Source: a bacterium
GTDB lineage: Bacteria; Patescibacteriota; Minisyncoccia; Phycocordibacterales; Zambryskibacteraceae
Length of the DNA: 51,165 nt
Assembly (NCBI GenBank): GCA_030649135.1
Contig: JAUSGI010000007.1
Coordinates: 1 to 51,165, forward strand
Direction of reading: 5' to 3'
Shown here: positions 1 through 51,165 of the stretch, piece after piece
Layout of the letters: every line of letters begins with the position of its first letter
How positions within the stretch are numbered: the first letter of the stretch is position 1
Notes under the pieces: model-generated
The model's database searches: none
Seen by the model: only the letters and a program-made list of their open reading frames with translations
Told to the model about the DNA's origin: nothing
Position numbers and translations under genes: made by a program

Positions 1-1466
<1,466 letters not shown>

Positions 1467-1714
1467 AGGAAACTTAAAAACCACTTACTAATTATTTGAG
1501 TATTTGGCCACCCCGTCCAGGCGTGACCAAATCCTGCTCTGTCCTGCTAAATGAAATCAATTTCATTTAGCACATTAACACCCTCCTACAATCAGAGAGT
1601 GCCAATCTTTGTTCCATCTCCGGATGCGAAAAGACCCACTTGGTCCAATCATCCGTGATGGTATTTAATTGTTAAAGATCCTTGCCCCGCCATGGCGGGG
1701 TGAATCAAAAATGG

Positions 1715-1748
1715 AAACCCCCGCCTCTCTCGAGGCGGGGGTTTTAAC
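1715..1748. terminator. Perfect GC hairpin (cccccgcctc/gaggcggggg) flanked by A-run and T-run within the 23S leader
   Basis: 10-bp perfect stem at 1718-1727/1732-1741, loop tctc, then tttt. It could be a bidirectional terminator or an rRNA leader processing stem. Confidence 0.4.
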
Positions 1749-1823
1749 CCACAAGATAGCCAATGGCTATCTATGCCGCTTCGATAAAAGTTGTAGGTTT
1801 CTTAACATTTTTGATTAGTAGCT

Positions 1824-1852
1824 ATCTTATACCCTATCGAATTTGGTGTCAA
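1824..1852 (-). promoter_or_regulatory. Candidate sigma70-like promoter upstream of 23S (TTGACA-17-TAAGAT on minus strand)
   Basis: Minus-strand reading gives ttgaca ccaaattcgatagggta taagat, about 360 nt upstream of the mature 23S 5' end. Confidence 0.3.
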
Positions 1853-1879
1853 CAATGAAATGGAGGGCTGGAATTCGTA

Positions 1880-1912
1880 TAAAACAAAGCCGCGATGCTG
1901 TGCCATCGCGGC
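1880..1912 (-). terminator. Rho-independent terminator after small peptide ORF
   Basis: 9-bp perfect stem gccgcgatg...catcgcggc followed on the minus strand by tttgtttta. Confidence 0.5.
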
Positions 1913-1950
1913 AGGTGCTGAGGTATGCACCCAACCCTTGAACTCCTCGG

Positions 1951-2067
1951 TCAGAGGAGGCGGAGGAGGTTCGACAAAATGATGTAGACGAGGGCACCCG
2001 CGCCAAGCACGAACGCCACGAGAATCGCCCCCTTTAGTGCAGTAGTCTTGATCTCCTCAATGTCCAT
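1951..2067 (-). CDS. Unannotated 38-aa hydrophobic peptide (MDIEEIKTTALKGAILVAFVLGAGALVYIILSNLLRLL)
   Basis: ATG at 2067..2065 is preceded by GGGAGGAA (Shine-Dalgarno sequence). A single TM helix is predicted. The stop is followed on the minus strand by hairpin gccgcgatg/catcgcggc (1889-1912) plus a T-run. The ORF falls below the track's length cut-off. Confidence 0.4.
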   Translation of the reverse strand: MDIEEIKTTALKGAILVAFVLGAGALVYIILSNLLRLL

Positions 2068-2147
2068 GGTCGATTCCTCCCTTGTCCTGCCTCCCCTTCG
2101 ACTATACTCAGGGTGAGGACTTGCCTACTCTGCATGATAGCACATGA

Positions 2148-2531
2148 CTACTTTTTTGTCAAATTAAAATCCAGACAAACGGAGTTAACGCAATATCTCT
2201 TGCCTGTCCCCGTAGGCCCGTCATCAAATAAGTGCCCCAAATGCGCCCCACACTTTTTACAAACCACTTCCGTTCTTTTCATGCCATGAGATTCATCTTC
2301 ACGGAGCTCAATATTTTCAAGATCAGCGGGCGCATCAAACGATGGCCAACCGGTACTCGAATCAAATTTTGCATCTGATTTAAAAAGCTCTGCTCCACAA
2401 TTTTTGCACACATACATCCCCTTATCCTTCATATGTACATACTTGCCACTAAATGGCGCTTCCGTCTGCTTCTCTCTCATCACCGCGTATTCTTCCGGCG
2501 TGAGTTTATTTGTCCATTCTTCTTCCTTCAT
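2148..2531 (-). CDS. msrB: Peptide methionine sulfoxide reductase MsrB (zinc type)
   Basis: GWPSF motif, two CxxC zinc pairs ([19 protein letters not shown]) and the catalytic region are present. Confidence 0.9.
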
Positions 2532-3093
2532 ATTTTAGCGAAGTTGGCGCCTTTTGGGGCAATTGCTTTAATAATTTCGAAAATTCTTTGTGCACCTTAT
2601 CAAGTTTCGGATTAATCACTATCTGGCAGTACGGGGCATTCTTATTATTGGCGTAGTAGTCGTGGTGATAATTTTCCGCCTCGTAAAATGTTTCGAGTGG
2701 CACAACTTCTGTCACTACCGGTGCTCCCACTTGATTAGAAGCATTGATTTCAGCAATAAATTTTTCCGCCTCCGCTTTCTGCGTTTCCGTGGTGTAAAAA
2801 ATAACCGAGCGGTATTGGGTGCCTATGTCGTTACCTTGTCTGTTGAGAGTCGTGGGGTCGTGACTAGCGAAGAAAATGGTTAGTAGAGTATGGTAAGAGA
2901 TCTTGTTCGGGTCGTATTCGATATAAATGACTTCGGCGTGCCCCGTTTTACCACTTGCGACTTGCAAGTAGGTTGGATGAGCCACAGTACCACCGGCATA
3001 ACCGGGCTTTACAGACGAGACCCCTTCAAGTGCCTTAAACACTGCCTCCGTACACCAGAAACACCCGCCGCCAAATACCGCTTTCTCACTCAT
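2506..3093 (-). CDS. msrA: Peptide methionine sulfoxide reductase MsrA
   Basis: GCFWC active-site motif near the N-terminus. Its 3' end overlaps the msrB start by 26 nt. Confidence 0.9.
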
Positions 3094-3350
3094 CGTTTCT
3101 TTAGAAATGTTTCTAAATCTGACTGCCCTTGTTTAAATTCATTTTCAATGTGGGAAAGTTCCGCTCTCAACTGGTCGGCTTCGACCTTCAATTTGGCCTG
3201 CTCGGATTCGTCTCTTTGTAATTCCGCCTTTTCCCTAGTGACTTTAGGCTCTTCGTTCCTCAACTTACGTTCAAGGTCTTCGAGTCTGTGCCTTTTGTCC
3301 TCCAAATTTCTTTTCAGGTCCTCCAACTGTTGCGCGGTTGTGATGGTCAT
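3090..3350 (-). CDS. Hypothetical coiled-coil protein (86 aa, charged heptads)
   Basis: ORF with ATGA overlap to msrA. Strongly Glu/Lys/Leu/Arg-rich and helical (LEDLKRNLEDKRHRLEDLERKLR). Confidence 0.5.
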   Translation of the reverse strand: MTITTAQQLEDLKRNLEDKRHRLEDLERKLRNEEPKVTREKAELQRDESEQAKLKVEADQLRAELSHIENEFKQGQSDLETFLKKR

Positions 3351-3444
3351 TTTTTATGGGTTATTTAAATAAGTTATCCTCGGCTATTCAAGACACCATC
3401 TTGAATTTGGCTCTTGAATTACTTAGGTTAATTCTAGCACTTTT

Positions 3445-3654
3445 CTACCTATTCTTGATTACTGCCTTTGTTTTGTCCACAACAACCGGATTTTTGATAA
3501 TTTTCTTTATAGACTTCAACGCTTTCTCCACTCCCTGCTTACTTTTATAAGTCTCCCCACTGGTCATGACCTTTTTATTATTCCCGGACTTAAAAGTGAG
3601 AAAAAACTCCCTATTTTTCGCCCTACCTATCTCAATTCTATTTTTACTTGCCAT
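3445..3654 (-). CDS. DUF1508/YegP-like small protein
   Basis: 69 aa with a pattern (FKSGNNKK...SGETYKSKQGVEKALKSIKK) that resembles the UPF0339/YegP repeat. Confidence 0.5.
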   Translation of the reverse strand: MASKNRIEIGRAKNREFFLTFKSGNNKKVMTSGETYKSKQGVEKALKSIKKIIKNPVVVDKTKAVIKNR

Positions 3655-3666
3655 AGTGTTTTTATA

Positions 3667-4146
3667 TTATTTGAAAAAGTTGAGCAGTCTACTAAAGAGT
3701 CCCATTTTCTTCATCGGCTTTGGTTGTTCACTTACTAAATTGTTTATTGGTGAACTCGAACCTGTCTCTATCTTTGGGTCAACAAGAGATTGCGATTTTC
3801 CTACAGGTATCTTTTTCACTTCCTTAATCGGAGCAGATTTGGTAGGTTTAGGTTGAGTAGTTTTTACACTAGGTATAACTTTTTGCTGAACTGGTTGAAT
3901 AATCTTAGGAACAATAACTTCAGGAATTGCTTCGGGGATATACGGGAATTCTATTATTTCTCCACACATTTTCATAGAAGAATAAGAGACGCTACTCTTT
4001 CGCCAGCCGTCGTTACAAATTACGCTCCCATCGCTGTCTGACCCCGCAGCACAACTTACTCCTCCGTGACCAGAACAAGCTCCACTTGCTGAAAATACGA
4101 GCACTGGAAAGAAAATTACCAAACTTAATATCAATATTTTTTTCAT
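3667..4146 (-). CDS. Secreted hypothetical protein (signal peptide, Cys-rich head, Pro/Lys-rich tail)
   Basis: N-terminal MKKILILSLVIFFPVLVFSASGA signal peptide and a 6-Cys segment. No recognisable domain. Confidence 0.5.
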   Translation of the reverse strand: MKKILILSLVIFFPVLVFSASGACSGHGGVSCAAGSDSDGSVICNDGWRKSSVSYSSMKMCGEIIEFPYIPEAIPEVIVPKIIQPVQQKVIPSVKTTQPKPTKSAPIKEVKKIPVGKSQSLVDPKIETGSSSPINNLVSEQPKPMKKMGLFSRLLNFFK

Positions 4147-4183
4147 ATCTTCTATAGGATATCATGGAATGACTAACTAGTGA

Positions 4184-4206
4184 CCGTCTGGTATGAAGTT
4201 GGAACC
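4184..4206. repeat. Direct repeat copy 1 (CCGTCTGGTATGAAGTTGGAACC)
   Basis: Near-identical 22-bp copy at 4933-4954. The two copies bracket CDS 4207-4917. Confidence 0.7.
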
Positions 4207-4917
4207 TTACTGTGAGACATTAGAAGGGGCTTTACCATCCTGTAAATCCTGAGCTCGTATTTGTTCGGCAAGCGACTTTCCTGTTGCCCCTTCAGCTATA
4301 TAAGACATTAACAGTAGTAACGATGTTGTATAGCCAAAAATTAAAGTGTGTATAGACTCGTCAAAGTTTTCTCTAGTACCATCATCCCTGTAGATAGTAC
4401 CATCTATCCTGTACTTACCATTTTTAACATAAACCATTAGATTGGGAGTTTTATGAGTTACTGAATCTCTTAATGATATGATATCCGTAAATAATTTACT
4501 ATTTAAATGAGTTTTGAATTTACTATTGAAACCCTTATATTTCTCCTTTTTAACTTGCTTTAGGAATTTATTGAAACTAAGTTCCTCAACTCCATATTGT
4601 TCTTTTAAAAACACGAGAAGGTAATCATAAACAGAACGAGCCAGAACTAAATATCCCTCAAACAAGGCTGCCAATATTTCATGATTAACATCATGTTCAT
4701 TATTTTTAATATGTTTACCTCCTGCCTTATACAAAATATCGCCTATTAATCCAACTCTAAATAACCGAAAGAAAAGTTGGGTTGATTTTTTGTCATTACG
4801 CTTACTAAGCACCTCTTTTACAAAATAATTTAAAGCTACAGCATGAAAAGCATATGATGATGGTTTATCGAAGTTGTATTTAAAATAGTTCTTTGTTAAA
4901 TCTAAACCAATGTTCAT
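4207..4917 (-). CDS. Hypothetical protein (236 aa), bracketed by 22-bp direct repeats
   Basis: Long ORF with no motif recognised. It is mostly helical and lies in the accessory islet. Confidence 0.55.
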   Translation of the reverse strand: MNIGLDLTKNYFKYNFDKPSSYAFHAVALNYFVKEVLSKRNDKKSTQLFFRLFRVGLIGDILYKAGGKHIKNNEHDVNHEILAALFEGYLVLARSVYDYLLVFLKEQYGVEELSFNKFLKQVKKEKYKGFNSKFKTHLNSKLFTDIISLRDSVTHKTPNLMVYVKNGKYRIDGTIYRDDGTRENFDESIHTLIFGYTTSLLLLMSYIAEGATGKSLAEQIRAQDLQDGKAPSNVSQ

Positions 4918-4932
4918 GACTTTATAATCTAG

Positions 4933-4954
4933 CCGTCTGGTGCGAAGTTGGAAC
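4933..4954. repeat. Direct repeat copy 2 (CCGTCTGGTGCGAAGTTGGAAC)
   Basis: 20 of 22 positions are identical to copy 1. It lies 15 nt upstream of the start codon at 4917. Confidence 0.7.
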
Positions 4955-5157
4955 TAAAATAATGCATAATACAAATGCCACATAAAGCTAGTGCGTGTTT
5001 GTTTAGAATTGACACACCTATCCCTTTCTATTAACTCACTCACCTCACTACACATTCCAACTTGGACTGCATAATGGTAATTTTCAAGTTTAACTATTAC
5101 TAGGGCAAACCAAATAATAATTATGGCTAAAGTAACGATAGTTATATTCTTTTTCAT
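4954..5157 (-). CDS. Small membrane protein (67 aa, N-terminal TM)
   Basis: IVTLAIIIIWFALVIV TM helix. It lies 12 nt downstream of the nucleotidyltransferase gene. Confidence 0.4.
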   Translation of the reverse strand: MKKNITIVTLAIIIIWFALVIVKLENYHYAVQVGMCSEVSELIERDRCVNSKQTRTSFMWHLYYALF

Positions 5158-5169
5158 ATCATTTATTGT

Positions 5170-6348
5170 TTAAAGCTCTACTTCCCACTGTGTAGAATAT
5201 TCTTTTTGAGTCTTTTGTACATTCTCTATTTTATCGCAAATAAATTGTTTTATGCTTTGGGTATTGCTTGTCCCGCCACTTCTATCATATCCCCAAAAAT
5301 ACTCCTTCGTTATACCGTCGTTTTGTGGAGTATAAAATTCTAATTTATATGGCTCGACATCACGTTCCATCCCAGTATAAGTAAGTTTTATTAATTTTTT
5401 GTTTCGACCACCAGAGATGATCATTTCTCTAAATATATTTGAGAATGTTGACGGTCTTATCATGCGGCCTCCCATTCTAGTAACATATGCAGCTATTTCA
5501 TCGAAAAAAGTGGGGACGGATTCAGCAAAGGAATTGTGCGCTGTCTCGAATGTCATCGAACTCTGAAGAGGTACTATTAAACCGCCCCATGATTGGGCGT
5601 AGGTTTCGTAAGCTGGAAAGTTACAAAAATAATCACGCATATGTTCAAATGACCTTGAAAAATCTGTTTTTGACAAAAGCACCCTAATTATTTGGCTTCT
5701 GTTAATTTCTTCGTTTGGAGATAAAAAAATTGAATATACTAAGTCAAAAAAATCTCCCGCCTTCCTTCTGTGTAAAAGGGTAATAAACTTTGTAGCTATA
5801 ATTTCTTCAAGTTTTTGGGACCTTACTTTGGTGTCACTAAATAATTCGTGATCAGAATATGGGTGAATAATAGACCTGTACTGTGGAGGAAGACTTAAGT
5901 TCTCTCCACGAGTTACATCTACCTGTGTTTTGAGGTTGAATTTTCCATCAGAATGTATTGCCTTGAAATACATTCTTGCCTCGAGGGCATCAACCTGCAT
6001 TTTTTCCGGCAAATTTTTATCCTCGACTCTCACCTCATCAACAAAAGGGATGCCAGTCTGTTTTTCGATGGAATGTCCAATATTGTTAAGTCTTTCTTTG
6101 AGAAATTCTTTTTCAACATGACTATATGCAGAGAAGTCTAAATCCCGTGCAAATCTAGTATCAGGATAATATAGCTTACGTAATGCACCACTACCTTTAA
6201 GAGTAAGTTGTGGGGAAAGGCGTGGATCAGAGGAAACCTCCTTTATAATCCAACTTTGAATATAATCTCGCTCTACGTCTGCCGGAGTAAGTTTAAATTC
6301 TATAGCCTTTCTTTTAATTTCTTCTGTGTCAAACATTTTTGATGACAC
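5170..6348 (-). CDS. AbiEii/DUF1814-family nucleotidyltransferase (putative abortive-infection/type IV TA toxin) with ~100-aa C-terminal extension
   Basis: DYIQSWII...LKGSGALRKLYYPDTRFARDLDFS matches the AbiEii GGTAL...R.SxDxDF Pol-beta NTase signature. No AbiEi-like wHTH partner lies upstream. Confidence 0.65.
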   Translation of the reverse strand: MSSKMFDTEEIKRKAIEFKLTPADVERDYIQSWIIKEVSSDPRLSPQLTLKGSGALRKLYYPDTRFARDLDFSAYSHVEKEFLKERLNNIGHSIEKQTGIPFVDEVRVEDKNLPEKMQVDALEARMYFKAIHSDGKFNLKTQVDVTRGENLSLPPQYRSIIHPYSDHELFSDTKVRSQKLEEIIATKFITLLHRRKAGDFFDLVYSIFLSPNEEINRSQIIRVLLSKTDFSRSFEHMRDYFCNFPAYETYAQSWGGLIVPLQSSMTFETAHNSFAESVPTFFDEIAAYVTRMGGRMIRPSTFSNIFREMIISGGRNKKLIKLTYTGMERDVEPYKLEFYTPQNDGITKEYFWGYDRSGGTSNTQSIKQFICDKIENVQKTQKEYSTQWEVEL

Positions 6349-6398
6349 TAACTATGCATCTTATGGAGAAGCAAGTAAATACCCTTTTTAAGCTTAGC

Positions 6399-6863
6399 TT
6401 AACTCATCTGATCTTCTCTAATTTTAGAGGTTTCCGTATTGTTCAATGGGGCTGCGCTGTAGTGAGTGGAGATGGTAACAGTATTTGATGAATTTTGGCT
6501 CGAAGCAGCTGCGGTGGTAGTAATGTTAGTATTTGCGGAAGTTTGATTTGCGGTGGTGGAAGTAGAATTTGCTAATGTCTCTGTAGTTAAACCTGTACCA
6601 CCTACAGTTATGTAATCCTTGATATTTGAAAAAGTAACGTTGCCGATGCCGCTGACATTCTTAATATCTTCAATTTTTTCAAAGGGACCATTCGTATTTC
6701 TGTAATCTATTATTCTTTGAGCATAAGCCGGTCCAATACCGTTTAATGTCTGGAGTTCACTAGAACCCGCTATATTGATATTAACGAGCGCTGCTTGAGC
6801 ATGTAAAGCTACTGGCAGGATTACCAGCAGTATGACAACAAAATATTTTCTATAAATACGCAC
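6399..6863 (-). CDS. comEA: ComEA-like helix-hairpin-helix DNA-binding protein (GTG start)
   Basis: Signal peptide, then INIAGSSELQTLNGIGPAYAQRIIDYR...GPFEKIEDIKNVSGIG tandem HhH, then a Thr/Ser-rich tail. Confidence 0.8.
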   Translation of the reverse strand: MRIYRKYFVVILLVILPVALHAQAALVNINIAGSSELQTLNGIGPAYAQRIIDYRNTNGPFEKIEDIKNVSGIGNVTFSNIKDYITVGGTGLTTETLANSTSTTANQTSANTNITTTAAASSQNSSNTVTISTHYSAAPLNNTETSKIREDQMS

Positions 6864-7003
6864 GGGCGTAGGCGATTATTCCGATACTGAAGGAGATGAG
6901 ACACAAGAACCCGAAAAGAAACTTAAAGAAGGTCCGATCAAAATAACGCATCGCTTGATTATAAATCTCTCTAGCCCAAATATCACCCAAGTTATCCCCA
7001 GCT

Positions 7004-7678
7004 TTACCGAGGGGAGGGCTCGGTAGGTACGTCATGGAAATTTATCCAATCACGAATATCTATTTTGAATTCCGCGATAGTATTAAAATACTTAGGAAAG
7101 ACTTCTGTATTTAGAATTACGCGTTCTTCTCTGTTTCCCGAAAGATAATCCAGGTAACTGGAATAAACATAATTATTAAGAAAAGATTCTGCTTGTGGAA
7201 TATCTAGGTTCTCTTTTTTCCAATTGGTATTAAGTATTTTCAATGGATTTAAATGTATGTAAGCGAATATATATTTCAAATATTCATCGACATCTAGATG
7301 AGAAGATTTGAACTCACTGCTGAAAAGCGCGCCGGTTCTCTCGTATTTCTTATTGAAATAAGTGGAATAGGCAGTCAGAAGCTTGCTCATAAATTTTACA
7401 ATACCACCCTCTGTGATTTCTTTAATTAGCAAATGAAAATGATTTGGCATTAGACAATAGGCTCCAATGGCCACCAGTTTTTGTCCGGTCTTAACATCTT
7501 TTAACGAAAATTTCTTGGTCTCTCTGTACATAACTGGTTTTGTTCCGTTGCAGAGAAGTAATAGACGTACGAATCTTTTTCTATCAGCATCATCCGGAAA
7601 GATGGATCGTTTATCAACGCCACGGCTATATAGGTGATAAAATTCTTCAACTGAAAAAATAATTTTACGTACTGTCAT
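7004..7678 (-). CDS. tnpA: IS200-like / REP-associated tyrosine (Y1 HUH) transposase
   Basis: HUH motif LMPNHFHLL and catalytic Tyr region YIFAYIHLNP. The likely start is MTVRKI at 7678. The track's 7705 start reads through the hairpin. Confidence 0.8.
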   Translation of the reverse strand: MTVRKIIFSVEEFYHLYSRGVDKRSIFPDDADRKRFVRLLLLCNGTKPVMYRETKKFSLKDVKTGQKLVAIGAYCLMPNHFHLLIKEITEGGIVKFMSKLLTAYSTYFNKKYERTGALFSSEFKSSHLDVDEYLKYIFAYIHLNPLKILNTNWKKENLDIPQAESFLNNYVYSSYLDYLSGNREERVILNTEVFPKYFNTIAEFKIDIRDWINFHDVPTEPSPR

Positions 7679-7763
7679 ATTTCCCGAGGGGAGGGCTCGG
7701 TACATATATTGTACCTTTAAAATAGAAAAAAGTTATCCACGCTTACCGAGCCCTCCCCTCGGT
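7005..7763 (-). mobile_element. Minimal IS200/IS605-family (RAYT-like) element 1 with terminal hairpins
   Basis: Hairpin taccgag-gggaggg-ctcggta occurs at 7005-7025 and 7683-7702. An inverted copy lies at 7744-7763. These bracket a single HUH-Y1 transposase gene. Confidence 0.7.
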
Positions 7764-7775
7764 GAACGATTAACA

Positions 7776-7804
7776 CAAAAACCGCCAGAGGGCGGTTTTT
7801 TGTT
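7776..7804 (-). terminator. Rho-independent terminator (aaccgcc-agag-ggcggtt + T-run), bidirectional-looking
   Basis: 7-bp stem with an A-run upstream and T-run downstream. Downstream of the minus-strand gene 7878-8483. Confidence 0.6.
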
Positions 7805-7877
7805 TGCCCGAGAAGCGCGGGCTTCGAGGGCGTCCGAGGCCGTTAGGCCGAGGACTTTACGAGAAACGAAGCTAAAA

Positions 7878-8483
7878 TTAGTAACTGCCGCTTGTCTGTA
7901 AGGCCTGTATTTCTACTTGGAGCTGTTGAATGAGTATTGAGATGAGTTCTTGTATGAGGACTATCAGTTGACTTTTGATTGCCGCGATAGCTTCCGCATT
8001 AGCGCCCCCAACGACTACTATTGGAGCAACCACTGGAGTAGCAACTGTCGTAACACCGCCCCCTCCACCACCAGCCTCATCAGTTCTAGAAGAAGAAGCC
8101 ACTTCAGTCGGGTCGGCACAGAGAGTGGTTGAAGGGACGATGGTCACAGTGATTGTTTCACTCGTCCCCAAGAGATTATAGCCGAGTGTCGACTCTGTAC
8201 TATTGCAGATGTTTACATCTTGTCCTTGACCGGTACTGGCCGACAACTTATTGAGATTCGGTGCAGTTACTTTGAACGAAGAGTTGGCTAGAATGTCTAC
8301 TGAGAAACTATCACTCCCAACCTCAATAGATTCTATCGTTCCTGTAGAACTTGTCGCATTGATTGTAATCCCGTTCACGGAGAAAACAACATCCGTCGTT
8401 AGAGTCACGTCATTGTAGGCGGCGAAAGCCAAGCTAGGTAGAAGAAGTGTCGCAATTGAACCTGAAAGTAATAATTTTTTCAT
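7878..8483 (-). CDS. Secreted Thr/Ser-rich protein with poly-Gly linker and C-terminal Ile/Leu/Gln coiled-coil
   Basis: Signal peptide MKKLLLSGSIATLLLPSLAFA, a GGGGGG stretch, and a C-terminal AIAAIKSQLIVLIQELISILIQQLQVEIQALQ segment. Confidence 0.6.
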   Translation of the reverse strand: MKKLLLSGSIATLLLPSLAFAAYNDVTLTTDVVFSVNGITINATSSTGTIESIEVGSDSFSVDILANSSFKVTAPNLNKLSASTGQGQDVNICNSTESTLGYNLLGTSETITVTIVPSTTLCADPTEVASSSRTDEAGGGGGGVTTVATPVVAPIVVVGGANAEAIAAIKSQLIVLIQELISILIQQLQVEIQALQTSGSY

Positions 8484-8502
8484 GAGTCAGAATTGTAGAG
8501 AA

Positions 8503-8955
8503 TTAGACTGGGCAGGCACCATACTTCCATAACATAACGCCAGTTGAAAGACCTGTAGCGGCATCACCCCCTGTCCCACTTTGCCAGCTTGTGGTAGCCA
8601 TCGTCGAGGATGCGAAAGTGAGGTGAATCGGAGTTACGGTCGAGGTCGCATGCATCTCTATACATCCCACGACAAGTGTCGAGGTGGCGGAATTTGACGC
8701 TGACGTAACAGTAAGCGCTCCATCACCACCGCTCATAGTAACATCTCCGGTAAGGGTTGAGGTAAGCCCGACAGTAAGAGTTCCTGCGGTCGCCTCAATG
8801 TTACCAGCACTAGTGGTAATATTACCCGCCGTGCTAATAGCCGTACTGATGGTTGTCACGGCATTGGCCACAAGCGAAATAAACAGAACTCCAAACATTA
8901 CAGCAAGGACAACCGAAACTATTTTAGTTGTCTTATCATTATTAACTATATTCAT
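8503..8955 (-). CDS. Membrane-anchored Thr/Gly/Ser-rich repeat protein (beta-helix-like)
   Basis: N-terminal TM KIVSVVLAVMFGVLFISLV followed by T/S/G/A repeats. Confidence 0.55.
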   Translation of the reverse strand: MNIVNNDKTTKIVSVVLAVMFGVLFISLVANAVTTISTAISTAGNITTSAGNIEATAGTLTVGLTSTLTGDVTMSGGDGALTVTSASNSATSTLVVGCIEMHATSTVTPIHLTFASSTMATTSWQSGTGGDAATGLSTGVMLWKYGACPV

Positions 8956-9037
8956 ACCTAATTATTATTTGATTTATCCTACTAACACACTTGATTATCT
9001 CATAGTTCTTGAGAAAAAAAAGCAATCTTCTGTGGAT

Positions 9038-9066
9038 AACAAAAACCCCGCCGAAGCGGGGTTTTT
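9038..9066 (-). terminator. Rho-independent terminator (ccccgc-cgaa-gcgggg + TTTTT)
   Basis: Perfect 6-bp GC stem with an A-run and T-run on both sides. Downstream of minus gene 9106-11073. Confidence 0.7.
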
Positions 9067-9105
9067 GGTTTCTAGGTTAAGCCTAGAGCTCTAGTAATCC
9101 GAGGA

Positions 9106-11073
9106 TTACGGGAAGGAAACGTCAGCTGTTCTCCAGTCTGTGGTCGTAGCCATGAAGGTAGTTCTCTGGATAACAGTTGAAAGATCTTTTGCAATCCATT
9201 CGAAGCCTTCGAAGCCGACTGCGTAGAGACTACCAAGGGTAGCTGAAACACCGTCTGCTGACCTACCAAGAATCGTCCAGGTAACAGGGATGGTAACTTC
9301 AGCGTTTTCAGCCAAGACACAACTATTCGTACCGGTTGAAACACAAGCGGTAGGAATAGAGTACGAGGATGAGGTAGCCTTGCTACCGAACGTGCCGTCG
9401 TAGGTGCCGTTGCGGTAGAGTGCGAACGAGCCCGTGGAGCTTGCGAAGAGAGGCGAGCCAGAAGCCACAGTACCAAGAGTGAGGTCGCCACCAACTGCTT
9501 TAACCTTGAAGTTGAATGTCGCGCTCAAGGTAGAAGTGCTAGAACCACCAGCAAATGGTATACCTTGAGGCACACCGTCTGTAGTGATTGACTTGGAAAC
9601 CAGGGTAAGTTGAGGACCAACCTTTCTGACCTCAATAACTTTACCAGTGGCAGAACCGGATTCAGTCAAACCAGTGCCAGCTGCGTTCTCTGAAGTAACA
9701 TCACCAGTGTCAATGTTAGCATCGAAGCTGTTAGAGGCAGCATCTACGCCACGGATATCAACCTTGACCGAAAGAGTCTTAGTTGTGTCCACTGGAATGA
9801 TGTAATCAATGTCAGTGAAGGTGGCGCTGTCCGAACCCGTAAGTTCGACGAGAGTTGCCGAACCTACTTTAACAGCGGGTGATACAGAAACATCGTAGAG
9901 CCAAGCGGTTGTCGCAGTGGCTGTATCAGCACCGGTCATGTTGACGTCAACAATAAGGTCGGTAAGAGTAACGTTGTCTTTTTCAGCTCTGAAGTCAGCC
10001 CTCAAGAGTTCTAGTTCATCACATTCATCTTCTGTTGAACTTCCGGTGCAGATGACTTGATTGGCAAGAGGACTGTTGGCATTGAGAGAAACGGCCAAAG
10101 TAGCACTCTCGGAAAGTTCGCTTTCAGAGGTGAAGTCGCGATTGAAGGCAGTAGCTGGACCATATTGGTTCACAGCCGCACCATCCACTCCGCGGACGCC
10201 ATCAACAGGAACGGTCAGTCTCCATGAGTCGCCGTTGAAGGTGTCATCCCATGCGCCCAGTGCATCAAGAGCAACGGAGAGAACTTTTGTTGTGCCCTTT
10301 GGAACAACAAAGCTCAAACCGGAAACTGTGATGTAGTAGCTGGTGCCATCCTTAACTATGGTGTCGATGTTAAGGTCAGATGAACCAAGTACGGTGGAAC
10401 CGTCCTTGATGTAGATCTTGTCAGCAATCTTCCTGTAGAAATCAGTGTCTGAAGTTGAAGTAGTATCGTTCTCATCAAGCTTCAATTTGACTCTCTCAAT
10501 CTTGATGTCAGAAGACTTGGCTTCCAGTTTGATGCCAAGAACATCTCTGTTCGTGTCTCCTTCATACAACTTTACTCCAGCGGGAGACGGATTGAGGGAA
10601 ACGGTAACGGTGCCTTCTACACCAATAGTAGTAATGCCACCGCCTCCACCCGGAGGAGGAACGGTTACAACACCACCACCTGCGTTAGCTTTTGCTCTGG
10701 AGATTGCACCCCAGTAACCAGCTGTCGGAGAAACTCCGTTAGCTGCTTGCCACCTAGCGACAGCGGCCTTTGTAAGAGAGCCGAAGTAACCCATGGCTAC
10801 GCCTGCTGGCATAACTAGGTGACCTTCCGCTACAAGCTTTTGCTGAAGAGCAACAACTTCCGCACCTCTCGAACCAACAGTCAGGTTTAGAGTGAAGGTT
10901 GTACCGGTTGATACAGCGCTTCCCTGAAGAGTGGCAAGTTGTGCCATAAGTGCATTGATTTGTGCCTGAAGTTCAGCAATGGTCACAGCACCCGCCATCG
11001 GTACAAAAGAACCGAAGACAAGTGTTGCGCCGGCTGCGATTCCAGCAATCTTTGCAATTTTAATTTTTATCAT
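9106..11073 (-). CDS. Large cell-surface protein: TM anchor, coiled motif, peptidoglycan-binding domain, Ig-like beta repeats
   Basis: MIKIKIAKIAGIAAGATLVF TM, TIAELQAQINALMAQLATLQ, then LTVGSRGAEVVALQQKL...FG.LT..AV..WQ..NGV PG_binding_1-like, then a long Thr/Ser/Val-rich region. The track start at 11109 is probably an upstream extension. Confidence 0.7.
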   Translation of the reverse strand: MIKIKIAKIAGIAAGATLVFGSFVPMAGAVTIAELQAQINALMAQLATLQGSAVSTGTTFTLNLTVGSRGAEVVALQQKLVAEGHLVMPAGVAMGYFGSLTKAAVARWQAANGVSPTAGYWGAISRAKANAGGGVVTVPPPGGGGGITTIGVEGTVTVSLNPSPAGVKLYEGDTNRDVLGIKLEAKSSDIKIERVKLKLDENDTTSTSDTDFYRKIADKIYIKDGSTVLGSSDLNIDTIVKDGTSYYITVSGLSFVVPKGTTKVLSVALDALGAWDDTFNGDSWRLTVPVDGVRGVDGAAVNQYGPATAFNRDFTSESELSESATLAVSLNANSPLANQVICTGSSTEDECDELELLRADFRAEKDNVTLTDLIVDVNMTGADTATATTAWLYDVSVSPAVKVGSATLVELTGSDSATFTDIDYIIPVDTTKTLSVKVDIRGVDAASNSFDANIDTGDVTSENAAGTGLTESGSATGKVIEVRKVGPQLTLVSKSITTDGVPQGIPFAGGSSTSTLSATFNFKVKAVGGDLTLGTVASGSPLFASSTGSFALYRNGTYDGTFGSKATSSSYSIPTACVSTGTNSCVLAENAEVTIPVTWTILGRSADGVSATLGSLYAVGFEGFEWIAKDLSTVIQRTTFMATTTDWRTADVSFP

Positions 11074-11274
11074 TGTTAATTTATTTTCTAATGCGTGAGT
11101 ACTTCCCAATAATTTCTAATATTTGCTCGGGTTGCGTCACGTGTACTAATTTTTGCCGAGAACGGATAAGCCTTTCCCGGCAAGTGTCTATTAATGTAAT
11201 GCCCACACCCCTAGATTATAAGGGATACTTCGGCAAGTGCCAAATATACTGTGGATAACAGTACAATACATGTT

Positions 11275-11883
11275 TTATGGGTATGAAGCAAGGGTGTAAC
11301 GGCTCCAGCGCTTCTCCCCCATTTTCCTAAGAATGCCGGCCCGTACCATGAGAGAGAGCTCACGCTGGATAGTTTTCTCGCTACAGTCACTAATGAGTGA
11401 GGAAACGTCCTTTATCATAACCTCCCTTTTACGTTTCAGAAGGGTGATAATAATGCCCTGCCGACTATTTTTCTTCACAGATACAGCCCCGAATTTTTTC
11501 AAAGATTTGTCCTTTATCGTATGACCCTCCCCCAACTGTTCTATTCTCTGCTTTGGAAAGTCCATACTGAGAAAATCCGAAATATTAGCAGAATAATCAA
11601 GCGTATCGGCATATTTTGTAAGTTCTTCTTGTATAAGGCCATGATTTTCTGCAGATACCAGTCCAACATTTTTCGCTACCGCAAGTAGGCCCATTATCTT
11701 TAGGACAATCTCTCTTATTTCTACGGCAACAATTTGTCTTTCTTTAAGAGACACGGCGGAAGAGACGAGCTCAGAAGCAAAAGTCCGTAGTTTCCATTTA
11801 AGTGGCTCTTGGTCACTTAAAAAGCCTGTAATTAAGTATATCGCCGAAGAAAGTTTCTCTGGTTTTCTGTCCTTTAATTCCAT
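11275..11883 (-). CDS. Putative transcriptional regulator (helical N-domain, C-terminal winged-helix)
   Basis: C-terminal IKDVSSLISDCSEKTIQRELSLMVRAGILRK resembles a DeoR/HTH_11-type wHTH. Confidence 0.45.
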   Translation of the reverse strand: MELKDRKPEKLSSAIYLITGFLSDQEPLKWKLRTFASELVSSAVSLKERQIVAVEIREIVLKIMGLLAVAKNVGLVSAENHGLIQEELTKYADTLDYSANISDFLSMDFPKQRIEQLGEGHTIKDKSLKKFGAVSVKKNSRQGIIITLLKRKREVMIKDVSSLISDCSEKTIQRELSLMVRAGILRKMGEKRWSRYTLASYP

Positions 11884-11998
11884 TATATTCTGTCCTTTAT
11901 ACTAAAGTAAGTCCATTATGAAGTTAAGGGACAAATTTTGCAACTCCGATGGAAAATGGAGGGGGCATGTTATTATTAGGAAAACACTTTAAATCACT

Positions 11999-14167
11999 AT
12001 GGCAAAAAATGGAAAGAAACGAAGCAGAGATTGGGACGAAGATAGGATGTCGATTTTCAGACTCACTTCCAGAGAAACAGCCAACGGTATCTTGGGTGTA
12101 TTTTCAGTCGTGCTCTCTATCTTCCTTCTTTTGGGTGCCTTCGACCTGGCTGGTCAGGCCGGCACAGTAGTCTATAATTGGCTCTCTTATCTATTCGGCT
12201 TCGGTTACTATCTTTTGCCTGTAGTATTCCTCTTATTGGCCATATCGTTTCTCCGAGAACAGGAAAGAGACTTTGCCATGCCACAGATATTCGGCTCACT
12301 TATCCTTTTTCTCTCCTCTCTGGGTCTGGTCAATCTTTTCTCGGATGAGGGCGGTATTATCGGCGGTCTCATATCTAAACCTCTGGACTCTGTCTTTCAC
12401 ATCTATTTCAGCACGGTGATACTTTCAGCGTTACTTGTCGTCTCAATCTTAGTGATATTCAACACTTCCATAAAATTTGATGCTTTCTCATTTGTCAGAA
12501 AATTTTTCTCTAAGAAGGATGCCGGCACTCTAGCCACCGGGGAAAATGCCGCTGTTGACAAAGCGGTAGAGAAAATGGAAAAAACCGGAATACAAAGTGA
12601 AGAGCTGGCGCGAACGGGAGCAGTCCGCGATAAATCAAAAAACGAGGAGGGAGGATTCATACCGGAGATTAGACGCCGAAGCGGTAAGCGTTGGGTGCCT
12701 CCGCCAATATCACTTCTAGAAGGAGATCGCGGCAAGCCGGGTGTTGGCGACATCAAGGCCAACGCCAATTTGATTAAACGCACTCTCTTAAACTTCGGCA
12801 TTGTGGTTGAAATGGATGAAATCTCAATTGGCCCATCTGTCACCCGCTATGCTCTGAAACCGGCCGAAGGCGTCAAACTCTCGAAAATTATGGGACTCCA
12901 AAATAATCTCGAGTTGGCGCTTGCGGCACATCCGGTGCGTATCGAAGCGCCCATTCCGGGCAAGTCACTCGTAGGCATTGAGGTCCCCAATACACTCAAG
13001 TCCACCATTGGTCTCGGCTCGCTGGTTGCTGATGAAGAATTTACTCGTAGCGCGCTACCACTCCTAGTCTCACTCGGCCGAGATATCCCCGGCCGGTCAC
13101 ACTTTGCTAACCTCGGTAGAATGCCGCATCTCTTGATAGCCGGTGCCACCGGTTCCGGCAAATCTGTGACAATTCACGCCATCATCACTTCCCTGCTCTA
13201 CAGAAACCCGCCGGACAATCTCAAGTTCCTGATGATAGACCCCAAGCGTGTGGAACTGACCATGTACAACAATATTCCCCATCTGCTGACTCCCGTAATC
13301 ACCGACCCGAAGAAAGCTATTCTGGCACTAAAATGGGTGGCCAAAGAGATGGAACGCCGTTACGGCATCCTTGAAAAAAACAGCGTGCGGGACATCGATT
13401 CGTATCATAAGAATGAGAAGCCCGATGAGCCGATGCCTTTTATCATCGTCATCATAGACGAACTGGCCGACCTGATGCAGTCTTATCCGCGAGAACTTGA
13501 AGCTGCCGTGGTACGTCTGGCACAGATGAGTCGCGCCGTCGGCATCCATCTCATCCTCTCTACCCAGAGGCCGTCAGTAAATATCATTACCGGATTGATT
13601 AAGGCTAATATTCCGGCGCGTATCGCTTTGCAAGTGTCATCGCAAATTGATTCGCGTACGATTCTCGATGCGGCTGGCGCCGAGAAGCTTCTCGGCGCCG
13701 GCGACATGCTCTTCCTCTCCGGAGAGATGTCTAAGCCATTGCGTATCCAGTCTGCTTACATCTCGGAGAAAGAGGTGAAGGCGGTCACCAAGTACCTTTC
13801 CGATACTTACGCCGACGAACTTCAAACCGAAATTAATTTATCCAGCGACAACACCGCTAATGCCATCTTCACGGCGTCACTCGAGGAAGATTCGTATAGT
13901 GGGGATGATGACGAACTTTACGAAGAGGCGCGGGAAACTGTCATCCAGGCAGGTAAAGCCTCAACCTCATTTCTCCAGCGCAAATTGCGCATCGGCTACG
14001 CTCGTGCCGCGCGTCTGGTAGACATGCTCGAGGAACGCGGAGTAGTAGGTCAAGGATTTGGAGCCAAGGCGCGGGAAGTCATCGGGGCTGAAGTGGCCCA
14101 CCTGCCGGACAGGCAGGAAAGTGCCGAACCGGAAGTAGACAGAGAGAATACCGGGGAATCAGTATGA
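11999..14167 (+). CDS. ftsK: DNA translocase FtsK/SpoIIIE
   Basis: N-terminal TM helices, Walker A LIAGATGSGKSV, Walker B FIIVIIDELADLM, and C-terminal gamma wHTH (SFLQRKLRIGYARAARLVDMLEERGVV). Confidence 0.92.
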   Translation: MAKNGKKRSRDWDEDRMSIFRLTSRETANGILGVFSVVLSIFLLLGAFDLAGQAGTVVYNWLSYLFGFGYYLLPVVFLLLAISFLREQERDFAMPQIFGSLILFLSSLGLVNLFSDEGGIIGGLISKPLDSVFHIYFSTVILSALLVVSILVIFNTSIKFDAFSFVRKFFSKKDAGTLATGENAAVDKAVEKMEKTGIQSEELARTGAVRDKSKNEEGGFIPEIRRRSGKRWVPPPISLLEGDRGKPGVGDIKANANLIKRTLLNFGIVVEMDEISIGPSVTRYALKPAEGVKLSKIMGLQNNLELALAAHPVRIEAPIPGKSLVGIEVPNTLKSTIGLGSLVADEEFTRSALPLLVSLGRDIPGRSHFANLGRMPHLLIAGATGSGKSVTIHAIITSLLYRNPPDNLKFLMIDPKRVELTMYNNIPHLLTPVITDPKKAILALKWVAKEMERRYGILEKNSVRDIDSYHKNEKPDEPMPFIIVIIDELADLMQSYPRELEAAVVRLAQMSRAVGIHLILSTQRPSVNIITGLIKANIPARIALQVSSQIDSRTILDAAGAEKLLGAGDMLFLSGEMSKPLRIQSAYISEKEVKAVTKYLSDTYADELQTEINLSSDNTANAIFTASLEEDSYSGDDDELYEEARETVIQAGKASTSFLQRKLRIGYARAARLVDMLEERGVVGQGFGAKAREVIGAEVAHLPDRQESAEPEVDRENTGESV

Positions 14168-14511
14168 CAAAAATAATGGTCATTAAACCAAAATATGCGC
14201 TCTTAATCGCATTCTTCGTGCTTCTTGCTTCTTATTCCTTGTATCAGGCGCGGGCTCTCCTGGTCGGCCCACAGATTTGGATTGAAAGTCCTAAAGACGG
14301 ACAGGTGGTCGAGAGCCCTCTCGTTGTGGCGACCGGCCGAGCGAAAAACATTGCCTGGATTAGTTTCAATGACCGACAGATATTTACGGACGAAAAAGGG
14401 GCGTGGAGCGAGAAATTGTTAGTCTCTCCCGGCTTGAGTATAATGACCGTGAAGGCCCGCGACCGCTTCGGCCGAGAGATAGAGAAAAGTATACAAATTG
14501 TCTTAAAATAA
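14164..14511 (+). CDS. Hypothetical membrane-anchored protein (115 aa)
   Basis: ATGA overlap with the ftsK stop. N-terminal TM then a beta-rich domain. Confidence 0.5.
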
Positions 14512-14518
14512 ATTTCAA

Positions 14519-15529
14519 ATGGTAAAACTAAAAAATATAGAAGATAAGAGTCAGGGTAAAAATATAGATGCTACTCTAGATGCGATCAGGACCAAATTCG
14601 GCGAGGACTCAATCATGAAGCTTGGAGACAAACCTAGAGTAGGCATAGATGCCATCTCCACCGGCTCTATAGGCCTGGATGCCGCGCTCGGCGTCGGCGG
14701 TCTACCACGAGGTAGAATTATAGAAATTTTCGGTCCGGAATCTTCAGGCAAGACCACCCTCTCGCTCCATGTTATAGCCGAGGCACAGAAGACAGGCGGC
14801 ATTTGCGCCTTCATCGATGCCGAACACGCTATGGACCCGGAGTACTCCAAGCGTCTCGGTGTCAAAATCGATGAGCTCTTAATCTCCCAGCCGGATACAG
14901 GCGAACAGGCCCTTGAGATTGTGGACTCCTTAGTGCGCTCCGGCAAAATTGACGTCATCGTCATAGACTCGGTAGCGGCACTTACTCCTAAAGACGAGAT
15001 TGAGGGCGACATGGGAGCATATCACGTTGGCAAACAAGCGCGCTTGATGAGTCAGGCCTTGCGCAAGCTCACCGCCATCGTGGCGAAGTCTAAAACTATC
15101 GTTATCTTCATCAATCAAATCCGCATGCATATAGGCGTGATGTTCGGGAATCCCGAAACTACCCCGGGCGGCAAGGCGCTTAAATTTTATACCTCGGTGC
15201 GCCTAGACATTCGCCGCATTGCCCAGATTAAAAAGGGTGAGGAGGTCATGGGGGGACGCACTCGGGTCAAGGTGGTGAAGAATAAGGTGGCGGCGCCATT
15301 CCGACAGACAGAGTTTGACCTGATGTATAACGAAGGCATTTCGCGAGAGGGCGAGCTCATCGCGCTCGGCGAGAAATTTGGCATTATGAAAAAGTCCGGC
15401 AATTCTTATGAGTATGGGGAGACTAAACTTGGCCGCGGCTACGACGCCACTCGTCAATTCCTACGCGAAAACAAAAAAATTTCAGACCAAATTCTCAAAG
15501 ACATTCATGCTAAACTTAAGGAAACCTAA
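14519..15529 (+). CDS. recA: Recombinase RecA
   Basis: GPESSGKTT Walker A and conserved IDAEHA, L1/L2 loop regions. Confidence 0.95.
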
Positions 15530-16166
15530 ACTCGTCAACCTCGCAGGTCGACAACTTTAGTAGTTCCTTTTCATAAATTTCTGGCTTCACGTCAAATAGT
15601 TCGTAAAATAATTTTTTATTTATAATTTGCTCCATTGCCCCGTCTCCAAAGTAGTCCTTAAAACTAGACCATTTATAAGTTCTTAGAAAATCTAGAGCTT
15701 TTCTATTATTTCGAGTGGACATGTTTTTGCGATCCGAAGGAATAAGATCTAAAGGATTGATATCAATATAGTATGGAATATAAAGATATTGCCTCTCGTC
15801 AGTGATGGGAATTACCTTAGCCCTATTCTGAAAGACATAACCACTTCTCCCTTTGTTCCTTATATTGAAATACTTAGTAAATGCATTACCCAGACGTTTA
15901 GTAAATTCAATAATCCCTCCTTCGACTGCTTCATGAAGCAACAAGTGATAGTGGTTAGGCAGGAGACTCCATTTTAAAATTTCTACTAACTTTTCTCGCT
16001 CTGGTAACTTCGCCGCCTCAAAAATATTTTTAACTGTTCGGACCTTTCCTTTTTTATTGTTAAGTAAGAAAAGATTCTCAACAAACCTCTGGTAATCGCG
16101 ACCGTCATTGAAAATTTTGCGCTTTTCTATCCCCCGATTGCATACATGAGCGATGTCTCCAATCAT
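15516..16166 (-). CDS. tnpA: IS200-like / REP-associated tyrosine (Y1 HUH) transposase, second paralogue
   Basis: [13 protein letters not shown] and Tyr region [12 protein letters not shown]. About 40% identical to the first copy over the core. The ORF tail overlaps the recA stop by 14 nt. Confidence 0.75.
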
Positions 16167-16219
16167 TCTATAATTTTAAACCAATCTCCCGAAACTTGTC
16201 AACCTCGCAGGTTAACGAG
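15531..16219 (-). mobile_element. Minimal IS200/IS605-family (RAYT-like) element 2 flanked by 15-bp direct repeats GTCAACCTCGCAGGT
   Basis: Repeats at 15534-15548 and 16198-16212 (extended imperfect 25 bp). Each contains the ACCT-CGC-AGGT mini-hairpin. They bracket the second HUH-Y1 gene, and the element abuts and overlaps the recA 3' end. Confidence 0.65.
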
Positions 16220-16220
16220 T

Positions 16221-16264
16221 GATAACAGAAAACCGGCCGAAGCAGGTTTCCTGCCTCGCCGGTT
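16221..16264 (-). terminator. Imperfect long hairpin (aaccggc...gccggtt) after small ORF
   Basis: The inverted repeat overlaps the stop of ORF 16263-16448 and is followed on the minus strand by ttctgtt. Confidence 0.45.
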
Positions 16265-16448
16265 AGACTAGTACCTTTTCTGCATAGTACATGATGCAAA
16301 TTTCCGGACGTTCCTGCCAAGCCTGCTGGTCAGGGATTCCAGGAGAAACTTTCAGAACCACGAACTCTCCAGGTGCCAGTTTGTTGTCGTTAATGAAAGC
16401 CAGAACGTCATCATATAGACGGAATCGCCCAAGGAACCAGCTCTTCAT
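16263..16448 (-). CDS. Small hypothetical protein (61 aa) with strong RBS
   Basis: GGGAGG lies 7 nt upstream of the ATG, and a hairpin follows the ORF. No homology recognised. Confidence 0.45.
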   Translation of the reverse strand: MKSWFLGRFRLYDDVLAFINDNKLAPGEFVVLKVSPGIPDQQAWQERPEICIMYYAEKVLV

Positions 16449-16560
16449 TTTTCAAACCTCCCATGTTAATTTTGTACATTTGTCCTAATTATACACCATA
16501 CTAGTATTATGTCAAGTATATTTCGTGACTTAAATTAGCTATATTTTATATCTTACAAAA

Positions 16561-17121
16561 ATGCTCGACTATAACGAAGTCAAGGAGGGGAAATATATTG
16601 TTTTCGAAGGTGAGCCGTACGAGGTCATTGGTTCGCACGTTTTCCGTAAACAACAGAGGAAACCGGTTAATGCCGCCAAGCTTAAAAGTCTCTTGACCGG
16701 AAGAATCGTTGAACACTCTTTCCACTCCTCTGACAAAGTAAAAGAAGCCGATATTAATAAGAAAGAAGTAAAATATTTATACGCTAATAAAGGAGAGTAC
16801 TGGTTTTCCGAAGCCAATGACCCATCAAAGCGATTTAAATTATCGGAAGAAATAATCGGTCCAGCCGCAAAGTTTCTCAAGCCAAACATTTTGGTAGATG
16901 CCATGCTCTTTGATGAACGTATTATCGGCCTAAAACTGCCTATCAAAATGGAGCTAGAGGTTACCGAGGCCCAAGAGACTACCAAAGGCAACACCGCCCA
17001 AGGCGCCACTAAAATGGTCAGACTCGAGACAGGAGTCGAGATTCAAGTGCCGATGTTTATCAAAGAGGGAGATGTGGTACGGGTGAATACGGAGACCGGC
17101 GAGTATACAGATCGAAGATAA
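16561..17121 (+). CDS. efp: Elongation factor P
   Basis: 186 aa, KOW-like N-domain with a conserved Lys region (FRKQQRKP) and two OB domains typical of EF-P. Confidence 0.9.
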   Translation: MLDYNEVKEGKYIVFEGEPYEVIGSHVFRKQQRKPVNAAKLKSLLTGRIVEHSFHSSDKVKEADINKKEVKYLYANKGEYWFSEANDPSKRFKLSEEIIGPAAKFLKPNILVDAMLFDERIIGLKLPIKMELEVTEAQETTKGNTAQGATKMVRLETGVEIQVPMFIKEGDVVRVNTETGEYTDRR

Positions 17122-17362
17122 GACCAGTCAGAAGGCCCACTAAACTCCAGTATATAAGGACGAACCATAATTCATTTACCAGGACCAAATTTGCGCCGAC
17201 CATTTTGTAAACAAAGATTAAAGGCAGAAATATCGGCACAGCCAGACTGTCCGCAAAACAGCCGGCGCCAGCTTGTGTCGGACATGCTACTTTCAAGATA
17301 AGTGTGAGCCCAACAAGTGCCGGTCCAAAGAGCGCCCCTTGAATAAAATACGGTAAACGCAT
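17060..17362 (-). CDS. Possible small membrane protein (doubtful)
   Basis: Hydrophobic 100-aa ORF downstream of rpsR. Its convergent 62-nt overlap with efp and lack of an RBS reduce confidence. Confidence 0.25.
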   Translation of the reverse strand: MRLPYFIQGALFGPALVGLTLILKVACPTQAGAGCFADSLAVPIFLPLIFVYKMVGANLVLVNELWFVLIYWSLVGLLTGLIFDLYTRRSPYSPVPHLPL

Positions 17363-17400
17363 CTATAAATTATAACCTAGTTAGCGAGATACGCCCCGCC

Positions 17401-17604
17401 TTAGCGAGACACATATGGCAAGAGACCGAGAAACCGAGCACGTTTGACGGCCAAAGCGAGCGCTCGTTCAAACTTAGCGGGAAGACCAGAGCGCTTGTGT
17501 GATTGAATACGCGCGTGAGGCGTAAGAAACTTCTTAAGAGTCTCGACATCTTTGTAATCGATATGCTCAATCTTATTATCTTTGAAATAATTTTGTTTTC
17601 TCAT
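17401..17604 (-). CDS. rpsR: 30S ribosomal protein S18
   Basis: IDYKDVETLKKFLTPHARIQSHKRSGLPAKFERALALAVKRARFLGLLPY matches the S18 consensus. Confidence 0.9.
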   Translation of the reverse strand: MRKQNYFKDNKIEHIDYKDVETLKKFLTPHARIQSHKRSGLPAKFERALALAVKRARFLGLLPYVSR

Positions 17605-17630
17605 GTTTTATTTATAGTGAGCTCGCCGAA

Positions 17631-18083
17631 CTAAAAGGGAATGTCGTCTACGTTAACATTGTCTTCTGGATAGTCGATTGCATCTGCTGGCGGAACATCA
17701 TTAGTATCAGCCAGTTCACCCGTTACAGCTTTAGCGGCAGATGGGGCCGCACCATCACGCCTGGGACCAAACTGGATTCTGTCTGCCACCACTTCGGTGC
17801 GATATTTTTTAGTACCATCGGCCGCATCCCAACTTCTGGTCTGCATCCTACCTTCCACCAGAACACTTGAGCCCTTGCGCAGATATTGAGCGGTTGTTTC
17901 CGCTTGTCGGCCAAAGACGACTACATTGTGGTAATCGGTTGATTCCTGTTTTGCCCCAGCTTTATCTTTCCAAACGCGATTGGTGGCCACTCCCATCGTA
18001 GTAACTTGCACACCGGAAGACAGCGAACGAAGTTCCGGGTCGCGGGTCAGATTGCCGATGATGATGGCGCGATTGAAATACAT
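17631..18083 (-). CDS. ssb: Single-stranded DNA-binding protein
   Basis: OB fold (IIIGNLTRDPELR...), Gly/Pro-rich linker, and acidic C-terminal tip DDIPF. Confidence 0.9.
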   Translation of the reverse strand: MYFNRAIIIGNLTRDPELRSLSSGVQVTTMGVATNRVWKDKAGAKQESTDYHNVVVFGRQAETTAQYLRKGSSVLVEGRMQTRSWDAADGTKKYRTEVVADRIQFGPRRDGAAPSAAKAVTGELADTNDVPPADAIDYPEDNVNVDDIPF

Positions 18084-18087
18084 GGTT

Positions 18088-18519
18088 TTAGTTTACCACC
18101 GCTTCTTCGACAGAGCCAGAAACTGGCTCTTTCTTTTCTTCCTTTACCGCTCGGGCTTTGGCGAAAGTGAAGGTGGTCTGTCTTGGAGCTTTGACCAAGA
18201 GAAGTCGTAGAACTTCGTCTATTTTCTCTACACCGGACTTGATGGCTAGAATCTTTGCTCTATCAACCTCGAACTTAATCCAGCCGAGATATGCGTCAGT
18301 AAGCACGTAGCGGCTGGCGCCAATAGTCTTTGACATTGAGTAGGCCAAATTTTCTTTAAAAGGTTCCTCGGCGTCGATTTCTATACCGCCCTCTTTCGTA
18401 ATCACTTTTCGGATAGCGCCTGTGACATCGGAGAGTTTATCTTCCGGAATGCTCGGCAATACAAGATAGCCGATCTCGTAGACCTCAAGTTCCCCCGTTA
18501 GAGCCTCTGTATTTACCAT
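18088..18519 (-). CDS. rpsF: 30S ribosomal protein S6
   Basis: YEIGYLVLP...LAYSMSK pattern, placed in the rpsF-ssb-rpsR operon. Confidence 0.85.
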   Translation of the reverse strand: MVNTEALTGELEVYEIGYLVLPSIPEDKLSDVTGAIRKVITKEGGIEIDAEEPFKENLAYSMSKTIGASRYVLTDAYLGWIKFEVDRAKILAIKSGVEKIDEVLRLLLVKAPRQTTFTFAKARAVKEEKKEPVSGSVEEAVVN

Positions 18520-18527
18520 AAGTCGAA

Positions 18528-19298
18528 CTAGCCTATCATAGATAGCGCGTTATTGACAAGAGTAGCCCTTACTACATCTTCGTCCTCTCCCCTAATCTCG
18601 GCAACTTTCTTGACCACTTCGCTCACGTAACTAGGTTCGTTGCGCTTGCCTCGGTATGGTACCGGAGTTACGTAAGGCGAGTCCGTCTCTGACATAATCA
18701 TGTTTAGAGGTGCGAACTTGATAACTTCGTCATAGTCATGCGTGAAAGTAACTACCCCCGTGAAAGAAACCGTGAACCCAATATTAAAAAATCTTTTGGC
18801 TGTATCAACATCTCCGGCAAAGAAATGGACATTACCGCGCAGCTTGTCCCTGTGTGCTTTTTTAAGCGGTCCTAGAATCCCGAGTAATTCTTCATAAGCG
18901 TCTCTCGCATGAATCATCAGGGGTTTGTTGTGCATGATGGCAAAGTCAATTTGGTCTAAAAACAATTTTTTCTGCCTCTCGTAATCAGTATCTTTATCGG
19001 CGTGAAAAAAATCTAGGCCACATTCCCCTACCGCTACCACCTTGGGATGTTTGACTAATTCATCAAATTTTTCTTTTTCAAAACTCTCGCTCGGATTATC
19101 CACCGGATGAACCCCAATACAAGCGTAGATTTCCTCATGCTTATCCGCCAAATTTACAGCCATTTTGGAAGATTCTAAATCCGTACCGATGACTATAGTA
19201 TGAGTGCCGGTTTCCTTGAGCCGTGAAATTACTTCACCCCTGTCCGAGTCGTATTGGGAAGCATTGAGATGCGAATGGACATCAAAATATTTAGGCAT
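18528..19298 (-). CDS. tatD: TatD-family metal-dependent DNase/hydrolase
   Basis: FDVHSHL N-terminal His motif, with conserved His/Asp/Glu positions throughout. Confidence 0.85.
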   Translation of the reverse strand: MPKYFDVHSHLNASQYDSDRGEVISRLKETGTHTIVIGTDLESSKMAVNLADKHEEIYACIGVHPVDNPSESFEKEKFDELVKHPKVVAVGECGLDFFHADKDTDYERQKKLFLDQIDFAIMHNKPLMIHARDAYEELLGILGPLKKAHRDKLRGNVHFFAGDVDTAKRFFNIGFTVSFTGVVTFTHDYDEVIKFAPLNMIMSETDSPYVTPVPYRGKRNEPSYVSEVVKKVAEIRGEDEDVVRATLVNNALSMIG

Positions 19299-19300
19299 TA

Positions 19301-20713
19301 TTAGTCTTTGCGAGGGAAAAGGTTTTCTGGTTTCTTTAAATTTTCTAAACTGTTTTTAATAATTCCGGCTGTCTTAGGCATTATCGGAACAAGTAAGTGA
19401 GCTATCTCAAATAGATTAGTACATAAATCAGATACTATATTTATCGCAACATCGTGATCCGTTTTATACTTTTTGTATGGTTCCTCATCCTGGATTTTTT
19501 TATCTACCTTTTGAATCAACTCCCATATGTGATTCACGTAATCTTGAATATCTAATTTTTTTATAGAATTATTTTCTACATTCCCTACTGAAGAATTGAC
19601 CGTGCTCACACCATACTTGTCAGCCATAGTTAAGACCCTTGACACTAAATTACCTAAACCATTTGCAAGACCCGCATCATACCATTCATCTAATCTCTCC
19701 AATGTAATATCTGTATCGTCAGTCGGATGTACATGCCTAAGCAAGAGATAGCGAGTGCCATCTACGCCATATCTCTTAACCATATCCTGTGGACTAATTA
19801 CATTCCCCAGAGATTTGGACATCTTATGACCGCCGGAGTTAATGAAGCCGTGATAGAAGACTTGGTTAGTATTTTTTATACCTGCAGACATAAGCATTGC
19901 CTGCCACATAAGAGACTGGAATCTTACTTGGTCTTTCCCCGCTAACTGTAAGGTGTGTCCTTCTTCCCAAAACTTTTTGAAATTTCCGTCTTTATCTTCT
20001 GGCCAACCAAGGGTAGAGATATAACTAGTCAAGGCATCGAACCAGACATACATTACTTGCGTATCGTCCCCAGGCACTGGTACACCCCAAGAGAGGCGCC
20101 TTTTCTCTCTAGAAATACTAAAATCTTCCAAACCTTCTTGTACAAAATTGATGGCTTCCTCTCTACGCCATTCCGGTATGATAACGTCTGGATTTTTTAG
20201 GTAGTTGAGTAGTTTTTCTTCATATTTTTTAAATTTGAAAAACCAGTTTCTTTCTTTAAGCAGTTGCGGTTCGGTTTGATGGATAGAACATTTGCCATCA
20301 ATCATATCTCTTTCAGCCAGAAACCGTTCACACCCAACACAGTAAAGCCCCTCGAATTCTTTTTCATAAATATCATCGTTTTTCTTGCACCTGGCCCACA
20401 ACTCTTGTGCGGCTTTGATATGATCTTCACTTGTGGTGCGAATAAATTTTAAGTTATCAGATAGACCGAGCATATTTTTGAGATTCTCGAATTCCTTAGC
20501 ATAACGCTCCACATATAATTCGACTTTTTCTCCAGCCTTCTCGGCGGCATTAAAAATCTTCTGACCATGCTCGTCTGTGCCCGTGTTAAAGAAAACTTCT
20601 TCGCCGACTCTATTTCGGGCTATGACATCTGCCACCAAAATTTCATAGGCAAAACCGATATGCGGCTCCGCATTGACGTAAGGAAGAGTGGTAGTTATGT
20701 AAAACGATTTCAT
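19301..20713 (-). CDS. metG: Methionyl-tRNA synthetase (short form)
   Basis: PHIGFAYE HIGH-class motif, YVWFDAL, a Cys-knuckle CVGCERF...C, and KMSKSLGNVI. Confidence 0.9.
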   Translation of the reverse strand: MKSFYITTTLPYVNAEPHIGFAYEILVADVIARNRVGEEVFFNTGTDEHGQKIFNAAEKAGEKVELYVERYAKEFENLKNMLGLSDNLKFIRTTSEDHIKAAQELWARCKKNDDIYEKEFEGLYCVGCERFLAERDMIDGKCSIHQTEPQLLKERNWFFKFKKYEEKLLNYLKNPDVIIPEWRREEAINFVQEGLEDFSISREKRRLSWGVPVPGDDTQVMYVWFDALTSYISTLGWPEDKDGNFKKFWEEGHTLQLAGKDQVRFQSLMWQAMLMSAGIKNTNQVFYHGFINSGGHKMSKSLGNVISPQDMVKRYGVDGTRYLLLRHVHPTDDTDITLERLDEWYDAGLANGLGNLVSRVLTMADKYGVSTVNSSVGNVENNSIKKLDIQDYVNHIWELIQKVDKKIQDEEPYKKYKTDHDVAINIVSDLCTNLFEIAHLLVPIMPKTAGIIKNSLENLKKPENLFPRKD

Positions 20714-21774
20714 TCGGTTCCCGACATTTTAGCGATTTTACGCTCCTCTAGGTCAGAGATAAACTCCATGACCGCAGCGGCCACCGGGACCGAGATAAGT
20801 ACACCGAGAAAACCAGCTAGGGTCCCGCCAATGACTAACGCCATGATGGAAATCATGGGTGGCACCCCGACCATTTTCTTGACCACCATAGGATAAATGA
20901 GATGGCTCTCGAGCTGTTGAATCACGACATAGAGTCCAGCCACAATAAGAGTGATGCTCATACCACCCCACGTATAAGCCACAAACAAAGTAGGAATGGC
21001 CGCGAGGGTCGCGCCAAAGAGCGGAATGAGTTCAAACACTCCGGCCAAAACCGCAAGCAACAGGGCATGCGGGACACCTATGCTAAACAATACAAGATAG
21101 ACGAGCACCATTACGAGCGCCGACGAGAGAAGCTGACCCTGCATCCAAAGGCCAATTTTGTGCTGCGAACGTCGCCATAGTCCGATGATGTATTGCTCAT
21201 GTTTAATGGGGGTAATTATTTTTAGGAATTTGCTGATACCGTCTTCTTGCGCCACCATATAAAAAGAGAGTACCAAAATAAGCACGGAATTCACTACCCC
21301 GCCGAAGATTAGAGAAACGCTCGAAAAGACTCCTTGGGACAGAAAGCCGGACAAAGCGTTCAGTTGGGAGCTTAGTTCTCTAATAACGAAAGGTGTATCA
21401 AAACCTCCAAACAGGTTTTGGGTTCTAAACATGTCGGAGAGAATACCGCCACTTGTGACAGAGTTGGAATATATCGTCAATGTTCTGATGAAGTTGGATA
21501 TCTCACCGACAAGTGGCAGAAGAAGGAAATAGAAAAGACCGGCAAGCACCAGCGCCAAGATGATATAAACCAGGAGCACCATTGGCAAACGGGGGATATT
21601 TCTCTTCTTGGCCCAACCAGTGGCCGGTTCTATAGCTGAAGCGATAACCACCGAAGCGATGATGACCAAAATAAATTCGCCAGCAAGAAAAAGGGCGTAG
21701 GCTATGGCTACTACCACCACACCCCTCACCCAACTGCCGATAGTGATCTCCCACTTCTGCTTGTCTTCACTCAT
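20710..21774 (-). CDS. AI-2E family transporter (PF01594/UPF0118)
   Basis: Eight predicted TM helices and a family-typical hydropathy pattern with a C-terminal acidic tail. Confidence 0.8.
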   Translation of the reverse strand: MSEDKQKWEITIGSWVRGVVVVAIAYALFLAGEFILVIIASVVIASAIEPATGWAKKRNIPRLPMVLLVYIILALVLAGLFYFLLLPLVGEISNFIRTLTIYSNSVTSGGILSDMFRTQNLFGGFDTPFVIRELSSQLNALSGFLSQGVFSSVSLIFGGVVNSVLILVLSFYMVAQEDGISKFLKIITPIKHEQYIIGLWRRSQHKIGLWMQGQLLSSALVMVLVYLVLFSIGVPHALLLAVLAGVFELIPLFGATLAAIPTLFVAYTWGGMSITLIVAGLYVVIQQLESHLIYPMVVKKMVGVPPMISIMALVIGGTLAGFLGVLISVPVAAAVMEFISDLEERKIAKMSGTE

Positions 21775-21793
21775 AAAAATATGATAGCACTAT

Positions 21794-23563
21794 TTAACGA
21801 GTTTTAAATCCCTTGGCCAATTTCTCAAGCTTAGCTATATCTTTTTCCACCCCCTTTAGGCCAGCCTCAAAAAAGGCGTTTTTGGACGTATCTATGCCTA
21901 TTGATTTGAATATATCTTCCGGCCTCATCGACCCTCCGGCACTCAAAAATGTCTTTATTTTCTTGGCATAAGTATGGTCCGCTTTCCATTTTTCATACAA
22001 TGCCCGGCTGATCAGTCGACCGTATGCGTAAGTATAAACATAGAAGAAGCGGCGGATATGGGACCAACATACATAGAAATACCCATCATCATCAGTCACT
22101 TCTACAGCATCTCCCAAATAAGATTTCAGGTGCTTGGACATAAGTTTGGCAATATTTTCTTTAGAGACCTGGCCATCTCGTCTAATACTTTCATGCAATT
22201 CTAACTCGAAGTTAAAACAAGCTACCTGGCGAAAGATAGTGGAAATATCTCCAAGGAGCCGGTTATGAAGCAATATGATTTGCTCCTTATTAGAGAGAAG
22301 TTTTTCTGTTTCCTCTGAAACTACTTGTTCAAAAAAAGTGCTGGCTACCTCTGCTGTCGCGATCGTGTAATCTCTATACCTCGATGGTTGGCTCTTGCTC
22401 AACTCTGTGTGAATCGCATGCCCCATTTCGTGAGCTAATGTTTCGAAAGATTTTAGAGTATCAACGTGATTGAGCAGTACAAACGTCGGCAATTGGCCGT
22501 GTCCAGAACAATAAGCCCCCCCAGTTTTACCTTTTTTGGGATAGACATCTATTTGCCCGTTTTCTAAGAACTTATCGAATATTTCTGAATACTCTTTGTC
22601 AAAATTACCCAGGGCAGTCCGCAACATGTTCACAGACTTAGGAAAATCAAATTTGGTCTTTATGTCACCGATATTAACGTTTCTGTCTGCAGGTTTTATT
22701 TTCCTTTCCCCAAGTAACTTGGCGTGCAACTTGTAAAATCTATGCGATATCTTGAAATGCTTCGATACCAGGGAGATAAGGGTCTCTATGGCTTTCTCAT
22801 TATTTTCGTAACCCAATATCGTCGCGCTATAAGGTTTCCTATACCCGCGGCGCTTATCCATTATTTTCTTGAAATTGTATATGGCATTAAGTTCGCCTTC
22901 GGCCATGTGGCTAATGGATTTTAAGACAATATTTATCTTGCCATAGATATCTCTTCTGTCTTTCTTGGGCATATGGGATAGACTATCGATAGCTTTAGAG
23001 ACGGAAAGGTCCTTCCCTTTGTATTTGATGGCCTGTCGGTTCAATAGTTTCTCTTGTGTATCTACCCACATTCCATAGCCGGGTTGCGACAACAAGTCTT
23101 CCAGTTGCTCTTCGCCTTCAGAGAGATTGTATTTGGCATTGGAAAATATTTGGTAAAGAAGATATTTATAAGGTTTGAGAGCGGGGTAATTTAAGAATAT
23201 TCTTTGCTTGTTGGTCGGTACTTTAGCAATTTCTAATCCGAGGAATTTAATTTTGTTTCCCGCTTCCGTTAGCCGCTGGCCGTATTTGGTAGAAACAGCA
23301 AACGATTTGCTATCGCTGGAGTCTAGGTCTGTTTTGAAATGGAAATAGCGTGACGGACCACAAGAATCAATGCGCTCGTTTAGCTTTTCTGATTCGTTGA
23401 GTATTTTCAAGAGCTCCTGTGGAGTATTGGTAAACTGCTTGCCCTTATACTTTTTTTCGAAAGATGCACAAAGCGTCTCAATAGCCTTAAGGTCTTTCTC
23501 TATTTGAGGATCCTTGTCGCTCTTATAGAGTAGCTTCAGATTCCAAGAAGTCTTTATCTTCAT
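21794..23563 (-). CDS. pepF: Oligoendopeptidase F (M3B metallopeptidase)
   Basis: HEMGH zinc motif (LAHEMGHAIHTELS). The 589-aa length and layout are typical of PepF. Confidence 0.85.
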   Translation of the reverse strand: MKIKTSWNLKLLYKSDKDPQIEKDLKAIETLCASFEKKYKGKQFTNTPQELLKILNESEKLNERIDSCGPSRYFHFKTDLDSSDSKSFAVSTKYGQRLTEAGNKIKFLGLEIAKVPTNKQRIFLNYPALKPYKYLLYQIFSNAKYNLSEGEEQLEDLLSQPGYGMWVDTQEKLLNRQAIKYKGKDLSVSKAIDSLSHMPKKDRRDIYGKINIVLKSISHMAEGELNAIYNFKKIMDKRRGYRKPYSATILGYENNEKAIETLISLVSKHFKISHRFYKLHAKLLGERKIKPADRNVNIGDIKTKFDFPKSVNMLRTALGNFDKEYSEIFDKFLENGQIDVYPKKGKTGGAYCSGHGQLPTFVLLNHVDTLKSFETLAHEMGHAIHTELSKSQPSRYRDYTIATAEVASTFFEQVVSEETEKLLSNKEQIILLHNRLLGDISTIFRQVACFNFELELHESIRRDGQVSKENIAKLMSKHLKSYLGDAVEVTDDDGYFYVCWSHIRRFFYVYTYAYGRLISRALYEKWKADHTYAKKIKTFLSAGGSMRPEDIFKSIGIDTSKNAFFEAGLKGVEKDIAKLEKLAKGFKTR

Positions 23564-23580
23564 GAGAAAGATAGAATACC

Positions 23581-24747
23581 CTAAATGATAGCTTCTTTCA
23601 AATCAGTAATCTTAAGCCGCTTCTGCTCCCCTGTATCGCGGTCTCGCAAAGTTACGGTATCGTCCTCGAGAGTATCGAAGTCTATGGTGATGCAATAAGG
23701 CGTGCCGATTTCATCTTGTCTCCTGTAACGCTTGCCAATGTTACCGTTATCGTCAAATTGGATATTGGAAATGTCTTTTTTGAGCATTGAATAAACTTCC
23801 CGCGCTTTTGAAACCAAATCCGGCTTGTTCTTGAGAAGTGGAAAAACAGCCGTACGAATAGGAGCAATAAGTTTAGGTAACTTCAAATAGGTTCTCGATT
23901 CCCCACCGAGCTCATCTTCGGTATAAGCGGAAAGAAGTACCGCAAGCACGGTACGGTCCACTCCGAGAGATGGTTCGATCACATGAGGAACAAATCTTTC
24001 TCCCGTTTTTTCGTCAAGGTAATCCAGATTGTGATTCTTCAGGTCAAAGTCTGTGCGATAGGCCAAGCCCCACAGTTCCCCCCTGCCAAATGGATAATCA
24101 AACTGAAAGTCGATGGTTCGTTTGGAATAATGAGCTCTGTCACTCTCCGGCACTTCAAGTTCGTGCATATTTTCTATACCGATGTCTGCGGCAAAGCCCT
24201 TCATTATTTCTCTCCAGTCTTCAAAATGCTTTTCCCATTCATTCGCTCTGATAAAATACTCAACTTCCATCTGTTCAAACTCGCGCAAGCGGAAGATGAA
24301 ATCTCTAGGGGATATCTCGTTTCTGAAGGCTTTGCCGACTTGCGCTACTCCGAAAGGAAGTTCTGGATGATGAGCATCGATTACATTTTTGAAGTCGGCG
24401 AAAATACCTTGGGCAGTTTCTGGACGCAGGTGAGAAGTAGTCGCATCCTCCCCCGTGCCGACTTGGATTTTAAATATTTCATTGCCGAAATTTGAAACAT
24501 GCCCAGAAGCTTCTAAAACTTTAGGATTACTAATTATAGAGGTGTCGGTTACAAACATGTCTTCGCGATCAAATATGAACCTTTGCTTCCAGAGACATTT
24601 GATATTTTCCTTCAAAATTGCCCCGTAGTGACCATAGTTCCAAAATCCGGCAAAGCCACCGTAGATTTCTGAACTGGGATAGATAAACCCCCGCCTTTTG
24701 CAAAGCGAGACAATTTTCTCCATCAAATCTGAATCTTTTGGGCTCAT
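23581..24747 (-). CDS. glyQS: Glycyl-tRNA synthetase, dimeric (alpha2) type
   Basis: Class II core motifs, GlyRS-specific segments (FRNEISPRDF, EPSLGVDR), and a C-terminal anticodon-binding domain. Confidence 0.88.
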   Translation of the reverse strand: MSPKDSDLMEKIVSLCKRRGFIYPSSEIYGGFAGFWNYGHYGAILKENIKCLWKQRFIFDREDMFVTDTSIISNPKVLEASGHVSNFGNEIFKIQVGTGEDATTSHLRPETAQGIFADFKNVIDAHHPELPFGVAQVGKAFRNEISPRDFIFRLREFEQMEVEYFIRANEWEKHFEDWREIMKGFAADIGIENMHELEVPESDRAHYSKRTIDFQFDYPFGRGELWGLAYRTDFDLKNHNLDYLDEKTGERFVPHVIEPSLGVDRTVLAVLLSAYTEDELGGESRTYLKLPKLIAPIRTAVFPLLKNKPDLVSKAREVYSMLKKDISNIQFDDNGNIGKRYRRQDEIGTPYCITIDFDTLEDDTVTLRDRDTGEQKRLKITDLKEAII

Positions 24748-26726
24748 TATTTCACCACTATATCATCTCCTTGAATAAACGCTGGGTCCGACGTCAGGCG
24801 GGTGGTCAAAGGAGGATTCGTGGTAGTCACCGTCTTGCCGGTCTGCGTATCTCGACCGGAAAGCGCGATACTTGTGACCAAACTCGGAGCTGTTCCCACC
24901 TGAATAATAGACGGGGTGAGCGCGATTTGGAAAGCCAGTTCTCTAGCGGCGGAAGAGAAACCGGTATCGGATGTTAACGTTCCCAAGTTCCAAGTGACCG
25001 TATTCGAAGCAGAGTCATAAGAAATATCATCACCGGTAAAACTCGATGCCCCCAGCCAGCTGACGCCCTGCCCCAGTTTGGCAGTAACTTTGGCATCCGC
25101 CAAGTCGCCTTGAGTATTACCAACACTAAAGATGGCGGTGTAAGTAGTTTTCTCCCCCACTTTGGGCGGGATGGGTCCTTCGTTAGAAAATGAGCCCAAG
25201 GAACGCAAAACTCTGGAAGAAAAATTGACTTGAGACGATATTCTCACGATACGAGTTTCTCTCACCACCACAGGTCTCTGGCCCACCGCACCAACCGGCA
25301 CGCCTGTAATCGAGACGTTAAGAGTAATGTCGTGCGTGCCTGCCGGCAAAGACAAACTGGGCAAAGAGGCGAACCTTAGGGTTACCCGCCCGTCTTCTCC
25401 GGGAGCAAGTTCTGCATTGCCAAGCGTGTTCGTTAAATTCCAAACAAACTTCTGGTTGACGGGGTCATAAATGCCATTATCGGCGGAAATGGATAATTTA
25501 TCTAAGGCCACGCCGGAGAGACTGACTTCAAGACGTGGCGCAAGCAGCCTATCCGGCAAGTTATTTCGAAACAAAATAGAGGCGGAAACGGCTCGGGCGA
25601 CCGGTGCTACATAAGTAGCCAAGTTTTCCCCGTTAAATAAAACATTTAAACCAATGGAAGGCCGGTCTACGGCAACGGTGTCCAATAGAGAGACGAGAGT
25701 AATTTTAAGATTCGGACTCGCGCTGTCTCCGTCTGACACACCGACATAGAACCTGAAGGTTCGTTCTTCCCTATCCTCCCCAAGCAACTGACCGCTAATA
25801 GAAATCGTTTTCTTGCTCCCAGGTGATAAATCACCAAGTACCCACATATTATTGTCGGCGACAGCTGCCGGTAGAGAATCAACAACGCTGTATCCGTAAG
25901 GATATTCCGCCTTCAAAACGACATTCTTTAAAACTTCCGTGGAATTCAAAGTAACCGAGACAACAGTGGTAAAAAGATCTCCGGAAGTGGTGGAATCCGG
26001 ACTTTCCACGGTAAGAGTCACGGGTGCGTTCCCTATAGCAATCTCAAATATTTTATCTTTGTAGAAGGTGGCATTCGAACCCTTAACTTTATATTCGACC
26101 GAAAATTTTATCTCTTTAACTTCCCCGGATGAGCCCAGAAGCGCCACCCGCACATTGCGCACAGTCTCGTCACCGGCTCCGATGACACCCAAATTATCTT
26201 TGGTATAGGTCAGAGACTCGGCAGTATTATCTGGATTGCGACTGCCGGGCGGGTATTGAATGGAGAGATTGGCAAACTCGAGGTCGGCGTTATTCGTATT
26301 GGAGATACTGACGCCCAGTTCCAATACTTCCCCAGCTGATATGGTGGCCGGACCCAGTACATTAATATTCACGTTCCTGGAAGAAATAAAATTAGCGCCC
26401 CCCACGAACACAAAAAGCGCCACTCCGATAGTGGCTATAAAAAATAAAAAGGCGGAAATGAAAACTTTTTTCATAAAAGGGTTGACCGGAGGAATGACGC
26501 GTTCATGCTTGAGCATTTCATCCAGTTCCGGAGTCTGCCACTTCTCCCCAACATCTGATGACTCAAACTCCTTAATCGGGCTACGCTTGTCCAAAGGGTC
26601 TCGATAACGCGTCCGTGAGTAGAGTGTGTCATTCAACCCTTCGATTTTGCTCTTGTCTTTCTCTTCCATATTATAAGTATAACTCAAAAAGTGGAGCTTG
26701 ATTGTTTGACTGATTATGTGCCACAA
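24747..26726 (-). CDS. Large membrane-anchored surface protein with repeated Ig-like beta domains
   Basis: An 85-aa cytoplasmic head, the TM VFISAFLFFIATIGVALFVFV, then ~550 aa of Thr/Ser/Val/Asn-rich beta repeats. Confidence 0.6.
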   Translation of the reverse strand: MWHIISQTIKLHFLSYTYNMEEKDKSKIEGLNDTLYSRTRYRDPLDKRSPIKEFESSDVGEKWQTPELDEMLKHERVIPPVNPFMKKVFISAFLFFIATIGVALFVFVGGANFISSRNVNINVLGPATISAGEVLELGVSISNTNNADLEFANLSIQYPPGSRNPDNTAESLTYTKDNLGVIGAGDETVRNVRVALLGSSGEVKEIKFSVEYKVKGSNATFYKDKIFEIAIGNAPVTLTVESPDSTTSGDLFTTVVSVTLNSTEVLKNVVLKAEYPYGYSVVDSLPAAVADNNMWVLGDLSPGSKKTISISGQLLGEDREERTFRFYVGVSDGDSASPNLKITLVSLLDTVAVDRPSIGLNVLFNGENLATYVAPVARAVSASILFRNNLPDRLLAPRLEVSLSGVALDKLSISADNGIYDPVNQKFVWNLTNTLGNAELAPGEDGRVTLRFASLPSLSLPAGTHDITLNVSITGVPVGAVGQRPVVVRETRIVRISSQVNFSSRVLRSLGSFSNEGPIPPKVGEKTTYTAIFSVGNTQGDLADAKVTAKLGQGVSWLGASSFTGDDISYDSASNTVTWNLGTLTSDTGFSSAARELAFQIALTPSIIQVGTAPSLVTSIALSGRDTQTGKTVTTTNPPLTTRLTSDPAFIQGDDIVVK

Positions 26727-26780
26727 TCAACTACAGATTTTCCCTAGATGAATCATGGGGAAAACAGATAGGGGGACAGG

Positions 26781-27131
26781 ATGCCCGACCAAGTCCAGCT
26801 TGACCGAGAGCTCAGAAGCAGTCTCATGGCCCGCGGACTCAAGTTCCTGGAAGACTTGCGCCTGAGCCGCACAGACGCAAGGCCCACCTCCCGTGAGTTC
26901 GAGGAGTGGCAAGATTCCGACACCGGACTTAAGCTGCTCGAGATGAGCTCAGCAACCATCAAGCAGATGATGGGAGCGCTCGAGCGGTTTCAGCACGGCG
27001 GCTACGGCATCTGCAACGAGTGCGGGGAAGAGATCAGCGAGGCCCGCCTGCGGGCCCTGCCGTTCGCAACTCGGTGCACGAGATGCCAGAACCAGTACGA
27101 GACTCCACGGCACGGAATCCTCTTCGCCTAA
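26781..27131 (+). CDS. TraR/DksA-family C4 zinc-finger protein
   Basis: C-terminal GICNECGEEISEARLRALPFATRCTRCQ is the canonical DksA/TraR CxxC-x17-CxxC finger. It lies in the GC-rich island. Confidence 0.8.
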   Translation: MPDQVQLDRELRSSLMARGLKFLEDLRLSRTDARPTSREFEEWQDSDTGLKLLEMSSATIKQMMGALERFQHGGYGICNECGEEISEARLRALPFATRCTRCQNQYETPRHGILFA

Positions 27132-27140
27132 CGCGTCCCA

Positions 27141-27176
27141 CGTGCCCCGGTAGCAGTACCGCCGGGGCACGTTTTT
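27141..27176 (+). terminator. Rho-independent terminator (cgtgccccgg...ccggggcacg + TTTTT)
   Basis: 10-bp perfect stem 10 nt after the traR/dksA stop. Confidence 0.8.
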
Positions 27177-27318
27177 AAATGTAAAACTTTTCATTCTAAA
27201 TCTTAATCTGGAATGCCAATAGATTACTTAAGTGTAAACGAAAAAGGCGCCCGATGTGAATCGAAGCGCCCATGACCTCCTTTCAGAGAGTCTTCCGCCT
27301 ACAGCGGAGTCAAAAAGT

Positions 27319-27867
27319 CTAGCTGCTAGAAACGACCTGGCGGCCCGAGGACCACCCGCTCGGGTCCTCGACGGAGTAGGCGTTGACAAGCCAGCCGCCG
27401 TCGTCGGCGCTCCAGCCCGCGTCCACGGGACAGAGGTTCCCATCCCTACCTCGAAGGTAGAAGACGAACCACTCCGTACTCCTCCGGTTATCGGCAAGGA
27501 ATGCCTTGAACCGGGAGGCTGAGATCTCGGCCTTGTCGCCGAGCTCCGCGAGGATCGGGGCGTCGAGGGCATCTTCTGTGAGCCTGTGAACCTTGAGTTC
27601 ACCTGCCTCCGTTGCCTCGACCCTGAGTCCCAGGAACTGGGACTCGAAGTTTTCCCCCATCCAGCGCACCCCGGCTTCCTCGAAATACTTCTTCGAGGTA
27701 GTGATTGCCGGCTGGGCGATCACCTTTACCATGCGGACCATGGCGAGAATCGTCTCGAAGGCGACCTTGCCCTGCCCGCCGATGAAGCGGAGGAAGTTGT
27801 CCCAGCCGCCCATGCGGTTGATGCAAGCTTCCGTCTGCCCAGCGGTTACATCATTGTACTTGCCCAT
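27319..27867 (-). CDS. Hypothetical protein with C-terminal C-type-lectin-like module, paralogous to the DGR target variable region
   Basis: GAGGAG RBS 7 nt before MGKYND. C-terminus ...GWSADDGGWLVNAYSVEDPSGWSSGRQVVSSS aligns with the DGR target tail DDGRWLCAY...P.YRW...VSQVSS. ~60% GC. Confidence 0.6.
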   Translation of the reverse strand: MGKYNDVTAGQTEACINRMGGWDNFLRFIGGQGKVAFETILAMVRMVKVIAQPAITTSKKYFEEAGVRWMGENFESQFLGLRVEATEAGELKVHRLTEDALDAPILAELGDKAEISASRFKAFLADNRRSTEWFVFYLRGRDGNLCPVDAGWSADDGGWLVNAYSVEDPSGWSSGRQVVSSS

Positions 27868-27939
27868 TAGAGTCTCCTCTCGGCTCAAAGCCGATGGTTT
27901 CCCTCTGCCCGAGGTTGTGGGGGCTTAGCAACACCATGT

Positions 27940-27991
27940 CGCCATAGCTTTGAATGTCCTAAGAAACCCTGGGAGACTCAAAGCTATGGCG
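27940..27991. repeat. 14-bp perfect inverted repeat (cgccatagctttga / tcaaagctatggcg) with 24-nt loop at the island boundary
   Basis: Seen directly at 27940-27953 and 27978-27991. It sits at the GC-rich to AT-rich transition upstream of the island gene and downstream of recO. Confidence 0.7.
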
Positions 27992-28059
27992 AATTTCTGC
28001 AACTAGTCCTATAAAAGAGCCTTTTATTTATCTTTCTTCATTATACACCTAAAGATATA

Positions 28060-28572
28060 CTATGTCAAGTGACTAGATTGCATGCCTTCATTTATGGCCT
28101 TGATTATAGCTTTTTTATCCAAATCCAAATCTGCTTCGTTGAGGTAGCCCAGATGAAAAAGAATTTGTGAGACTAGGCGGATTTCAAACATTTCATCGTC
28201 AGGATGTAGAAAAAGAACAGACTGCTCTAGCATATCAAATAGTTCCGGGTGCGGGTCTTCCCCCTGGACCAATTTTTCTATAAGAGACAGGGGCCTTGCA
28301 ATGCCGGACGAGCCAGAAATCTTTTGCAATAACTGTGCCGAAGTCAGCCGCCAATATTCTTTACCTTTCACAAAAGAAATGGACGAGAGCGAGAACGGTT
28401 CGAGATTGCCACGAAGCTTGGAAACTTCCTTGCGCACACCGGTAGCCATGGCACGCACCAAACCAAGGTCACGAGTCATAATGGTGTAAATCCTATCAGC
28501 TTCCCGCATCGGCCTTTCGGAAAGTACGATACCCTTGGTGGTGTAAATGTGATAAGACACCTTAATATTCAA
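28060..28572 (-). CDS. recO: DNA repair protein RecO (short form)
   Basis: N-terminal OB domain pattern (GIVL...READRIYTIMTRDLGLVRAMATGVRK) consistent with RecO. Confidence 0.7.
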   Translation of the reverse strand: MNIKVSYHIYTTKGIVLSERPMREADRIYTIMTRDLGLVRAMATGVRKEVSKLRGNLEPFSLSSISFVKGKEYWRLTSAQLLQKISGSSGIARPLSLIEKLVQGEDPHPELFDMLEQSVLFLHPDDEMFEIRLVSQILFHLGYLNEADLDLDKKAIIKAINEGMQSSHLT

Positions 28573-31500
28573 GTTCGATGTTAGTTGCTCTCTCTATTTC
28601 GGTCATATGTTTTTTGAAAAATTCTTCTTCACCCATCGGCGGAGTAAACTTCATCTTGTCGTTAGGTTTTAGTCCTTTCTCTTTACGCAGATCCTGAATA
28701 GCGCGTATTGCATCACGCACCTTCCCTTCTTCAAGAAGTTCGGAAGTGAGATTGGTATCGAGCTCTACCCCGCCAATATCTTTATGTATCACTTCTTTGA
28801 CATTTATTTCATCTTTAATTAATTCTATATACCCGGTATTCAGACCATTAATTCTGGCTTCCAGTTTTCGTAATGGCTGACGTACTTTTATATTTGCTTT
28901 TGAACGCGCCTCCAAAGCCAGGGACACAATTGTTCTTGTCTCTGACATATTCCTTAGAAGTTTTTTACCGGTATACCCCATGAGTATTACGTGGTACAAC
29001 CTCCTTCCACCCTCCGGCCATTTTTCAAGATGAATACTCAATGGATCTTTTTCTCTTCTTAATTTTTGATATAAATCTTCTGCAGTAAATGGAGCGAACG
29101 GTGCAAGAAGCATAGACAATTGTTTCAAGACAAAATACAGTGTCTGCTTAGCTTTTACATCGCCAGATTTTATTCTTTCTCTAGATCGCCTTAGGTACCA
29201 AGTTGAGAGATCGTCAATAAAATCGCGTATATTTCTTACTGGCTCAAGCAACTTATAGTCATCGAGATACCCTGTATTCTCCTCGATCAGATACGTTAAC
29301 CTTTCCACTACCCAATGATCGAGGATATTATCACTAACAGGTTTCCCTCTCGACTCTAAAGACCGATCTCGATACAATTCATAGAAAGAATAGACGTTGT
29401 CAAGCGTGTTAAGCATCTTTCTCTGCTCCTCAACTGTACGCTCATCGAAATTCTTGGACTCCCCAGGCTGGTTAACTGCGTACATCCATAGGCGAAGTGC
29501 ATCAATTCCGTATTTATCCATCATTTCCCACGGATCTACCACATTTCCGACAGACTTACTCATCTTCTTACCGTCTTTGTCGAGAAGATGCCCGAGACAA
29601 ACTACATTTTTATACGCCAGACCTCTTTCCATTAAAACTCCTATGGCGTGGAGTGTGTAGAACCACCCACGGGTTTGGTCTATCGCTTCAGAAATAAAAT
29701 CAGCAGGATAGAGAATATTTTGGGGGTCTTGAGCAAATGGCATTGCTCCTGAATCAAACCAGACATCCAGCACTTCTTTTACCCTTCTATATTCTTCACC
29801 ATCTTTAACCAGCATTATCTCATCTATGTAAGGCTTATGCAGATCCAGTTCAAAGTCTTCGTTGTGTGGCAACGGAGCAAAATCTAGTTTCCGCACTTCC
29901 CCGGTACGAGGCATATCTTCAGCAACAAACTTCAATTGATTTCCGCTAGCCACCTTCTCAAGCCGTGCAATCGGTTCGCCGTGAGAAATTATGAGAATAT
30001 TTTTATTTTTATATTTGCTTTCGATTTCGAACATAAATTCACCTACTCGGTGTTGTATTTGTGTGCCATCTTCATTGGGCCCAGTCTCTCGCAATCGTTC
30101 ATCCTGTATAAAATCTTTCGCGATAATTTCCGCTGTTTCGCGAGCGCGCAGAAAAGGCGAAGAGAAGATAAGGTCAAATTTCGTACCATTTATCTTTTCT
30201 GCTTCTTTTTTCCCCTTATCGGTCAAGTGATTATCCGGGTCCCCGACGAGGTCAAGAACGTTTTTGGCGTTACTTTCCGCTTCGCCATGCCGCATCACAA
30301 AATATTTGTTGCCACTAGTCTTCGTGTATTTCTTGAGAGTCTCGAGAGAGCCTACTACTATCCTTTGCGAACCATCGACGTTTTGCCAGATAGGTAGTGG
30401 CGTACCCCAGTAGCGCTCTCGTGAGATAGCCCAGTCTTTAACCTCTCGGAGCCATTCACCGAATCTACCTTCTCTGATATGCTCTGGTTCCCAATTAATC
30501 TTTTTATTCTCCTCTACAAGATTATCTCGCAATTCGGACATCCTTATGTACCACGAATCACGAGCGTAATATATGAGACGAGTTTTGCATCTCCAACAAA
30601 ATGGATATGAGTGAGTGTAGGATTCTTTATCGAGAAGAAGATTTCGATTCTGTAAATCTTTAAGAATCTCTATTGCTGTAGACTCTTCGACTACTGATTT
30701 CCCTGCAATAAATCCAGTTTCTGGCTTAAAGTACCCAGTCTCGTCGACCAAATGATGCTTGGGCAAACCTACTTTTGTACCAAGCACAAAATCATCTTGG
30801 CCGTACATAACAGCAGTATGAACTATGCCTGTGCCATCTTCCGCGGTGACGAAATCTGCCGCATAAACTTTGTGAGAATTTTCATTGCTAGGAGAGAATC
30901 CATAAAGCGGCTCATATTCTAGTCCAACCAAATCTTTTCCTAAAAATTCTTCTGGGTCTAAGCCAGGCCATTTATGCGCAAGTTTTTTTGCTACGATGTA
31001 AAATTCGCCAGCCCATTTGTACTTGACATATTCAATATCTTTATCTACCGCTAACGCAACATTGCCTGGAAGAGTCCAGGGAGTGGTGGTCCAAGCAACT
31101 AGATAGGTATTTTCTTGCCCAACGACTTTAAACTTAACGTAAAGCGAAATGTCTTTTACTTCCTGATATCCCTGCGCTAGTTCATGACTGGAAAGCGCTG
31201 TTCCGCAACGCGGACACCAGGGCAAAACCTTATAGTCCTTATAGAGTAATTTACGCTCCTCTACGTGCGCAAGAATCGACCACACTGACTCGATGTATGA
31301 ATTGTTATAGGTAAAATATGCGTCATCAAGATTCACCCAGTAACCAATGCGGTCGGTAAATTTAGCCCAGTCGCCGATATATTTCTGAACACTCGCCCTA
31401 CATGCCTTATTAAATTTAGCGATGCCGTATTTTTCAATTTCTTTTTTTGACTGAAGGCCCAGAGTTTTCTCAACCTCAAGCTCTACCGGTAGACCATGAG

Positions 31501-31747
31501 TATCCCAACCAGCTTTTCTCGGCACACGGAAGCCCCGCATAGTCTTATATCGAGGGATAGCGTCCTTAAAAGCACGCGCTTCGAGATGGTGTATGGCTGG
31601 TCGACCATTGGCTGTTGGCGGACCTTCGTAGAAGACAAAGTCACCTTTTGGAGATTTCTTCTCCAAAGTTTTCTCAAATATTTTGTGCTCTTTCCAGAAT
31701 TGGAGAATTTTCTCCTCTCTTTGAGCGCGTTCGGACTTCTCTCTCAT
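28562..31747 (-). CDS. ileS: Isoleucyl-tRNA synthetase carrying an inserted histidine-phosphatase (PGAM-like) domain
   Basis: GWDTHGLP, the CP1 editing region (WTTTPWTLPGN), EG-type DQTRGWFY and KMSKSVGNVVDP. About 150 aa between PLPIW and DLHKPYID (aa ~478-625, nt ~29875-30316) contain RHGE...SHGEPI, which is alien to IleRS. Confidence 0.85.
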   Translation of the reverse strand: MREKSERAQREEKILQFWKEHKIFEKTLEKKSPKGDFVFYEGPPTANGRPAIHHLEARAFKDAIPRYKTMRGFRVPRKAGWDTHGLPVELEVEKTLGLQSKKEIEKYGIAKFNKACRASVQKYIGDWAKFTDRIGYWVNLDDAYFTYNNSYIESVWSILAHVEERKLLYKDYKVLPWCPRCGTALSSHELAQGYQEVKDISLYVKFKVVGQENTYLVAWTTTPWTLPGNVALAVDKDIEYVKYKWAGEFYIVAKKLAHKWPGLDPEEFLGKDLVGLEYEPLYGFSPSNENSHKVYAADFVTAEDGTGIVHTAVMYGQDDFVLGTKVGLPKHHLVDETGYFKPETGFIAGKSVVEESTAIEILKDLQNRNLLLDKESYTHSYPFCWRCKTRLIYYARDSWYIRMSELRDNLVEENKKINWEPEHIREGRFGEWLREVKDWAISRERYWGTPLPIWQNVDGSQRIVVGSLETLKKYTKTSGNKYFVMRHGEAESNAKNVLDLVGDPDNHLTDKGKKEAEKINGTKFDLIFSSPFLRARETAEIIAKDFIQDERLRETGPNEDGTQIQHRVGEFMFEIESKYKNKNILIISHGEPIARLEKVASGNQLKFVAEDMPRTGEVRKLDFAPLPHNEDFELDLHKPYIDEIMLVKDGEEYRRVKEVLDVWFDSGAMPFAQDPQNILYPADFISEAIDQTRGWFYTLHAIGVLMERGLAYKNVVCLGHLLDKDGKKMSKSVGNVVDPWEMMDKYGIDALRLWMYAVNQPGESKNFDERTVEEQRKMLNTLDNVYSFYELYRDRSLESRGKPVSDNILDHWVVERLTYLIEENTGYLDDYKLLEPVRNIRDFIDDLSTWYLRRSRERIKSGDVKAKQTLYFVLKQLSMLLAPFAPFTAEDLYQKLRREKDPLSIHLEKWPEGGRRLYHVILMGYTGKKLLRNMSETRTIVSLALEARSKANIKVRQPLRKLEARINGLNTGYIELIKDEINVKEVIHKDIGGVELDTNLTSELLEEGKVRDAIRAIQDLRKEKGLKPNDKMKFTPPMGEEEFFKKHMTEIERATNIELEY

Positions 31748-31754
31748 ATTTTGG

Positions 31755-32327
31755 CTATTTTAACACTTCTTTGGCTCCTTTCAAAAGATTTTGCACGAGG
31801 GCAGTGAGTTCGGCAACTGCCTGTTCAAGGTTATCGTTCACTATAATATGGTTAAACTTTTTGCTCGCTTCTATTTCAATTTCAGCTCTAGCGAGACGTG
31901 TGCGTATAGATTCCTCGGAATCCTTGCCTCGTGTCCTTATGCGTTTCTCCAGTTCATCGAGCGAAGGCGGGCTGATGAAAATAAGCTTTGCCTCCGGAAA
32001 CTTGGATTTAATCTGAAGCGCCCCGGACACATCGAGTTCGATAAGTACATCCCCCGATTCGAGTGCTTTCTCCAATGAAATTTTAGAGGTCCCGTATAGA
32101 TTATTAAAATGCTCATCACTTTCCGCAAATAAATCCAGGGACTTCATCCGTTCAAACTCGCCCCGAGTAACGAAATGATATTGAACACCATTTTGGTCCC
32201 CCTCTCGCATGGGTCTGGTAGTATAGCTGACGGGAATCTGAAAAAGCGGAAACTTTCGTCTAATCTCCGTAATGAGCGTCTCTTTTCCCACGCCCGATGG
32301 GCCAGAAATAATAATGAGAACGGACAT
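31755..32327 (-). CDS. gmk: Guanylate kinase
   Basis: P-loop ISGPSGVGKETL and the YTTRPMREGD...G.YHFV GMP-binding region. Confidence 0.9.
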   Translation of the reverse strand: MSVLIIISGPSGVGKETLITEIRRKFPLFQIPVSYTTRPMREGDQNGVQYHFVTRGEFERMKSLDLFAESDEHFNNLYGTSKISLEKALESGDVLIELDVSGALQIKSKFPEAKLIFISPPSLDELEKRIRTRGKDSEESIRTRLARAEIEIEASKKFNHIIVNDNLEQAVAELTALVQNLLKGAKEVLK

Positions 32328-32330
32328 AGA

Positions 32331-33929
32331 TTACATTCTTTCTGGAGTTGGGATGCCTAAAATATCTAAACCATTTTTCATTACGATATTAAAGGCTTTG
32401 GTGATAGCCAGGCGATAGGGAGATTCTGGAGAATCACCAATAATTTGCTCATGCGCATAGAAATTGTTGAAGCTCCCCGCAAGCTCTGTCAGATACGTAA
32501 CGATATAGTGAGGAGCATATTCTTTGCCAGCTCTCTCGACTACTTCCGGAAATCTATACAGAAGCTTTTCGATCCCATGAGTTTCCCTTAAGGTCAGACC
32601 TTGAGAATCAGTACTTAAGGTCTGACCTTGGGAATCTGCCCTCTCCAAAAGAGAGTTGGTACGTGCATATGCATATTGGAGATACACCCCGGAGTCCCCT
32701 TCGGTAGAGACGGATTTATCGATATCAAAAACAATGTCATTCCCTATCGCCTGCCGTAGAATCATGTATTTGATGGCCCCGATAGCCACCGCCTCGTCAC
32801 CCTTCACCTTCTTCTTTACTTCTTCAATTAACGCCTCGGCAGTGATGACATCTCCAGTTCTGGATGACATCTTGCCAGTAGGTAAACGGAGCATGCCGTG
32901 AGGCAAATGTTTAGTTTTTTCTGCCAGTTCTGGAAAAGTCAATTTCATAGCAGCCAGAAGTACTTTGAAATAGTCCTTAATCTCATTTCCAGTTACCACA
33001 ATAGATTTGGTATATGGATATTTCTCAAATTTAATTTTCGCTAAACCTAATTCTTTGGCCTCGTATGTTGGCAAACCGGCAGAACTTATAAAAACACGGG
33101 TATGAAGGGCCGGGTCGTATTTCTCCGCATGGAAAACGACAGCGCTGTCGCTTTCTTCAAATATCTTGCCTTTATTTTTTTCAACAATCTCTTTGCCGAT
33201 TTTTCCACCATCACTCTCGAAGAAAAAATAGTCAAACTTGGTACCAAGTCTTTTATAAATTGAATCAAAGTATTCGAGACTCAATTTTTTACCTTCATCA
33301 TAAACCTTGTTTATCTCCTCATCAGAGTGTTCGTATATCTTTTTATTTATTTCTTGAATCTCTTTCTTAGATTCGTCAGCTTCCTCATACGCTTTCGCTC
33401 CGGCCGGATATGGTTCCTTTTCTCCTCTTAATAGCCCCCAGACTGCTTTGGCCACATGGATACCTACGTCTCCCTGATAACAAGCCTGTTTAACCTCTGC
33501 ACCATTCCACGCGAAGACATTTGCCACGGTTGAACCGATAACGTTGGGCATAAGATGACCAATATGGAATTCTTTAAATGGATTCGGGTCGGTATGTTCG
33601 ACCATCACTTTCTCTCCCTTAAGATTTTCATTTTTACCAAACTCATTTTCCCGCTCGATAACCTCACCAATACTTTTCTTAAAAAATTCTGTTGACAGAT
33701 AGAAATTTACAAATCCTCCCCCAGCACCCCTAACTTCTTCTACATAGTACGGTTTATTAGAATTTAAGTAGACAACTATCTTTTGGTGTAATAAATGATC
33801 TTTGCCTCCAAGATGAAAAGAGTAGTCGCCATTTCTTAAATCAGTCGGATGCTCCACGACAAAGTCCCCCGCTTCTATACCAAGCGACTTCAGGGCTTCT
33901 GTTATTAACTTCCGGAGTTTTTCTTTCAT
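32331..33929 (-). CDS. argS: Arginyl-tRNA synthetase
   Basis: HIGH-type motif (FHIGHL), ArgRS N-terminal add-1 domain, and C-terminal DALR-like region ending ...ERM. An in-frame 24-bp tandem duplication lies at ~32590-32640. Confidence 0.88.
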   Translation of the reverse strand: MKEKLRKLITEALKSLGIEAGDFVVEHPTDLRNGDYSFHLGGKDHLLHQKIVVYLNSNKPYYVEEVRGAGGGFVNFYLSTEFFKKSIGEVIERENEFGKNENLKGEKVMVEHTDPNPFKEFHIGHLMPNVIGSTVANVFAWNGAEVKQACYQGDVGIHVAKAVWGLLRGEKEPYPAGAKAYEEADESKKEIQEINKKIYEHSDEEINKVYDEGKKLSLEYFDSIYKRLGTKFDYFFFESDGGKIGKEIVEKNKGKIFEESDSAVVFHAEKYDPALHTRVFISSAGLPTYEAKELGLAKIKFEKYPYTKSIVVTGNEIKDYFKVLLAAMKLTFPELAEKTKHLPHGMLRLPTGKMSSRTGDVITAEALIEEVKKKVKGDEAVAIGAIKYMILRQAIGNDIVFDIDKSVSTEGDSGVYLQYAYARTNSLLERADSQGQTLSTDSQGLTLRETHGIEKLLYRFPEVVERAGKEYAPHYIVTYLTELAGSFNNFYAHEQIIGDSPESPYRLAITKAFNIVMKNGLDILGIPTPERM

Positions 33930-33934
33930 TTAAA

Positions 33935-34528
33935 TTATTTTGCCCCTTTTTTACTTTTCAGCCATTTGCTGGTCAAAGCTTTATGCCAGGTATTGGAATC
34001 GGCTTTTTCTATCTCATCCCACATCCTTTTGGCGGTTTTGGTATAAAGTTTTTTTGCTCTAATAGTAGGCCGATGGTCTTTCCGCATACCGATGGCGGCG
34101 GAGTCACCAATTCTGGCCAATTCCTTGAGTTCCAGGTCAACGTCCAAATTATCCGCATCTTTGACAATTTTTGCTTCGAGAGACTGCCGTTCGGCATATT
34201 CTTTCAAAAGTGCGTATGCTTCTTTCTCCAACATAGTATCTTGAAAGATATGGGCTTCCGCCAACGCTTCGTGTCTCTCGACATATTCCCTATGCATAAA
34301 TGCGATATCACCCGCTCTGGACTCGGCAATGTCGTGAACGAGGCACATTTTCAGCACTTTGGACACATCGGCTTTTTCGGCAACGGCAATAATCCAGCCA
34401 ATCATCGTGGTTCGAAAAAGATGTTCGGATATATTCTGTGCTTTCCCGGTTAAAATTTGCTGCCACGCTCTAGGCACATTCCGTAGTGACCCAATCTCGA
34501 ATAAAAACTCTATATCTCGTTTTGCCAT
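33935..34528 (-). CDS. HD-domain phosphohydrolase (YfbR-like 5'-nucleotidase family)
   Basis: H...HD...D motif (LVHDIAESRAGD). Confidence 0.7.
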   Translation of the reverse strand: MAKRDIEFLFEIGSLRNVPRAWQQILTGKAQNISEHLFRTTMIGWIIAVAEKADVSKVLKMCLVHDIAESRAGDIAFMHREYVERHEALAEAHIFQDTMLEKEAYALLKEYAERQSLEAKIVKDADNLDVDLELKELARIGDSAAIGMRKDHRPTIRAKKLYTKTAKRMWDEIEKADSNTWHKALTSKWLKSKKGAK

Positions 34529-34529
34529 G

Positions 34530-35702
34530 TCATTTCTTTAAAATTTCATCAATTTTTTGGGCAATCTTTTTCATATCTTTCTCTTTCTTGCCCCGAGTAG
34601 TCTCGGCCGCTGTGCCAAGGCGTAGGCCCGATGGGTCCATAGGGCTTCTTGTCTCTCCCGGTATAGTATTTTTATTAACGATAATCCCCGCTTTTTCTAG
34701 TTTATCACTCGCTTCTTTGCCGGAAACCCCCTTCCCATCCATCCAAGTATCAACCAAGACCAGGTGCGTATCTGTACCGCCGGACACGATTCTCCAACCT
34801 AACCGTTTCAATTCACCCGCTAATACTTGAGCATTCTTGACTACCTGCTTGGCATATTTTTTGAATGCCGGTGACCCCGCCTCTTTGAGCGCCACAGCCA
34901 CTGCGGCAATTTGATTTAGATGAGGGCCCCCTTGAAGTCCCGGAAAAACTGCTTTGTCTATTTTTTTATATAATTCGCGATTATCAATCCTGGAAAAAAT
35001 GAGCGCGCTCCTTGGCCCGCGCAATGTTTTGTGCGTGGTGGTGGTAACCACGTCGGCATAAGGAAACGGGGATGGGCACGCATTGCCCGCAACCAGTCCA
35101 GCCGTGTGCGACAAGTCCACCATCAAGTATGCGCCGGACAAATCGGTAATTTTCCTAAACCTTTTAAAATCAACAACTCTTGGATAGGCGGTAAAGCCAG
35201 CGACTATGATATTCGGCTTCTCTTTCTTGGCCAATTTTGCCACTGCCTCATAGTCAATTTGCTCCGTTTTAGAATTAACCCCGTACTGAACCGCTCTCCA
35301 AAATTTGCCTGTCGCCGATACCTTGTGGCCATGTGTCAGGTGTCCACCTTCTGTTAAGGACATGCCCATGACAGTTCCACCAAGCGGCACTAACCCGAGA
35401 TAGACAGCGAGATTGGCCGGAGAACCGGATAGCGCTTGCACATTGACATGCCATTTTGAGGGGGAGAGTTTAAAAAGTTTTAATGCGCGGGCTTGGCATA
35501 AATCTTCAACCTTGTCGGAGATTTCATTGCCGCCATAGTAGCGATGTCCTGAATATCCTTCCGCGTATTTATTGGTAAACTCCGAACCCAGCGCATCCAA
35601 AACATCTTGCGAAACATAATTTTCTGACGCAATAAGGTTGATAACACTCTTCTGGCGCTTCTCCTCCTGCTCGACTAGTTTGGCAACTTCTTTGTCTTTC
35701 AT
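34530..35702 (-). CDS. glyA: Serine hydroxymethyltransferase
   Basis: SHMT signature around the PLP-Lys (TTTTHKTLRGPR). Confidence 0.92.
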   Translation of the reverse strand: MKDKEVAKLVEQEEKRQKSVINLIASENYVSQDVLDALGSEFTNKYAEGYSGHRYYGGNEISDKVEDLCQARALKLFKLSPSKWHVNVQALSGSPANLAVYLGLVPLGGTVMGMSLTEGGHLTHGHKVSATGKFWRAVQYGVNSKTEQIDYEAVAKLAKKEKPNIIVAGFTAYPRVVDFKRFRKITDLSGAYLMVDLSHTAGLVAGNACPSPFPYADVVTTTTHKTLRGPRSALIFSRIDNRELYKKIDKAVFPGLQGGPHLNQIAAVAVALKEAGSPAFKKYAKQVVKNAQVLAGELKRLGWRIVSGGTDTHLVLVDTWMDGKGVSGKEASDKLEKAGIIVNKNTIPGETRSPMDPSGLRLGTAAETTRGKKEKDMKKIAQKIDEILKK

Positions 35703-36653
35703 TTAGCTATGAAGTTTCGGATTAAATCCGCCCACCACACTTAATTCAGCCTTAATTGGAGGGTGTGGGTCATAACCCTCGAGTTTAACCTGACTGGGTG
35801 AAAATGAATCAAGTGTTATATCACCTTCAATCGAAACTTGCGGAAATAGTTTAGGTTCACGAGAGAGTTGTTCTTTTACTTGCTCCCGATGGTTTTCATA
35901 GATGTGGAAATCACCAAAGGTATGAATATATTCTCCAGGTTCGCGACCTAAAATCTTGGCGATAATGATCGCAAGTAATGCGTAACTCGCGATATTGAAC
36001 GGCACCCCCAGAAACATATCCGCGCTACGCTGATAGAGTTGGAGGCAGACTTTGCCTTTCTTAATATTCAACTGGTAAAGGTTGTGGCAGATTGGAAATT
36101 TTGACGCCTCGCCGGGTTGAGCCATCGAGTAAAGATACTGTGGGTTCCATGATGTGACTAGGGTGTTGTGAGCATCCGGGTCTTTGCGTAATTCATCCAC
36201 CACCCAGGCCAACTGGTCAATGGCACGGCCATCAGTGCTCGGCCATTTGCGCCAGAGTTCCCCGTAGATTCGCGGCAACACACCATTAGCCGCCGCAAAA
36301 ACAGAATCATTTTTAATTTTCTCTATAAACTCATCTTTTGATTCGTCGTTACCAGTCTTCTCCTTATAAATCTTGTAGGGATAGTCATCCCAGATGTGGA
36401 CGTTGTTGTCCACCAAATATTTAATATTGTTCTGTCCAGACAAAAACCAGTACAGTTCTTGCAATACTCCATTCCAGTAAACTTTCTTAGTAGTTAAAAG
36501 GGGGAAACCTTCAGAAAGATCGAAGCGTATCTGGGCGCCAAACGCGCTGTAAGTTTTTACCCCTGTCCCTTTATCAACTTGCTCCTCGCCTTCTTCATAA
36601 ACTTTTCTTAATAAATCCAGATACTGATACTCCGGGTGTTTATTGTTATTCAT
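35703..36653 (-). CDS. thyA: Thymidylate synthase (ThyA)
   Basis: ThyA family blocks and an active-site Cys region. Confidence 0.9.
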   Translation of the reverse strand: MNNNKHPEYQYLDLLRKVYEEGEEQVDKGTGVKTYSAFGAQIRFDLSEGFPLLTTKKVYWNGVLQELYWFLSGQNNIKYLVDNNVHIWDDYPYKIYKEKTGNDESKDEFIEKIKNDSVFAAANGVLPRIYGELWRKWPSTDGRAIDQLAWVVDELRKDPDAHNTLVTSWNPQYLYSMAQPGEASKFPICHNLYQLNIKKGKVCLQLYQRSADMFLGVPFNIASYALLAIIIAKILGREPGEYIHTFGDFHIYENHREQVKEQLSREPKLFPQVSIEGDITLDSFSPSQVKLEGYDPHPPIKAELSVVGGFNPKLHS

Positions 36654-36654
36654 A

Positions 36655-37215
36655 TTATTTTTTCTTTTTTGCTATTACTTTTGGCGGGATAAATCCGACC
36701 ACATTATTTTTCGCGTAGCGACCCTTTTCGCGATAATTTTGTTCTGTATCGCTAGACAGAGTGGAGAAAGTAATTTGGGCGATGGCCATGCCGGGACGGA
36801 GAATAATCGGCACGTTATTAAGGTTACAAAGCTCGAGAGCCACGTGTAAGAAATGGCCGGGGTTAATCATGGCGGCGCTATTGTGGACCAAAAGACCTAT
36901 ACGCGCCAGAGAACTTTTACCATTCACTTCTATCAGATAATGGTCAGAGCCAAAATACTCTTTGGAATAACCGAGGATACTCACCCCGGGATGGAGAACG
37001 AAGGCCTCACCATCCTTAATGTTTACCTCATGGGTCTTGGGAAAGACTTTGTTTGCCGGGTCGATGAAACTGGTGGTGTGAGCATCGTTAATGACAAACT
37101 TGTTGCCAAGTGAAATATCGTAACTCGCCGGCTGGAGTTTGTGCACCAGGAAAGGTTTGAGGGTTACCTCACCACTTTTGATTGCCTGTTTGATGTCTCG
37201 GTCTGATAAAAACAT
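36655..37215 (-). CDS. dcd: dCTP deaminase
   Basis: MFLSDRDIKQAI start and dUTPase-like beta fold motifs. Confidence 0.85.
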   Translation of the reverse strand: MFLSDRDIKQAIKSGEVTLKPFLVHKLQPASYDISLGNKFVINDAHTTSFIDPANKVFPKTHEVNIKDGEAFVLHPGVSILGYSKEYFGSDHYLIEVNGKSSLARIGLLVHNSAAMINPGHFLHVALELCNLNNVPIILRPGMAIAQITFSTLSSDTEQNYREKGRYAKNNVVGFIPPKVIAKKKK

Positions 37216-37216
37216 T

Positions 37217-37885
37217 TTATTCTATATTAAATATTTTATCCGTTCCGTAATAATCGCGCCAATTTTTATTATAATACGCAAACATTCTTTCCAGGCGATC
37301 TTGGGGTAACTCTTCGACTCCAAAATCTTTCATAATGCCGAGCAACTCTTTTTTCACCATATCAGCAAGCGCGCGGTCAATGACCACCTGCTCAAATTCC
37401 GCGAGATACCCATAACCGGCATTTTTATCAAGACAGATGTTTGTGCCGCCCAATTTATATTCCTCCCGTTCTCGCGACCACTTGGCCTGGTATTCAAGGT
37501 CGGCGTCCAAAAGAAGTTTATCCAACTCATCCAAGGTCATTTTCATTTCCGACTCGAATTCCATTCTGGAAACACCATTGGAACTGGTATCGGAGCCGAT
37601 GGAAGCTTTAATCACAAGAATGACCTTACCATCTGTATCACGAGTACGAACCGAGAAATTACTACCCTCTTCCAGAATCTTATTAAATTTGATTTTGTCT
37701 TCTCCTTCAAGATGCGAGTTAAATTTCTCTTTAAATTTATTCACATCGCTTAATACAAAATAGTGATTGAGTTGATTGTTGCTATTGGTAAGCACGCCAC
37801 CTTTCTCTTTAATTTTATCCTTGAGCTTCTCTGCTCTCTCCGAGCTTCCAAGCAGGCTTTTGATTTCGATTTCGTATTGAGACAT
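37217..37885 (-). CDS. CYTH-domain protein (triphosphate tunnel metalloenzyme, CyaB-like)
   Basis: Starts MSQYEIEIK (the diagnostic ExExK motif). The track's longer ORF to 38101 overlaps folA and is an extension. Confidence 0.7.
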   Translation of the reverse strand: MSQYEIEIKSLLGSSERAEKLKDKIKEKGGVLTNSNNQLNHYFVLSDVNKFKEKFNSHLEGEDKIKFNKILEEGSNFSVRTRDTDGKVILVIKASIGSDTSSNGVSRMEFESEMKMTLDELDKLLLDADLEYQAKWSREREEYKLGGTNICLDKNAGYGYLAEFEQVVIDRALADMVKKELLGIMKDFGVEELPQDRLERMFAYYNKNWRDYYGTDKIFNIE

Positions 37886-37898
37886 AATTGATGGGATT

Positions 37899-38396
37899 AT
37901 GTTACCACACATTAGTATTATAGTAGCCCATTCCAAGAATATGGTCATAGGCAAGGGTAATGACCTCATTTGGGAGATCCCGGACGACCACGCCAGGTTC
38001 AAGAGAATTACCATGGGACACCCGGTACTCATGGGAAGAAAGACCTGGGAATCAATACCGGATAAATTTAGACCCTTGCCAGGGAGAACCAACTTCGTCA
38101 TTACAAGAGACAGTTCCTACTCTGCCCCAGGCGCCATTGTCACCACAAGTATTGGAGACGCATTGGCTCAAGCGCAAGCGACGCCCGGTAGCGCAGAAAT
38201 TTTCATAGTTGGCGGGGGTGAAATTTACAAGGCGGCACTGCCTCTGACAAACCGCCTCTATATAACACTGATAGACAAGGAGGTGGATGGCGACACCTTT
38301 TTCCCGGAATATTCAAATGTATTTACCAAAAAAATTTCGGAAGAATCAAAAGAATTTGAAGGACTAAAATATTCTTATCTAGTATTGGAGAGATGA
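37899..38396 (+). CDS. folA: Dihydrofolate reductase
   Basis: ISIIVAHSKNMVIGKGNDLIWEIPDDHARFKRITMGHPVLMGRKTWESIP is canonical DHFR. Confidence 0.92.
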   Translation: MLPHISIIVAHSKNMVIGKGNDLIWEIPDDHARFKRITMGHPVLMGRKTWESIPDKFRPLPGRTNFVITRDSSYSAPGAIVTTSIGDALAQAQATPGSAEIFIVGGGEIYKAALPLTNRLYITLIDKEVDGDTFFPEYSNVFTKKISEESKEFEGLKYSYLVLER

Positions 38397-38454
38397 AAGA
38401 AAAGAGTCTCCGCTTTGTGTGCGAAGACTCTATTGGCCAGCCGTTGTCCAGCGT

Positions 38455-39066
38455 TCACCCTGGTAATTGTTGTAAAACGATCCATCTGATGTCATCTGCA
38501 ACCTCAACCTCTCGGTCGACTGGCGCCTCGAATGTGAGAACTTCAACATCTTGTGGAACGTAGCGTCTAGCGCCACGGAACTTACTTTTGCTAATGAACC
38601 CATCAAGTGAACTTTCCACCAAGTGGACTTCCTTATTTGCGGCGTGAATTACTGTTCCGTCGTCAGTCGCTATACCGACATGACCAACGCCATTAGAAGG
38701 GTCGTCATGGTAGTAGTCAATCCGACCGGAGACAAATATGACATCGCCAGCGACAAGTTCGTCGATATTTATGACTTCGCCAAGTTCCCGCTGCTGGATA
38801 GAGCGTCGTGGCAACCAGATGCCACGTTGTGCGTAAAGCCACTTCACAAAGCTCGAGCAATCAACAATTGCCGGAGCTTTGGAAGGTCTTGCGCCACGGC
38901 GATACTGCGATGTGCCGATGTACTGTCGGGCAAGCGCAATGATATCCACTTCTACTAACACAAAACCTTGGCGGTTCAGTATAGTCAAAGTTTCTTCGCG
39001 CGAAATAGGCAGGCGTAGAGAACCAAGGATGACCGCGCAGCGGTTGCCAACGGCTCGATACTCCAT
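38455..39066 (-). CDS. NlpC/P60-family cell-wall peptidase
   Basis: Cys-His core (DCSSFVKWLY ... GHVGI). GAGGAGG RBS before MEYRAV at 39066. Confidence 0.8.
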   Translation of the reverse strand: MEYRAVGNRCAVILGSLRLPISREETLTILNRQGFVLVEVDIIALARQYIGTSQYRRGARPSKAPAIVDCSSFVKWLYAQRGIWLPRRSIQQRELGEVINIDELVAGDVIFVSGRIDYYHDDPSNGVGHVGIATDDGTVIHAANKEVHLVESSLDGFISKSKFRGARRYVPQDVEVLTFEAPVDREVEVADDIRWIVLQQLPG

Positions 39067-39096
39067 GTTTTCCTCCTCTGGTTGATGTTGGAAAGA

Positions 39097-39121
39097 ACAA
39101 AAAACTGCCCCAGCGGGGCAA
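39097..39121 (-). terminator. Rho-independent terminator after rplK (ctgcccc-agc-ggggcag + TTTTTT)
   Basis: 7-bp GC stem followed by six T on the minus strand. Confidence 0.7.
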
Positions 39122-39225
39122 GTTTCGAGGTTTGGGAAATCCAAACCTGCCCCCTAAGTCAGTTTAGAGAAAGAGTAGATAAACCCGGACCAAGTTTTCG
39201 TATTTTGATTATAAAGCATGATATT

Positions 39226-39651
39226 CTATCCCTTAACATCAACCCCCATTGACCTTGCTGTGCCTGCAATAATCTTGGAAGCGGCTTCGACATCGTTGGC
39301 ATTCAAATCAACCATCTTCTTCTCGGCGATTTCTTTCAGTTGAGTCTTGGTCAAAGTTCCAACTTTAAGAGTGGTGTTCGTGCCAGAGCCTTTTTCTTTA
39401 CCAAGAGCTTTGAGAATTAAAGCTGAAGCTGGTTCAGTTTTATAAGTCAGTCTATAACTCTTGTCTTCAAATATCTCGACTACCGTAGGCACCGTCTCGC
39501 CTTTGCGGTCTTTGGTCTCCTCATTAAAACGTTTGACGAATTCGCCAATAGGAATACCGGCGGAGCCGAGCACCGGTCCGAGCTGTTGGCCCGGTACCGC
39601 TTGTCCACCGGGAATCTGGAGTTTAAGAACCTTTATAACTTTTTTAGCCAT
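39226..39651 (-). CDS. rplK: 50S ribosomal protein L11
   Basis: Conserved GPALG-type region (PGQQLGPVLGSAGI) and the L11 C-terminal domain. Confidence 0.95.
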   Translation of the reverse strand: MAKKVIKVLKLQIPGGQAVPGQQLGPVLGSAGIPIGEFVKRFNEETKDRKGETVPTVVEIFEDKSYRLTYKTEPASALILKALGKEKGSGTNTTLKVGTLTKTQLKEIAEKKMVDLNANDVEAASKIIAGTARSMGVDVKG

Positions 39652-39670
39652 AATAGAGCGTCAGAATACG

Positions 39671-40216
39671 TTAAACCTTTTTAACTTGCAAGAAATCGAG
39701 CTCAACGGGGGTCTCCCGTCCGAACATGTTGACTAAAACTTTAACCTTGCCACGCTCCTCATCAATCCCGGAAACTTTACCCTCAAGTTCCTTGAACGGC
39801 CCGTCAATAATCAAAACAGCATCGTTTTCCAAGAGGTTGATGGTATGCGTCACCTTATCGGCAGACATCCTGGCAAAGAGCACATCCACCTCTGATTTAT
39901 CGATTGGCACAGGATAGACCCCGGAGCCGACGAAGCCCGTCACTCTCGGGGTATTGCGAACCACATACCAAGAGTCGTCAGTAACAATCATATCTACTAA
40001 AATATAACCAGGATAAATTTTTTCCTCTTCCTCGACTCGTTTACCACCTTTAATTTTAATTTTTTTCTCGGTCGGCACGATAACATTGAAGATTTTATCC
40101 TCCATACCCAAGGACTCAATGCGCTGTTTAAGGTTGCGCATCACCGCATTTTCGTACCCAGCATAGGTGTGGACCACATACCAGTTCCTGCCCTCGGAAA
40201 TTTTTTGTTTCGCCAT
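39671..40216 (-). CDS. nusG: Transcription antitermination factor NusG
   Basis: NGN domain (NWYVVHTYAGYE) and C-terminal KOW (GKVKVLVNMFGRETPVELDF). Start MAKQKI at 40216. Confidence 0.9.
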   Translation of the reverse strand: MAKQKISEGRNWYVVHTYAGYENAVMRNLKQRIESLGMEDKIFNVIVPTEKKIKIKGGKRVEEEEKIYPGYILVDMIVTDDSWYVVRNTPRVTGFVGSGVYPVPIDKSEVDVLFARMSADKVTHTINLLENDAVLIIDGPFKELEGKVSGIDEERGKVKVLVNMFGRETPVELDFLQVKKV

Positions 40217-40220
40217 ATTC

Positions 40221-40403
40221 TTATAGGATGAACTTTTGGAGTACAAGCGAGAAAAGGTAATCGAAAAAACCCAAGAAAAGAGATACCGAAATTGAGATAA
40301 CAATCACAACAACTGTGAAGATTACAGACTGTCGTCGCGTCGGCCAGGAGACGTGTTCGAGCTCCCCGCGTGTTTCTTTGATGTAATTTATCAGTCGATT
40401 CAT
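40221..40403 (-). CDS. secE: Preprotein translocase subunit SecE
   Basis: 60 aa with a single C-terminal TM. Positioned directly upstream of nusG. Confidence 0.85.
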   Translation of the reverse strand: MNRLINYIKETRGELEHVSWPTRRQSVIFTVVVIVISISVSLFLGFFDYLFSLVLQKFIL

Positions 40404-40481
40404 AATTTGTGGTTATAAAAAACACCCCCTTGGGCGTCTTTTAATCATACTATAGACACACCTCCGCCGTCAACCTTGAAA

Positions 40482-41267
40482 TTACCTTATCTCGTAGACA
40501 ATAGTAACACTCACATTTACTTTGTTTTCTCCCGCGGGAATAGTCGGGGCTGGCGCGCTAGATTTAACCATATCCCCTCCAAAACCCTCTGCGTAATATG
40601 GCGTTATTCCTCCGCTATTGTCATAGAAACTCACTACCCGCACCAACCGCACCCCCAATTCCTTGGCGAGCATCTTGGCCTTTTTTTCCGCATTCGTGAT
40701 GGCTTCGGCCCGAGCTTCATCCAGTATTTTGTCTGGGTCGTCAACTGTGAAAGAAATCCCCGAGAGTCCTGTAGCGCCGTTATCCCCAACGATGGCGAAT
40801 GCTTTACCCACATCTTCAGTCTTTCTTACTTTGACGGAAATGGTATGGCTTACCTCATAACCGGTAAGCACTTGTTTCCCGGGAGGGCAGTAGCTTGGGT
40901 AACTTTGAATACAGACTGTTCCCGAATATTCATACGTTGGGAATGAATTGTAACCGGTCGTCTCGATATCTTTCTCCTCAATACCGAGCGCTTCAAGCCC
41001 AGCCAAGATAGCATCCATTTTCCCGGTCACTTGGCCTTGGGCATCACTTACCGTCTTGGCATCGCCGGAAACGGTAAAGGAGAAAGTGGCGACATCAGGC
41101 AGAGAGACAGCTTCCCCAACGCCCGAGACTGAAATAGAATTATACGTCGGACTGATATTACGTAAATTTTTTAATGATACGAGGGCTTCAGCGGCCAGAA
41201 ATATCGCCAGCACAATGAGCGTAATCCTGACCCATTTCAATACCTTTTGAGCGTCTTCTGTGTTCAT
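40482..41267 (-). CDS. SIMPL/DUF541-domain periplasmic protein
   Basis: N-terminal TM and DUF541-like repeats. Confidence 0.6.
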   Translation of the reverse strand: MNTEDAQKVLKWVRITLIVLAIFLAAEALVSLKNLRNISPTYNSISVSGVGEAVSLPDVATFSFTVSGDAKTVSDAQGQVTGKMDAILAGLEALGIEEKDIETTGYNSFPTYEYSGTVCIQSYPSYCPPGKQVLTGYEVSHTISVKVRKTEDVGKAFAIVGDNGATGLSGISFTVDDPDKILDEARAEAITNAEKKAKMLAKELGVRLVRVVSFYDNSGGITPYYAEGFGGDMVKSSAPAPTIPAGENKVNVSVTIVYEIR

Positions 41268-41284
41268 AATTGTTAATTATATCA

Positions 41285-42016
41285 TTAACCAATTCTATTT
41301 CTCAACGGACGCCTATTTTCGATAAAAATATTGAAGAGTAGAACCGTGAAGCTCACAGACAAGAGCCCGAGAGCAATACCGGCCAAGATATCGAGTGTCC
41401 AATGCGCTCCGAGATAAAGTCGGGAGAAGCAAATAAGCGTCGCGGCAAAGACAGAGCTGAGCACTAAAACTGTCTTGCCTCTTAGGGTCTTTGTTTTACC
41501 GAAGAAAGAATATGCCAGCATGAAAAAGAAAGTAGTGGCGACCGTAGCGTGCCCGGAAGGGAAACTCCAGAGACTCCAGCCGTTAACATCGACAATTTCC
41601 GAACCCGGCCGCGTAATTTGGAAAGTGTTTTTCAGTACCGTCAGCGAAACCACAGAGATAATCATAGACACAACGAAAAGGGCGGCATCATAACGACGAC
41701 CTCGCATGATAAGCAGTGCGGCAATCAGGGCAGTTGCCGATGAAAGCATAAAGGGATTACCTAATCTGGTCACGGCCACCAGAATAGTGGTTAGAAATGG
41801 CGTGCGCGTATGCACTACCACGCGCTCAATGGCGGTATTTAGAGGTATCAATTCCGCCCCGGAGAGCAAACCTTCAATAATAATCACGAGCACTAGTCCA
41901 GAAATCATGTAGACCAAGAGAAAGAGAATATTTTTCGCCCAATTCGGAAACATCATGACTTTAAGCGTATCATAAAATACCGGAAGCTTAATAACTGATT
42001 GCGTTAGCGAGCGCAT
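41285..42016 (-). CDS. PAP2-family phosphatase (e.g. undecaprenyl-diphosphatase type)
   Basis: KxxxxxxRP / PSGH / SRxxxxxHxxxD motifs (RPGSEIV, PSGHATVA, SRLYLGAHWTLD). Confidence 0.85.
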   Translation of the reverse strand: MRSLTQSVIKLPVFYDTLKVMMFPNWAKNILFLLVYMISGLVLVIIIEGLLSGAELIPLNTAIERVVVHTRTPFLTTILVAVTRLGNPFMLSSATALIAALLIMRGRRYDAALFVVSMIISVVSLTVLKNTFQITRPGSEIVDVNGWSLWSFPSGHATVATTFFFMLAYSFFGKTKTLRGKTVLVLSSVFAATLICFSRLYLGAHWTLDILAGIALGLLSVSFTVLLFNIFIENRRPLRNRIG

Positions 42017-43919
42017 TCACCAGGATATCAAGCTCCATGGTGGCAACTCCGACCACCTTATCCGCGCCTCCATAGTAGAGGTAAAGTAGTCCGTTGCGTA
42101 CTGTCATGCCACAGGGAAAAATCACATTATTTACTATGCCCTCCTTCTCGTACGGTTCTTCCGGTTCCAATATTGGGTCGGCGGAACGTGACAATACGAT
42201 GGTTGGGTCTTTGAGGTCCAAGAGAACCGCGCCAATGCGATAAGTGTGGTGACGTTCAGAGACGGCATGATAGAGAAGGACCCAACCTTTTTTGGTCTTG
42301 ACCGGTGGGGCAGTGATACCGACTTTGGCACTATCCCACGTCCCGGGCCTTGGTCCGAAAATTCTGATGCACTTATCCACCGTCTCTGTCCGGAAATCCA
42401 ATGACTTGAGAAAATCGCCACAAATATCCGTCCCGATACGATGAAGTATCAGATACTTACCCCCCACCTTCTCCGGGAAAATGCAGGTATCCTTATCATC
42501 GATACCTTTCGGAGTAATGAGCTCCGGTTTCGACCAGTTCCAACGACGCGAGAGAAAATCTTTTTCGTTTATAGAAGTAACAGCTACTCGCGGAGGACCA
42601 ATGCCGTCAAAAGCGGTGTAGCACATATATAAGGTCTTGCCGATTTTGGTAACACGCGGGTCTTCACATCCTGAATTGGCCCCCTCTATTTTCTTAGTTT
42701 CGAAATCTTCGCGCGGGATATAAATCGGTTCATTAAGACGCTCGGCCACACTCGTACCGTCAACACTTAGAGCGTAACCGATAGTGGCGGTGTTGTCGTT
42801 AGAGAGAGCGCGATAGAGAATATGAATTTTGCCCCCGAGGTCAATGGCGGCGGGATTAAATGTTGCCTTTGATTCCCAAGAATGAGCCTCGATGGGCGTG
42901 ATAATGGGATTCCCCTCGAAACGTTTGAAGCGCCAGCGATGCCTCGTTTCACTCCAGATACTGGAGATTAGGTCGTCGACATTAACATGAGCGGCACAAA
43001 TAGTAGTGTCCGAGGCACCGTAATATATGGTCAAAATATTGTCCTCTAGCAGTGCCCCGGAAGGAAAAACAATATTGGAGACGTGACCGGAGATTTCATA
43101 AGGTTCTTCCGGCACTATCATGGGACCATTGGTGCGTCCGATAATTTTATGAGGGTCTTTCAGGTCAAGCAGGAGCGCTTCGATGCCAAACTGGGGTCTA
43201 AAATTTTCCGATGAGGCAAAATAATGTTCAATGTGCGAGTAAATGAGAAGCCAACCATACTTTGTCTTGACTGGAGTTGCCCCGATTTCAACATGGTCAT
43301 GCTCCGTTCGGCGCGGGTCTATAACAAACTTGTCAATCTCACTATGCCACTTCTCCCAAAATGCAGGTGACCATAACTCTTCGATACTATCAGTCTGAAC
43401 AATAGCCATTTTCGCCGGTGGAGTATCGGTATGGGCGCTGAAAATGGCCGTCACCTTACCGTTTATCCTCTCCGGGAAAAGGGTCATGGCTTTGGCGTTG
43501 AAAGGTGTGACCGGATGCCGCTCGCTCACTCGTTTAAGGTCATCCGAAATGGCCACAGCCACTTTGATGCCCTCGGCGCTGAACGGATAAGTCGAAAGTG
43601 CTGTGTAGAAAATATAGAAACGCCCTTCAAAAAAAGTTACGCGCGGGTCCTCACAGCCGAACTTCTCCCAATCTTCTTCCGGTACGATAAACTGTCTTCT
43701 GCCCTCGAAATGCAGGCCATCCGAACTCTTGGCGATACCGATAGTGGATATTTGATCCGGAGTTCGCAGAGAATCTCTGCTAGATATTGCTCGATACAAA
43801 CCATAGATGCCACGGCCACGCTTCACCACAGACATATTGTAAGTAGCGAACGCTTCCCAATGATGGTCTCTCGTGGGTACCAGAACCGGATTCTCTTGTG
43901 ATCGCTTGACTACAAACAT
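41988..43919 (-). CDS. Tandem GH130/DUF377-type glycoside phosphorylase (two domains)
   Basis: GCEDPRV motif occurs twice (aa ~90 and ~415), each with five-bladed propeller-like repeats. Confidence 0.75.
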   Translation of the reverse strand: MFVVKRSQENPVLVPTRDHHWEAFATYNMSVVKRGRGIYGLYRAISSRDSLRTPDQISTIGIAKSSDGLHFEGRRQFIVPEEDWEKFGCEDPRVTFFEGRFYIFYTALSTYPFSAEGIKVAVAISDDLKRVSERHPVTPFNAKAMTLFPERINGKVTAIFSAHTDTPPAKMAIVQTDSIEELWSPAFWEKWHSEIDKFVIDPRRTEHDHVEIGATPVKTKYGWLLIYSHIEHYFASSENFRPQFGIEALLLDLKDPHKIIGRTNGPMIVPEEPYEISGHVSNIVFPSGALLEDNILTIYYGASDTTICAAHVNVDDLISSIWSETRHRWRFKRFEGNPIITPIEAHSWESKATFNPAAIDLGGKIHILYRALSNDNTATIGYALSVDGTSVAERLNEPIYIPREDFETKKIEGANSGCEDPRVTKIGKTLYMCYTAFDGIGPPRVAVTSINEKDFLSRRWNWSKPELITPKGIDDKDTCIFPEKVGGKYLILHRIGTDICGDFLKSLDFRTETVDKCIRIFGPRPGTWDSAKVGITAPPVKTKKGWVLLYHAVSERHHTYRIGAVLLDLKDPTIVLSRSADPILEPEEPYEKEGIVNNVIFPCGMTVRNGLLYLYYGGADKVVGVATMELDILVNALANAISY

Positions 43920-43925
43920 ACAAGT

Positions 43926-45134
43926 CTATACCACCCTGGTAGATTTAACTGAAAAAACCGCATGTTCATTCTTCATGAGTTTCCGGACAAATTCGTTCAA
44001 ATTGGCATAGGCCACGCCAATGTGCTTGTCACCCCCTCCGTAATATATAAAAAGGGTGTCGCCTTTAACAATCGCCCCGGAGGCGTAGATGATGCCCGGT
44101 TTCCAGTCATTTTCGTACCATTCATCAGGTTCAAGCACAGGATAGTTGGAGCGGAAAAGTATTTTGTTTGGGTCTTGAAGGTCAAGAAGCATGGCCCCAA
44201 GTTTGTAGCGATTGGGATCGTTTTTATCCATAGCATGATAAAAGAGAAGCCAACCATACTTAGTCTTAATGGGTGGCGCGGAAGCACTACGCGTACGGTT
44301 GTGCCAAGCAACTATATGGTTCGGCAAAGTATGAGGGTCGGGAGCCTCTGCCTGCGTTGGCGCTTGATACATATCGAGCTCATCTAGATAGGCAACGTGC
44401 ACTCGGGAAGCATCTCCTTTGTCTAAGTTATGAAAAAGCGCGAACTTCCCGTTGATTTTTTCCGGAAATAAAACCCAATTTTTCTGTCGGTCTCCAGGTG
44501 GAGAAAGATGGGCGAACTTGCTCCAACGCCATCTCTCGTTGGCAAGATCATCTTCATCAATGGAAGTAAATGCTACTCTCATCGAGTTCCATCCATTGAG
44601 CATATTGAAAGTCAGATATATACGACCATCAATTTTGACTGCTCGCGGGTCTTCACATCCGCCCCAACCACCTCCTGACGCATAGAGAACTCGGTCATAG
44701 ACAGGCGTAACTGGAGAAGTGTACGGATAGTGTTTGGGGGGTTGAGCTTCTGGTATATAGACAGGATGAGGACATCGTTTATCAAAGTGAATGCCATCCA
44801 GACTTGACGCATAGCCAATACGGGAAATGCCATCTGGGCCCAGAGCGCGATAGAAAAGGTGGATACGTCCATCGTGCATAACTGCGCCGGGATTGAAGAC
44901 TGCTTCCGATTCCCAATACGAACCTGACGCCGGGCCGATGATTGGATTGTAGCGGGACCTGCGAAGGTCAAGCGCCCTTGGTTTCCTTGGCTTGCCTCCC
45001 TTTCGCGCTCGCTTAAGCACTCGCCTCTTTGCAACCTTCTTGGCGATTTTTTTAGGCCTTTTTTTAGAAACAATCTTTTCCACCGCCCTTGGCGGGGTCC
45101 CGCTTTTAGCGGTGATTTTCTTAGGTGCGACCAT
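43926..45134 (-). CDS. GH130/DUF377-type glycoside phosphorylase with Lys/Arg-rich N-terminal tail
   Basis: GGCEDPRAVKIDGRIYLTF motif. The first ~55 aa are strongly basic (KKIAKKVAKRRVLKRARKGGKPRKPR). Confidence 0.75.
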   Translation of the reverse strand: MVAPKKITAKSGTPPRAVEKIVSKKRPKKIAKKVAKRRVLKRARKGGKPRKPRALDLRRSRYNPIIGPASGSYWESEAVFNPGAVMHDGRIHLFYRALGPDGISRIGYASSLDGIHFDKRCPHPVYIPEAQPPKHYPYTSPVTPVYDRVLYASGGGWGGCEDPRAVKIDGRIYLTFNMLNGWNSMRVAFTSIDEDDLANERWRWSKFAHLSPPGDRQKNWVLFPEKINGKFALFHNLDKGDASRVHVAYLDELDMYQAPTQAEAPDPHTLPNHIVAWHNRTRSASAPPIKTKYGWLLFYHAMDKNDPNRYKLGAMLLDLQDPNKILFRSNYPVLEPDEWYENDWKPGIIYASGAIVKGDTLFIYYGGGDKHIGVAYANLNEFVRKLMKNEHAVFSVKSTRVV

Positions 45135-45471
45135 ATTTGTCTTCTATTCTGACAATATCGGCTTCATCAAATTCGCCTCTGGAAATCTCCAAAACTTCTA
45201 CATCGTTATCTAAAGCTTCGATGCGATGTTCTGTCTCCGATGGAATCTCAAATTCATCCCCTACTTTGGCTCTGACGGTCTTGTCGCCAATAGTAATTTC
45301 AGGAGCACCCGATAGCACTCGCCAGAATTCATTTCTATTAAGGTGTTTTTGGAGACTGAAGGCTTCTCCCTTTTTTACGAACAGAATTTTAACGGTGCTC
45401 GGCTCATTTTTTATAAACTCCCGAAAACCTCCCCAGGGACGCTCTTCACTTGTGGGCTTTAGCTCCTTCAT
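45121..45471 (-). CDS. Cupin-domain protein (mannose-6-phosphate isomerase type-II C-terminal-like)
   Basis: Single cupin barrel with G(x)5HxH...E / ...H layout. Confidence 0.6.
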   Translation of the reverse strand: MKELKPTSEERPWGGFREFIKNEPSTVKILFVKKGEAFSLQKHLNRNEFWRVLSGAPEITIGDKTVRAKVGDEFEIPSETEHRIEALDNDVEVLEISRGEFDEADIVRIEDKYGRT

Positions 45472-45486
45472 CCGATTATTGTAGCA

Positions 45487-46242
45487 CTAGTTCTGCCCCA
45501 GAAATTCCAGTATGACCGTCTTTGTTTCCTCCGGGTTTGGGACTGTTCTGCAGGTTATACCCAAGGTTAGAACCGGTTCATCATTGCCTCCCTTGAATAA
45601 CTTGTCTCCAACGTAGAGAATATTTTCCTTTAAAATGCCAGTTTGCTCTATGAGCTTATTGAGTCCGTAGGCTTTATCTACGCCGACACGCGTCACCTCT
45701 ATAGAAGTAGTCCCGCCAATACGTATCGAGAAATCCGGCAGGGTATGCTTGAGCACTTCTGCCATCTGTGTGCGTTTCTTGTTATCCGGGTCCCACTTTT
45801 CCTTGAGTTCGATGGGTGCGTCTTGCCCTAAAGCGGAGAAATTGAGTTGAGCCCCCCGGTCTTCCACTAATTCCCCATAGATTTTATCGGGCCTTTCGAA
45901 TCCTGATTCTTCAAAAATATTTCCAAAGGCTGCCCGGATACGCTCCTTCTCCTCTTGCGGAAGCGGGGCGTCATGCCGACATTGCCAGCCATCTTCATAG
46001 CGGCAAAAGACAGTACCATCAGTCGGCAAGAGATAGAGATTTTTCATTTTCTCCGGCAGACATGATAGGTTGTCAAGAATCTGCCATTTGAACTGCTCAT
46101 AGCCGGCACCGGAAATAATCGCTACCCTATATTTCTCCATGAGCCGACAAAGTAGTGCCGCCATCTCGCTATCGAGCGGCAACTTGCTCCGCGTCAGTGT
46201 GCCATCGATATCAAAAACGATAATGTCGAATTTATTTAACAT
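45487..46242 (-). CDS. Eukaryotic-type phosphomannomutase (HAD family, PF03332-like)
   Basis: FDIDGTLT HAD motif I, plus PMM-specific GVDKAYGL and YVGDKLFKGGNDEPV blocks. Confidence 0.7.
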   Translation of the reverse strand: MLNKFDIIVFDIDGTLTRSKLPLDSEMAALLCRLMEKYRVAIISGAGYEQFKWQILDNLSCLPEKMKNLYLLPTDGTVFCRYEDGWQCRHDAPLPQEEKERIRAAFGNIFEESGFERPDKIYGELVEDRGAQLNFSALGQDAPIELKEKWDPDNKKRTQMAEVLKHTLPDFSIRIGGTTSIEVTRVGVDKAYGLNKLIEQTGILKENILYVGDKLFKGGNDEPVLTLGITCRTVPNPEETKTVILEFLGQN

Positions 46243-46914
46243 TTACCATGGAAGCTTATTGCTTTTAAACCAAAACTCTCCGGTTTCCGGATGAGTAACG
46301 GCAAACTCATAAATATATTTTGCCGCCTCTTCCGGAGAAATATCGGCCTCGGGTCCGCCCATTTCCGTCTTGACCCATCCGGGGTGAACTGAAGAAACAA
46401 TAACATCTCGACTTTGCATTCTTGCCGACAAAGTTCTGGTATACATGTTAAGAGCCGTTTTGGAAATTTTGTATGCAGGATAATGGTTTGGATAATGACT
46501 CGCGCCATTTGTTGCCAGCGCAAGCGAACCGGCGGTGGAGGAAATGTTTACGACATGGCCACCATCTTCAACGACAGAAATGATTTGCTCCGTGAAATCA
46601 ACGGTGCCAATGAGGTTTACTTCAAGTGTTTCTCTAAGTTTTTTCACTACCACATCGGTCTCTTCATCATCAATCAATATTCCGGCATTATTAATGAGGA
46701 CGGAAATTTTTTTGCCGGTTTCTCTAATGGCTTGCGCGCATTTCGAAATACTTTGCGAAGAAGACAAGTCAAGGGGAAAAGATAAAAGATTTTCGTTTGG
46801 AGCCGGCTTAGTTGTATGATATGTACCCAATACAAACCAACCTGCGGAGACAAACCTCTCTCTAAGCGCCTGACCAATACCCTTACCTACGCCAGTGATA
46901 AGAACCGTTTTCAA
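46243..46914 (-). CDS. Short-chain dehydrogenase/reductase
   Basis: TGVGKGIGQAL Rossmann motif and the YKISK catalytic dyad region. Confidence 0.85.
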   Translation of the reverse strand: MKTVLITGVGKGIGQALRERFVSAGWFVLGTYHTTKPAPNENLLSFPLDLSSSQSISKCAQAIRETGKKISVLINNAGILIDDEETDVVVKKLRETLEVNLIGTVDFTEQIISVVEDGGHVVNISSTAGSLALATNGASHYPNHYPAYKISKTALNMYTRTLSARMQSRDVIVSSVHPGWVKTEMGGPEADISPEEAAKYIYEFAVTHPETGEFWFKSNKLPW

Positions 46915-46917
46915 AGT

Positions 46918-47319
46918 TTATTCCGTAGTTACGCCGTCAAATTCCTCCTTACTCTGCTCTGCATCCGATTTCGTTTTCATGACGATTCCGTCCTTGTGAT
47001 GGGCCGGTGAATAGATCGTGTAGAACTTAAGGGGTTCGAGACTGGAAACATTAATAATATTATGCTGGGCGCCGGCGGGCACTATGACGGCGTCACCATC
47101 ACTTACATCATAAACGGTGTCGTTGATAATCACCTGCCCTTGGCCACGCTCGAAGCGGAAAAATTGGTCATTATCTTGGTGAATTTCCAGCCCAATCTCC
47201 TCCTTAGGCAGCAGGGACATCAATACCAGTTGCGAATGCTCACCGGTATAGAGCACTTTTCTAAAATCACTATTCTCAAGTGTTGCTTTTTCGATATTTT
47301 CTTTTAAACCTTTTTTCAT
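46918..47319 (-). CDS. Cupin-domain protein
   Basis: Small single-barrel cupin. Confidence 0.6.
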   Translation of the reverse strand: MKKGLKENIEKATLENSDFRKVLYTGEHSQLVLMSLLPKEEIGLEIHQDNDQFFRFERGQGQVIINDTVYDVSDGDAVIVPAGAQHNIINVSSLEPLKFYTIYSPAHHKDGIVMKTKSDAEQSKEEFDGVTTE

Positions 47320-47327
47320 TAATCTTA

Positions 47328-47729
47328 TTATACCAGATGGCGCGCTCTAATATATTCCTGTATTTTGAAAGAAATAAGCCCCAACAAACCAAGCTGTATC
47401 GCGGGAGTTAAACCCACTCGGAGAAGCGGAATCATGGGCATATAGGCGTTATATGCCCACCTGCCTGTTCGAAGCGCATACCACTCGATGCTGATAGCGA
47501 CAACAAGCCCGATAAACATGATAGCCCAACTCTGTTTTCTAAGTGAAGAAATAAACATGAATGGCAAAGTGATGATAGTAATCATCACCGCATCGGCCAG
47601 AGTGGCCCGCAAAAGAATCAGTTCAGTAATTTTGCCGCCCATATAGTTGTCATATAAAAACGAGTGCAAATTCTCCCATACCGCGTTCAAAATAAAAGCG
47701 GCCGTAAGTATTAATAATATCTTTTTCAT
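47328..47729 (-). CDS. Hypothetical integral membrane protein (4 TM)
   Basis: Hydropathy only. Confidence 0.5.
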   Translation of the reverse strand: MKKILLILTAAFILNAVWENLHSFLYDNYMGGKITELILLRATLADAVMITIITLPFMFISSLRKQSWAIMFIGLVVAISIEWYALRTGRWAYNAYMPMIPLLRVGLTPAIQLGLLGLISFKIQEYIRARHLV

Positions 47730-47759
47730 AATTTAAATTAAAGTGTAATCAAAAAATAT

Positions 47760-48191
47760 TTACCCGGCGTTCAAATTTTTTATATTTGCACTCAGAAAAG
47801 CCTTAATATCTTTAATAATTGGCTCTCTTTTTATGGGTCGGCTACCTGCAATATGTCTAGCAAACCTATAGAGTCTCTCATTACTAGTATGAATCCATTT
47901 GCCATTTTTATAAAGGAAATACAGTAGACTCATCACAGCAATCCTTTTGTTACCATTTTTAAATGGATGATTTTTAATAAGGAGGTAAAATAGCATGGCT
48001 CCCTTGTCTACAATACCTCTATATAGGTCCTTTTTACCAAATCTTGAAAAAGGAGTAGCGAGACAGCTTTCAAGAATGTTTGGAAAACGAGACCCAAACT
48101 CTGGAATAGGCTCACTCCAAGTCATAAACTTCTCTGCAAGATTAAAAGCTGTATATTCTACCTCGGCAATGCCTATAGGTTTAGTTCTCAT
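47760..48191 (-). CDS. doc: Doc/Fic-family toxin (death-on-curing)
   Basis: HPFKNGNKR Fic/Doc active-site motif. Confidence 0.85.
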   Translation of the reverse strand: MRTKPIGIAEVEYTAFNLAEKFMTWSEPIPEFGSRFPNILESCLATPFSRFGKKDLYRGIVDKGAMLFYLLIKNHPFKNGNKRIAVMSLLYFLYKNGKWIHTSNERLYRFARHIAGSRPIKREPIIKDIKAFLSANIKNLNAG

Positions 48192-48442
48192 TCTTTTCCT
48201 AAAGCCTCAAAAGTTTTTCTGTATTCTTTGGTAGCTTTTTCTACCGCCTTTTCAATGTTGCTTTTCTTTTCATTTCCGAGCGACTTGCCTAGAGCTTCTA
48301 ACAAATCCTCATGTGCTACAATATAATTCCTGCCAACTTTTTCTGCTTTTATTTTCCCATTTTTAATACGCTTAAAGACCCCGACACGAGTCATGTGCAT
48401 TATGTTGGCAACCTCAGATGTAGAGTAATATTTTGGGTTCAT
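48188..48442 (-). CDS. Putative antitoxin with N-terminal HTH (excisionase/MerR-like)
   Basis: 4-nt overlap with doc. YSTSEVANIMHMTRVGVFKRIKNGKI is an HTH. Confidence 0.65.
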   Translation of the reverse strand: MNPKYYSTSEVANIMHMTRVGVFKRIKNGKIKAEKVGRNYIVAHEDLLEALGKSLGNEKKSNIEKAVEKATKEYRKTFEALGKE

Positions 48443-48896
48443 ATTTGTATGTTAACATATGTTAACTAACAAGCAAGCAGAGCTACCAACGCATAATGTA
48501 TATTGGGTCGGGCACTGTCCGGAGTTATAACCGTACTCGAGGACAGGGGTTATATGGTTACGGTACGCGAAAAAATCAACAATATCAAGCGCGTTGGGAA
48601 GATTTATGACTTTCCGATGCCCTACCAGCAGAAATAGCCAACTCACCCCAAGTCACCCTAACTCACCCGTTTTTGGCAAAAGTCCGGTCCAAAACCATTT
48701 CACCTTATCCCACCAGTAGCCACCGGTTTTGAGCAAAAGTTCGGAATAAAATCACTTAACCGCAACTAACCTTATCTAACCGTTTTTTGCCCAACTATTT
48801 GCCCCGGTGGCGAGCTTTGTGCCGAGGATCGACGTTTGTACCCACCTTGGCACATCAACCACCCGTTTGACCAAATTTGAACCCTTGGGACGATTT

Positions 48897-48916
48897 GCTT
48901 AATTAAGCAAATATGA
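48897..48916. repeat. 20-bp perfect palindrome ATTTGCTTAATTAAGCAAAT immediately downstream of RT stop
   Basis: Seen directly in the sequence. It closes a 480-bp non-coding region that contains degenerate ~60-bp tandem repeats (ccg/gttttg-caaaagt-cgg). Confidence 0.7.
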
Positions 48917-48921
48917 CCGAC

Positions 48922-49935
48922 TTAATTGGAAGATTTGGGCTTGGACGCTTTGTCGATAATCTTCTGTCGCAATTTCCAGCTGTTGCCATGGCTCATAAGA
49001 CCGAGATACGACTGCACCGTTTCTTCCTTTCCGTCCTTTGCCTTTATATTCCTAAACATCCTCTTTTTGGTTGTCGTCCTTAAGACTTGATGATCCGGAA
49101 AATGCACCCAGCCGAGAAAGTCGACACCCGAAGCGACAGTCTGTATGAAAATCTTATCCGGATGCATGGAGAGCTTGAGCTTGTTTCCTAAAAACTCCTG
49201 CATCGCCGGCAGAATGGTTTCAAGGTACGCCTTGTCCGTCGAAAGGACGGCAAAATCGTCAGCGTAACGCAGATAATATTTCGCTTTGAGGCGATGCTTC
49301 ATAAATTGGTCGAATTCGTTCATGTAAATATTTACCAGAAGCTGGGACGTTAGATTGCCGAGCGGGAGTCCGATGCCGACAGCGTTTGAATGAAAACTCC
49401 GAACGATGACAGATAAGAGATGGAGAATATCTTGATCGGGAATATATTTTGCAGATATGTCCAAGAGAATCGCGTGATCGATGTTTGCAAAAAACTTTCT
49501 GATATCGCATTTGAGCACCCATACCGTCCGAACGTTGTTCTCTGAAACAATGCCGATGAATTTTCTGAATCTGCTGAGAGCTCGATGCGTACCTTTTCCG
49601 TCTTGGCAGGAATTCGAGTCGGAGATAAACGTTTTTGCGAAAAATGGCGACAGTTGCCTATGCAATGCGTGATGTAAAAGCCGGTCTCGAACACTTGCTT
49701 TGTGGATGTCGCGCGGCTTAGGATCGGCGATCTTGAAATGCTGATACGCAGAATGGGTGTATGTTTTCGCCACAAGTTCGCGGTGAAGCGAGATAATGTT
49801 CGTCATCAGATTTCGCTCGAATTCTTGCACATCTTTGCGCGACCTTTTTCCGCGCACGAATTCTTTCCACGCTTCGAGGAGATTTTCGAGCGAAATGATA
49901 TGATTATATGTATGTTGAAATTGGATTCTGGACAT
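48922..49935 (-). CDS. Diversity-generating retroelement reverse transcriptase
   Basis: RT motifs 1-7 with YADDFAV. Motif 4 is IGLPLGNLTSQLL (GxxxSQ, DGR-specific, versus QGxxxSP in group II introns). The N-terminus resembles DGR RTs. Confidence 0.9.
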   Translation of the reverse strand: MSRIQFQHTYNHIISLENLLEAWKEFVRGKRSRKDVQEFERNLMTNIISLHRELVAKTYTHSAYQHFKIADPKPRDIHKASVRDRLLHHALHRQLSPFFAKTFISDSNSCQDGKGTHRALSRFRKFIGIVSENNVRTVWVLKCDIRKFFANIDHAILLDISAKYIPDQDILHLLSVIVRSFHSNAVGIGLPLGNLTSQLLVNIYMNEFDQFMKHRLKAKYYLRYADDFAVLSTDKAYLETILPAMQEFLGNKLKLSMHPDKIFIQTVASGVDFLGWVHFPDHQVLRTTTKKRMFRNIKAKDGKEETVQSYLGLMSHGNSWKLRQKIIDKASKPKSSN

Positions 49936-49967
49936 AACATTGAAGTCACCCCCCCCCGCAGAAGCTT

Positions 49968-50330
49968 TTGCCAGTTTTAGGCAAAGTTAAGGAGTCGTAT
50001 CTTTTGTGGTACAAATTTTATCAGGACTTGCCCAAGGTGCATCGTCATTCTCTCGGCCAGCGCATAGACACATTGTTTGTCGAAGTGATAGAAGCGATAT
50101 CGGCCGCCAGTTTTCTCTCGCCTACAGAGAAACATCCGTATGTTCGTCTCGCGATCAAGAAAGCGGACACCCTCCGTGTACTTCTTTTGGTACTCTGGGA
50201 AACAAAATCTCTCGACGATAAGAAATACATCGCTCTTTCCATAAAGTTGGACGAGGCCGGCAAAATGCTCGGCGGTTGGAACGGCCAGCTCGCAAAACAA
50301 AACTCTCCAGCCAAAGCCGGAGAGAAATGA
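49968..50330 (+). CDS. avd: Avd-like accessory variability determinant (four-helix-bundle / 23S-rRNA-IVS family)
   Basis: WYKFYQDLPKVHRHSLGQRIDTLFVEVIEAI...LDEAGKMLGGW fits the bAvd/PF05635 pattern. AAGGAG RBS 9 nt before an in-frame TTG at 50004. It lies on the opposite strand to the RT and TR sense. Confidence 0.7.
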   Translation: MPVLGKVKESYLLWYKFYQDLPKVHRHSLGQRIDTLFVEVIEAISAASFLSPTEKHPYVRLAIKKADTLRVLLLVLWETKSLDDKKYIALSIKLDEAGKMLGGWNGQLAKQNSPAKAGEK

Positions 50331-50336
50331 AGAGAG

Positions 50337-50462
50337 TTGCGACACGGCGAACGCGAACCCGTTGTCACGATTCCACCTGTTGTCAGGCCTGTCGTTGTAC
50401 GCATTAAGCCAGCGACCATCGTCATTACGGTTCGCATTCAGCAAGTTCGGATCGCCGTCGGA
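50337..50462 (-). repeat. DGR template repeat (TR), sense on minus strand
   Basis: 126 bp, ~84% identical to VR at 50809-50934. Minus-sense reading has 8 AAY (Asn) codons. 14 of 20 mismatches to VR fall on TR adenines. Confidence 0.8.
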
Positions 50463-50711
50463 TTGCGCGAAACATCTTCCATATCACCACCCCTCGAATA
50501 CTCTCAGGGTTGAATCGAATCCGGCATCGAAATGCCTTAATGTCTCGCGCCAAGTATCTTCTTTTTTATTGAAGTTTCTGCATGCACCACTCTATCCGAA
50601 ACCGTGGCCGCGGATACTCTCGATGCATGGATACTGGGTTCGGTAGCGGGAAGCCTTGACCGCCCACATATTCACCTACTGCCACGAATATTATATATTA
50701 TTTTATATTTT

Positions 50712-50753
50712 ATGAAAAAATTTAGCCCCATTCCGACGGATCGGAACGGGGCT
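50712..50753 (-). terminator. Rho-independent terminator downstream of DGR target gene
   Basis: Nested hairpin agcccc-a-ttccga-cgga-tcggaa-c-ggggct followed by an AAATTTTTT run on the minus strand. Confidence 0.7.
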
Positions 50754-50769
50754 AAGGACTAAGTTCAAA

Positions 50770-50783
50770 GGGACTGAAGTCCC
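50770..50783 (-). repeat. Short GC hairpin (gggac-ttca-gtccc on minus strand) 7 nt after VR-gene stop
   Basis: This sits where DGR VRs carry the homing-enhancing hairpin. Confidence 0.5.
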
Positions 50784-50790
50784 GAGGATC

Positions 50791-51165
50791 TTAGTGTTGA
50801 GAACTGACTTGCGACACCGCGAACGCGAACCCGTTGCCACAACCCCACCTGTAGTCGGGCCCGCCGCCGTACGCGCAAAGCCAGCGACCATCGTCGTCAC
50901 GGTCCGCGATCAGCAAGCTCGGATCGCCGTCGGAGTCGTTGATGGGTTCGTGCATGGCAACGATGTACCACAGCCCCATCGCTTCGATCTCCTTGTCCGT
51001 GAACTTCTCACGAATGAGGCAGGCCAGTTCGGCGTTCGGCTTCGAGAGCTTGCGCTTGTCGGCCTCGGCGCGAATCTTCTTCGTGATCCGGTCGTTGTCC
51101 TCGAAGAGCATGCCCTTGAGAACGGCGACTTCGGTCGTCACGCCGTTGGTCGGCTTGAAGTCCGG
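50791..51165 (-). CDS. DGR target protein with C-terminal C-type-lectin-like variable module (5' end beyond window)
   Basis: ORF is open to the window edge. C-terminal ...DRDDDGRWLCAYGGGPDYRWGCGNGFAFAVSQVSSQH is encoded by the VR. ~58% GC. Confidence 0.75.
   Translation of the reverse strand, partial: PDFKPTNGVTTEVAVLKGMLFEDNDRITKKIRAEADKRKLSKPNAELACLIREKFTDKEIEAMGLWYIVAMHEPINDSDGDPSLLIADRDDDGRWLCAYGGGPDYRWGCGNGFAFAVSQVSSQH
50809..50934 (-). repeat. DGR variable repeat (VR) at 3' end of target gene
   Basis: Aligns to TR. Asn codons of TR are replaced by Ile/Asp/Cys/Gly/Tyr codons. A shared GC-rich 3' block gggttcgcgttcgcSgtgtcgcaa is IMH-like. Confidence 0.8.

Follow-up and report, generated by a model that had tools for sequence, protein, structure and literature searches.

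A single protein joining an AbiEii/MenT-family nucleotidyltransferase to a predicted WYL domain in a low-GC segment of a Patescibacteria contig

Known DUF1814 toxins and WYL-domain proteins

The closest described relatives of the gene reported here belong to the AbiE (AbiEi-AbiEii) and MenAT systems, whose toxins are DUF1814/COG2253 nucleotidyltransferases and which, counted as type IV, are now argued to be type VII. The control of these toxins (AbiEii, MenT) is currently explained via their antitoxins, which either induce auto-phosphorylation of the toxin or sequester it. The phospho-acceptors are S78 in MenT3, T39 in MenT1 and T65 in AbiEii (PMC11375011; bioRxiv 10.64898/2026.01.19.700257). 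WYL domains, for their part, are found in the wHTH-WYL-WCX regulators BrxR, CapW, DriD and PafBC; those of DriD, CapW and PafBC bind single-stranded DNA made by DNA damage, and the WYL domain of CapW holds a short single-stranded nucleic acid with its 3' end docked (PMC11662680). In CARF- or WYL-fused effectors (Csm6/Csx1, WYL-Cas3, WYL-Mrr), a ligand sensor and a nucleic-acid-targeting effector share one polypeptide. Finally, a fusion of WYL with an AbiGII-like nucleotidyltransferase (DUF1814) was catalogued by Makarova et al. 2014 (PMC4012209). In the literature searched, we found no published experimental characterisation of this family, here called AbiEii-WYL.

Gene content of the locus

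The window analysed is a contig of 51,165 nucleotides from a member of the Patescibacteria. All the open reading frames named in an earlier note on this DNA are present on the minus strand, at the coordinates given there. The features are as follows.

1-1466, 23S rRNA
3090..3350, minus strand, coiled-coil protein of 86 aa (GC 0.441)
3371..3406, plus strand, 15-mer AAGTTATCCTCGGCT then an 8-bp hairpin, at the low-GC boundary (z -3.3)
3445..3654, minus strand, DUF1508 (YegP-like) protein of 69 aa (Pfam PF07411, 3.9e-7; phrog_1422, 1.1e-6)
3667..4146, minus strand, secreted Cys-rich / Pro-Lys-rich protein of 159 aa (MDO8590053.1, hypothetical)
4184..4205, minus strand, 22-nt direct repeat, downstream copy GTTCCAACTTCATACCAGACGG
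4207..4917, minus strand, 236-aa protein of a small candidate-phyla-radiation (CPR) family, with a possible HEPN_Cthe2314-like domain
4933..4954, minus strand, 22-nt direct repeat, upstream copy GTTCCAACTTCGCACCAGACGG
4954..5157, minus strand, mechanical 67-aa ORF with one predicted TM helix, a doubtful gene
5170..6336, minus strand, AbiEii-WYL gene, 388 aa from the ATG at 6336 (NCBI MDO8590055.1, 'AbiEii/AbiGii toxin family protein')
5173..5451, minus strand, predicted WYL domain (residues 300-392), one helix and a five-stranded SH3-like barrel
5470..6336, minus strand, DUF1814/AbiEii nucleotidyltransferase domain (residues ~5-293 in the 392-aa numbering)
6399..6863, minus strand, ComEA-like helix-hairpin-helix protein (HHH_3, 1e-20; TIGR00426, 5.4e-21; GC 0.389)
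7004..7678, minus strand, Y1 (IS200-like / REP-associated tyrosine transposase-like) gene (MDO8590057.1)
7744..7762, plus strand, REP-like hairpin TACCGAGCCCTCCCCTCGG

The AbiEii-WYL gene lies in the lowest-GC stretch of the contig, beside the Y1 transposase-like gene. This gene matches Pfam Y1_Tnp (1.1e-8) and NCBIfam REP_Tyr_transpos (5.4e-9, under that model's cut-off). Three exact copies of the REP-like hairpin, which folds, were found where 0 are expected, the further ones at 7007-7025 and 7684-7702 (minus), and the 15-mer that marks the low-GC boundary also stands ahead of REP-like hairpins at 6989 and 7730 (0.03 expected). The low-GC segment reaches ~7.75 kb, past the coordinates of the earlier note, and so takes in both the Y1 gene and comEA, the latter confirmed as the immediate upstream neighbour of the AbiEii-WYL gene. 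The scan for promoters and terminators was uninformative (21 sites against 14.6 +/- 4.1 expected), its best promoter-like site being upstream of comEA.

An accessory islet next to the rRNA had been proposed. Its reading frames exist, but msrB and msrA stand between them and the 23S rRNA. The accessory character agrees with the atypical composition of the segment and with the integrative elements that carry homologues; it does not extend to the coiled-coil gene, which belongs to a conserved msrAB block. Indeed, this gene has a host-like GC (0.44) and a 40%-identical homologue upstream of msrA-msrB in the relative L037, and we therefore place it outside the segment. Among the 80 metagenome loci bearing msrA that were compared, only L037 shares more than msrAB; these loci gave no empty site and, beyond the exclusion of the coiled-coil gene, little delimitation of the island by synteny, and no conserved synteny of the islet across relatives was found.

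The further proposal of an anti-phage island found little or no support. Within 3090-7705 the AbiEii gene is the only PADLOC match, no neighbour fitting any model, and the 159-aa secreted protein and the DUF1508 protein have no defence link. The 67-aa reading frame is doubtful as a gene because it is missing from the NCBI annotation of the contig and forms a singleton cluster; it has 0 family matches. Only the 236-aa protein, which has 23 homologues and no Pfam family, gives a HEPN signal, and a sub-threshold one: PF18730 (HEPN_Cthe2314) matches 6 of 20 family members, all below threshold (best 24.9 bits, cut-off 27.1). Its motif R150-x4-H155 has an invariant R150, with His155 replaced in 6/20 members; a HEPN-like domain is possible. 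The repeats noted earlier on either side of the gene are real: they are 22-nt direct repeats, unique in the window and 0 expected by chance; a related repeat occurs in L030/L031 with identical 749-nt spacing. We rejected the idea that this gene travels with AbiEii, its homologues being found in unrelated contexts; the shared contig size of 2944 nt and the shared '667 aa' neighbour size are coincidences. A relationship with the DUF4145-like neighbour in L033 was likewise rejected (hhalign probability 0.15%).

Domain architecture and family of the AbiEii-WYL protein

A complete nucleotidyltransferase of the AbiEii/MenT family (DUF1814) and, at the C-terminus, a WYL domain identified by structure prediction make up one polypeptide. 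The mechanical reading frame starts at GTG 6348 (392 aa), whereas homologues and the NCBI model begin at ATG 6336. The nucleotidyltransferase identity given in the earlier note, whose quoted motifs are found in the translation, is confirmed by Pfam AbiEii (1.4e-18, 68.2 bits against a cut-off of 22.5), by a full-length match to PADLOC PDLC02317 (residues 5-392 against model positions 1-387 of 396, 1.7e-34) and by Foldseek searches with the AF2 model (pLDDT 90.6, pTM 0.74), which retrieved MenT4 (6y56, 9.9e-10), TglT/MenT3 (1.6e-9) and JHP933 (4e-9). The catalytic residues D69, D71, D144, K187, R194, D199 and D202 are all present and invariant across 51 homologues. An antibiotic, KNTase-type enzyme had been considered as an alternative: ANT(2'')-Ia reached only E 0.03-0.07 in Foldseek, no such family was matched in Pfam, and the MenT/AbiEii matches are ~7 orders of magnitude better than those to ANT(2'') antibiotic nucleotidyltransferases.

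The protein thus shares with AbiE and MenAT the catalytic domain, the fold and the motif residues (G-x-x-A...[S]-K-D-x-D; a third Asp; K...R...D..D), as well as a location on mobile elements, and by analogy its chemistry is likely the same, namely nucleotide addition to tRNA 3' ends. It differs from them by the extra C-terminal WYL domain, by having no AbiEi (COG5340) or MenA gene and, in its own clade, by the loss of the phospho-acceptor Ser/Thr. The phospho-acceptor position, two residues before the first catalytic Asp, is occupied by Ala67 (TRF-A-RDLD); Ser is found there in 110/119 family members, and the nine with Ala form the clade of this protein only.

The extra C-terminal domain noticed earlier is real and strongly conserved among homologues. 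By sequence alone it had 0 PDB matches (phmmer, hmmsearch), and Pfam WYL (PF13280) stayed sub-threshold (12.0 bits against a cut-off of 21.8, E 0.21), the best score among relatives being 17.1 bits (P0185) and the PADLOC WYL match on this protein 0.015; structure prediction was therefore needed for its identification. The predicted fold, a five-stranded SH3/Sm-like barrel with a preceding helix, is superposable on solved WYL domains. Unlike the wHTH-WYL-WCX regulators, the protein has neither wHTH nor WCX, since its N-terminus is the nucleotidyltransferase and it ends ~10 residues past the barrel, and its output is an enzyme and not DNA binding. When the basic residues around the WYL strand of CapW (RWHVR, R184) are mapped by eye, the positions here are E349-YFW-G353 and K367; the flanking Arg of the regulators appear unconserved, being Glu and Gly here. 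Because these Arg contact ssDNA in CapW, the ligand of AbiEii-WYL may not be ssDNA. Compared with the CARF- or WYL-fused effectors, it combines a sensor and an effector in the same way, but the effector is a nucleotidyltransferase and not a nuclease, and no signal-generating system is seen nearby.

The earlier suggestion of a self-contained variant fits with a WYL sensor domain; the fusion itself is not new. Both the fusion of PMC4012209 and PDLC02317 have the same two-domain architecture with no architectural difference, the PADLOC model aligning along its length, the present protein being a Patescibacteria member with a Ser-to-Ala change. The family counts about 150-190 sequence clusters, patchily distributed over Patescibacteria, Proteobacteria, Acidobacteria, Planctomycetes, Actinobacteria and plasmids. 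In agreement with the earlier note, no AbiEi/MenA-type antitoxin gene adjoins the gene, none was found in the window (PADLOC) and none stands beside ~30 homologues, so that the partner-less arrangement recurs in several phyla and on plasmids. BLAST clustering of every ORF lying up to 3.5 kb away from 27 homologues revealed no conserved neighbour, and Pfam scans of 44 immediate neighbours gave a heterogeneous set (M23 peptidase, DSP phosphatase, hydrolase, HTH, TPR, DUF2726). Even in the closest clade, the small downstream genes (TM67, L002_139, L116_128) are without similarity. Small serine-recombinase/Rep integrative elements carry the closest relatives as cargo; at L116 the neighbours (DUF2726, NUDIX, Pol-beta NTase) resemble defence cargo. 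A phage origin is unsupported, with 0 tblastn matches in 50,697 phage records, and beyond the family name there is consequently no contextual tie to phages.

Control of the enzyme and significance

The explanation that we favour, with evenly balanced confidence, is a switch for abortive infection or growth arrest made of one protein, AbiEii-WYL, whose WYL domain would gate the nucleotidyltransferase in cis; the small genes around it share the accessory segment as unrelated passengers and do not encode subunits. If it works like MenT1/3/4 and AbiEii, the enzyme would stop translation by adding nucleotides at the 3' acceptor end of tRNA. In place of an antitoxin, the WYL domain would act in cis as a gate keeping the enzyme off, and the gate would open on binding a nucleic-acid or nucleotide signal that arises when phages replicate or DNA is damaged. 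The toxic activity, the substrate and the ligand are each a proposal here. In the Ala67 clade the auto-phosphorylation off-switch would be unusable, which would leave control to the WYL domain or to the expression level. A more specific version is tentative: the WYL barrel would now do the work of the antitoxin and gate the tRNA-modifying nucleotidyltransferase on phage-derived single-stranded nucleic acid or nucleotide, and the Patescibacteria clade would have dropped the ancestral auto-phosphorylation off-switch (Ser to Ala).

Three other explanations were weighed. The WYL domain might be a substrate-recruitment module holding a single-stranded 3' end (tRNA, other RNA or phage ssDNA) for an enzyme that is constitutive on a foreign or specialised substrate and non-toxic to its host, and which would for that reason need no antitoxin. 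Short single strands of nucleic acid are indeed ligands of WYL domains, and CapW docks their 3' end (PMC11662680); single-stranded 3' CCA ends are the MenT substrate (PMC11162799), the family is solo everywhere, and the Ala67 clade tolerates the loss of the phospho-acceptor Ser without a partner. We nevertheless regard this explanation as unlikely: most of the family keeps the Ser by which toxic relatives inactivate themselves, which suggests that the activity needs restraint, and WYL is an allosteric sensor in all characterised cases.

A growth-arrest switch that serves the host or its mobile element under stress or DNA damage (addiction, dormancy), in which ssDNA from damage would trigger translation arrest with no anti-phage role, seems quite unlikely. 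It would agree with the ssDNA generated by DNA damage that the DriD, PafBC and CapW WYL domains sense, with the carriage of the gene by integrative elements, where toxin modules can also aid element maintenance, and with S. agalactiae AbiE, which showed no phage-defence phenotype in E. coli (no protection against 32 coliphages); the family name, the precedents of L. lactis AbiE and SanaTA/RlegTA and the defence-like cargo at L116 indicate phage defence instead. As for an orphaned or trans-controlled toxin, with an antitoxin lost or encoded elsewhere in the genome and an incidental C-terminal domain, the view is limited to one 51-kb contig and AbiEi families are divergent enough to be missed; the recurrence of partner-less loci, the strong conservation of the C-terminal domain and the 0 AbiEi matches in the window make it very unlikely.

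What is new here is only one more family member and the Ser-to-Ala observation. If rules of the PADLOC and DefenseFinder type require both AbiEi and AbiEii, AbiEii-WYL genes would be silently lost from defence censuses, which matters for reduced genomes such as those of CPR bacteria. A widespread branch that carries a WYL sensor and never an antitoxin would reveal another way of controlling such toxins, namely gating in cis by a ligand, and would offer a one-gene system for asking what WYL senses when wired to an enzyme and not to a promoter. If the cis switch with its Ser-to-Ala change is true, AbiEii-WYL would be the first DUF1814 toxin under purely cis control, and would suggest a route by which minimal genomes reduce two-gene toxin-antitoxin modules to single-gene sensors.

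Gene order and limits of the low-GC segment

The contig comes from an uncultured bacterium (NCBI label 'MAG: ... [bacterium]') and the closest protein relatives of the window proteins belong to Patescibacteria/Paceibacterota. All the features listed in the earlier note were found, the peptide motifs quoted there occur in the translation, and the genes are arranged as below; the 67-aa ORF is a singleton missing from the NCBI annotation.

Genes of the 5' part of the contig (coordinates, strand, description)
1-1466 (-), 23S rRNA gene, 5' part
2148-2531 (-), msrB
2506-3093 (-), msrA
3090-3350 (-), 86-aa coiled-coil protein
3445-3654 (-), 69-aa DUF1508 protein
3667-4146 (-), 159-aa secreted Cys-rich protein
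4207-4917 (-), 236-aa unknown protein
4954-5157 (-), 67-aa ORF
5170-6348 (-), AbiEii-like gene
6399-6863 (-), ComEA-like helix-hairpin-helix protein
7004-7705 (-), Y1 (IS200-like/REP-associated) transposase-like gene

GC content is 0.31-0.39 from ~3.35 to ~7.75 kb, compared with 0.45-0.52 on either side, and reaches the contig's lowest values there (0.347 at 4-5 kb and 0.356 at 5-6 kb; mean 0.448, sd 0.044). The AbiEii-like gene encodes a nucleotidyltransferase (NTase) domain followed by a WYL domain, and its closest homologues (58-60% identity) are carried in small integrative elements that combine a large serine recombinase with Rep on Patescibacteria-like contigs (L116, 566-7849, and L002, 3250-8863). 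The L116 element also encodes an XRE-type HTH protein and places AbiEii-WYL alongside DUF2726, NUDIX and Pol-beta NTase proteins; in L002 it accompanies a nucleoside-deoxyribosyltransferase-like 139-aa protein. Both are candidates for elements that carry defence cargo in CPR bacteria.

The coiled-coil gene has a host-like GC content (0.44), overlaps msrA by four bases and has a homologue (40% identity) upstream of msrA-msrB in a relative (L037), where the next gene upstream is without counterpart in the window. It is the only gene behaving as core and homologues of the 236-aa protein lie in unrelated contexts; thus, the set does not show conserved synteny. Together with the low GC and the homologues in integrative elements, this upholds the accessory islet previously proposed, except for the core-like coiled-coil gene and for the limits of 3090-6348: the islet spans roughly 3.37-7.75 kb.

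A 15-mer (AAGTTATCC.C.GCT) with an immediate hairpin occurs at 3371-3406, 6989-7025 and 7730-7766. The motif is found at both ends of the low-GC segment: the first site is its left boundary, and the other two flank the Y1 transposase-like gene, around which a REP-like hairpin (TACCGAGCCCTCCCCTCGG) has three exact copies. Speculatively, the 15-mer/hairpin could mark ends for the Y1 enzyme to move the 3.6-kb segment. A second Y1 transposase-like paralogue (15516-16166, -; 33% identity to the 7004-7705 gene) is without those flanking hairpins.

Other genes of the segment and the defence-island proposal

The suggestion that this assortment forms an anti-phage island finds little backing, AbiEii being the sole PADLOC match among the segment genes, and the DUF1508, secreted and ComEA proteins are not known to act in defence. 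The one interesting neighbour is the 236-aa protein, one of 23 members of a CPR family that Pfam does not cover. Six of 20 members match the HEPN_Cthe2314 profile just below threshold (best 24.9 bits vs 27.1); the window protein has an R-x4-H motif (R150...H155) whose His is replaced in 6/20. The 22-nt direct repeats flanking its gene (4184-4205 and 4933-4954; gene strand GTTCCAACTTC[RY]ACCAGACGG) are real and unique within the window. A homologue with 78% identity, located in an unrelated context (L030; also L031), is bounded by related repeats (141-164 and 890-913 in L030, core AACTTCGTAYCA) with the identical 749-nt spacing, and homology between the window and L030 flanks is limited to the repeats. 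The gene looks like a small site-specific cassette, with no adjoining recombinase. At another locus (L033, 5252-5986), a DUF4145-like protein with a HEPN-type GDTAAH motif precedes a 236-aa homologue, to which it has no detectable profile similarity (hhalign probability 0.15%).

Elsewhere on the contig, a reverse transcriptase gene (48922-49935, -, with 47760-48442, -; PADLOC RT 1.9e-49 and numerous DRT/UG models, YxDD at residue 223) lies near a small HTH-like gene and a 143-aa gene and may represent a retron, DRT or group-II-intron-type element. Beyond 7.8 kb, PADLOC also matched SspH (2e-60), mad8 (two ORFs, 1.5e-37), QatD (5e-23), PDC-S23 (1e-18), PDC-M59B, PDC-S05 and, weakly, HerA. Some of these may be housekeeping proteins that resemble defence genes (TatD, FtsK).

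Domain architecture and family of the AbiEii-WYL protein

The protein matches Pfam AbiEii (PF08843, 1.4e-18, residues 40-208 of the 392-aa ORF) and 23 PADLOC AbiEii models, one of them end-to-end (PDLC02317, residues 5-392 vs model positions 1-387 of 396). In an AlphaFold2 model built from 51 homologues (pLDDT 90.6, pTM 0.74), the N-terminal 290 residues resemble the solved DUF1814 toxins MenT4 (9.9e-10), TglT/MenT3 (1.6e-9) and JHP933 (4e-9), far ahead of ANT(2'')-Ia-like antibiotic nucleotidyltransferases (E 0.03-0.07 only); the AbiEii-type assignment is therefore supported over the antibiotic-NTase alternative. Every sequence in the family alignment retains D69 and D71 (DLD motif), D144 and K187/R194/D199/D202. 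Translation most likely begins at the ATG at 6336 (388 aa), where the homologues and the NCBI model also start.

Comparison of the C-terminal domain with WYL proteins scored as follows.

WYL proteins compared with the C-terminal domain
PafBC, 12.0
BrxR, 11.4
DriD, 11.3
CapW, 10.1
WYL1, 7.6

WYL domains act as allosteric sensors. Those of DriD, CapW and PafBC recognise ssDNA, and c-di-GMP is the ligand in one case. The RWHVR arginines of CapW, which flank the WYL strand and touch ssDNA (PMC11662680), correspond to Glu and Gly in the window protein (mapped by eye), so its ligand may be other than ssDNA. In one sub-branch (L020-L022 of Saccharibacteria, 479-485 aa; also P0160, P0174 and P0181) the protein is extended at the C-terminus by ~90 aa with weak matches to zf-BED-like zinc fingers.

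An identical two-domain layout is shared by the 189 proteins (~385-420 aa) recovered by homology, which span Patescibacteria, Alpha- and Gammaproteobacteria, Acidobacteria, Planctomycetes and others. Searching 1.84 billion representatives with the C-domain only gave 144 clusters; 7/10 checked with Pfam match AbiEii, and several are fragments truncated at the N-terminus. Gene neighbourhoods were compared at 27 genomic loci, five further loci of closest homologues and three annotated plasmids. BLAST clustering of the ORFs within 3.5 kb of 27 homologues found no neighbour family common to different genomes. Immediate neighbours are mixed (M23 peptidase, DSP phosphatase, alpha/beta hydrolase, HTH, TPR and DUF2726 by Pfam), with no AbiEi family among the 44 scanned, and none of the 52 window ORFs matches PADLOC AbiEi models. 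In the plasmid search, short canonical AbiEii matches overlap annotated AbiEi antitoxin genes, whereas full-length WYL-bearing matches do not. The solo status noted earlier therefore holds for the whole family. In one Planctomycetaceae MAG (L012), a dual-specificity phosphatase gene (2140-2607) lies directly upstream of the homologue, a single case that is intriguing because DUF1814 toxins are phospho-regulated.

Proposed control of the toxin-like domain

MenT toxins prevent the aminoacylation of tRNAs by attaching nucleotides to their 3' acceptor ends (PMC7450476, PMC10435456, PMC11162799). To neutralise MenT/AbiEii enzymes, the antitoxins induce them to phosphorylate themselves on a Ser/Thr that lies two positions ahead of the first catalytic Asp (MenT3 S78, MenT1 T39, AbiEii T65; PMC11375011; bioRxiv 10.64898/2026.01.19.700257); the MenT3 S78A mutant retains its toxicity and escapes neutralisation by the antitoxin. 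The Ser is kept in 110/119 family members (TRF-S-KDLD) and is Ala in all nine scorable members of the window's clade (TRF-A-RDLD). Given this Ala and the behaviour of S78A, the phosphorylation off-switch would be closed to the window's clade.

The NTase-WYL fusion is not new: an 'AbiGII-like nucleotidyltransferase (DUF1814)' figures among the enzymatic domains fused to WYL in the list of Makarova et al. 2014 (PMC4012209), and PADLOC has a model for its full length. No experimental study of the fusion turned up in the literature searched. The new detail is the Ser-to-Ala change at the predicted phospho-acceptor. The protein has the toxin fold of AbiE/MenAT and probably the same chemistry, but is not an AbiE/MenAT system because it has neither antitoxin nor phospho-acceptor; nor is it a wHTH-WYL-WCX regulator.

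A cis-gated toxin is the simplest interpretation: the WYL barrel would keep the NTase inactive until a nucleic-acid or nucleotide cue binds WYL and frees it, whereupon translation would halt. Rival explanations give WYL the task of recruiting substrate, or place the protein in DNA damage or addiction and not in phage defence. An antitoxin could also act in trans, the AbiEi result covering the window and the family loci. As a cis-gated toxin, the protein might, rather tentatively, constitute a single-protein, phosphorylation-independent Abi switch.

Follow-up and report, generated by a model that had tools for sequence, protein, structure and literature searches.

Results

The Y1a gene and its product

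The stretch of 51,165 nucleotides analysed here (the window) carries, at positions 7004–7678 of the minus strand, a gene for a 224-residue HUH-Y1 protein of TnpA-Y1 class 2 that resembles the RAYTs; we refer to it as Y1a. The longest open reading frame at this position (7004–7705, minus strand) begins MYRALPSG and ends PTEPSPR at the stop codon. The start that is conserved in homologues, however, is M10 of that frame (MTVRK, with the ATG at 7678–7676), with which the alignment agrees, and the NCBI annotation likewise gives a product of 224 amino acids. The hairpin at the 5′ side of the gene (hairpin 2, below) therefore lies upstream of Y1a, and only the hairpin at the 3′ side (hairpin 1) overlaps real codons. 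The original prediction had placed a hairpin inside both ends of the reading frame, encoding RALPSG at the N-terminus and TEPSPR at the C-terminus. Both peptides are present in the longest frame and the 3′ hairpin is indeed translated, but RALPSG precedes Met10, and the 5′ hairpin is thus outside the coding sequence.

Y1a contains a Y1_Tnp domain, for which the Pfam entry is 'Transposase IS200 like'. In an alignment of 28 sequences NHFH, YIHLNP and the residues Y170-S173-S174-Y178 are invariant; the HuH motif of Y1a stands in the context PNHFHLL, and its W motif is F-[SGE], not W[EQ] or FQ. Searches of PDB sequences with both Y1 proteins of the window, by single sequence and by profile, returned nothing significant. 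We therefore compared folds, and TnpA-REP (4ER8) was the closest to Y1a. The NCBIfam RayT model NF047646 (REP_Tyr_transpos) gave Y1a 36.1 bits, below its equivalog cut-off of 80. When weighed between RAYT and IS200 profiles, Y1a accordingly falls on the RAYT side by its class-2 motifs and its nearest fold, but not by its RayT score or the name of its Pfam entry. From its sequence, Y1a is predicted to be a class-2 HUH-Y1 endonuclease/ligase acting on single-stranded DNA. The possibility that the C-terminal tail of Y1 is a helix-turn-helix similar to DnaA domain IV, which would bind the DnaA-box-like sites described below, found no support: Pfam gave no C-terminal match to a Bac_DnaA_C, HTH_23 or HTH_28-like domain at E ≤ 1 in 28 members, and an hhalign comparison of Y1 with E. 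coli DnaA domain IV yielded a probability of 0.1%.

At least 7,907 homologues of Y1a exist, and most of the 90%-identity clusters among those listed hold one to three sequences. Matches on plasmids and phages are distant only (at most 33% identity). The 51 kb contain one copy of Y1a and a paralogue, Y1b, that is 33% identical.

Three hairpins surround Y1a

The 17-mer CCGAGGGGAGGGCTCGG occurs exactly at 7007–7023 and 7684–7700 of the plus strand and at 7746–7762 of the minus strand, all around the Y1 gene. Its chance expectation in the window is 0.11, three copies were reached in none of 100 shuffles, and a search allowing up to three mismatches found no further match in the 51,165 bases. Hairpin 1 (7005–7025, plus strand; TACCGAG-GGGAGGG-CTCGGTA) covers the last seven codons and the stop of Y1a. 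Hairpin 2 (7682–7702, plus strand; TCCCGAG-GGGAGGG-CTCGGTA) belongs to the 5′ leader: 4 nt separate it from the real ATG, and TACAAT, a −10-like hexamer (7713–7708, minus strand), lies upstream of it; compare hairpin-taaagt-ATGACAGTT in L081. Hairpins 1 and 2 are direct repeats over 23 nt that differ at one base, hairpin 1 having tAccgag and hairpin 2 tCccgag, so that the stem is 5 bp in hairpin 2 as opposed to 7 bp in hairpin 1. Hairpin 3 (7744–7763, minus strand) is an inverted copy: with hairpin 2 it makes a REPIN-like 19-bp inverted repeat, 100% complementary over 19 nt across a spacer of 41 nt, and with hairpin 1 a 23-nt inverted repeat on either side of the gene. Hence the hairpin copies at both gene ends and the third, reverse-complement copy behind a 41-nt spacer are as originally predicted, apart from the single stem difference. 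The foot sequences at the hairpins are tTTA, aTTA and ATA, and neither GTAG nor GTGG, the canonical REP tag GT[AG]G, was found 5′ of the stem.

As single-stranded DNA, the hairpin 2–3 pair folds with −25.2 kcal/mol (z = −7.1) and hairpin 1 with −5.9 kcal/mol (z = −4.3). Extrusion of a cruciform by the pair in duplex DNA, which the original prediction had envisaged, is unlikely because of the 41-nt spacer. A GC-rich stem with T/A tracts at 7777–7800 (aaaaaccgcc-agag-ggcggttttt) is the terminator of the upstream gene (7878–8483, minus strand) and forms the outer boundary of the Y1a cassette in comparison with the related locus L079. No T-tract follows hairpins 1 to 3, and a terminator scan called none of the three. 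A sigma-70 scan of the spacer between hairpins 2 and 3 found no canonical promoter; TGGATA-N20-TACAAT was considered and discarded, since a spacing of N20 is too long. In an Rfam scan no known RNA family was seen in the Y1a region, the sole match in the window being 23S rRNA (1–1466), and a tRNA scan found none.

The IS608-type elements of the IS200/IS605 group also carry near-identical subterminal hairpins (IPL/IPR), in direct orientation, at both ends. The presence of hairpins on either side of the gene consequently does not discriminate between an insertion sequence and a REPtron.

A DnaA-box-like sequence is part of the repeat unit

Of the three hairpins in the window, two bear a 3′ tag, CTG(G/T)GGATAAC on the sense strand. 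Box 1 (GTTATCCCCAG; 6991–7001, plus strand) adjoins hairpin 1, the sense strand of the gene reading hairpin-aag-CTGGGGATAAC, and is located just upstream of a promoter-like site of the downstream small-ORF/ComEA operon. Box 2 (GTTATCCACGC; 7732–7742, plus strand) adjoins hairpin 3 and includes TTATCCACG (7733–7741), which matches eight of the nine DnaA-box positions. In orthologous loci a perfect TTATCCACAG adjoins the hairpins, and the same grammar of hairpin plus box recurs in L074, L091, L096, L097 and L099. A solo GTTATCCACAG upstream of the PG_binding_1 gene is conserved in all loci. The box also persists in the Y1-less loci L079 and L084, beside a different palindrome. Its presence in L079 had suggested that box 1 might be plain flanking or promoter DNA; we abandoned this view and regard box 1 as part of the repeat unit, because hairpin and box have moved together into argS in the genome of L099/L112.

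An origin of replication at the DnaA-like site, which would be expected to show a cluster of TTATNCACA boxes at a GC-skew switch, usually near dnaA, was likewise rejected. The cumulative GC skew is monotonic across the window and so gives no sign of an origin, DnaA boxes with one mismatch show no enrichment (18 against an expectation of 11.9, with 18 or more in 6 of 100 shuffles), and in a relative the motif accompanies the hairpin into argS. The DnaA-box-like site that the original prediction noted in the spacer is real and conserved; it belongs to the repeat unit as a tag and is a candidate protein-binding site, and no link to DnaA, or to a DnaA-like domain in the Y1 protein, was found.

Orthologous loci keep the layout and change the hairpin

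Orthologues of 54–78% identity share a neighbourhood in which Y1 lies between a PG_binding_1 protein and a ComEA/PKD protein, with FtsK-RecA-EF-P nearby. This synteny is kept in L074, L091, L093, L097 and L099 and partially in L109, and in L096 the cassette is inverted in place. Each orthologue has its own lineage's hairpin at the matching positions, and in every one examined one or two hairpins stand upstream and one over the stop codon, where it is read through in homologues as well; some lineages have a third, intragenic copy. The hairpin sequence differs by lineage, yet within a lineage the two flanks of the Y1 gene carry matching hairpins. Stem changes are compensatory, A-T/G-C pairs of the window corresponding to T-A/A-T in L097 around an identical loop. 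In L091, L097 and L110 an internal copy that matches the flanking hairpin occupies the same codons, and the peptides encoded by internal and tail hairpins agree at the protein level. Together with the lack of close plasmid or phage copies, synteny at such divergence argues that Y1a, as far as sequence comparison goes, is a long-resident, single-copy and vertically inherited gene and not a hopping insertion sequence. The cassette is absent from L079 and L084; the L079 site, which holds another palindrome, is not a clean empty site.

Copies of the hairpin occur away from the gene in relatives

The original prediction called for a search for a dispersed hairpin family. In the 51 kb of the window there are only the three copies at the gene, whereas relatives have further ones. 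The exact window hairpin is present as tight inverted doublets, in frame, in argS, mnmA and rseP of other CPR metagenome-assembled genomes, where the MnmA and ArgRS reading frames are intact and the rseP doublet is found in three independent assemblies; it also appears as intergenic singlets. No MnmA orthologue was found among the related loci examined. In the genome of L099/L112, the Y1-flanking unit, hairpin plus ACTGGGGATAAC, sits inside argS of the same genome, and the L091 hairpin is inside secA of its own genome. L096 has five copies and L093 six in about 20 kb, and relatives show 2–3 extra copies per ~20 kb. A scan of species-representative genomes gave at most four exact copies in any one genome, far below the abundance of classical REPs with their tens to hundreds of copies, and the 72 genome matches to the 17-mer are mostly single chance matches in GC-rich genomes. 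The ArgRS loop that receives these sequences is about 10 amino acids long in 'empty' homologues and longer, and palindrome-encoded, in others, several unrelated hairpin families being used in different Parcubacteria. That hairpins reside elsewhere in relatives, even in essential genes, makes the system behave like REP/RAYT rather than like an ordinary insertion sequence.

A second Y1 gene and other palindromes in the window

Y1b (15516–16166, minus strand) encodes the second Y1 protein, of 216 amino acids, with NHYH, YIDINP and WSS. A hairpin at its 3′ end (GTCAACCT-CGC-AGGTCGAC; 15534–15552, plus strand) overlaps the last Y1b codons and abuts the recA stop, and another (CTTGTCAACCT-CGC-AGGTTAACGAG; 16195–16219, plus strand) lies about 30 nt 5′ of the Y1b start. 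Y1b is absent from L074 and was found in three different genomic contexts with its end hairpins conserved; it does look more IS-like than Y1a. Two inverted doublets were also identified: one of another small hairpin (AAGGTCAGACCTT ... AAGGTCTGACCTT; 32590–32629), in frame in the ArgRS gene, at the loop described above, and encoding SQGQTL..SQGLTL, and one with the Y1b-type hairpin core (AACCTGCCAGGTT ... AACCTGGCAGGTT; 114–150), in the middle of ~70 nt inserted into the 23S rRNA gene. A perfect 30-nt palindrome in ftsK (13673–13702) is not an insertion; it corresponds to the conserved GAEKLLGAG motif.

Discussion

The anatomy of the locus, the class and fold of the protein, the synteny, the covariation of the hairpins and their dispersal in relatives are best accounted for, and we think probably so, by a REPtron/TIRtron-like cassette of a Parcubacteria (CPR) genome, a domesticated Y1 system of which the three hairpins are the cognate REP-like sites. 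The original prediction that the region is nearer to REP/RAYT than to IS200 organisation is upheld by motifs, fold, synteny, co-varying hairpins and dispersal in relatives, although its own argument from layout was weak.

REPtrons, in which a RAYT/TnpA-REP gene is flanked by REPs or REPINs, are described from E. coli, Pseudomonas and Stenotrophomonas (Nunvar 2010; Bertels and Rainey 2011; Ton-Hoang 2012; Corneloup 2021, PMC8266576). As in these, the class-2 Y1 gene here is single-copy and vertically inherited, a short hairpin brackets it in both orientations and includes an inverted pair resembling a REPIN, gene and hairpin vary together from lineage to lineage, copies exist elsewhere in the genome, and the closest fold is 4ER8. 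Unlike REPtrons, the cassette has no 5′ GTAG/GTGG tag, some units carrying the 3′ tag CTG(G/T)GGATAAC instead; copy number is low, with few per genome where visible and none outside the cassette in 51 kb; the hairpins overlap the stop codon and are intragenic in some lineages; Y1a scores below the NCBIfam RayT equivalog cut-off; and the host is a CPR bacterium.

TnpA-Y1 subclass 2.1 (Quentin 2018, PMC6006769) is the RAYT Group 1 of Bertels 2017 (PMC5581495) and the TIRYT, or 'TIRtron', of Di Nocera 2013 (PMC3733652). Its signature comprises NH[YF]H, Y[IV]HLNP, an SS tail motif and a median length of 238 aa, and it was reported to lack REP-like hairpins (PMC6006769, Table 1 for the signature). 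With NHFH, YIHLNP, an SS tail and 224 aa, Y1a appears closest to this subclass by motifs, the comparison being with the published signature only. Low copy number is shared as well, as are flanking repeats of moderate number and partial self-complementarity. Hairpins 1 and 3, as a 23-nt inverted repeat around the gene, may correspond to the terminal inverted repeats that carry GGGGWSAS; GGGGAGGG agrees with this TIR consensus at seven of eight positions, and GGGGATAA in the tag at six of eight. In contrast to subclass 2.1 as published, clear hairpins flank every orthologue here and the C-terminal HTH, or Bac_DnaA_C-like similarity, is undetectable in Y1a; the repeat tag resembles a DnaA box, whereas published TIRs do not.

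In-frame palindromes recall another system. The Rickettsia palindromic elements are reportedly short palindromic repeats lying in frame in genes. Intragenic REPs have also been described (Di Nocera 2013, PMC3733652). The likeness extends to insertion in frame in essential genes, aminoacyl-tRNA synthetases included, and to the short peptide added to a loop. Different from both are the tight doublets of a 21-nt hairpin, the several unrelated families in one ArgRS loop, and a candidate cognate Y1 gene that can be identified.

Three other explanations were weighed. The one that survives best, which we nevertheless hold to be improbable, is an ordinary autonomous IS200/IS605-type insertion sequence that transposes as a unit and has hairpins 1 and 2, or 1 and 3, as its left and right subterminal ends. 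Like IS608, ISDra2 and IS200, the cassette has an HUH-Y1 core, near-identical direct hairpins at both ends on one strand and no classical inverted terminal repeats. The Pfam name fits, neither L079 nor L084 has the cassette at this site, and such presence/absence polymorphism is clearest for Y1b, the more IS-like of the two genes (absent from L074, three contexts). However, subclass 1.1, to which IS200/IS605 belong, is defined by Y-x-x-x-Q, DH[VI]H and a protein that consists of the core alone, ~150 aa long (PMC6006769), whereas Y1a has the class-2 motif YIHLNP, PNHFHLL and 224 aa. Its fold is nearer to TnpA-REP. Each locus has one copy, and tiny clusters at 90% identity, among those listed, go with this absence of multi-copy behaviour. 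The chromosomal neighbourhood is conserved in six lineages, also where identity is only 54–65%, the L079 site is occupied by another palindrome, and the hairpins spread without the gene.

Still less probable is a host regulatory role of hairpins and box (as terminators, mRNA stabilisers, or sites for DnaA or another factor) with no functional link to Y1. Their positions lend this some colour: hairpin 3 comes just after a terminator, hairpin 2 is in the 5′ leader by the start codon, box 1 abuts a promoter-like site, the solo GTTATCCACAG before the PG_binding_1 gene is conserved, and the box survives in the Y1-less L079. Against these must be set the missing T-tracts and terminator calls, the occurrence of the same hairpins in frame in argS, mnmA, rseP, secA and the Y1 gene itself, and a hairpin that changes by lineage but always matches across that lineage's Y1 flanks. 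Chance or assembly artefact has a negligible probability and is refuted by independent assemblies: several related metagenome contigs do end at or near the hairpin, but 0 of 100 shuffles reach three copies, a Logan contig and a JGI contig contain the cassette from independent assemblies, and the rseP doublet is present in three assemblies.

Returning to a REPtron/TIRtron-like cassette, we infer binding, cleavage and mobilisation of the hairpins as follows. As TnpA-REP and IS608 suggest by analogy, a dimer of Y1 would bind the hairpin in single-stranded DNA, for example on the lagging-strand template. It would cleave the strand beside the hairpin (the CT with which the tag starts is a possible position) and rejoin the strands, and by this cutting and rejoining hairpins could be copied, or overwritten, elsewhere. 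Such a process would explain the singlets and doublets at other loci, including those in frame in surface loops of essential proteins, the homogenised 5′, internal and 3′ hairpins of each lineage, and the different hairpin families at the same site in different genomes.

A more speculative proposal, which we advance tentatively and consider rather unlikely, is that these are Parcubacteria tagged palindromic repeats, an undescribed class made of a variable hairpin and the constant CTG(G/T)GGATAAC, maintained and repeatedly overwritten in place by resident, domesticated Y1 enzymes, and that the tag could couple them to DnaA or replication. At a given site the lineage's current family would replace the hairpin, the site itself being retained. 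The concerted evolution of the three hairpins of each Y1 gene fits such overwriting, as do the ArgRS loop, in which the family varies by genome, and the L079 site, with another palindrome and the same box. Overwriting would also give rise to in-frame peptides in essential proteins and to expansion segments in rRNA.

What is known of REP/RAYT systems comes almost wholly from Proteobacteria and a few further phyla, and in the 15 top-ranked of 664 matches of a full-text literature search RAYT, TnpA-REP or TIRYT were never mentioned together with CPR or Patescibacteria. The large RAYT group 1, or subclass 2.1, has been described without REPs, which left its function open. The Parcubacteria branch with the subclass 2.1 signature (at least 7,907 homologues) has cognate hairpins in a fixed layout that evolve in concert; copies of the hairpin lie inside essential genes, and a related hairpin family is found in 23S rRNA. 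If confirmed, the cassette would offer a natural substrate for biochemistry on RAYT group 1, would account for some of the unusual insertions known from CPR proteins and rRNAs, and would provide a compact model for the in-place turnover of palindromic repeats.

Results

Three copies of a hairpin lie around Y1a, an HUH-Y1 gene (7004..7678, minus strand) encoding 224 aa, and have the sequence that the original prediction described: hairpins 1 (7005-7025) and 2 (7682-7702) on the plus strand and hairpin 3 (7744-7763) on the minus strand. Their core, CCGAGGGGAGGGCTCGG, is exact at 7007-7023(+), 7684-7700(+) and 7746-7762(−), and no match beyond these three was found in the 51,165 bases at up to three mismatches. 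The chance expectation was 0.11, and three copies were reached in 0 of 100 shuffles. Hairpins 1 and 2 form a direct repeat of 23 nt with one mismatch, hairpins 1 and 3 form an inverted repeat of 23 nt that brackets Y1a, and hairpins 2 and 3 are perfectly complementary over 19 nt, with 41 nt between them. When folded as single-stranded DNA, the individual hairpins gave −4 to −5.9 kcal/mol, and the hairpin 2/3 pair formed a single long hairpin of −25.2 kcal/mol (z = −7.1). The longest ORF (7004..7705, minus strand) does read through copies 1 and 2, as had been proposed, but the real start is Met10. Because the Met10 equivalent (M-x-x-R-...) is the start in every homologue of the alignment, the NCBI annotation of the contig gives a Y1 protein of 224 aa, and a 78%-identical orthologue has the hairpin followed by taaagtATGACAGTT, hairpin 2 lies in the 5′ leader, and codon overlap is limited to hairpin 1.

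Y1a matched the Pfam family Y1_Tnp (E = 1e-8); its score against the NCBIfam RayT equivalog, 36 bits, was below the cut-off of 80. In the alignment of 28 family members, H80 and H82 of the motif PNHFHLL, Y140, N144 and P145 of the motif YIHLNP, and Y170, S173, S174 and Y178 are invariant. The Y...NP arrangement defines class 2, the TnpA-REP side, whereas IS200 transposases have Y...Q and DH[VI]H and a length of about 150 aa; subclass 2.1, which corresponds to Bertels' RAYT Group 1 and most of Di Nocera's TIRYTs, has the signature NH[YF]H, Y[IV]HLNP and an SS tail motif, with a length of about 238 aa (Quentin et al. 2018, PMC6006769). Fold comparison ranked E. coli TnpA-REP (4ER8; 14.8, 147) ahead of IS608 TnpA (2VHG; 10.7, 101) and an S. 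tokodaii transposase (2EC2; 8.8, 99). No C-terminal similarity of the HTH or DnaA_C-like kind, as reported for subclass 2.1, was detectable in the Y1a family. The conserved part of the protein stops near DWLNF in the 28-member alignment; PTEPSPR, ALPSVKI and IQGPALDGTGDN are tails that arise from reading through the 3′ hairpin and, for IQGPALDGTGDN, through the adjoining box as well.

Every Y1a orthologue is accompanied by a hairpin of its own, and the layout is shared, with copies 5′ of the start and across the final codons. TACCGAG-GGGAGGG-CTCGGTA is shared by the window and L074 (L051 to L112 are related loci or contigs from other CPR genomes), and L093 holds decayed copies of this type. 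The hairpin is TCCAAG-GGGAGGG-CTTGGA in L097, TCCAAGG-CCCGG-CCTTGGA in L091, TCCAAGG-ACCCG-CCTTGGA in L096, TCCAAGG-ACCGT-CCTTGGA in L110 and ACCAAGG-AGACT-CCTTGGT in L099. The window and L097 have the same loop and differ in two stem pairs, each altered on both sides, and between L091 and L099 the outer stem pair is flipped. L091, L097 and L110 each have a third copy of their own hairpin, placed within the Y1 gene at the same codons and encoding IQGRALD, IQALPLD and IQGRSLD, respectively. The hairpin peptide is internal in 24 of 120 homologues, in the C-terminal tail in 13 and in both places in eight; these eight internal/tail pairs are mostly concordant, including reverse-complement readings of the loop (e.g., QGRALD/QGPALD). 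The tail reads through into the box (...GDN or ...VDN) in at least 16 of the 120.

The box is a DnaA-box-like tag. Hairpin 1 is followed, on the Y1a sense strand, by aag-CTGGGGATAAC (box 1, 6991-7001), and hairpin 3 by ag-CGTGGATAAC (box 2, 7732-7742). The unit occurs three times in L097 (hairpin-caaaa-CTG(G/T)GGATAA), three times in L096 (hairpin-CTGTGGATAA, one copy being flanked on both sides to give a 17-bp palindrome) and at least four times in L093 (TTATCCACAG-tttttca-hairpin); L099, L091 and L074 have a box 3′ of the 3′ hairpin. The window is enriched in the 11-mer GTTATCCMCRG (3 observed, 0.09 expected), and the bare 9-mer at one mismatch is not over-represented. The DnaA-box-like site noted originally is real, as the tag of a repeat unit that recurs in relatives, but it is not an origin of replication, which was ruled out because the GC skew is monotonic and the tag travels with the hairpin. 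TnpA-REP enzymes cut at a CT adjoining the hairpin (PMC8266576). The tag starts with CT in most units, and by analogy this CT may be the Y1a cut site. Solo perfect GTTATCCACAG boxes are present in intergenic positions of the window at 9030-9040(−) and 11249-11259(−). One of the two lies upstream of the PG_binding_1 gene, and L091, L093, L097 and L099 keep it at their orthologous sites as GTTATCCACAG-N3-4-(A/T)TTTAGGT, with a less complete form in L074; this conservation suggests a regulatory site for some factor, possibly DnaA.

Other genomes have exact copies of the window hairpin as tight inverted doublets, taccgagccctcccctcggta-N(1-3)-taccgaggggagggctcggta, with 6-8 nt between the 17-nt cores and a fold of −26.8 kcal/mol. 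The doublets are in frame and leave the host genes intact: they encode ...VLPSPPLGNFTEGRARYV... in MnmA (L054), ...RNRALPSVTYRGEGSV... in ArgRS (L057) and ...TPSPPLGNYRGEGSV... in RseP of three independent assemblies (L051, L085, L086). The hairpin is also an intergenic singlet in several contigs; in L074, L078, L080 and L082 it lies 5′ of the msrA promoter where synteny breaks off, each time with another distal flank, and it forms the contig end in several contigs. Loci of about 20 kb contain five (L096) and six (L093) copies of their own hairpin. The Y1 gene of the L099 genome has the 3′ unit CCAAGGAGACTCCTTGG-gagaa-ACTGGGGATAAC, and argS, about 20 kb from Y1, contains CCAAGGAGTCTCCTTGG-ataaa-ACTGGGGATAAC and a second, decayed hairpin, in frame and encoding NQGVSLDKTGDNTNQGISL; in the L091 genome (Minisyncoccota), the L091 17-mer lies inside secA (L103, position 848). 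The argS and secA copies tie Y1 flanks to dispersed copies, each within a single genome. The genome-wide search proposed for the 17-mer found copies elsewhere in relatives, but in low numbers (no more than four exact copies per genome across 185,579 representative genomes), and none in the window away from the Y1a cassette, that is, the gene with its flanking hairpins and boxes. This copy number is nearer the figure for RAYT Group 1, about 12 occurrences of the flanking 16-mers (Bertels 2017, PMC5581495), than that of classical REPs. Window region ~1855-6646, with an AbiEii-family gene (5170..6348), MsrA and MsrB, is variable among close relatives, in which its block boundaries are marked by solitary copies of this hairpin; in L079, L084 and L088, a copy right after the equivalent of window position 1855 is preceded by ctgtcatattta, which resembles the Y1a 5′ end.

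The Y1a family yielded at least 7,907 homologue matches. Source names among them are few and point to Parcubacteria/Patescibacteria, and the 90%-identity clusters among the matches listed mostly hold one to three sequences each. Relatives in plasmid and phage collections are only distant (at most 33% identity). Orthologues with 60-78% identity share a neighbourhood of a PG_binding_1 protein, Y1 and an HHH/ComEA or PKD protein, with FtsK, RecA and EF-P on the opposite side, which is kept in L074, L091, L093, L097 and L099. Compared with the last four, L096 has the cassette alone inverted in place between conserved neighbours; the inversion leaves both hairpin-plus-box units on one side of the Y1 gene (L096 9840-10010). 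Synteny is partial in L109 (54% identity) and gone in L110 (protein P0120, 52-54%). Housekeeping-like, vertical inheritance sets RAYTs apart from insertion sequences (Bertels 2017, PMC5581495), and Y1a behaves as such a gene. A comparison for empty sites gave a mixed answer: the cassette is missing in two related contigs, L079 and L084, but the site is occupied by a different palindrome, ctttcgcaagaac-g-gttcttgcgaaag, within 45 nt that replace window 7005-7776 (L079 4860-4905, L084 4750-4795). The palindrome has a 13-bp stem, is bracketed by the box and terminator that the window also has, and follows the hairpin-plus-box grammar with another hairpin. Between the cassette and ComEA lies a small ORF (~6850-6951, minus strand, within ORF 6850..7035) for a membrane-peptide-like product of about 33 aa, MRYFD(R/K)(T/A)FFKF...; the MRYFD start also follows Y1a in L074, L091, L093, L097 and L099, and the Y1-less L079 keeps the frame in its 5′ part.

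The second Y1 gene, Y1b (15516..16166, minus strand), encodes a protein 33% identical to Y1a with NHYH, YIDINP and WSS. Its hairpin, GTCAACCT-CGC-AGGT(C/T)(G/A)AC, follows the Y1a design, with one copy ~30 nt upstream and one over the last codons. Y1b looks more mobile and more IS-like than Y1a, because the 1-kb recA-efp insert is absent from the syntenic L074, where ~13 nt separate the genes, and because its orthologues occupy three unrelated contexts (efp-recA, obg-gatB and OTCase-tig), with end hairpins kept in all three. In the window, 15516-16560 comprises Y1b and, after it, a small gene that has a terminator of its own. The window ArgRS gene (32331..33929, minus strand) contains an in-frame inverted doublet of another hairpin, AAGGTCAGACCTT (32590-32629), encoding SQGQTL..SQGLTL, at the exact position and with the 16-codon length of the L057 CCGAG (CCGAGGGGAGGGCTCGG) doublet; in the 120 closest ArgRS homologues, plain forms of this loop have ~10 aa, and the other forms hold at least eight different palindrome-encoded inserts. 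The 5′ part of the 23S rRNA gene (1-1466, minus strand) has an insertion of ~70 nt (about 88-180) at a helix tip that in relatives is a short CGAA-loop hairpin; its core is an inverted doublet, AACCTGCCAGGTT / AACCTGGCAGGTT, with the Y1b-type core AACCTG(C/G)CAGGTT, and it is absent in four relatives (L082, L083, L088, L090). A 30-nt perfect palindrome in ftsK (13673-13702) was rejected as an insertion; since the encoded GAEKLLGAG motif is conserved, the repeat probably just follows from a peptide that is itself palindromic.

Discussion

The original prediction was largely correct as stated, and the best-supported reading is a cassette like a REPtron (a RAYT/TnpA-REP gene with flanking REPs) or TIRtron (its RAYT Group 1 counterpart with terminal inverted repeats), in which a domesticated class-2 Y1 enzyme is accompanied by cognate hairpins, of which some are tagged. 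We infer binding, cleavage and mobilisation by Y1a from the analogy with TnpA-REP and IS608: Y1a would bind hairpins in DNA that is single-stranded and would cut and rejoin beside them, so that hairpins could be copied or overwritten. Such copying or overwriting would explain the dispersed singlets and doublets, the concerted evolution of 5′, internal and 3′ hairpins, the swap of hairpin families at fixed sites (the ArgRS loop and the L079 site), and the fact that short in-frame palindromes have survived in loops of proteins and helices of rRNA. One could instead envision that the hairpins and boxes are regulatory elements, but this would leave unexplained both the in-frame copies and the lineage-specific matching of the flanks. 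The main rival, that Y1a is an ordinary IS200 copy, is more plausible for Y1b and for Y1a is contradicted by its motifs and size, by the ranking of the fold matches, by its occurrence as a single copy and by synteny across deep lineages.

REP/RAYT systems, TIRYTs and intragenic REPs are all already known. The REPtron/TIRtron-like cassette described here differs from them in its host, a CPR/Parcubacteria bacterium; in the clear cognate hairpins of a subclass-2.1-like protein, that subclass having been reported without REPs; in a 3′ DnaA-box-like tag in place of the 5′ GTAG of REPs; and in a fixed layout, in which a hairpin overlaps the stop codon and in some cases another lies within the gene, and whose hairpins evolve in concert.

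What the first reader, a model, noticed from the sequence alone, without database searches (positions are those of the whole stretch)
29875..30316. Isoleucyl-tRNA synthetase with an inserted histidine-phosphatase (phosphoglycerate-mutase-like) domain
Between the conserved IleRS blocks ...ISRERYWGTPLPIW and DLHKPYIDE...DVWFDSG there are ~150 extra residues. They carry both catalytic signatures of the histidine phosphatase superfamily: RHGE near the start (FVMRHGEAESN), and SHG (ILIISHGEPIARL). The intervening pattern LTDKGKKEAE...FDLIFSSPFLRARETA is typical of the PGAM/cofactor-dependent phosphatase fold. A normal IleRS has only a short linker here. This looks like a domain fusion inside an essential aaRS, not a frameshift, because the frame is continuous. 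It might act as a phosphatase on a nucleotide or tRNA-linked substrate, or be a degenerate module.
Basis: partly seen in the sequence, partly recalled or inferred. Interest (0 to 1): 0.6.

Follow-up and report, generated by a model that had tools for sequence, protein, structure and literature searches.

The report
Phosphatase domain built into isoleucyl-tRNA synthetase
An essential protein-synthesis enzyme (isoleucyl-tRNA synthetase) of an uncultivated ultra-small (CPR) bacterium carries a complete, apparently active phosphatase inside it, and the same pairing recurs across this bacterial group and in the sister enzyme for valine, which points to an undescribed job linked to tRNA charging.

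Summary
The gene at 28562-31747 (-) encodes a 1061-aa type-2 IleRS. Residues 476-627 (nt 29867-30322) are a clean 152-aa insertion in the CP3 subdomain. The insertion is a branch-1 histidine phosphatase: PF00300 70.6 bits, AlphaFold pLDDT 93.9, and Foldseek top hits PspA, CobC and PhoE.

It is not a chimera or a relic. All 120 closest IleRS clusters carry it, as do at least 80 species genomes of Paceibacteria, and the catalytic residues R486, H487, R534, R567 and H589 are invariant.

- **Neighbouring gene:** in insert-free relatives the same phosphatase family is a separate gene directly upstream of ileS (9 of 10 checked).
- **Other lineages:** IleRS elsewhere in the CPR carries two copies, at four different sites.
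- **ValRS:** it carries 1-4 copies, mostly at the equivalent CP3 site.
- **This window's clade:** it has lost the roughly 40-aa substrate lid. That loss is seen only in fused forms (28/120 against 0/124 free-standing).

The domain is most likely an active phosphomonoesterase working on the synthetase. Its substrate is unknown. I found no description of this architecture in the searchable literature.

The parts
28562..31747 (-). ileS gene: type-2 isoleucyl-tRNA synthetase, 1061 aa, with an internal phosphatase domain
   Evidence: ORF. TIGR00392 846.7 bits against cutoff 621.4. PF00133, PF08264, PF19302 and PF00300. Best solved relatives are P. megaterium IleRS2 and T. thermophilus IleRS. AF2 mean pLDDT 87.9, pTM 0.81.
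29867..30322 (-). Inserted branch-1 histidine phosphatase domain, aa 476-627 (152 aa), lid-less form
   Evidence: Gap in the alignment to 8c8w. PF00300. AF2 pLDDT 93.9. Foldseek hits PspA, CobC and PhoE. Translation verified.
30284..30292 (-). R486-H487-G488: RHG motif with the predicted nucleophilic histidine
   Evidence: R and H are 120/120 and G is 114/120 in fused IleRS. Coordinates verified.
30269..30271 (-). N493, the conserved Asn of the RHGxxxxN phosphate pocket
   Evidence: 116/120. Verified.
30146..30148 (-). R534, the phosphate-binding Arg of the SPxxRAxxTA motif
   Evidence: 120/120. Verified.
30086..30088 (-). E554, the predicted proton donor (DERLRE, as in PhoE DERLREI)
   Evidence: E in 116 and D in 4 of 120. 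Aligned to PhoE 1h2e/1ebb. Verified.
30050..30085 (-). Remnant of the lid (cap) segment, aa 555-566: 12 residues where free-standing relatives have 36-49
   Evidence: The short lid occurs in 28/120 fused proteins and in 0/124 free-standing ones.
30047..30049 (-). R567, an invariant Arg after the lid
   Evidence: 120/120. Verified.
29981..29983 (-). H589, the second catalytic histidine (SHG)
   Evidence: 120/120. Verified.
30323..30388 (-). N-terminal half of CP3 (WQNVDGSQRIVVGSLETLKKYT), which has lost the CxxC zinc knuckle
   Evidence: 0/120 fused enzymes keep CxxC, whereas insert-free neighbours have WVCDKCG...FKCDKCDG. CP3 is defined in yeast and Candida IleRS (PMC7955072; PMC7191050).
29768..29866 (-). 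C-terminal junction and second half of CP3 (HNEDFELDLHKPYIDEIMLVKDGEEYRRVKEVL), a strongly conserved linker
   Evidence: P627 116/120, H628 113/120, D635 120/120, H637 120/120, P639 120/120. pLDDT 93-96.
31586..31597 (-). Class I signature motif in its non-canonical form, AIHH (aa 51-54)
   Evidence: Verified. The clade consensus is GIHH. The G/AXHH motif is described in PMC10485003.
29552..29566 (-). KMSKS motif, aa 728-732
   Evidence: The loop has low confidence in the model, as expected for a mobile loop.

Best explanation
The gene encodes a working type-2 IleRS of a Paceibacteria (Parcubacteria, near Zambryskibacteria) CPR bacterium. A compact histidine phosphatase of the PhoE/CobC/PspA kind is built into the tip of the CP3 subdomain by two conserved, well-ordered linkers.

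**Shown.** The domain has the histidine-phosphatase fold and a complete catalytic set (R486, H487, N493, R534, E554, R567, H589). That set is invariant or nearly so across the clade. The arrangement is old and widespread. The same phosphatase family is otherwise encoded as a separate gene directly upstream of ileS. The family has been placed in IleRS at four or more sites and in ValRS at two or more sites, in 1-4 copies.

**Inferred.** The domain is an active phosphomonoesterase that works through a phospho-His487 intermediate. It is selected to work physically on the branched-chain class Ia synthetase rather than merely being co-expressed with it. The base of CP3, the SRERYWG linker, lines the pocket for the tRNA CCA end. 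The substrate lid became dispensable only after fusion. The likeliest substrate is therefore something presented at the synthetase: a phosphorylated tRNA acceptor end, or a nucleotide or phosphorylated small molecule at the synthetic site.

**Rough likelihoods.** Active phosphatase, about 0.85. Functional coupling to the synthetase, about 0.5-0.6. Any one named substrate, no more than 0.2.
For: - **Identity and fold:**
- **Selection on catalysis:** R486, H487, R534, R567 and H589 are 120/120, N493 is 116/120, and E554 is 116 E plus 4 D. Neighbouring positions vary freely.
- **Multi-domain IleRS:** in every complete copy aligned, the two His, three Arg and proton-donor Glu are unchanged apart from one Arg-to-Gln (P0214 copy 1) and one Glu-to-Gly (P0336 copy 2). 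Co-resident copies are only about 30-36% identical.
- **Distribution:** all 120 best IleRS clusters carry PF00300. A scan of species genomes gave 315 matching stretches, and the best 80 all hold the insert. They come from Zambryski-, Nomura-, Kaiser-, Adler- and Vogelbacteria, Paceibacterota and Minisyncoccia. An insert profile finds 404 cluster representatives at E <= 1e-30, and 103 of the best 149 have IleRS flanks.
- **Neighbour form versus fused form:** 9 of 10 free-standing homologues lie on the same strand upstream of an insert-free ileS of 934-990 aa. Eight are directly adjacent, from an 8-bp overlap to a 49-bp gap, and one is 1.6 kb away. The synteny is the same as in the window: argS - X - ileS - recO. 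None of the 80 fused loci has a free-standing copy within 3 kb.
- **Recurrence:** insertion sites A, A', B and C in IleRS. In ValRS, 71 of 120 homologues carry 1-4 copies, mainly between WGHxIP and DTWFSS, which is the CP3 equivalent.
- **Lid loss only when fused:** 28/120 against 0/124.
- **Junctions:** they are highly conserved and confidently modelled.
- **Position of CP3:** its base lines the tRNA CCA-end pocket (PMC7955072).
Against: - No activity, substrate or structure has been measured.
- I could not obtain model coordinates, so it is unknown whether the phosphatase active site faces the tRNA and synthetic-site cleft.
- The nearest structural relatives are ordinary metabolic small-molecule phosphatases.
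- CP3 is a structurally variable, evidently permissive subdomain (PMC7191050).
- Having the source gene next door gives a trivial route to insertion without any functional meaning.
- Roughly a fifth to a third of the ValRS copies have substitutions at the proton donor or the second His, so the module can persist without full catalysis.
- The domain is mildly acidic (net charge about -3), which does not suggest RNA binding by the domain itself.
Confidence: 0.6

Rival explanations
1. Passenger enzyme. The domain is an active housekeeping phosphatase for some metabolite. It was copied from the gene next door into a permissive surface loop of IleRS. It is retained only because the cell needs the phosphatase, and there is no mechanistic link to aminoacylation.
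For: The structural neighbours are metabolic phosphatases: phosphoserine, alpha-ribazole-phosphate and glucosyl-3-phosphoglycerate phosphatases and PhoE. CP3 differs in topology and zinc content between solved IleRS structures, so it tolerates change. The source gene is adjacent to ileS. Fused loci lack the free-standing gene, as simple replacement would predict.
Against: Gene proximity does not explain why the same domain is also in ValRS, mostly at the homologous CP3 site. It does not explain why IleRS acquired copies at four sites and keeps 2-4 diverged but catalytically intact copies. It does not explain why the operon pairing is kept across very divergent genomes, or why the lid is lost only in the fused state. 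The conserved, ordered linkers suggest a fixed orientation.
Confidence: 0.3
2. Structural module. The phosphatase fold mainly replaces the lost zinc knuckle as a scaffold for CP3, and catalysis is irrelevant or decaying.
For: None of the 120 fused enzymes of this clade keeps the CxxC knuckle that the insert-free relatives have. The lid is deleted in the window's clade. Some ValRS copies have lost the proton donor or the second His.
Against: Five catalytic residues are invariant in 120 IleRS at 59-73% overall identity, including all the lid-less forms. Almost every copy in the multi-domain IleRS is intact. Some fused lineages keep the cysteines, for example P0324 and P0087, so the insertion does not require loss of zinc.
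Confidence: 0.07
3. Artefact or selfish insert. The region is an assembly chimera, a frameshift read-through, or an intein-like mobile element.
For: The C-terminal junction reads ...PLPHN|E, which superficially resembles an intein's terminal His-Asn. CPR synthetases do pick up mobile-element domains: a Y1 transposase domain in P0294 and PF04480 in two ValRS.
Against: The same in-frame architecture is present in hundreds of independent assemblies. The composition equals that of the host gene. The fold is a histidine phosphatase, not a Hint domain. The residue after HN is E, D or K, not the Cys, Ser or Thr that splicing needs.
Confidence: 0.02

Closest known systems
Type-2 (eukaryote-like, mupirocin-resistant) isoleucyl-tRNA synthetase, e.g. 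P. megaterium IleRS2 (8C8W) and T. thermophilus IleRS (1ILE)
   Same: The whole synthetase body matches: Rossmann fold, CP1 editing domain, CP2, CP3, KMSKS, anticodon-binding domain and DUF5915 C-terminal domain. E is 9e-223 and TMt is 0.80-0.91. It even shares the non-canonical G/AXHH signature described for IleRS2.
   Different: A 152-aa catalytic domain replaces 2 residues at the tip of CP3. The CP3 zinc-knuckle cysteines are gone.
Branch-1 histidine phosphatases of the PhoE / PspA / CobC type (1H2E, 4IJ5, 6E4B)
   Same: The same fold. It also has RHGxxxxN, SPxxRAxxTA, DERLxE and SHG, and, in the long forms, the lid motifs ExxxGxxxG...PxGES.
   Different: It reaches no NCBIfam subfamily cutoff. 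It is embedded in another enzyme. In this window the lid of about 40 aa is deleted. The substrate is unknown.
SixA, the minimal phosphohistidine phosphatase (TIGR00249; relative 3F2I)
   Same: A small core of about 150-160 aa with little or no lid. 3F2I is the best sequence match among solved structures.
   Different: It scores 47.6 bits against a cutoff of 74.5. The lid-less state here is secondary, derived from a PhoE-like lidded ancestor.
Other enzymes of nucleic-acid metabolism or tRNA charging with an added catalytic domain: IleRS with a GNAT domain (NCBIfam NF040702) and the bifunctional RNase H / histidine acid phosphatase (NF005567, Rv2228c type)
   Same: These are precedents for an extra catalytic module on IleRS, and for a histidine phosphatase fused to a nucleic-acid enzyme. 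Both models appear in the hit lists.
   Different: Those are end-to-end fusions or different domains. Here the phosphatase is nested inside the catalytic domain's CP3, recurs at several sites and copy numbers, and is shared with ValRS.
HD-domain phosphatase of the bacterial CCA-adding enzyme, which removes 2',3'-cyclic or 3'-phosphate from tRNA ends (from my own knowledge, not tested here)
   Same: It is a possible functional analogy: a phosphoesterase riding on an enzyme that handles the tRNA 3' end.
   Different: The fold and chemistry are unrelated. No evidence here shows that the IleRS insert touches tRNA.

Membership tests
Isoleucyl-tRNA synthetase (TIGR00392 ileS) | Whole-protein score above the curated equivalog cutoff | tested here: met
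   846.7 bits against 621.4, in two stretches split by the insert.
Isoleucyl-tRNA synthetase (TIGR00392 ileS) | Class I signature motifs (HIGH-type and KMSKS) | tested here: met
   KMSKS is at aa 728-732. The first motif is AIHH at aa 51-54, the non-canonical G/AXHH form known only from IleRS2.
Isoleucyl-tRNA synthetase (TIGR00392 ileS) | CP1 editing domain, anticodon-binding domain and type-2 C-terminal domain | tested here: met
   The isolated T. thermophilus editing domain 1wk8 matches aa 193-382 at E 3e-31. PF08264 and PF19302 are present. The whole-chain fold matches IleRS2.
Isoleucyl-tRNA synthetase (TIGR00392 ileS) | Isoleucine activation and charging of tRNA-Ile | not testable with these tools
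   Inferred from sequence only. No second ileS is present in the 51-kb window.
Histidine phosphatase superfamily, branch 1 (PF00300) | Profile score above the gathering threshold | tested here: met
   70.6 bits on the whole protein and 77.2 bits on the segment, against 21.7.
Histidine phosphatase superfamily, branch 1 (PF00300) | Catalytic core: RHG nucleophile His, second His, two or three Arg, acidic proton donor | tested here: met
   R486, H487, R534, R567, H589, E554 and N493 are present, and invariant or nearly so in 120 homologues.
Histidine phosphatase superfamily, branch 1 (PF00300) | Alpha/beta fold of the superfamily | tested here: met
   AF2 pLDDT 93.9. There are 281 PDB matches at E <= 0.001, and every one of the 50 listed is a histidine phosphatase or mutase.
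Histidine phosphatase superfamily, branch 1 (PF00300) | Phosphomonoesterase activity through a phosphohistidine intermediate | not testable with these tools
   Needs an enzyme assay.
Cofactor-dependent phosphoglycerate mutase (dPGM) | Score above the cutoff of a dPGM model | tested here: not met
   NF038349 48.8 against 225, TIGR01258 23.5 against 81.7, and the others lower. The lid motif in the long forms is of the PhoE/CobC type. It should not be called a mutase.
SixA phosphohistidine phosphatase (TIGR00249) | Score above the equivalog cutoff | tested here: not met
   47.6 against 74.5.
CobC alpha-ribazole phosphatase (TIGR03162) / PspA phosphoserine phosphatase (NF045917) | Score above the equivalog cutoff | tested here: not met
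   44.2 against 162.9 and 34.1 against 350 for the window. Free-standing relatives score 85-102 against 162.9.
Intein | Hint fold, N-terminal Cys or Ser, terminal His-Asn followed by Cys, Ser or Thr | tested here: not met
   The fold is a histidine phosphatase. The residue after H628-N629 is E, D or K.

The most novel reading that the evidence does not exclude
The phosphatase is a third catalytic site of the branched-chain class Ia synthetases in CPR bacteria, and it performs a step of tRNA charging that is not known elsewhere. One possibility is removal of a 2'/3'-phosphate or pyrophosphate from A76, so that damaged or toxin-modified tRNA can be charged. Another is reversal of kinase-toxin phosphorylation of the synthetase's own KMSKS region. 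A third is destruction of a phosphorylated inhibitor at the active site. The changing copy number, the several insertion sites and the lid loss would then be traces of an arms race. The mupirocin-hyper-resistance signature motif in the same enzyme fits a history of antibiotic pressure.
Probability: 0.2. Interest if true: 0.9.

Novelty: new variant of a known kind. Interest (0 to 1): 0.66.

Why it matters
Aminoacyl-tRNA synthetases are among the best-studied enzymes, and their added domains have repeatedly revealed new biology such as editing, signalling and resistance. I know of no synthetase with a catalytically intact phosphatase nested in its catalytic domain, and I found none in the searchable literature.

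Here the pairing appears as a conserved operon, as a single insertion, as multiple insertions, and in a paralogous synthetase. That is the classic signature of a real functional link.

The finding offers three things:
- a concrete, testable handle on an unknown function in CPR/Patescibacteria, a huge and mostly uncultivated group with minimal genomes;
- a natural example of domain insertion into CP3;
- an explanation for why annotation pipelines fail to name these enzymes, so that they are labelled 'class I tRNA ligase family protein' while free-standing phosphatases are labelled 'isoleucyl-tRNA synthetase'.

Tried and rejected
1. **Chimera or frameshift.** Rejected by the survey and by composition.
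2. **Degenerate module.** Rejected for IleRS by residue conservation. It is partly true for some ValRS copies.
3. **Intein.** Rejected.
4. **Charge argument.** Free-standing forms are basic (pI 9.6) and inserts are near neutral (pI 6.0). I first read this as evidence that the free protein docks on RNA or on an acidic IleRS. It is a genome-composition effect, because IleRS, ArgRS and RecO in the same low-GC loci are also around pI 9. I dropped it.
5. **Defence-system link.** No PADLOC hit for the insert or for a free-standing homologue.
6. **Alignment-based locus search.** A scan of species genomes with the insert alignment failed for lack of a conserved stretch. The single-sequence query worked, but its patterns are specific to this sequence, so 315 is a lower bound.
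7. **Geometry.** The tools return no model coordinates, so I could not measure how the phosphatase site is oriented relative to the synthetic site or the tRNA.
8. **Number of fusion events.** A rough neighbour-joining tree of IleRS bodies shows insert-free enzymes interleaved with fused ones. This suggests repeated fusion or fission. The tree has no support values and long branches, so I do not rely on it.
9. **Literature.** Nine searches and six papers were read. None mentions a phosphatase in IleRS or ValRS. Only open-access papers and preprints are covered.
Full report
**1. What is in the sequence.**
The finding lies inside a single ORF, 28562-31747 on the minus strand, 1061 aa. Its neighbours are ordinary housekeeping genes:
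- recO at 28060-28572;
- guanylate kinase at 31755-32327;
- argS at 32331-33929;
- an HD-domain nucleotidase, glyA and thyA.

The protein is an isoleucyl-tRNA synthetase. It scores 846.7 bits on TIGR00392 against a cutoff of 621.4, and it carries PF00133, PF08264 and PF19302. Its best solved relatives are P. megaterium IleRS2 (E 9e-223) and T. thermophilus IleRS.

In the alignment to 8c8w, residues 4-474 pair with chain residues 9-477 and residues 628-1028 pair with 480-894. About 153 residues therefore occupy the place of two. I set the insert at aa 476-627, nt 29867-30322. The composition of the insert equals that of the rest of the gene.

**2. What the insert is.**
PF00300 (histidine phosphatase superfamily, branch 1) hits at 70.6 bits on the whole protein and 77.2 bits on the segment, against a cutoff of 21.7.

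Folded alone with an alignment of 30 inserts, the domain gives pLDDT 93.9 and pTM 0.90. Its Foldseek neighbours in the PDB are all histidine phosphatases or mutases, at E about 4e-9 and TMq 0.72-0.75:
- PspA phosphoserine phosphatase (4ij5, 4ij6);
- CobC (6e4b);
- the E. histolytica phosphoserine phosphatase;
- Rv2419c, TIGAR and PhoE (1h2e).

In the full-length model (pLDDT 87.9, pTM 0.81) the insert is a confidently folded extra domain, with pLDDT about 89-96. The body superposes on IleRS2, with TMt 0.80 to 8c8w and 0.91 to 1ile.

No NCBIfam subfamily cutoff is reached: dPGM 48.8 against 225, SixA 47.6 against 74.5, CobC 44.2 against 162.9. It is therefore a separate subfamily of the phosphatase type, not a mutase.

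**3. Where it sits.**
In yeast IleRS, CP3 is residues 459-526. The CP2-CP3 linker, ARDWNVSRNRYWG, forms part of the pocket for the tRNA CCA end (PMC7955072). The window's insert follows the equivalent ISRERYWGTPLPIW by about 20 residues and precedes DLHKPYID...DVWFDSG. It is therefore at the tip of CP3.

CP3 is known to differ in topology and zinc content between solved IleRS structures (PMC7191050). Insert-free relatives have the CxxC...CxxC zinc knuckle here. None of the 120 fused enzymes of this clade keeps the first CxxC.

**4. It is real, old and under selection.**
- **IleRS clusters.** The protein itself is a public MAG protein (P0092, contig of 51165 bp). All 120 best IleRS clusters, at 59-73% identity and 1051-1161 aa, also carry PF00300.
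- **Species genomes.** A scan of one genome per species found 315 matching stretches. The best 80 all span the whole insert. They come from Zambryski-, Nomura-, Kaiser-, Adler- and Vogelbacteria, Paceibacterota and Minisyncoccia.
- **Cluster representatives.** A profile of 30 inserts finds 404 cluster representatives at E <= 1e-30. Of the best 149, 103 have IleRS flanks and 39 are short free-standing proteins.
- **Catalytic residues.** Across the 120 fused enzymes, R486, H487, R534, R567 and H589 are invariant. N493 is 116/120 and E554 is 116 E plus 4 D. Neighbouring positions vary freely.
- **Junctions.** Both junctions are also strongly conserved, for example N480 120/120, P627 116/120 and H628 113/120.

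**5. The gene-neighbour form.**
The closest free-standing relatives are proteins of about 190 aa from the same bacterial group, at 30-38% identity. I looked up ten of them.

Nine lie on the same strand upstream of an insert-free ileS of 934-990 aa. Eight are directly adjacent, from an 8-bp overlap to a 49-bp gap, and one is 1.6 kb away. They usually sit in the order argS - phosphatase - ileS - recO - DUF11 gene, which is the synteny of the window. One locus has two tandem phosphatase genes. The tenth, a weak hit, is elsewhere.

Conversely, none of the 80 fused loci has a free-standing copy within 3 kb, and the window has no second copy. Fused and neighbouring forms therefore replace each other.

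**6. Variation on the theme.**
More distant IleRS carry two phosphatase domains. These include Peribacteria and a cluster with six members on contigs of up to 1.06 Mb. Motif maps and alignment to an insert-free enzyme give four sites:
- site A, the window's site;
- site A', in the second half of CP3, near window aa 650;
- site B, the loop after DVWFDSG, near aa 673;
- site C, after KMSKS and before the anticodon-binding domain, near aa 800.

Domains at the same site in different proteins are each other's best matches, and co-resident copies are only about 30-36% identical. The duplications are therefore old. In these IleRS copies the two His, three Arg and proton-donor Glu are unchanged apart from two single substitutions.

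One hit with four copies turned out to be a ValRS. Following it up showed that 71 of 120 ValRS homologues from Gracilibacteria, Peregrinibacteria and relatives carry 1-4 copies. Most are between WGHxIP and DTWFSS, the CP3 equivalent, and some are before WCISRQ. Of 87 ValRS copies, 47 have the exact catalytic pattern of the IleRS inserts. Roughly a fifth to a third have changes at the proton donor or the second His.

**7. What is special about this window's version.**
The segment between the proton donor E554 and R567 is the lid that shapes the substrate pocket in this family. It is 12 residues here, against 36-49 in all 124 free-standing proteins. The short form occurs in 28 of 120 fused IleRS and in none of the free-standing ones. 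All lid-less forms keep the catalytic residues.

**8. Interpretation.**
Shown:
- an intact histidine phosphatase domain is nested in CP3 of a type-2 IleRS;
- it is conserved over a large clade;
- it is interchangeable with an ileS-adjacent gene;
- it has been inserted recurrently in IleRS and ValRS.

Inferred:
- it is an active phosphomonoesterase, by the usual phospho-histidine mechanism;
- it is selected to act on or beside the synthetase.

The lid loss that occurs only in the fused state, the conserved rigid junctions, and the position next to the CCA-end pocket all suggest that the substrate is presented by the synthetase. It could be a phosphorylated tRNA end, or a nucleotide or small phosphorylated ligand. 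None of this is tested, and I could not examine the geometry.

The main rival is a passenger housekeeping phosphatase that entered a permissive loop from the gene next door. That explains the IleRS cases cheaply. It does not explain the ValRS parallel, the multiple sites and copies, or the lid loss.

**9. Comparison with what is known, and novelty.**
Both parts are members of known families, IleRS2 and PF00300. The combination is not in any paper I could search, including two recent evolutionary surveys of IleRS and a survey of CPR synthetase oddities. The proteins are in public databases, but under uninformative or wrong names. I rate it a new variant of a known kind: a synthetase with an added catalytic module, with unusually strong comparative evidence for a functional link and no known function.

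Noticed in passing
window 26730-28050: A GC-rich island of about 1.3 kb (58-64% GC against about 42% around it) lies between the DUF11 gene and recO. It holds a DksA/TraR zinc-finger ORF (26781-27131, +) followed by a hairpin and T run (about 27139-27177). It also holds a 189-aa ORF (27319-27888, -) with no Pfam, PHROG, PADLOC or phage match. In syntenic loci recO is followed directly by the DUF11/CLIPPER gene, so this looks like a recent foreign insertion or an assembly chimera.
   Followed up: partly
window 31586-31597 (-), aa 51-54 of IleRS: The class I signature motif is AIHH, and the clade consensus is GIHH. This is the non-canonical G/AXHH form that Brkic et al. 2023 (PMC10485003) showed gives mupirocin hyper-resistance in IleRS2. 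The CPR clade was not part of that survey.
   Followed up: partly
window 30323-30388 and 29768-29866 (-): The CP3 zinc knuckle (CxxC...CxxC), which is present in the insert-free relatives, has lost its cysteines in this enzyme. The first CxxC is absent in all 120 fused enzymes of its clade. Some other fused lineages keep the cysteines.
   Followed up: partly
P0368-P0485 (ValRS homologues); P0212: Valyl-tRNA synthetases of Gracilibacteria, Peregrinibacteria and relatives carry 1-4 histidine phosphatase domains. Most are at the CP3-equivalent site and some are before WCISRQ. A minority of copies have lost the proton donor or the second His.
   Followed up: partly
P0294; P0391, P0426: One IleRS fragment has an IS200-type Y1 transposase domain inside the editing region, plus the phosphatase and a C-terminal GNAT domain. 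Two ValRS carry a PF04480 domain. CPR class Ia synthetases seem to be frequent hosts of in-frame domain insertions.
   Followed up: no
P0041, P0073; P0092 and many others: There are annotation side effects. JGI names two free-standing phosphatases 'isoleucyl-tRNA synthetase'. NCBI names many fused IleRS and ValRS only 'class I tRNA ligase family protein'.
   Followed up: no
L092 5001-6180: Two tandem free-standing phosphatase genes (195 and 196 aa) sit directly upstream of an insert-free ileS. This mirrors the two-domain fused enzymes.
   Followed up: no
L084 4496-7869: A fused IleRS is broken into four or more ORFs, one of which is P0001 (the phosphatase part). It lies next to Cas1 and an IS605 OrfB gene. 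The cause is probably frameshift errors in the assembly, or a pseudogene.
   Followed up: no
window 1-1466 (-): This is the 5' part of a 23S rRNA gene, cut by the window end. It takes 1466 nt to cover model positions 1-1309, so it may hold an insertion of about 150 nt. No tRNA gene was found anywhere in the 51 kb.
   Followed up: no
P0229, P0231, P0261, P0270, P0287, P0296, P0313, P0324: These distant IleRS also share an extra segment of about 71 aa in the C-terminal domain. It follows position 881 of the insert-free reference, near window aa 990.
   Followed up: no

Follow-up and report, generated by a model that had tools for sequence, protein, structure and literature searches.

Gene content and organization of the locus

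The window, a 51,165-nt contig (JAUSGI010000007.1, assembly GCA_030649135.1) taken over its whole length, carries the following genes, repeats and flanking region at its right-hand end.

48500–48921, strand not assigned: region downstream of the RT, ~420 nt, conserved in the closest relatives only
48922–49935, minus strand: reverse transcriptase (RT) of a diversity-generating retroelement (DGR), 337 aa, with YADD and LGNLTSQ motifs
49968–50330, plus strand: accessory gene avd, 120 aa, running opposite to the TR and RT
50329–50462, minus strand: template repeat (TR), 134 nt, rich in AAY codons
50801–50934, minus strand: variable repeat (VR), covering the last ~44 target codons, with an IMH-like 3′ block at ~50801–50830
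50791–51165, minus strand: DGR target gene, 3′ part only (124 codons and the stop), truncated by the contig end

All parts of a DGR are present in the window, and we consider it highly probable that they form a chromosomal element of the Patescibacteria (CPR) lineage. Each component of the complete DGR proposed in the original prediction (RT, Avd, TR and a VR-bearing target) was recovered at or near the position first assigned to it. The cassette reads target (with VR), spacer with promoter-like site and leader, TR, reversed avd and RT, and this gene order and spacing are constant in nearly all relatives with enough flanking sequence. From the coordinates, the core order TR-(avd on the reverse strand)-RT is that of Architecture B3, which makes up 90% of the CPR DGR set (Wu et al. 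2018, PMC5758913). We found more than 536 close relatives in metagenome-assembled genomes (MAGs) of Patescibacteria, which also supply the nearest relatives. The element matches both this standard CPR layout and the cellular Patescibacteria clade 2, whose targets lack recognizable domains (Roux et al. 2021, PMC8144416). The published CPR elements and the one described here agree in gene order and avd orientation, in having a single adjacent small target without recognizable domains or membrane anchor, in their chromosomal, non-phage location and in the frequent non-adenine differences, with no difference at the level of the element. The DGR itself is accordingly ordinary, CPR bacteria being known to be rich in exactly such cassettes, and the novelty once attributed to it does not hold.

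Two other parts of the genomic setting first described for the element were not borne out. Homology with the closest relatives stops at ~48500, before the neighbouring toxin–antitoxin (Fic/HTH) pair to which the element had been linked, and the GC content of the window (0.449) is not especially low. The region at 48500–48921 contains degenerate direct repeats and a small conserved ORF at 48503–48637 on the plus strand; it may be part of the element. A 17-mer from the leader matched 74 contigs in IMG/VR, of which only one carried the cassette; the other 73 were taken as chance matches. An exact look-up of the RT returned a single 1.3-kb Logan contig, with no added flank past the window end.

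The RT, predicted with YADD and a GxxxSQ motif, is indeed a 337-aa minus-strand ORF with YADD and LGNLTSQ, the latter aligned to IGSLTSQ of the Bordetella bRT. Its best PDB match was this bRT (8ub7; E 2.5e-43, 151.6 bits), ~85 bits ahead of the group II intron RTs (best E 2e-17, about 66 bits). Judged by motifs and scores, it is a DGR-type RT, having [ILV]GxxxSQ in motif 4 and YxDD and lying nearer to bRT than to intron or retron RTs; a grouping with the latter, named beforehand as evidence against a DGR, did not emerge from these comparisons, and bRT is its best solved relative. The Avd-like ORF gave a near-full-length match to NCBIfam DivGenRetAVD (model positions 1–102 of 104; E 1.4e-15; 57.5 bits, curated cut-off 80) and a match to Pfam bAvd (39.9 bits, cut-off 40), and we assign it as the accessory protein Avd, as had been supposed, though both model scores lie below the curated cut-offs. 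Its position and orientation are identical in every relative with enough flank, and the Avd homolog of locus L085 has a precomputed PF22296 match. Minus-strand ORFs of 155 and 130 aa across the TR and antisense avd were rejected as genes because the TR reading frame simply runs on into antisense avd.

Adenine-biased divergence of the template and variable repeats

TR and VR are 134 nt each, offset by 472 nt and 83% identical; the 126-bp pair originally delimited at 50337–50462 and 50809–50934 is real, and its extent is slightly longer than was thought. The VR lies at the 3′ end of a coding target, with adenines at codon positions 1 and 2, and its ~44 C-terminal codons agree with the ~40 expected at the end of a gene running off the window. 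We realigned the repeats and tabulated the mismatches by base, and obtained the count reported before: 20 mismatches in the 126-nt core, consisting of 14 at minus-strand TR adenines, 4 T→C, 1 C→T and 1 C→G. Over 134 nt, 14 of 23 mismatches fell at A, a base that makes up 22% of the TR (Fisher P = 1e-5). Eleven of the TR codons with A at position 1 or 2 are AAY, and the TR Asn codons become S, I, D, D, C, G, Y and G in the VR, a series already noted from I onward.

We compared the window with 65 TR/VR pairs that passed the filter (RT 59–96% identical), giving 66 pairs in total. In nearly all of the 65, 80–100% of mismatches were at A, and their pooled changes comprised 1109 A→N against 64 non-A. 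The relatives also show passage from TR to VR: non-A substitutions private to the TR recur in the cognate VR in L013, L011, L007 and L084/85. The same adenine bias is present in the window but weaker than in these relatives: the fraction at A (67–70%) was the lowest among the 66 pairs, and its 7 non-A mismatches exceeded the maximum of 5 found elsewhere.

The 3′ ends of the repeats suggest an IMH/IMH* pair, that is, an identical GC-rich block and, beyond it, differences fixed at repeat positions 127, 130 and 131 (50336/50808, 50333/50805 and 50332/50804), which are common to the window and all nine close relatives compared. The one-base difference within the GC-rich block that was formerly read in this sense exists (50346/50818), but is private to this contig.

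Target protein

The target fragment is identical to the NCBI entry 'hypothetical protein Q7R69_02440, partial'. Although it had been taken for a protein of no known family, it belongs to a very large CPR family: the homologs number more than 1200, measure about 211 aa when complete, and have 2111 representatives at the 50%-identity cluster level. No Pfam domain was found in this family. Full-length homologs mostly lack a signal or TM-like segment, which does not favour the surface protein originally envisaged.

A comparison with the folds of Mtd and TvpA had been suggested. AlphaFold with the shallow alignment A2 (51 sequences, ≥66% identical) reached a pLDDT of 47 and the model was discarded; the full-length model made with the deeper alignment A3 gave a pLDDT of 96.4. 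This model confidently predicts a C-type-lectin-like fold, a fold that would display the VR as in other variable proteins with C-type-lectin (or Ig) folds. Sequence identity to TvpA (2y3c) and Mtd (1yu0) is 8–9%, the target is much smaller than either, and its N-terminal α/β part differs from theirs, with no homolog detected.

We computed the entropy across target homologs, and found 2.05 bits at codons with a templating A at position 1 or 2, compared with 0.20 at other VR codons and 0.33 outside the VR (P = 1e-11). Two homologs, P0001 and P0002, are identical outside the VR and different within it. At the family level, therefore, variability among the homologous sequences is confined to adenine-templated codons, the pattern of diversification that a DGR leaves.

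Structured RNA elements flanking the TR and VR

On the minus strand, the spacer upstream of the TR and the region following it carry these elements.

50690–50718, minus strand: promoter-like site before the leader, TTTTCA-17-TATAAT, 10 of 12 matches
50463–50683, minus strand: structured leader RNA, ~221 nt, directly 5′ of the TR (alignment A1, RNAalifold)
50667–50646, minus strand: leader helix P1
50626–50584, minus strand: leader helix P2
50565–50557, minus strand: A-rich junction with the long-range strand AAAAGAAGA
50550–50539 with 50476–50465, minus strand: leader helix P3
50536–50523, minus strand: leader hairpin P3a
~50510–50489, minus strand: leader helix P3b
50294–50333, minus strand: 3′ elements of the template RNA, all antisense to the end of the avd coding sequence (final codons and stop)
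50333–50325, minus strand: TCTTCATTT, pairs with the leader
50324–50303, minus strand: 9-bp hairpin with UUUG loop, terminator-like
50302–50294, minus strand: UUUUGUUUU, after the 9-bp hairpin

RNAalifold applied to alignment A1 (57 loci) yielded 47 pairs in the leader, 41 of them with compensatory changes. The alignment cells were paired in 96.5% of cases, compared with 39–51% when the partners were slid, and none of 500 shuffles reached the observed values. The ggcat/atgcc hairpin recognized earlier upstream of the TR corresponds to P3a; it is present, but at 50523–50536 instead of 50521–50534, and its UUCG loop is not conserved. In a naive all-against-all scan of column covariation, the main helices were recovered together with many spurious 3-bp helices, and the long-range duplex was missed because its register shifts in divergent members. 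The post-TR hairpin was located with a direct stem finder. Pairing between the leader strand AAAAGAAGA and the post-TR strand TCTTCATTT was stronger for cognate (–5.93 kcal/mol) than for non-cognate combinations (–4.24 kcal/mol; permutation P ≤ 1e-4). The centre of the leader thus covaries with the 9 nt directly after the TR, which ties leader, TR and 3′ module into one fold.

No Rfam 15 family, RT-10 included, matched the leader at threshold in the window and 13 relatives. The only match to an RT motif was RT-7 (17.6 bits, gathering score 116.8), and this and other matches with E > 0.1 were treated as chance.

A hairpin followed by a T-tract occurs after the TR in 95% of the 57 loci, compared with 24% of shuffles. 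If it is efficient, this element would end transcription ~360 nt before the RT start, so that the RT would have to be expressed by read-through or from a promoter not yet recognized; the interval 50300–49936 contained no promoter-like site on the minus strand. At the other end, the –10 box of the promoter-like site is the first conserved block past the AT-rich spacer.

The region after the VR has three elements of its own.

50759–50794, minus strand: hairpin after the VR, core GGGAC-TTCA-GTCCC at 50770–50783 (RNAfold)
50752–50770, minus strand: three CTT[ATG]G pentamers with 7-nt spacing, a repeat array after the VR that is absent after the TR
50722–50755, minus strand: intrinsic-terminator-like hairpin of the target gene, 15 pairs, then A3T6

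The GC mini-hairpin and the intrinsic terminator expected after the VR were thereby located at 50770–50783 and 50755–50722, respectively. The outer helix of the post-VR hairpin (CTAAG/CTTAG) begins at the stop codon; many relatives have a small hairpin of different sequence at the equivalent place (RNAfold, judged informally), and most have a strong hairpin at the place of the terminator. CTTNG pentamers after the VR averaged 2.97 per 80 nt in 65 loci, compared with 0.24 elsewhere, with a preferred spacing of 7–8 nt.

The leader RNA, the leader/post-TR duplex, the antisense hairpin embedded in avd and the CTTNG array are the parts that seem to be new. None of them is mentioned in the CPR DGR literature compared, which included PMC5758913 and PMC8144416 and left the primary CPR DGR paper (Paul et al. 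2017) outside the comparison.

State of the copy and alternative explanations

The excess of non-adenine mismatches could mean that the element is a DGR whose copy in the window is quiescent or decaying, with a VR that is no longer rewritten and repeats that are drifting apart. Repeat positions 27, 39 and 60 are T in the window TR and C in the window VR, where they correspond to 50908, 50896 and 50875. Among the 12 close relatives with a usable TR, position 27 is C in all 12, position 39 in 10 (L007 and L011 have the window's T) and position 60 in 10 (L007 and L009 have T). Since these three C→T changes in the TR are missing from the VR, homing would not have taken place after they arose. The VR has three more private non-A changes (positions 78, 94 and 117), the non-A count is the highest of all pairs, and cassette remnants with a truncated RT exist (L084/L085). 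However, the RT and avd ORFs are full length, the former with its catalytic YADD, and no RNA helix is broken, nor is the 3′ module or the promoter-like box. In addition, TR position 57 is T in the window and in none of the 12 relatives, and this private T is also present in the window VR, so that homing followed at least one private change in the TR. Multiple non-A differences between TR and VR are also reported as frequent in CPR DGRs (PMC5758913). From its sequence the copy looks intact, and we regard quiescence or decay as possible though unlikely.

An assembly artefact, in which the contig end joins the VR of one strain to the TR of a close strain, might produce the same excess. The distance from the VR to the contig end is 230 nt, breaks in or close to the cassette are common among related contigs, and relatives with 92–96% identity at the DNA level occur in other public samples, a distance of the same order as the non-A divergence between TR and VR (6 in 126 nt). 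The T at position 57, common to both repeats and found in 0 of 12 relatives, argues that the window TR and VR belong together, and the 338-nt spacer between them is continuous with no sign of a junction. We consider such an artefact improbable.

We also considered that the leader might lie outside the working RNA of the retroelement, as a separate small RNA or a 5′ regulatory region whose place upstream of the TR is incidental. Its putative role in cDNA synthesis is drawn from sequence comparison, and the protein-binding RNA elements of the Bordetella DGR are downstream, not upstream, of the TR (bioRxiv 10.1101/2023.10.23.563531). Nevertheless, in all 57 loci the leader adjoins the TR on one strand, with its end 2–3 nt ahead of the repeat, and G-U pairs fix that strand. 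The 9 nt immediately past the TR covary with the central part of the leader, the leader varies along with the RT clade and has no ORF behind it, and we judge an independent leader to be very improbable.

The reading that the RT derives from a group II intron, a retron or a defence system and that the repeat is an ordinary partial gene duplication is already contradicted and carries practically no weight: although the top NCBIfam score was for a group II intron RT model (TIGR04416), its 135 bits are far under the cut-off of 300, as are those of the retron model NF038233 (53.7 bits, cut-off 235) and the Drt models under theirs, neither a curated RT/maturase score with intron RNA domains nor a curated retron RT score with msr/msd RNA was found in the window (no Rfam match to group II intron or retron RNA), bRT leads the solved relatives by the margin given above, and the mismatches are adenine-specific and codon-phased.

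Proposed mechanism and comparison with other DGRs

We propose that the element most likely works as a DGR as follows. The promoter at ~50718–50690 would drive an RNA in which the ~221-nt folded leader is followed by the TR (134 nt) and a short 3′ module. This module pairs back onto the middle of the leader, so that the TR would be held as a closed loop, and would terminate in the 9-bp hairpin and U-tract, the putative transcript end. A complex of RT and Avd would then copy the TR to cDNA, misreading adenines, and the cDNA would replace the VR in the target gene. The VR site would be distinguished from the TR by the three fixed 3′ differences, and probably also by the VR-only hairpin and CTTNG array. 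The outcome would be a C-type-lectin-like binding protein with ~19 adenine-templated codons randomized.

Several of these features are common to the window and the DGR of Bordetella phage BPP-1 (mtd-avd-TR-brt): a bRT-like RT (E 2.5e-43), an Avd, a C-terminal VR that is mutagenized at adenines and lies in a C-type-lectin fold (here predicted), an IMH-like 3′ block, a hairpin after the VR, a stem-loop immediately after the TR, and RNA upstream of the TR that pairs with RNA downstream of it. Unlike in BPP-1, avd here lies between TR and RT and points the other way. BPP-1 has a 140-nt structured 'Sp' RNA (Avd-binding, priming, thumb-ring and bRT-binding elements) downstream of the TR, whereas the window has only ~40 nt between the TR and the U-tract and its large ~221-nt fold upstream. 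The targets also differ, that of BPP-1 being a phage tail fibre and that of the window a small protein without predicted signal or TM segment. The leader resembles the RT-10 motif (Rfam; Weinberg et al. 2017, PMC5737381), a Bordetella-type RNA between TR and RT, in being a conserved structured RNA that adjoins a DGR TR and is proposed to act in reverse transcription; however, the two lie on opposite sides of the TR, and the RT-10 model scored below threshold on the leader.

We tentatively propose, at somewhat less than even confidence, that the working RNA of Patescibacteria DGRs has an apparently undescribed architecture that departs from the Bordetella paradigm. In this view, a discrete RNA of ~390 nt would have a large protein-binding scaffold 5′ of the TR, would be closed by the covarying 9-nt duplex between leader centre and post-TR strand and would end in a hairpin and U-tract antisense in the avd stop region. 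The duplex may be of the template:primer or 'stop' kind; the unpaired A at 50555, which is nearly invariant, is the candidate priming nucleotide, and the recipient site would be marked by the CTTNG heptad array instead of, or besides, a cruciform.

The unusually clean covariation of the template RNA fold, brought out by comparing about 60 relatives, suggests that the RNA scaffold for self-primed, adenine-mutagenic reverse transcription can sit on the opposite side of the template from that in the only biochemically studied system. With a second, very different RNA it could be asked which elements DGR reverse transcription requires universally, and the compactness of the system (RT 337 aa, Avd 120 aa, RNA ~390 nt) may be of interest for DGR-based mutagenesis tools. 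For the CPR bacteria themselves, a large and apparently soluble target family with a confidently modelled lectin-like fold sharpens the question of what these cells diversify inside, or unanchored to, the cell.

A DGR of a patescibacterial lineage

The original prediction of a diversity-generating retroelement (DGR) was correct overall, apart from small coordinate errors and a few further points. The ORF at 48922-49935 (minus strand) encodes a reverse transcriptase (RT) of 337 aa that contains YADD and LGNLTSQ motifs and matches Pfam RVT_1. Its top match among solved structures was the Bordetella phage bRT (8ub7; E 2.5e-43, 151.6 bits, residues 10-320 aligned), group II intron RTs came next at ~66 bits, and the NCBIfam intron, retron and Drt models all scored far under their cut-offs, as expected of the DGR-type enzyme that had been claimed. 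The predicted accessory gene avd (49968-50330, plus strand) was also recovered, aligning over its full length to the DGR Avd model (E 1.4e-15) and matching Pfam bAvd, though both scores were slightly below the curated cut-offs. The start codons of RT and avd are divergent and 32 nt apart (49936-49967).

The template repeat (TR, 50329-50462) and variable repeat (VR, 50801-50934) extend over 134 nt rather than the 126 nt first proposed. Within the 126-nt core, the described 20 mismatches were found, 14 of them at minus-strand adenines of the RT-proximal copy (adenine enrichment, p=1e-5): 11 to G, 3 to T and 0 to C. The remaining core changes were T to C (four), C to T (one) and C to G (one). In the target reading frame, S, I, D, D, C, G, Y and G stand in place of TR AAC/AAT codons, confirming the predicted replacement of Asn codons.

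We scanned one genome per species and obtained >536 stretches encoding RT relatives, the best 80 of which were 59-97% identical; the nearest were almost all in metagenome-assembled genomes (MAGs) of Patescibacteria (CPR). Nearly all sufficiently flanked loci shared one layout: a target gene with the VR, a spacer of ~340 nt, the TR, avd on the opposite strand and RT. In nearly all of the 65 TR/VR pairs that passed our filter, 80-100% of mismatches fell at TR adenines (pooled, 1109 A-to-N changes, comprising 678 G, 257 T and 174 C, vs 64 others). The adenine spectrum of these relatives (L002-L081) was skewed (A to G 61%, A to T 23%, A to C 16%), which may reflect either a misincorporation bias of the RT or selection favouring codons for Gly, Asp and Ser.

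The element has 'Architecture B3, TR-(avd)-RT', and its taxonomy fits DGR clade 2, which is cellular and Patescibacteria-restricted (PMC8144416). A 17-mer from the cassette matched 74 viral contigs, only one of which carried the cassette itself, indicating a cellular rather than phage-borne element. DNA identity across the whole cassette was 82-96% between MAGs labelled as different candidate phyla. We conclude that the element is a real DGR, an ordinary representative of a lineage that is well documented.

Homology with the closest relatives ends sharply at ~48500. Beyond it, at 47760-48442 (minus strand), a gene for an 84-aa HTH_17 protein precedes and overlaps one for a Fic/Doc-family protein (143 aa, Pfam E 5.7e-9); they plausibly form a toxin-antitoxin-like pair, which lies outside the region common to related cassettes. 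The stretch of ~420 nt that follows the RT stop codon (48500-48921) is conserved (87-95%) in just the closest relatives (L002, L004-L006, L016) and gave no Pfam or Rfam match. Within it lie a perfect palindrome (ATTTGCTTAATTAAGCAAAT), degenerate direct repeats in three or four copies (TTTTGC.CAAAAACGG...) and, at 48503-48637 (plus strand), a small ORF. The L004 version of this ORF differs by substitutions that are conservative for the encoded protein. Near-identical remnant cassettes with RT cut off after ~415 nt occur at two loci (L084 3001-4910, L085 690-2600), and transposase genes (rve; Transposase_mut) lie directly upstream of the target gene at two others (L004 3351-4310, L083 1536-2759), one of which has a target shortened at its N-terminus to 171 aa. 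At the window start, the 5' part of a 23S rRNA gene (1-1466, minus strand) matches model positions 1-1309 with 1466 nt; the ~150 extra bases are possibly an insertion or intervening sequence of a type common in CPR rRNA.

Hypervariability of the target family

The last ORF, truncated by the contig end to 124 aa, is identical to the NCBI entry 'hypothetical protein Q7R69_02440, partial [bacterium]'. It has >1200 homologs, nearly all of 205-217 aa and none with a Pfam domain; with clustering at 50% identity, a profile search yielded 2111 representatives. When 51 close homologs were aligned, the 20 codons whose TR template codon has A in its first or second position showed an amino-acid entropy of 2.05 bits, compared with 0.20 at other VR codons and 0.33 outside the VR (p=1e-11), and 11 VR positions differed between proteins identical over the 82 residues preceding the VR. 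This hypervariability is the family-level counterpart of the read-heterogeneity test originally suggested.

With a deeper alignment, AlphaFold gave a confident target model (pLDDT 96.4). The proposed surface location is not supported, because a hydrophobic segment of signal-peptide or membrane-helix type was absent from a full-length homolog and present in only 9 of 266 family members, in agreement with reports of CPR DGR targets without membrane anchors (PMC8144416). Outside the VR (50935-51165, minus strand), the target gene has a GC content of 0.593 and a GC3 of 0.84, compared with a GC3 of 0.54 for RT and avd and a contig GC of 0.449; foreign origin, biased conversion and selection against adenines are candidate causes.

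Structured RNA around the template repeat

Conservation of the VR-TR spacer is uneven: the target terminator is followed by an AT-rich stretch and then by sequence conserved from a TATAAT box to the TR. The features of the template RNA are as follows.

50695-50690, minus strand: TATAAT box within a promoter-like site (10/12 matches)
50463-50683, minus strand: leader, a structured RNA of ~221 nt directly 5' of the TR
50333-50294, minus strand: 3' module, TCTTCATTT directly after the TR, a 9-bp hairpin with a tetraloop, then UUUUGUUUU; terminator-like in the scan

An alignment of the leader from 57 loci revealed a multi-helix fold of 47 pairs, 41 of which showed compensatory double changes. In the named structure 96.5% of cells were paired, compared with 39-51% when partners were slid by 1-3 columns, and compensatory cells numbered 624 vs 75-149; 0 of 500 shuffles attained the observed values. 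Insertions were located in hairpin loops, and G-U pairs that hardly vary assign the fold to the strand of TR and RT. The ggcat/atgcc hairpin noted originally is one helix of this fold, although its loop varies. No Rfam 15 family matched the leader in the window or 13 relatives, and the only DGR-flanking RNA in the accessible literature was the Bordetella-type RNA between TR and RT (RT-10, PMC5737381).

A hairpin and T-tract followed the TR at 95% of loci vs 24% of shuffles (stems 6-11 bp). Furthermore, a mid-leader segment, AAAAGAAGA (50565-50557), is complementary to the 9 nt after the TR. Across 50 distinct sequence pairs, cognate duplexes were more stable than non-cognate ones (-5.93 vs -4.24 kcal/mol; permutation p<=1e-4), and some members had wholly different yet complementary strands (e.g. 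CATACGA/TCGTATG in L076).

Across 49968-50462, the end of avd falls within the 3' module of the template RNA, and the entire module is antisense to the last avd codons and stop codon. Because the avd and RT starts are also divergent, any transcript that reads through from TR into RT must be complementary to avd mRNA; an unterminated avd mRNA would also be complementary to the TR itself, and no plus-strand terminator was found after avd.

Downstream of the VR, the predicted small GC hairpin (50770-50783) and strong terminator-like hairpin (50755-50722) were both found. CTT[ATG]G pentamers, preferentially 7-8 nt apart, also form an array in the 80 nt after the VR (window 50752-50794, minus strand), located at the same place in L002-L081 and averaging 2.97 per 80 nt at 65 loci vs 0.24 elsewhere in the same loci. 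Since the array is not present after the TR, possible functions are marking of the recipient site and binding of a protein.

State of this copy

The window pair has seven non-adenine mismatches, the highest of 66 pairs (maximum elsewhere 5, median 1). We aligned TRs and VRs of the 12 close relatives having a usable TR. At repeat positions 27, 39 and 60, the window TR has T, giving AAT codons, and its own VR has C; the relatives' TRs have C in 12/12, 10/12 and 10/12 cases, respectively. The three are C-to-T changes in the TR that the VR has not received. At position 57, T occurs in both window repeats and C in 12/12 relatives, and the differences at 78, 94 and 117 are private to the window VR. 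The single-base difference proposed to separate the 3' blocks of VR and TR (IMH/IMH*) proved to be one of these private changes; the differences that the window has in common with all nine aligned close relatives lie at 50336/50808, 50333/50805 and 50332/50804. In the relatives, TR-private non-adenine substitutions recur faithfully in the cognate VR (L013, L011, L007, L084/85), which is direct comparative evidence of TR-to-VR transfer.

Most simply read, the window lineage homed after the TR change at position 57 and has not done so since the other three; the DGR is possibly quiescent in this strain. Its ORFs are intact, as are all its RNA elements. A contig end that is chimeric between strains would also explain the TR/VR discord, but is less likely.

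Proposed mechanism

In the model based on cryo-EM of the Bordetella system, all protein-binding elements lie downstream of the TR, including an Avd-binding stem-loop right after it, commonly of 9 bp with a tetraloop, and the upstream and downstream TR flanks form a duplex; that study covered just 40 nt upstream of the TR (bioRxiv 10.1101/2023.10.23.563531). The RNA structure described here is established, and by analogy its parts may be assigned roles. The post-TR hairpin would be the Avd-binding element and possibly a terminator too, the long-range duplex may be the counterpart of the flank duplex or of a template:primer duplex, and the leader would supply an RT-binding scaffold. Efficient termination at the hairpin would mean that RT requires read-through or another promoter, and the promoter scan detected none. 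Although prior descriptions may exist beyond the accessible literature, the interest for specialists lies in the conserved RNA made up of leader, TR and 3' module and in the post-VR CTTNG array, rather than in the element itself.

Follow-up and report, generated by a model that had tools for sequence, protein, structure and literature searches.

The junction between the reverse transcriptase (RT) gene and the avd gene of a Patescibacteria DGR carries a simple sequence repeat, and of 121 related junctions 99 bear one at the same place, a repeat hot spot of variable length with distinct frame and codon statistics. We regard it as likely that the repeat lies in the leader of avd and switches the reading frame of Avd, which would make DGR activity phase-variable, and that the element in the window (the whole stretch of 51,165 nucleotides analysed here) is in an off or low state. 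The layout of the locus has been described before; what is new is the hypermutable repeat at the start of avd, which is previously unreported. The literature on DGRs or avd together with phase variation or repeats, taken without Paul et al. 2017 (Nat Microbiol), the main paper on CPR DGRs, contained no report of a junction repeat.

Layout of the element

The DGR in the window is an ordinary Patescibacteria (CPR) element with architecture B3. Read along the RT strand, the 51-kb window has the target gene with VR, then TR, avd and RT, avd being encoded on the opposite strand, and the reversal of avd relative to TR and RT recurs in the relatives. In 124 related loci avd and the RT are neighbours, and the B3 layout is common to 123 of 124 related loci with an RT. 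The inversion given in the preliminary description of this DNA, where a comparison of avd orientation with other DGR loci had been suggested, is real. The layout had also been called non-canonical there, which does not stand, since Wu et al. 2018 (NAR 46:11; PMC5758913, Fig. 5) define Architecture B3 by the order TR-(avd)-RT, avd being encoded on the strand opposite to TR and RT, and put its share of their CPR DGRs at 90%. Order and orientation in our element are identical to that scheme as it appears there, with no difference in layout. In the searched text of PMC5758913, no mention was found of a 5' head-to-head overlap of avd and RT, a repeat at their junction, or a terminator-like hairpin antisense to the 3' end of avd.

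The RT gene (48922..49935, minus strand) encodes 337 aa with an RVT_1 match (E 1.7e-22). The protein is of the DGR clade, and its translation contains LGNLTSQ, a DGR-type motif of the form [LIV]GxxxSQ. Its relatives in 120+ loci are 50-96% identical.

On the plus strand, the four-helix-bundle core of Avd is annotated from a TTG (49968..50330; NCBI MDO8590105.1, 120 aa). The Avd-like ORF that had been read here from the sequence is real; its score for Pfam bAvd PF22296 is 39.9 bits (E 6.7e-10), marginally under the curated cut-off of 40, and of its 1720 homologues all 120 listed have a precomputed PF22296 assignment. A PDB sequence search with the Avd profile gave no match, and therefore the fold was compared. 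In the AF2 model of homologue P0003 (pLDDT 83.9), residues 1-18 are disordered (pLDDT <50) and helices begin from residue 21. The model superposes on BPP-1 Avd (4dwl, 8ub7) with a TM of ~0.85-0.9, the Foldseek values being TMt 0.84-0.89 for 4dwl, 0.79-0.85 for 8ub7 and 0.88-0.92 for 2gsc. By this model, the protein encoded beside the DGR RT is an Avd with a BPP-1-like four-helix bundle. A better Avd-like ORF on the minus strand, which would have spoken against this assignment, did not emerge; the ORF at 49977..50444 was considered as a rival and rejected, as it has no family match.

The TR (50337..50464) and the VR (50809..50936), both on the minus strand, are direct repeats 472 bp apart with adenine-biased differences, and no other TR-like copy was found elsewhere in the window. 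The VR lies at the 3' end of the target gene, of which the 3' part is present (50791..51165, minus strand); it is cut by the contig end, ends just past the VR and has no Pfam match. On the minus strand, 15 of 21 TR/VR differences fall at TR adenines and 6 elsewhere, and therefore the sense strand of the TR is the RT strand, in agreement with the earlier assignment. In the relatives (99 loci), 93-97% of the TR/VR differences are at adenines of the RT strand. In a comparison of 92 loci the window has the most non-adenine differences, 7 by that count, its TR shows three AAC-to-AAT changes relative to the relatives, and from its sequence the element looks dormant. The avd stop (50330) is 3-6 nt from the edge of the TR, consistent with the 6 nt noted previously, and 99 of 121 relatives likewise have their TR within ~50 nt of the avd stop, nearly all of them at <=25 nt.

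Directly 3' of the TR, on the minus strand, a hairpin CTCTCCGGC-TTTG-GCTGGAGAG followed by TTTTGTTTTG (50293..50324) runs antisense to the avd codons KQNSPAKAGEK. It folds with -22.3 kcal/mol (z -3.8). Across 67 sequences, pairing holds in 93.7% of the cells, with compensatory changes at 8 of 9 pairs, a result reached by 0 of 500 shuffles. With its GC-rich stem, U tract and covariation it looks like an intrinsic terminator, termination itself being a prediction. A transcript running from TR to RT antisense through avd had been expected earlier; because the covarying hairpin and U-tract directly follow the TR (50324-50293), such a transcript is unlikely to be the main TR RNA. Upstream of the TR, a candidate promoter of the TR RNA, TTTTCA-17-TATAAT (50690..50718, minus strand), was picked out purely by its match to the consensus at 10/12 positions. 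A scan also located a 15-bp hairpin with a T run just past the stop of the target gene (50722..50755, minus strand), which may serve as a terminator, correspond to the hairpin seen after the VR of other DGRs, or both. Rfam returned only a noise-level RT-7 match for positions 48400-51165 (17.6 bits at a gathering score of 116.8, E 0.31), and in 17 related loci only tRNAs passed, the TR flanks having no known RNA family.

The BPP-1 DGR (mtd-avd-TR-brt; Avd structure 4dwl, RNP structures 8ub7 and related entries) and the element in the window share an RT bearing the DGR motif and an Avd that folds as a four-helix bundle. In both, the TR/VR pair differs adenine-specifically and the target gene has its VR at the 3' end. 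In BPP-1, however, all parts are co-directional, whereas avd is inverted in the window. The RNA 3' of the BPP-1 TR, the cDNA-priming spacer, runs into brt, while the corresponding place in the window holds the hairpin and U-tract antisense to the stop region of avd. A putative extra, repeat-bearing leader distinguishes window-type avd from BPP-1 Avd.

Repeats at the junction of avd and RT

The repeat in the window is a C9 tract at 49949..49957 (plus strand); its presence had been noted before, at 49950-49958, which is one base off. It is the sole G/C homopolymer of at least 8 in the 51-kb window, and it is also C9 in an independent Logan assembly of SRR13727527 with an identical RT.

Among the 99 related junctions with a repeat, 64 have poly-C (C7-C13), 21 a tetranucleotide repeat (5 units; (N4)3-13), 4 a heptanucleotide repeat ((N7)3-11) and 10 a dinucleotide repeat ((N2)6-21), so that the units are 1, 2, 4 or 7 nt long and none is a multiple of 3. 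Every unit inspected is free of stops in all plus-strand frames, and several have stops on the minus strand. The tracts span 7-77 nt, an example being (AGCAATC)11 in a junction of 90 nt, and in the distant group L054-L058 the repeat abuts or enters the N-terminal region of the RT. The concentration at this site is pronounced: 93 repeats were counted in 6.1 kb of junctions and 80 in 634 kb of flanks (~120-fold enrichment), with 19 tetranucleotide repeats in the junctions and 0 in the flanks. For G/C runs of at least 8, the 120 related loci have 61 in the junctions versus 3 in the 634 kb outside.

Repeat number differs in 4 of 6 pairs of loci whose 200-nt flanks are 100% identical on both sides, these pairs comparing different samples and not one population. 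The differing pairs are (TCAG)7 versus 5, C9 versus C10, (CA)16 versus 18, and C10 versus C11. Homopolymer differences of +/-1 between assemblies may in part be sequencing or assembly error, which does not explain the differences in tetra- and dinucleotide number. The survey of the poly-C tract across assemblies that had been recommended thus found C9 in a second assembly and, between loci with identical flanks, differing tract numbers.

Start and putative promoter of avd

The most likely start of avd, judged from conservation across the relatives, is the ATG at 49912..49914 (plus strand) inside the RT gene, rather than the TTG at 49968. This ATG, antisense to the codon for RT His8, falls 23 nt within the RT gene, which is on the other strand, and implies a head-to-head overlap of avd and RT of 24 bp (49912-49935). 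RT codon 8 for His is CAT in 62 of 62 cases and CAC in 0, compared with 550 CAT versus 340 CAC for the other His codons in these RT genes (background 0.61). The p-value of this bias is ~5e-14; the loci being phylogenetically related, this and the other p-values given here overstate independence, and the repeat types may have as few as 5-8 independent origins. Many homologues are gene-called from the upstream ATG, reading MLxLNSGH... at their start, and a second upstream ATG in another frame is present at -40 in some lineages.

An extended -10-like motif, TGATATGAT (49896..49904, plus strand), lies within RT codons 11-14 and is followed by 7 nt and then the ATG. In 69 distinct loci, positions -39 to -31 read T.99, G.99, A 1.0, T.99, A.97, T.90, n, A.74 and T 1.0. 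RT Ile13 is encoded by ATC in 67 of 68 cases versus a background of 0.32 (p ~3e-32), and the amino acid at RT codon 12 varies within a conserved NAT, so that the two codons together keep TGnTATnAT, then 7 nt, then ATG. By these codon biases, the upstream ATG and the -10-like motif are under codon-level selection. We infer that 49896-49904 acts as the promoter of avd and that the start is leaderless or near-leaderless. The proposed promoter is an extended -10 without a -35, put forward entirely from conservation and consensus match, and a standard sigma-70 scan, for which a -35 element is required, returned no promoter for the junction.

At the annotated TTG, Leu is conserved among the relatives, which use all six Leu codons for it; the codon is TTG in 38 of 101, and in most relatives the equivalent position is TTA, CTG, CTA, CTC or CTT. 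The two codons just upstream of this Leu are conserved as R/K, with both Arg codon families, and as I/L. No ATG, GTG or TTG lies between the repeat and the conserved Leu in 30 of 57 distinct out-of-frame junctions. The codon following the tract is TTG in the window and in 34 of 64 poly-C loci, and this TTG, at which NCBI places the start, could be a weak alternative start of avd. The distance of 32 nt from TTG 49968 to the RT ATG is as had been given, but the interval, previously taken for a divergent spacer of 32 bp, is probably not a spacer, since its codons upstream of the TTG are conserved as protein.

Reading frame

Frame was scored relative to the conserved ATG at -23, as scoring by any upstream ATG is confounded by extra ATGs in other frames. 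Of 14 repeat-free junctions, 12 are in frame with this ATG, their lengths being 18, 21, 27 or 30 nt, versus 17 of 57 for repeat-bearing junctions (Fisher p = 2e-4). Poly-C loci are in frame in 7/31 (strict set) or 20/64, no better than chance, and selection for the ON state is therefore not visible in the poly-C class; 26 of 54 poly-C tracts are exactly 1 nt too long. In the in-frame poly-C alleles L144 (C8; GTA CCC CCC CCG) and L145 (C9; ACC CCC CCC CAA) the tract reads PPP or PP. Repeat-free relatives encode prolines by the non-slippery codons CCG CCA CCG, and these alleles look like a locked-on version of the C tract.

In out-of-frame loci the avd core is intact (median 120 codons) and 93% of the TR/VR mismatches are at adenines; by both signs these loci are not decaying. 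Out-of-frame state showed a weak trend with non-adenine TR/VR differences (pooled Fisher p = 0.048; per-locus Mann-Whitney p = 0.18), and frame state was set aside as a predictor of signs of inactivity, this trend being too weak to rely on.

The C9 tract of the window, which would encode Pro-Pro-Pro when in frame, is out of frame, and the leader ORF of 22 codons from ATG 49912 is closed by a TAG at 49978..49980 (plus strand). As computed for the window, C9 yields a 22-aa peptide, C10 a 139-aa protein beginning MLKLDSGHNIEVTPPPQKLLPVLGK..., and C7 an Avd of 138 aa. With C8, another TTG (49940) comes in frame in the window lineage, and the switch may therefore be graded and not binary. For the window, the prediction is a DGR that is off or has no more than weak expression from TTG 49968.

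Discussion

In the mechanism that we favour, avd would be read from ATG 49912 and not from the annotated TTG 49968, with the extended -10 at 49896-49904 setting the transcription start at or beside the ATG, which would produce a leaderless or near-leaderless avd mRNA. The stretch from the ATG to the core would then be a short disordered leader peptide with a hypermutable repeat, and the disorder of residues 1-18 in the P0003 model suggests that the leader tolerates variable length. Gain or loss of units by slipped-strand mispairing would change the frame and turn full-length Avd on or off, heritably and reversibly. In the Bordetella phage model, cDNA synthesis needs Avd together with the RT, and if this requirement holds, the repeat would make mutagenic retrohoming phase-variable. 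We further infer switching within populations and an effect on DGR activity. The preliminary description had proposed phase variation through the C tract; the slipped-strand site finds good support in the comparative data, while the mechanism we favour is a frame switch in avd, promoter spacing being less likely.

Flanked by genes that point away from each other and situated 13 nt ahead of the RT ATG, the tract might act on transcription, as a repeat in a shared divergent promoter or 5'-UTR whose length tunes expression of RT and/or avd via the spacing of elements. Such a role would fit the RT-strand poly-G or (AG)n, which could mimic a ribosome-binding site, the repeats of L054-L058 that reach into the RT, and the in-frame frequency of poly-C, which is not above chance. 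We nevertheless consider it improbable, given that tracts of 7-77 nt are incompatible with a -35/-10 spacer, that unit lengths are never multiples of 3, that the codons just past the repeat are conserved as protein with synonymous variation, that codon-level selection acts on the antisense ATG and on the -10-like motif, both of which lie upstream of the repeat, and that frame is kept in repeat-free junctions. Nor was a conserved minus-strand motif that could be an RT promoter found in the first 30 codons of avd, where third positions vary freely. Another reading places the correction of frame at the RNA level: polymerase slippage or a ribosomal +1/-1 slip of tRNA-Pro would supply a constant small fraction of in-frame Avd, with the tract as an attenuator. 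Poly-C is indeed the commonest class (64/99) and mostly out of frame, the 26 of 54 tracts that are one nt too long would be corrected by a +1 slip on CCC-C, and out-of-frame loci retain an intact avd and adenine-specific VR changes. However, the tetra-, hepta- and dinucleotide repeats at the same site are classic substrates of slipped-strand mispairing in DNA and not RNA slippage sites, and loci with identical flanks differ in tract length, so the DNA itself changes; we accordingly rate recoding as having only a small chance of being the explanation. RNA-level recoding and slipped-strand switching of the DNA are not mutually exclusive.

The tract could also be a functionless low-complexity spacer, a neutral mutational hot spot or an assembly artefact, in front of an avd that starts at TTG or its equivalent. 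NCBI annotation begins avd at this TTG, homopolymers are prone to sequencing error, and the in-frame share of repeat-bearing loci (17/57) is near one third. An explanation of this kind appears very unlikely in view of a ~120-fold enrichment at one site, seen across over 100 independent assemblies and in five classes of repeat that are unrelated to each other, the same C9 in two assemblies, a TTG position that is not TTG in most relatives, the frame kept in repeat-free junctions and the codon-level selection on the upstream ATG.

A frame switch in avd would place the locus beside the translational contingency loci, such as Haemophilus influenzae lic1 (CAAT)n, hgp (CCAA)n and mod (AGTC/AGCC)n, Neisseria opa (CTCTT)n and the poly-G genes of Campylobacter. 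As in those loci, the repeat is in the 5' part of an ORF, with units not divisible by 3 and tracts above the usual instability threshold, close relatives carry alleles both in and out of frame, and the region tolerates length changes; the units CAAT, CCAA/CAAC, AGTC, AGCC and poly-C/G are of the same kinds. Here too, a repeat of unstable length would alter the frame of a gene, its placement in the ORF having strong but indirect support from codon and frame comparisons, and length polymorphism exists at otherwise identical loci (4/6 pairs, between samples). Whereas contingency loci are known from surface antigens and methyltransferases of host-adapted pathogens, the present case concerns the accessory subunit of a targeted-hypermutation system in uncultured Patescibacteria, with switching predicted. 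Promoter-spacing precedents are the (TA)n tract of H. influenzae hifA/hifB and the poly-C tract of Bordetella fim. They resemble our locus in having a hypermutable tract between divergent genes, which in Bordetella fim is also poly-C. In contrast to their short and tightly bounded tracts, which act on promoter spacing, the spread of tract lengths found here (7-77 nt), the sizes of the units and the signatures of coding point to a frame switch.

To our knowledge, few regulators of DGR activity have been described. Continuous mutagenesis would destroy adapted variants, and a stochastic avd switch, if true, would be a simple answer to the problem of control in CPR, one of the most DGR-rich clades. 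Across a large Patescibacteria DGR clade, it is about as likely as not that targeted hypermutation is phase-variable, with OFF more often being the consensus state in nature (~70% of repeat-bearing loci) and the switch as a bet-hedging regulator. If so, this would be bet-hedging of second order, in which a lineage freezes a useful variable protein while rare cells re-open diversification; one diversity generator would gate another, as a natural regulator of the DGR.

Gene annotation is affected as well. Annotated avd starts vary downstream of the upstream ATG, or the RT is truncated, and called lengths range over ~42-226 aa within single 90% clusters; surveys in which the avd ORF decides whether a DGR counts as "intact" or "broken" will misjudge such loci. 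Dual coding would be present at both ends of avd, with the promoter and start inside RT codons and the terminator-like hairpin antisense in the avd tail, and the latter would explain the invariant KQNSP...GEK C-terminus.

DGR components and layout

The DGR parts named in the preliminary description were all confirmed. The reverse transcriptase (RT, 337 aa, 48922..49935, minus strand) matches RVT_1 with an E value of 1.7e-22 and carries the DGR-type LGNLTSQ motif. The window is an entire contig of an NCBI MAG. On the plus strand, an Avd-like ORF of 120 codons from TTG 49968 to 50330, for which the NCBI annotation gives a "four helix bundle protein" of 120 aa, matches the Pfam bAvd profile (E 6.7e-10, 39.9 bits; cut-off 40). 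It has 1720 homologues, and the taxon-named ones among the matches listed belong to Patescibacteria/CPR lineages; the model of one homologue, P0003, superposes on the Avd of Bordetella phage (4dwl, 8ub7) with a TM of ~0.85-0.9. The template repeat (TR, 50337-50464) and the variable repeat (VR, 50809-50936) form a 128-nt repeat pair offset by 472 bp, the VR being the end of a minus-strand ORF truncated by the contig end. Read on the minus strand, they differ at 15 TR adenines and at 6 positions elsewhere, a concentration that bears out the assignment of the TR sense to the strand of the RT.

The inversion of avd had been regarded as non-canonical. However, the layout is already known: Wu et al. 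2018 (PMC5758913) define it as Architecture B3, TR-(avd)-RT, in which avd is reversed relative to the other two parts, and report it for 90% of their CPR set. The comparison made here covered 142 related loci, drawn from both genomes and metagenomes; 124 of them contain an RT, and in 123 of these the RT is divergent from avd and immediately upstream of it. The TR starts at most ~50 nt from the avd stop in 99 of 121 loci (at most 25 nt in nearly all), the VR lies ~450-550 nt beyond the TR, and TR/VR mismatches fall almost entirely at RT-strand adenines. Since orientation and TR/VR placement agree among the relatives, the inverted avd is the standard of the clade and not an oddity of the window.

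A hypervariable repeat at the RT-avd junction

The run of nine C's reported between the divergent 5' ends is real, but lies one base from the position first assigned, at 49949-49957 on the plus strand, and is the sole G/C run of at least 8 within 51 kb. A simple sequence repeat occupies the same position in 99 of 121 aligned RT-avd junctions: poly-C in 64 (C7-C13, mostly C9-C10), tetranucleotides in 21 (AACC, AATC, AGCC, AGTC, AACG; 3-13 copies), dinucleotides in 10 (CT, CA, GA; up to 21 copies) and heptanucleotides in 4 (up to 11 copies). Unit lengths are thus 1, 2, 4 and 7, and multiples of three were never seen. Repeats number 93 in 6.1 kb of junction compared with 80 in 634 kb of flanks, and outside the junction tetranucleotide repeats and G/C runs are almost absent. 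Four of six locus pairs with 100% identical 200-nt flanks on both sides differ in repeat number ((TCAG)7 versus 5, C9 versus C10, (CA)16 versus 18, C10 versus C11), which indicates that the tract mutates far faster than its surroundings. C9 is also present in an independent Logan assembly with identical RT, which speaks against an assembly artefact, an objection anticipated in the preliminary description.

A distant subgroup of related loci (L054-L058; Avd ~35% and RT ~60% identical) carries a (CT)n repeat around locus positions 3900-4000 (1500-1570 in L057). In its RT frame the conserved IISxENL motif is not preceded by any ATG, and the RT-strand (AG)n would be translated as RERE. This repeat may therefore be located inside the RT coding region, or right at its beginning, in addition to the avd leader.

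The start of avd

Many database Avd homologues are called with an N-terminal extension, MLxLNSGHN...PPPx(K/R)ILPVL, which crosses the RT start codon in antisense and continues through the repeat. Several independent tests indicate that this extension is not a gene-caller artefact. The codon at the annotated TTG position is a conserved Leu for which all six Leu codons are used (TTG in 38 of 101), and the two codons before it, R/K (AGA, AGG, CGN, AAA/AAG) followed by I/L, are conserved in amino acid across differing codons, which implies that they are translated. The ORF is in frame from TTG 49968, where NCBI and the preliminary description had placed the start, but this TTG is not a conserved start, and an upstream ATG is the more likely one. 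No ATG, GTG or TTG lies between the repeat and the Leu in 30 of 57 distinct out-of-frame junctions.

Read on the opposite strand, the upstream ATG corresponds to RT codon 8. Of 69 distinct loci, 62 have His at this codon, and all 62 spell it CAT, against a background of 61% CAT among other His codons of the same RT genes; this usage points to selection of the ATG. In related loci the plus strand keeps TGATATnAT, then exactly 7 nt, then ATG; RT Ile13 is ATC in 67 of 68 (background 32%), and RT codon 12 keeps AT as its last two bases as its amino acid varies (N, H, Y, D). TGATATnAT resembles an extended -10 promoter, from which the mRNA would begin with little or no leader. Translation of leaderless mRNAs is strongly AUG-dependent, which fits the absence of CAC/GTG at RT codon 8/avd start.

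Repeat-free junctions, 18, 21, 27 or 30 nt long, are in frame with the upstream ATG in 12 of 14 cases compared with 17 of 57 repeat-bearing ones (Fisher p = 2e-4, the loci being phylogenetically related). The repeat-free relatives write the prolines as CCG CCA CCG, a counterpart of the C tract that is not slippery, and appear to be locked-on alleles. Two in-frame poly-C alleles read GTA CCC CCC CCG CAG (VPPPQ, locus L144) and ACC CCC CCC CAA (TPPQ, locus L145). The extension is predicted to be disordered (pLDDT <50 for residues 1-18), with the helical bundle right after it, and the modelled leader would tolerate length changes.

Called Avd lengths range from ~42 to 226 aa within single 90%-identity clusters (P0001, P0002, P0012, P0013, P0035, P0007), with 86, 97, 108, 120, 123, 130 and 137-142 aa recurring, and the RT of L144 lost 49 aa in its call owing to overlap with the avd call. 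Repeat and overlap partly account for the inconsistent automatic annotation of avd and RT in the clade. In some other lineages (L016, L019, L022, L075) a further ATG lies upstream, at -40, and belongs to another frame.

Frame state of the window copy

From ATG 49912, C9 yields MLKLDSGHNIEVTPPRRSFCQF, ended by the stop codon at 49978-80; a C10 tract would yield a 139-aa Avd (MLKLDSGHNIEVTPPPQKLLPVLGKVKESY...) and C7 one of 138 aa. As C9 is out of frame from this ATG, the window copy is predicted to be in the OFF phase or at best weakly expressed via TTG 49968. TTG 49968-49970 is always in frame, and C8 or C11 would add TTG 49940-49942, so that with these two alternative starts the switch in the window lineage could have three expression levels, not two.

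By BLAST alignment, TR and VR of the window show 7 non-adenine differences, the highest number among 92 loci compared, and three TR codons of the window read AAT against AAC in all close relatives, with C kept in the window VR at these sites. This suggests that retrohoming has not occurred for a long time in the window lineage, which fits the predicted OFF phase. Out-of-frame loci generally retain an intact avd core and have 93% of their TR/VR differences at adenines, which argues for reversible switching over pseudogenes.

Phase variation and alternative explanations

Slipped-strand translational phase variation of the DGR accessory gene avd is the best reading of these junctions and a probable one. 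A slipped-strand change of repeat number in the avd leader would shift the reading frame and thereby turn Avd ON or OFF; mutagenic retrohoming would be affected only on condition that these DGRs depend on Avd, a dependence that is established for the Bordetella phage system. The slipped-strand phase variation initially proposed is supported by the hypervariability of the tract between loci. The range of tract lengths (7-77 nt), the repeat unit sizes and the coding signatures around the repeat, however, disfavour a switch acting through promoter spacing at the junction relative to the avd frame switch. An added effect on the RT is possible, considering that the RT ATG lies only 8-17 nt from the repeat and that the RT of L054-L058, which has no obvious ATG, may even read through (AG)n.

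Points that weaken the frame-switch reading are that the in-frame frequency of poly-C loci is at chance level, that about half of these loci have an alternative TTG start, and that the loci compared are phylogenetically related. RNA-level slippage on poly-C could supply some in-frame Avd, which is compatible with a switch at the DNA level. Neither a neutral hot spot nor an artefact readily accounts for the enrichment of repeats at the junction and the codon-level selection. DGRs and repeat-driven phase variation are each well known, and their combination appears to be new: no report of a repeat-bearing avd leader, a head-to-head avd/RT overlap or an antisense terminator was found in the searchable literature, a scope that did not include Paul et al. 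2017.

The TR RNA

Directly 3' of the TR, on the TR/RT strand (minus), a 9-bp hairpin followed by TTTTGTTTTG lies at 50324-50293 (-22.3 kcal/mol, z = -3.8). Among 67 diverse relatives, paired cells make up 93.7%, with compensatory changes in 8 of 9 pairs; this covariation was reached by none of 500 shuffles, and pairing was 37-64% when partners were slid. An equivalent hairpin with U-tract is present in ~95 of 100 distinct related loci. Opposite the hairpin lie the final 11 codons of avd, KQNSPAKAGEK*, and this overlap would explain the invariant Avd tail of the clade, KQNSP-x-GEK*. The hairpin looks like an intrinsic terminator of the TR RNA, but could equally well be a structural part of the DGR RNA.

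A promoter-like TTTTCA-17-TATAAT (50718-50690, minus strand) points into the TR and is a candidate TR RNA promoter. With the terminator-like hairpin directly after the TR, the TR RNA is probably a discrete transcript of ~390 nt from this site and not the suggested read-through from TR to RT antisense to avd. The stop of the target gene (50791) is closely followed by a GC-rich 15-bp hairpin plus T run (50755-50722, minus strand), a candidate for the target terminator or for the hairpin following the VR in other DGRs. At the other end of the system, a perfect 20-bp AT-rich palindrome, ATTTGCTTAATTAAGCAAAT (48893-48912), directly follows the RT stop, and the 320 bp downstream of that stop (48600-48920) contain loosely repeated motifs, CCGTTTTTGGC / CCGTTTTTTGC and ACCTTATCCCACC / ACCTTATCTAACC.
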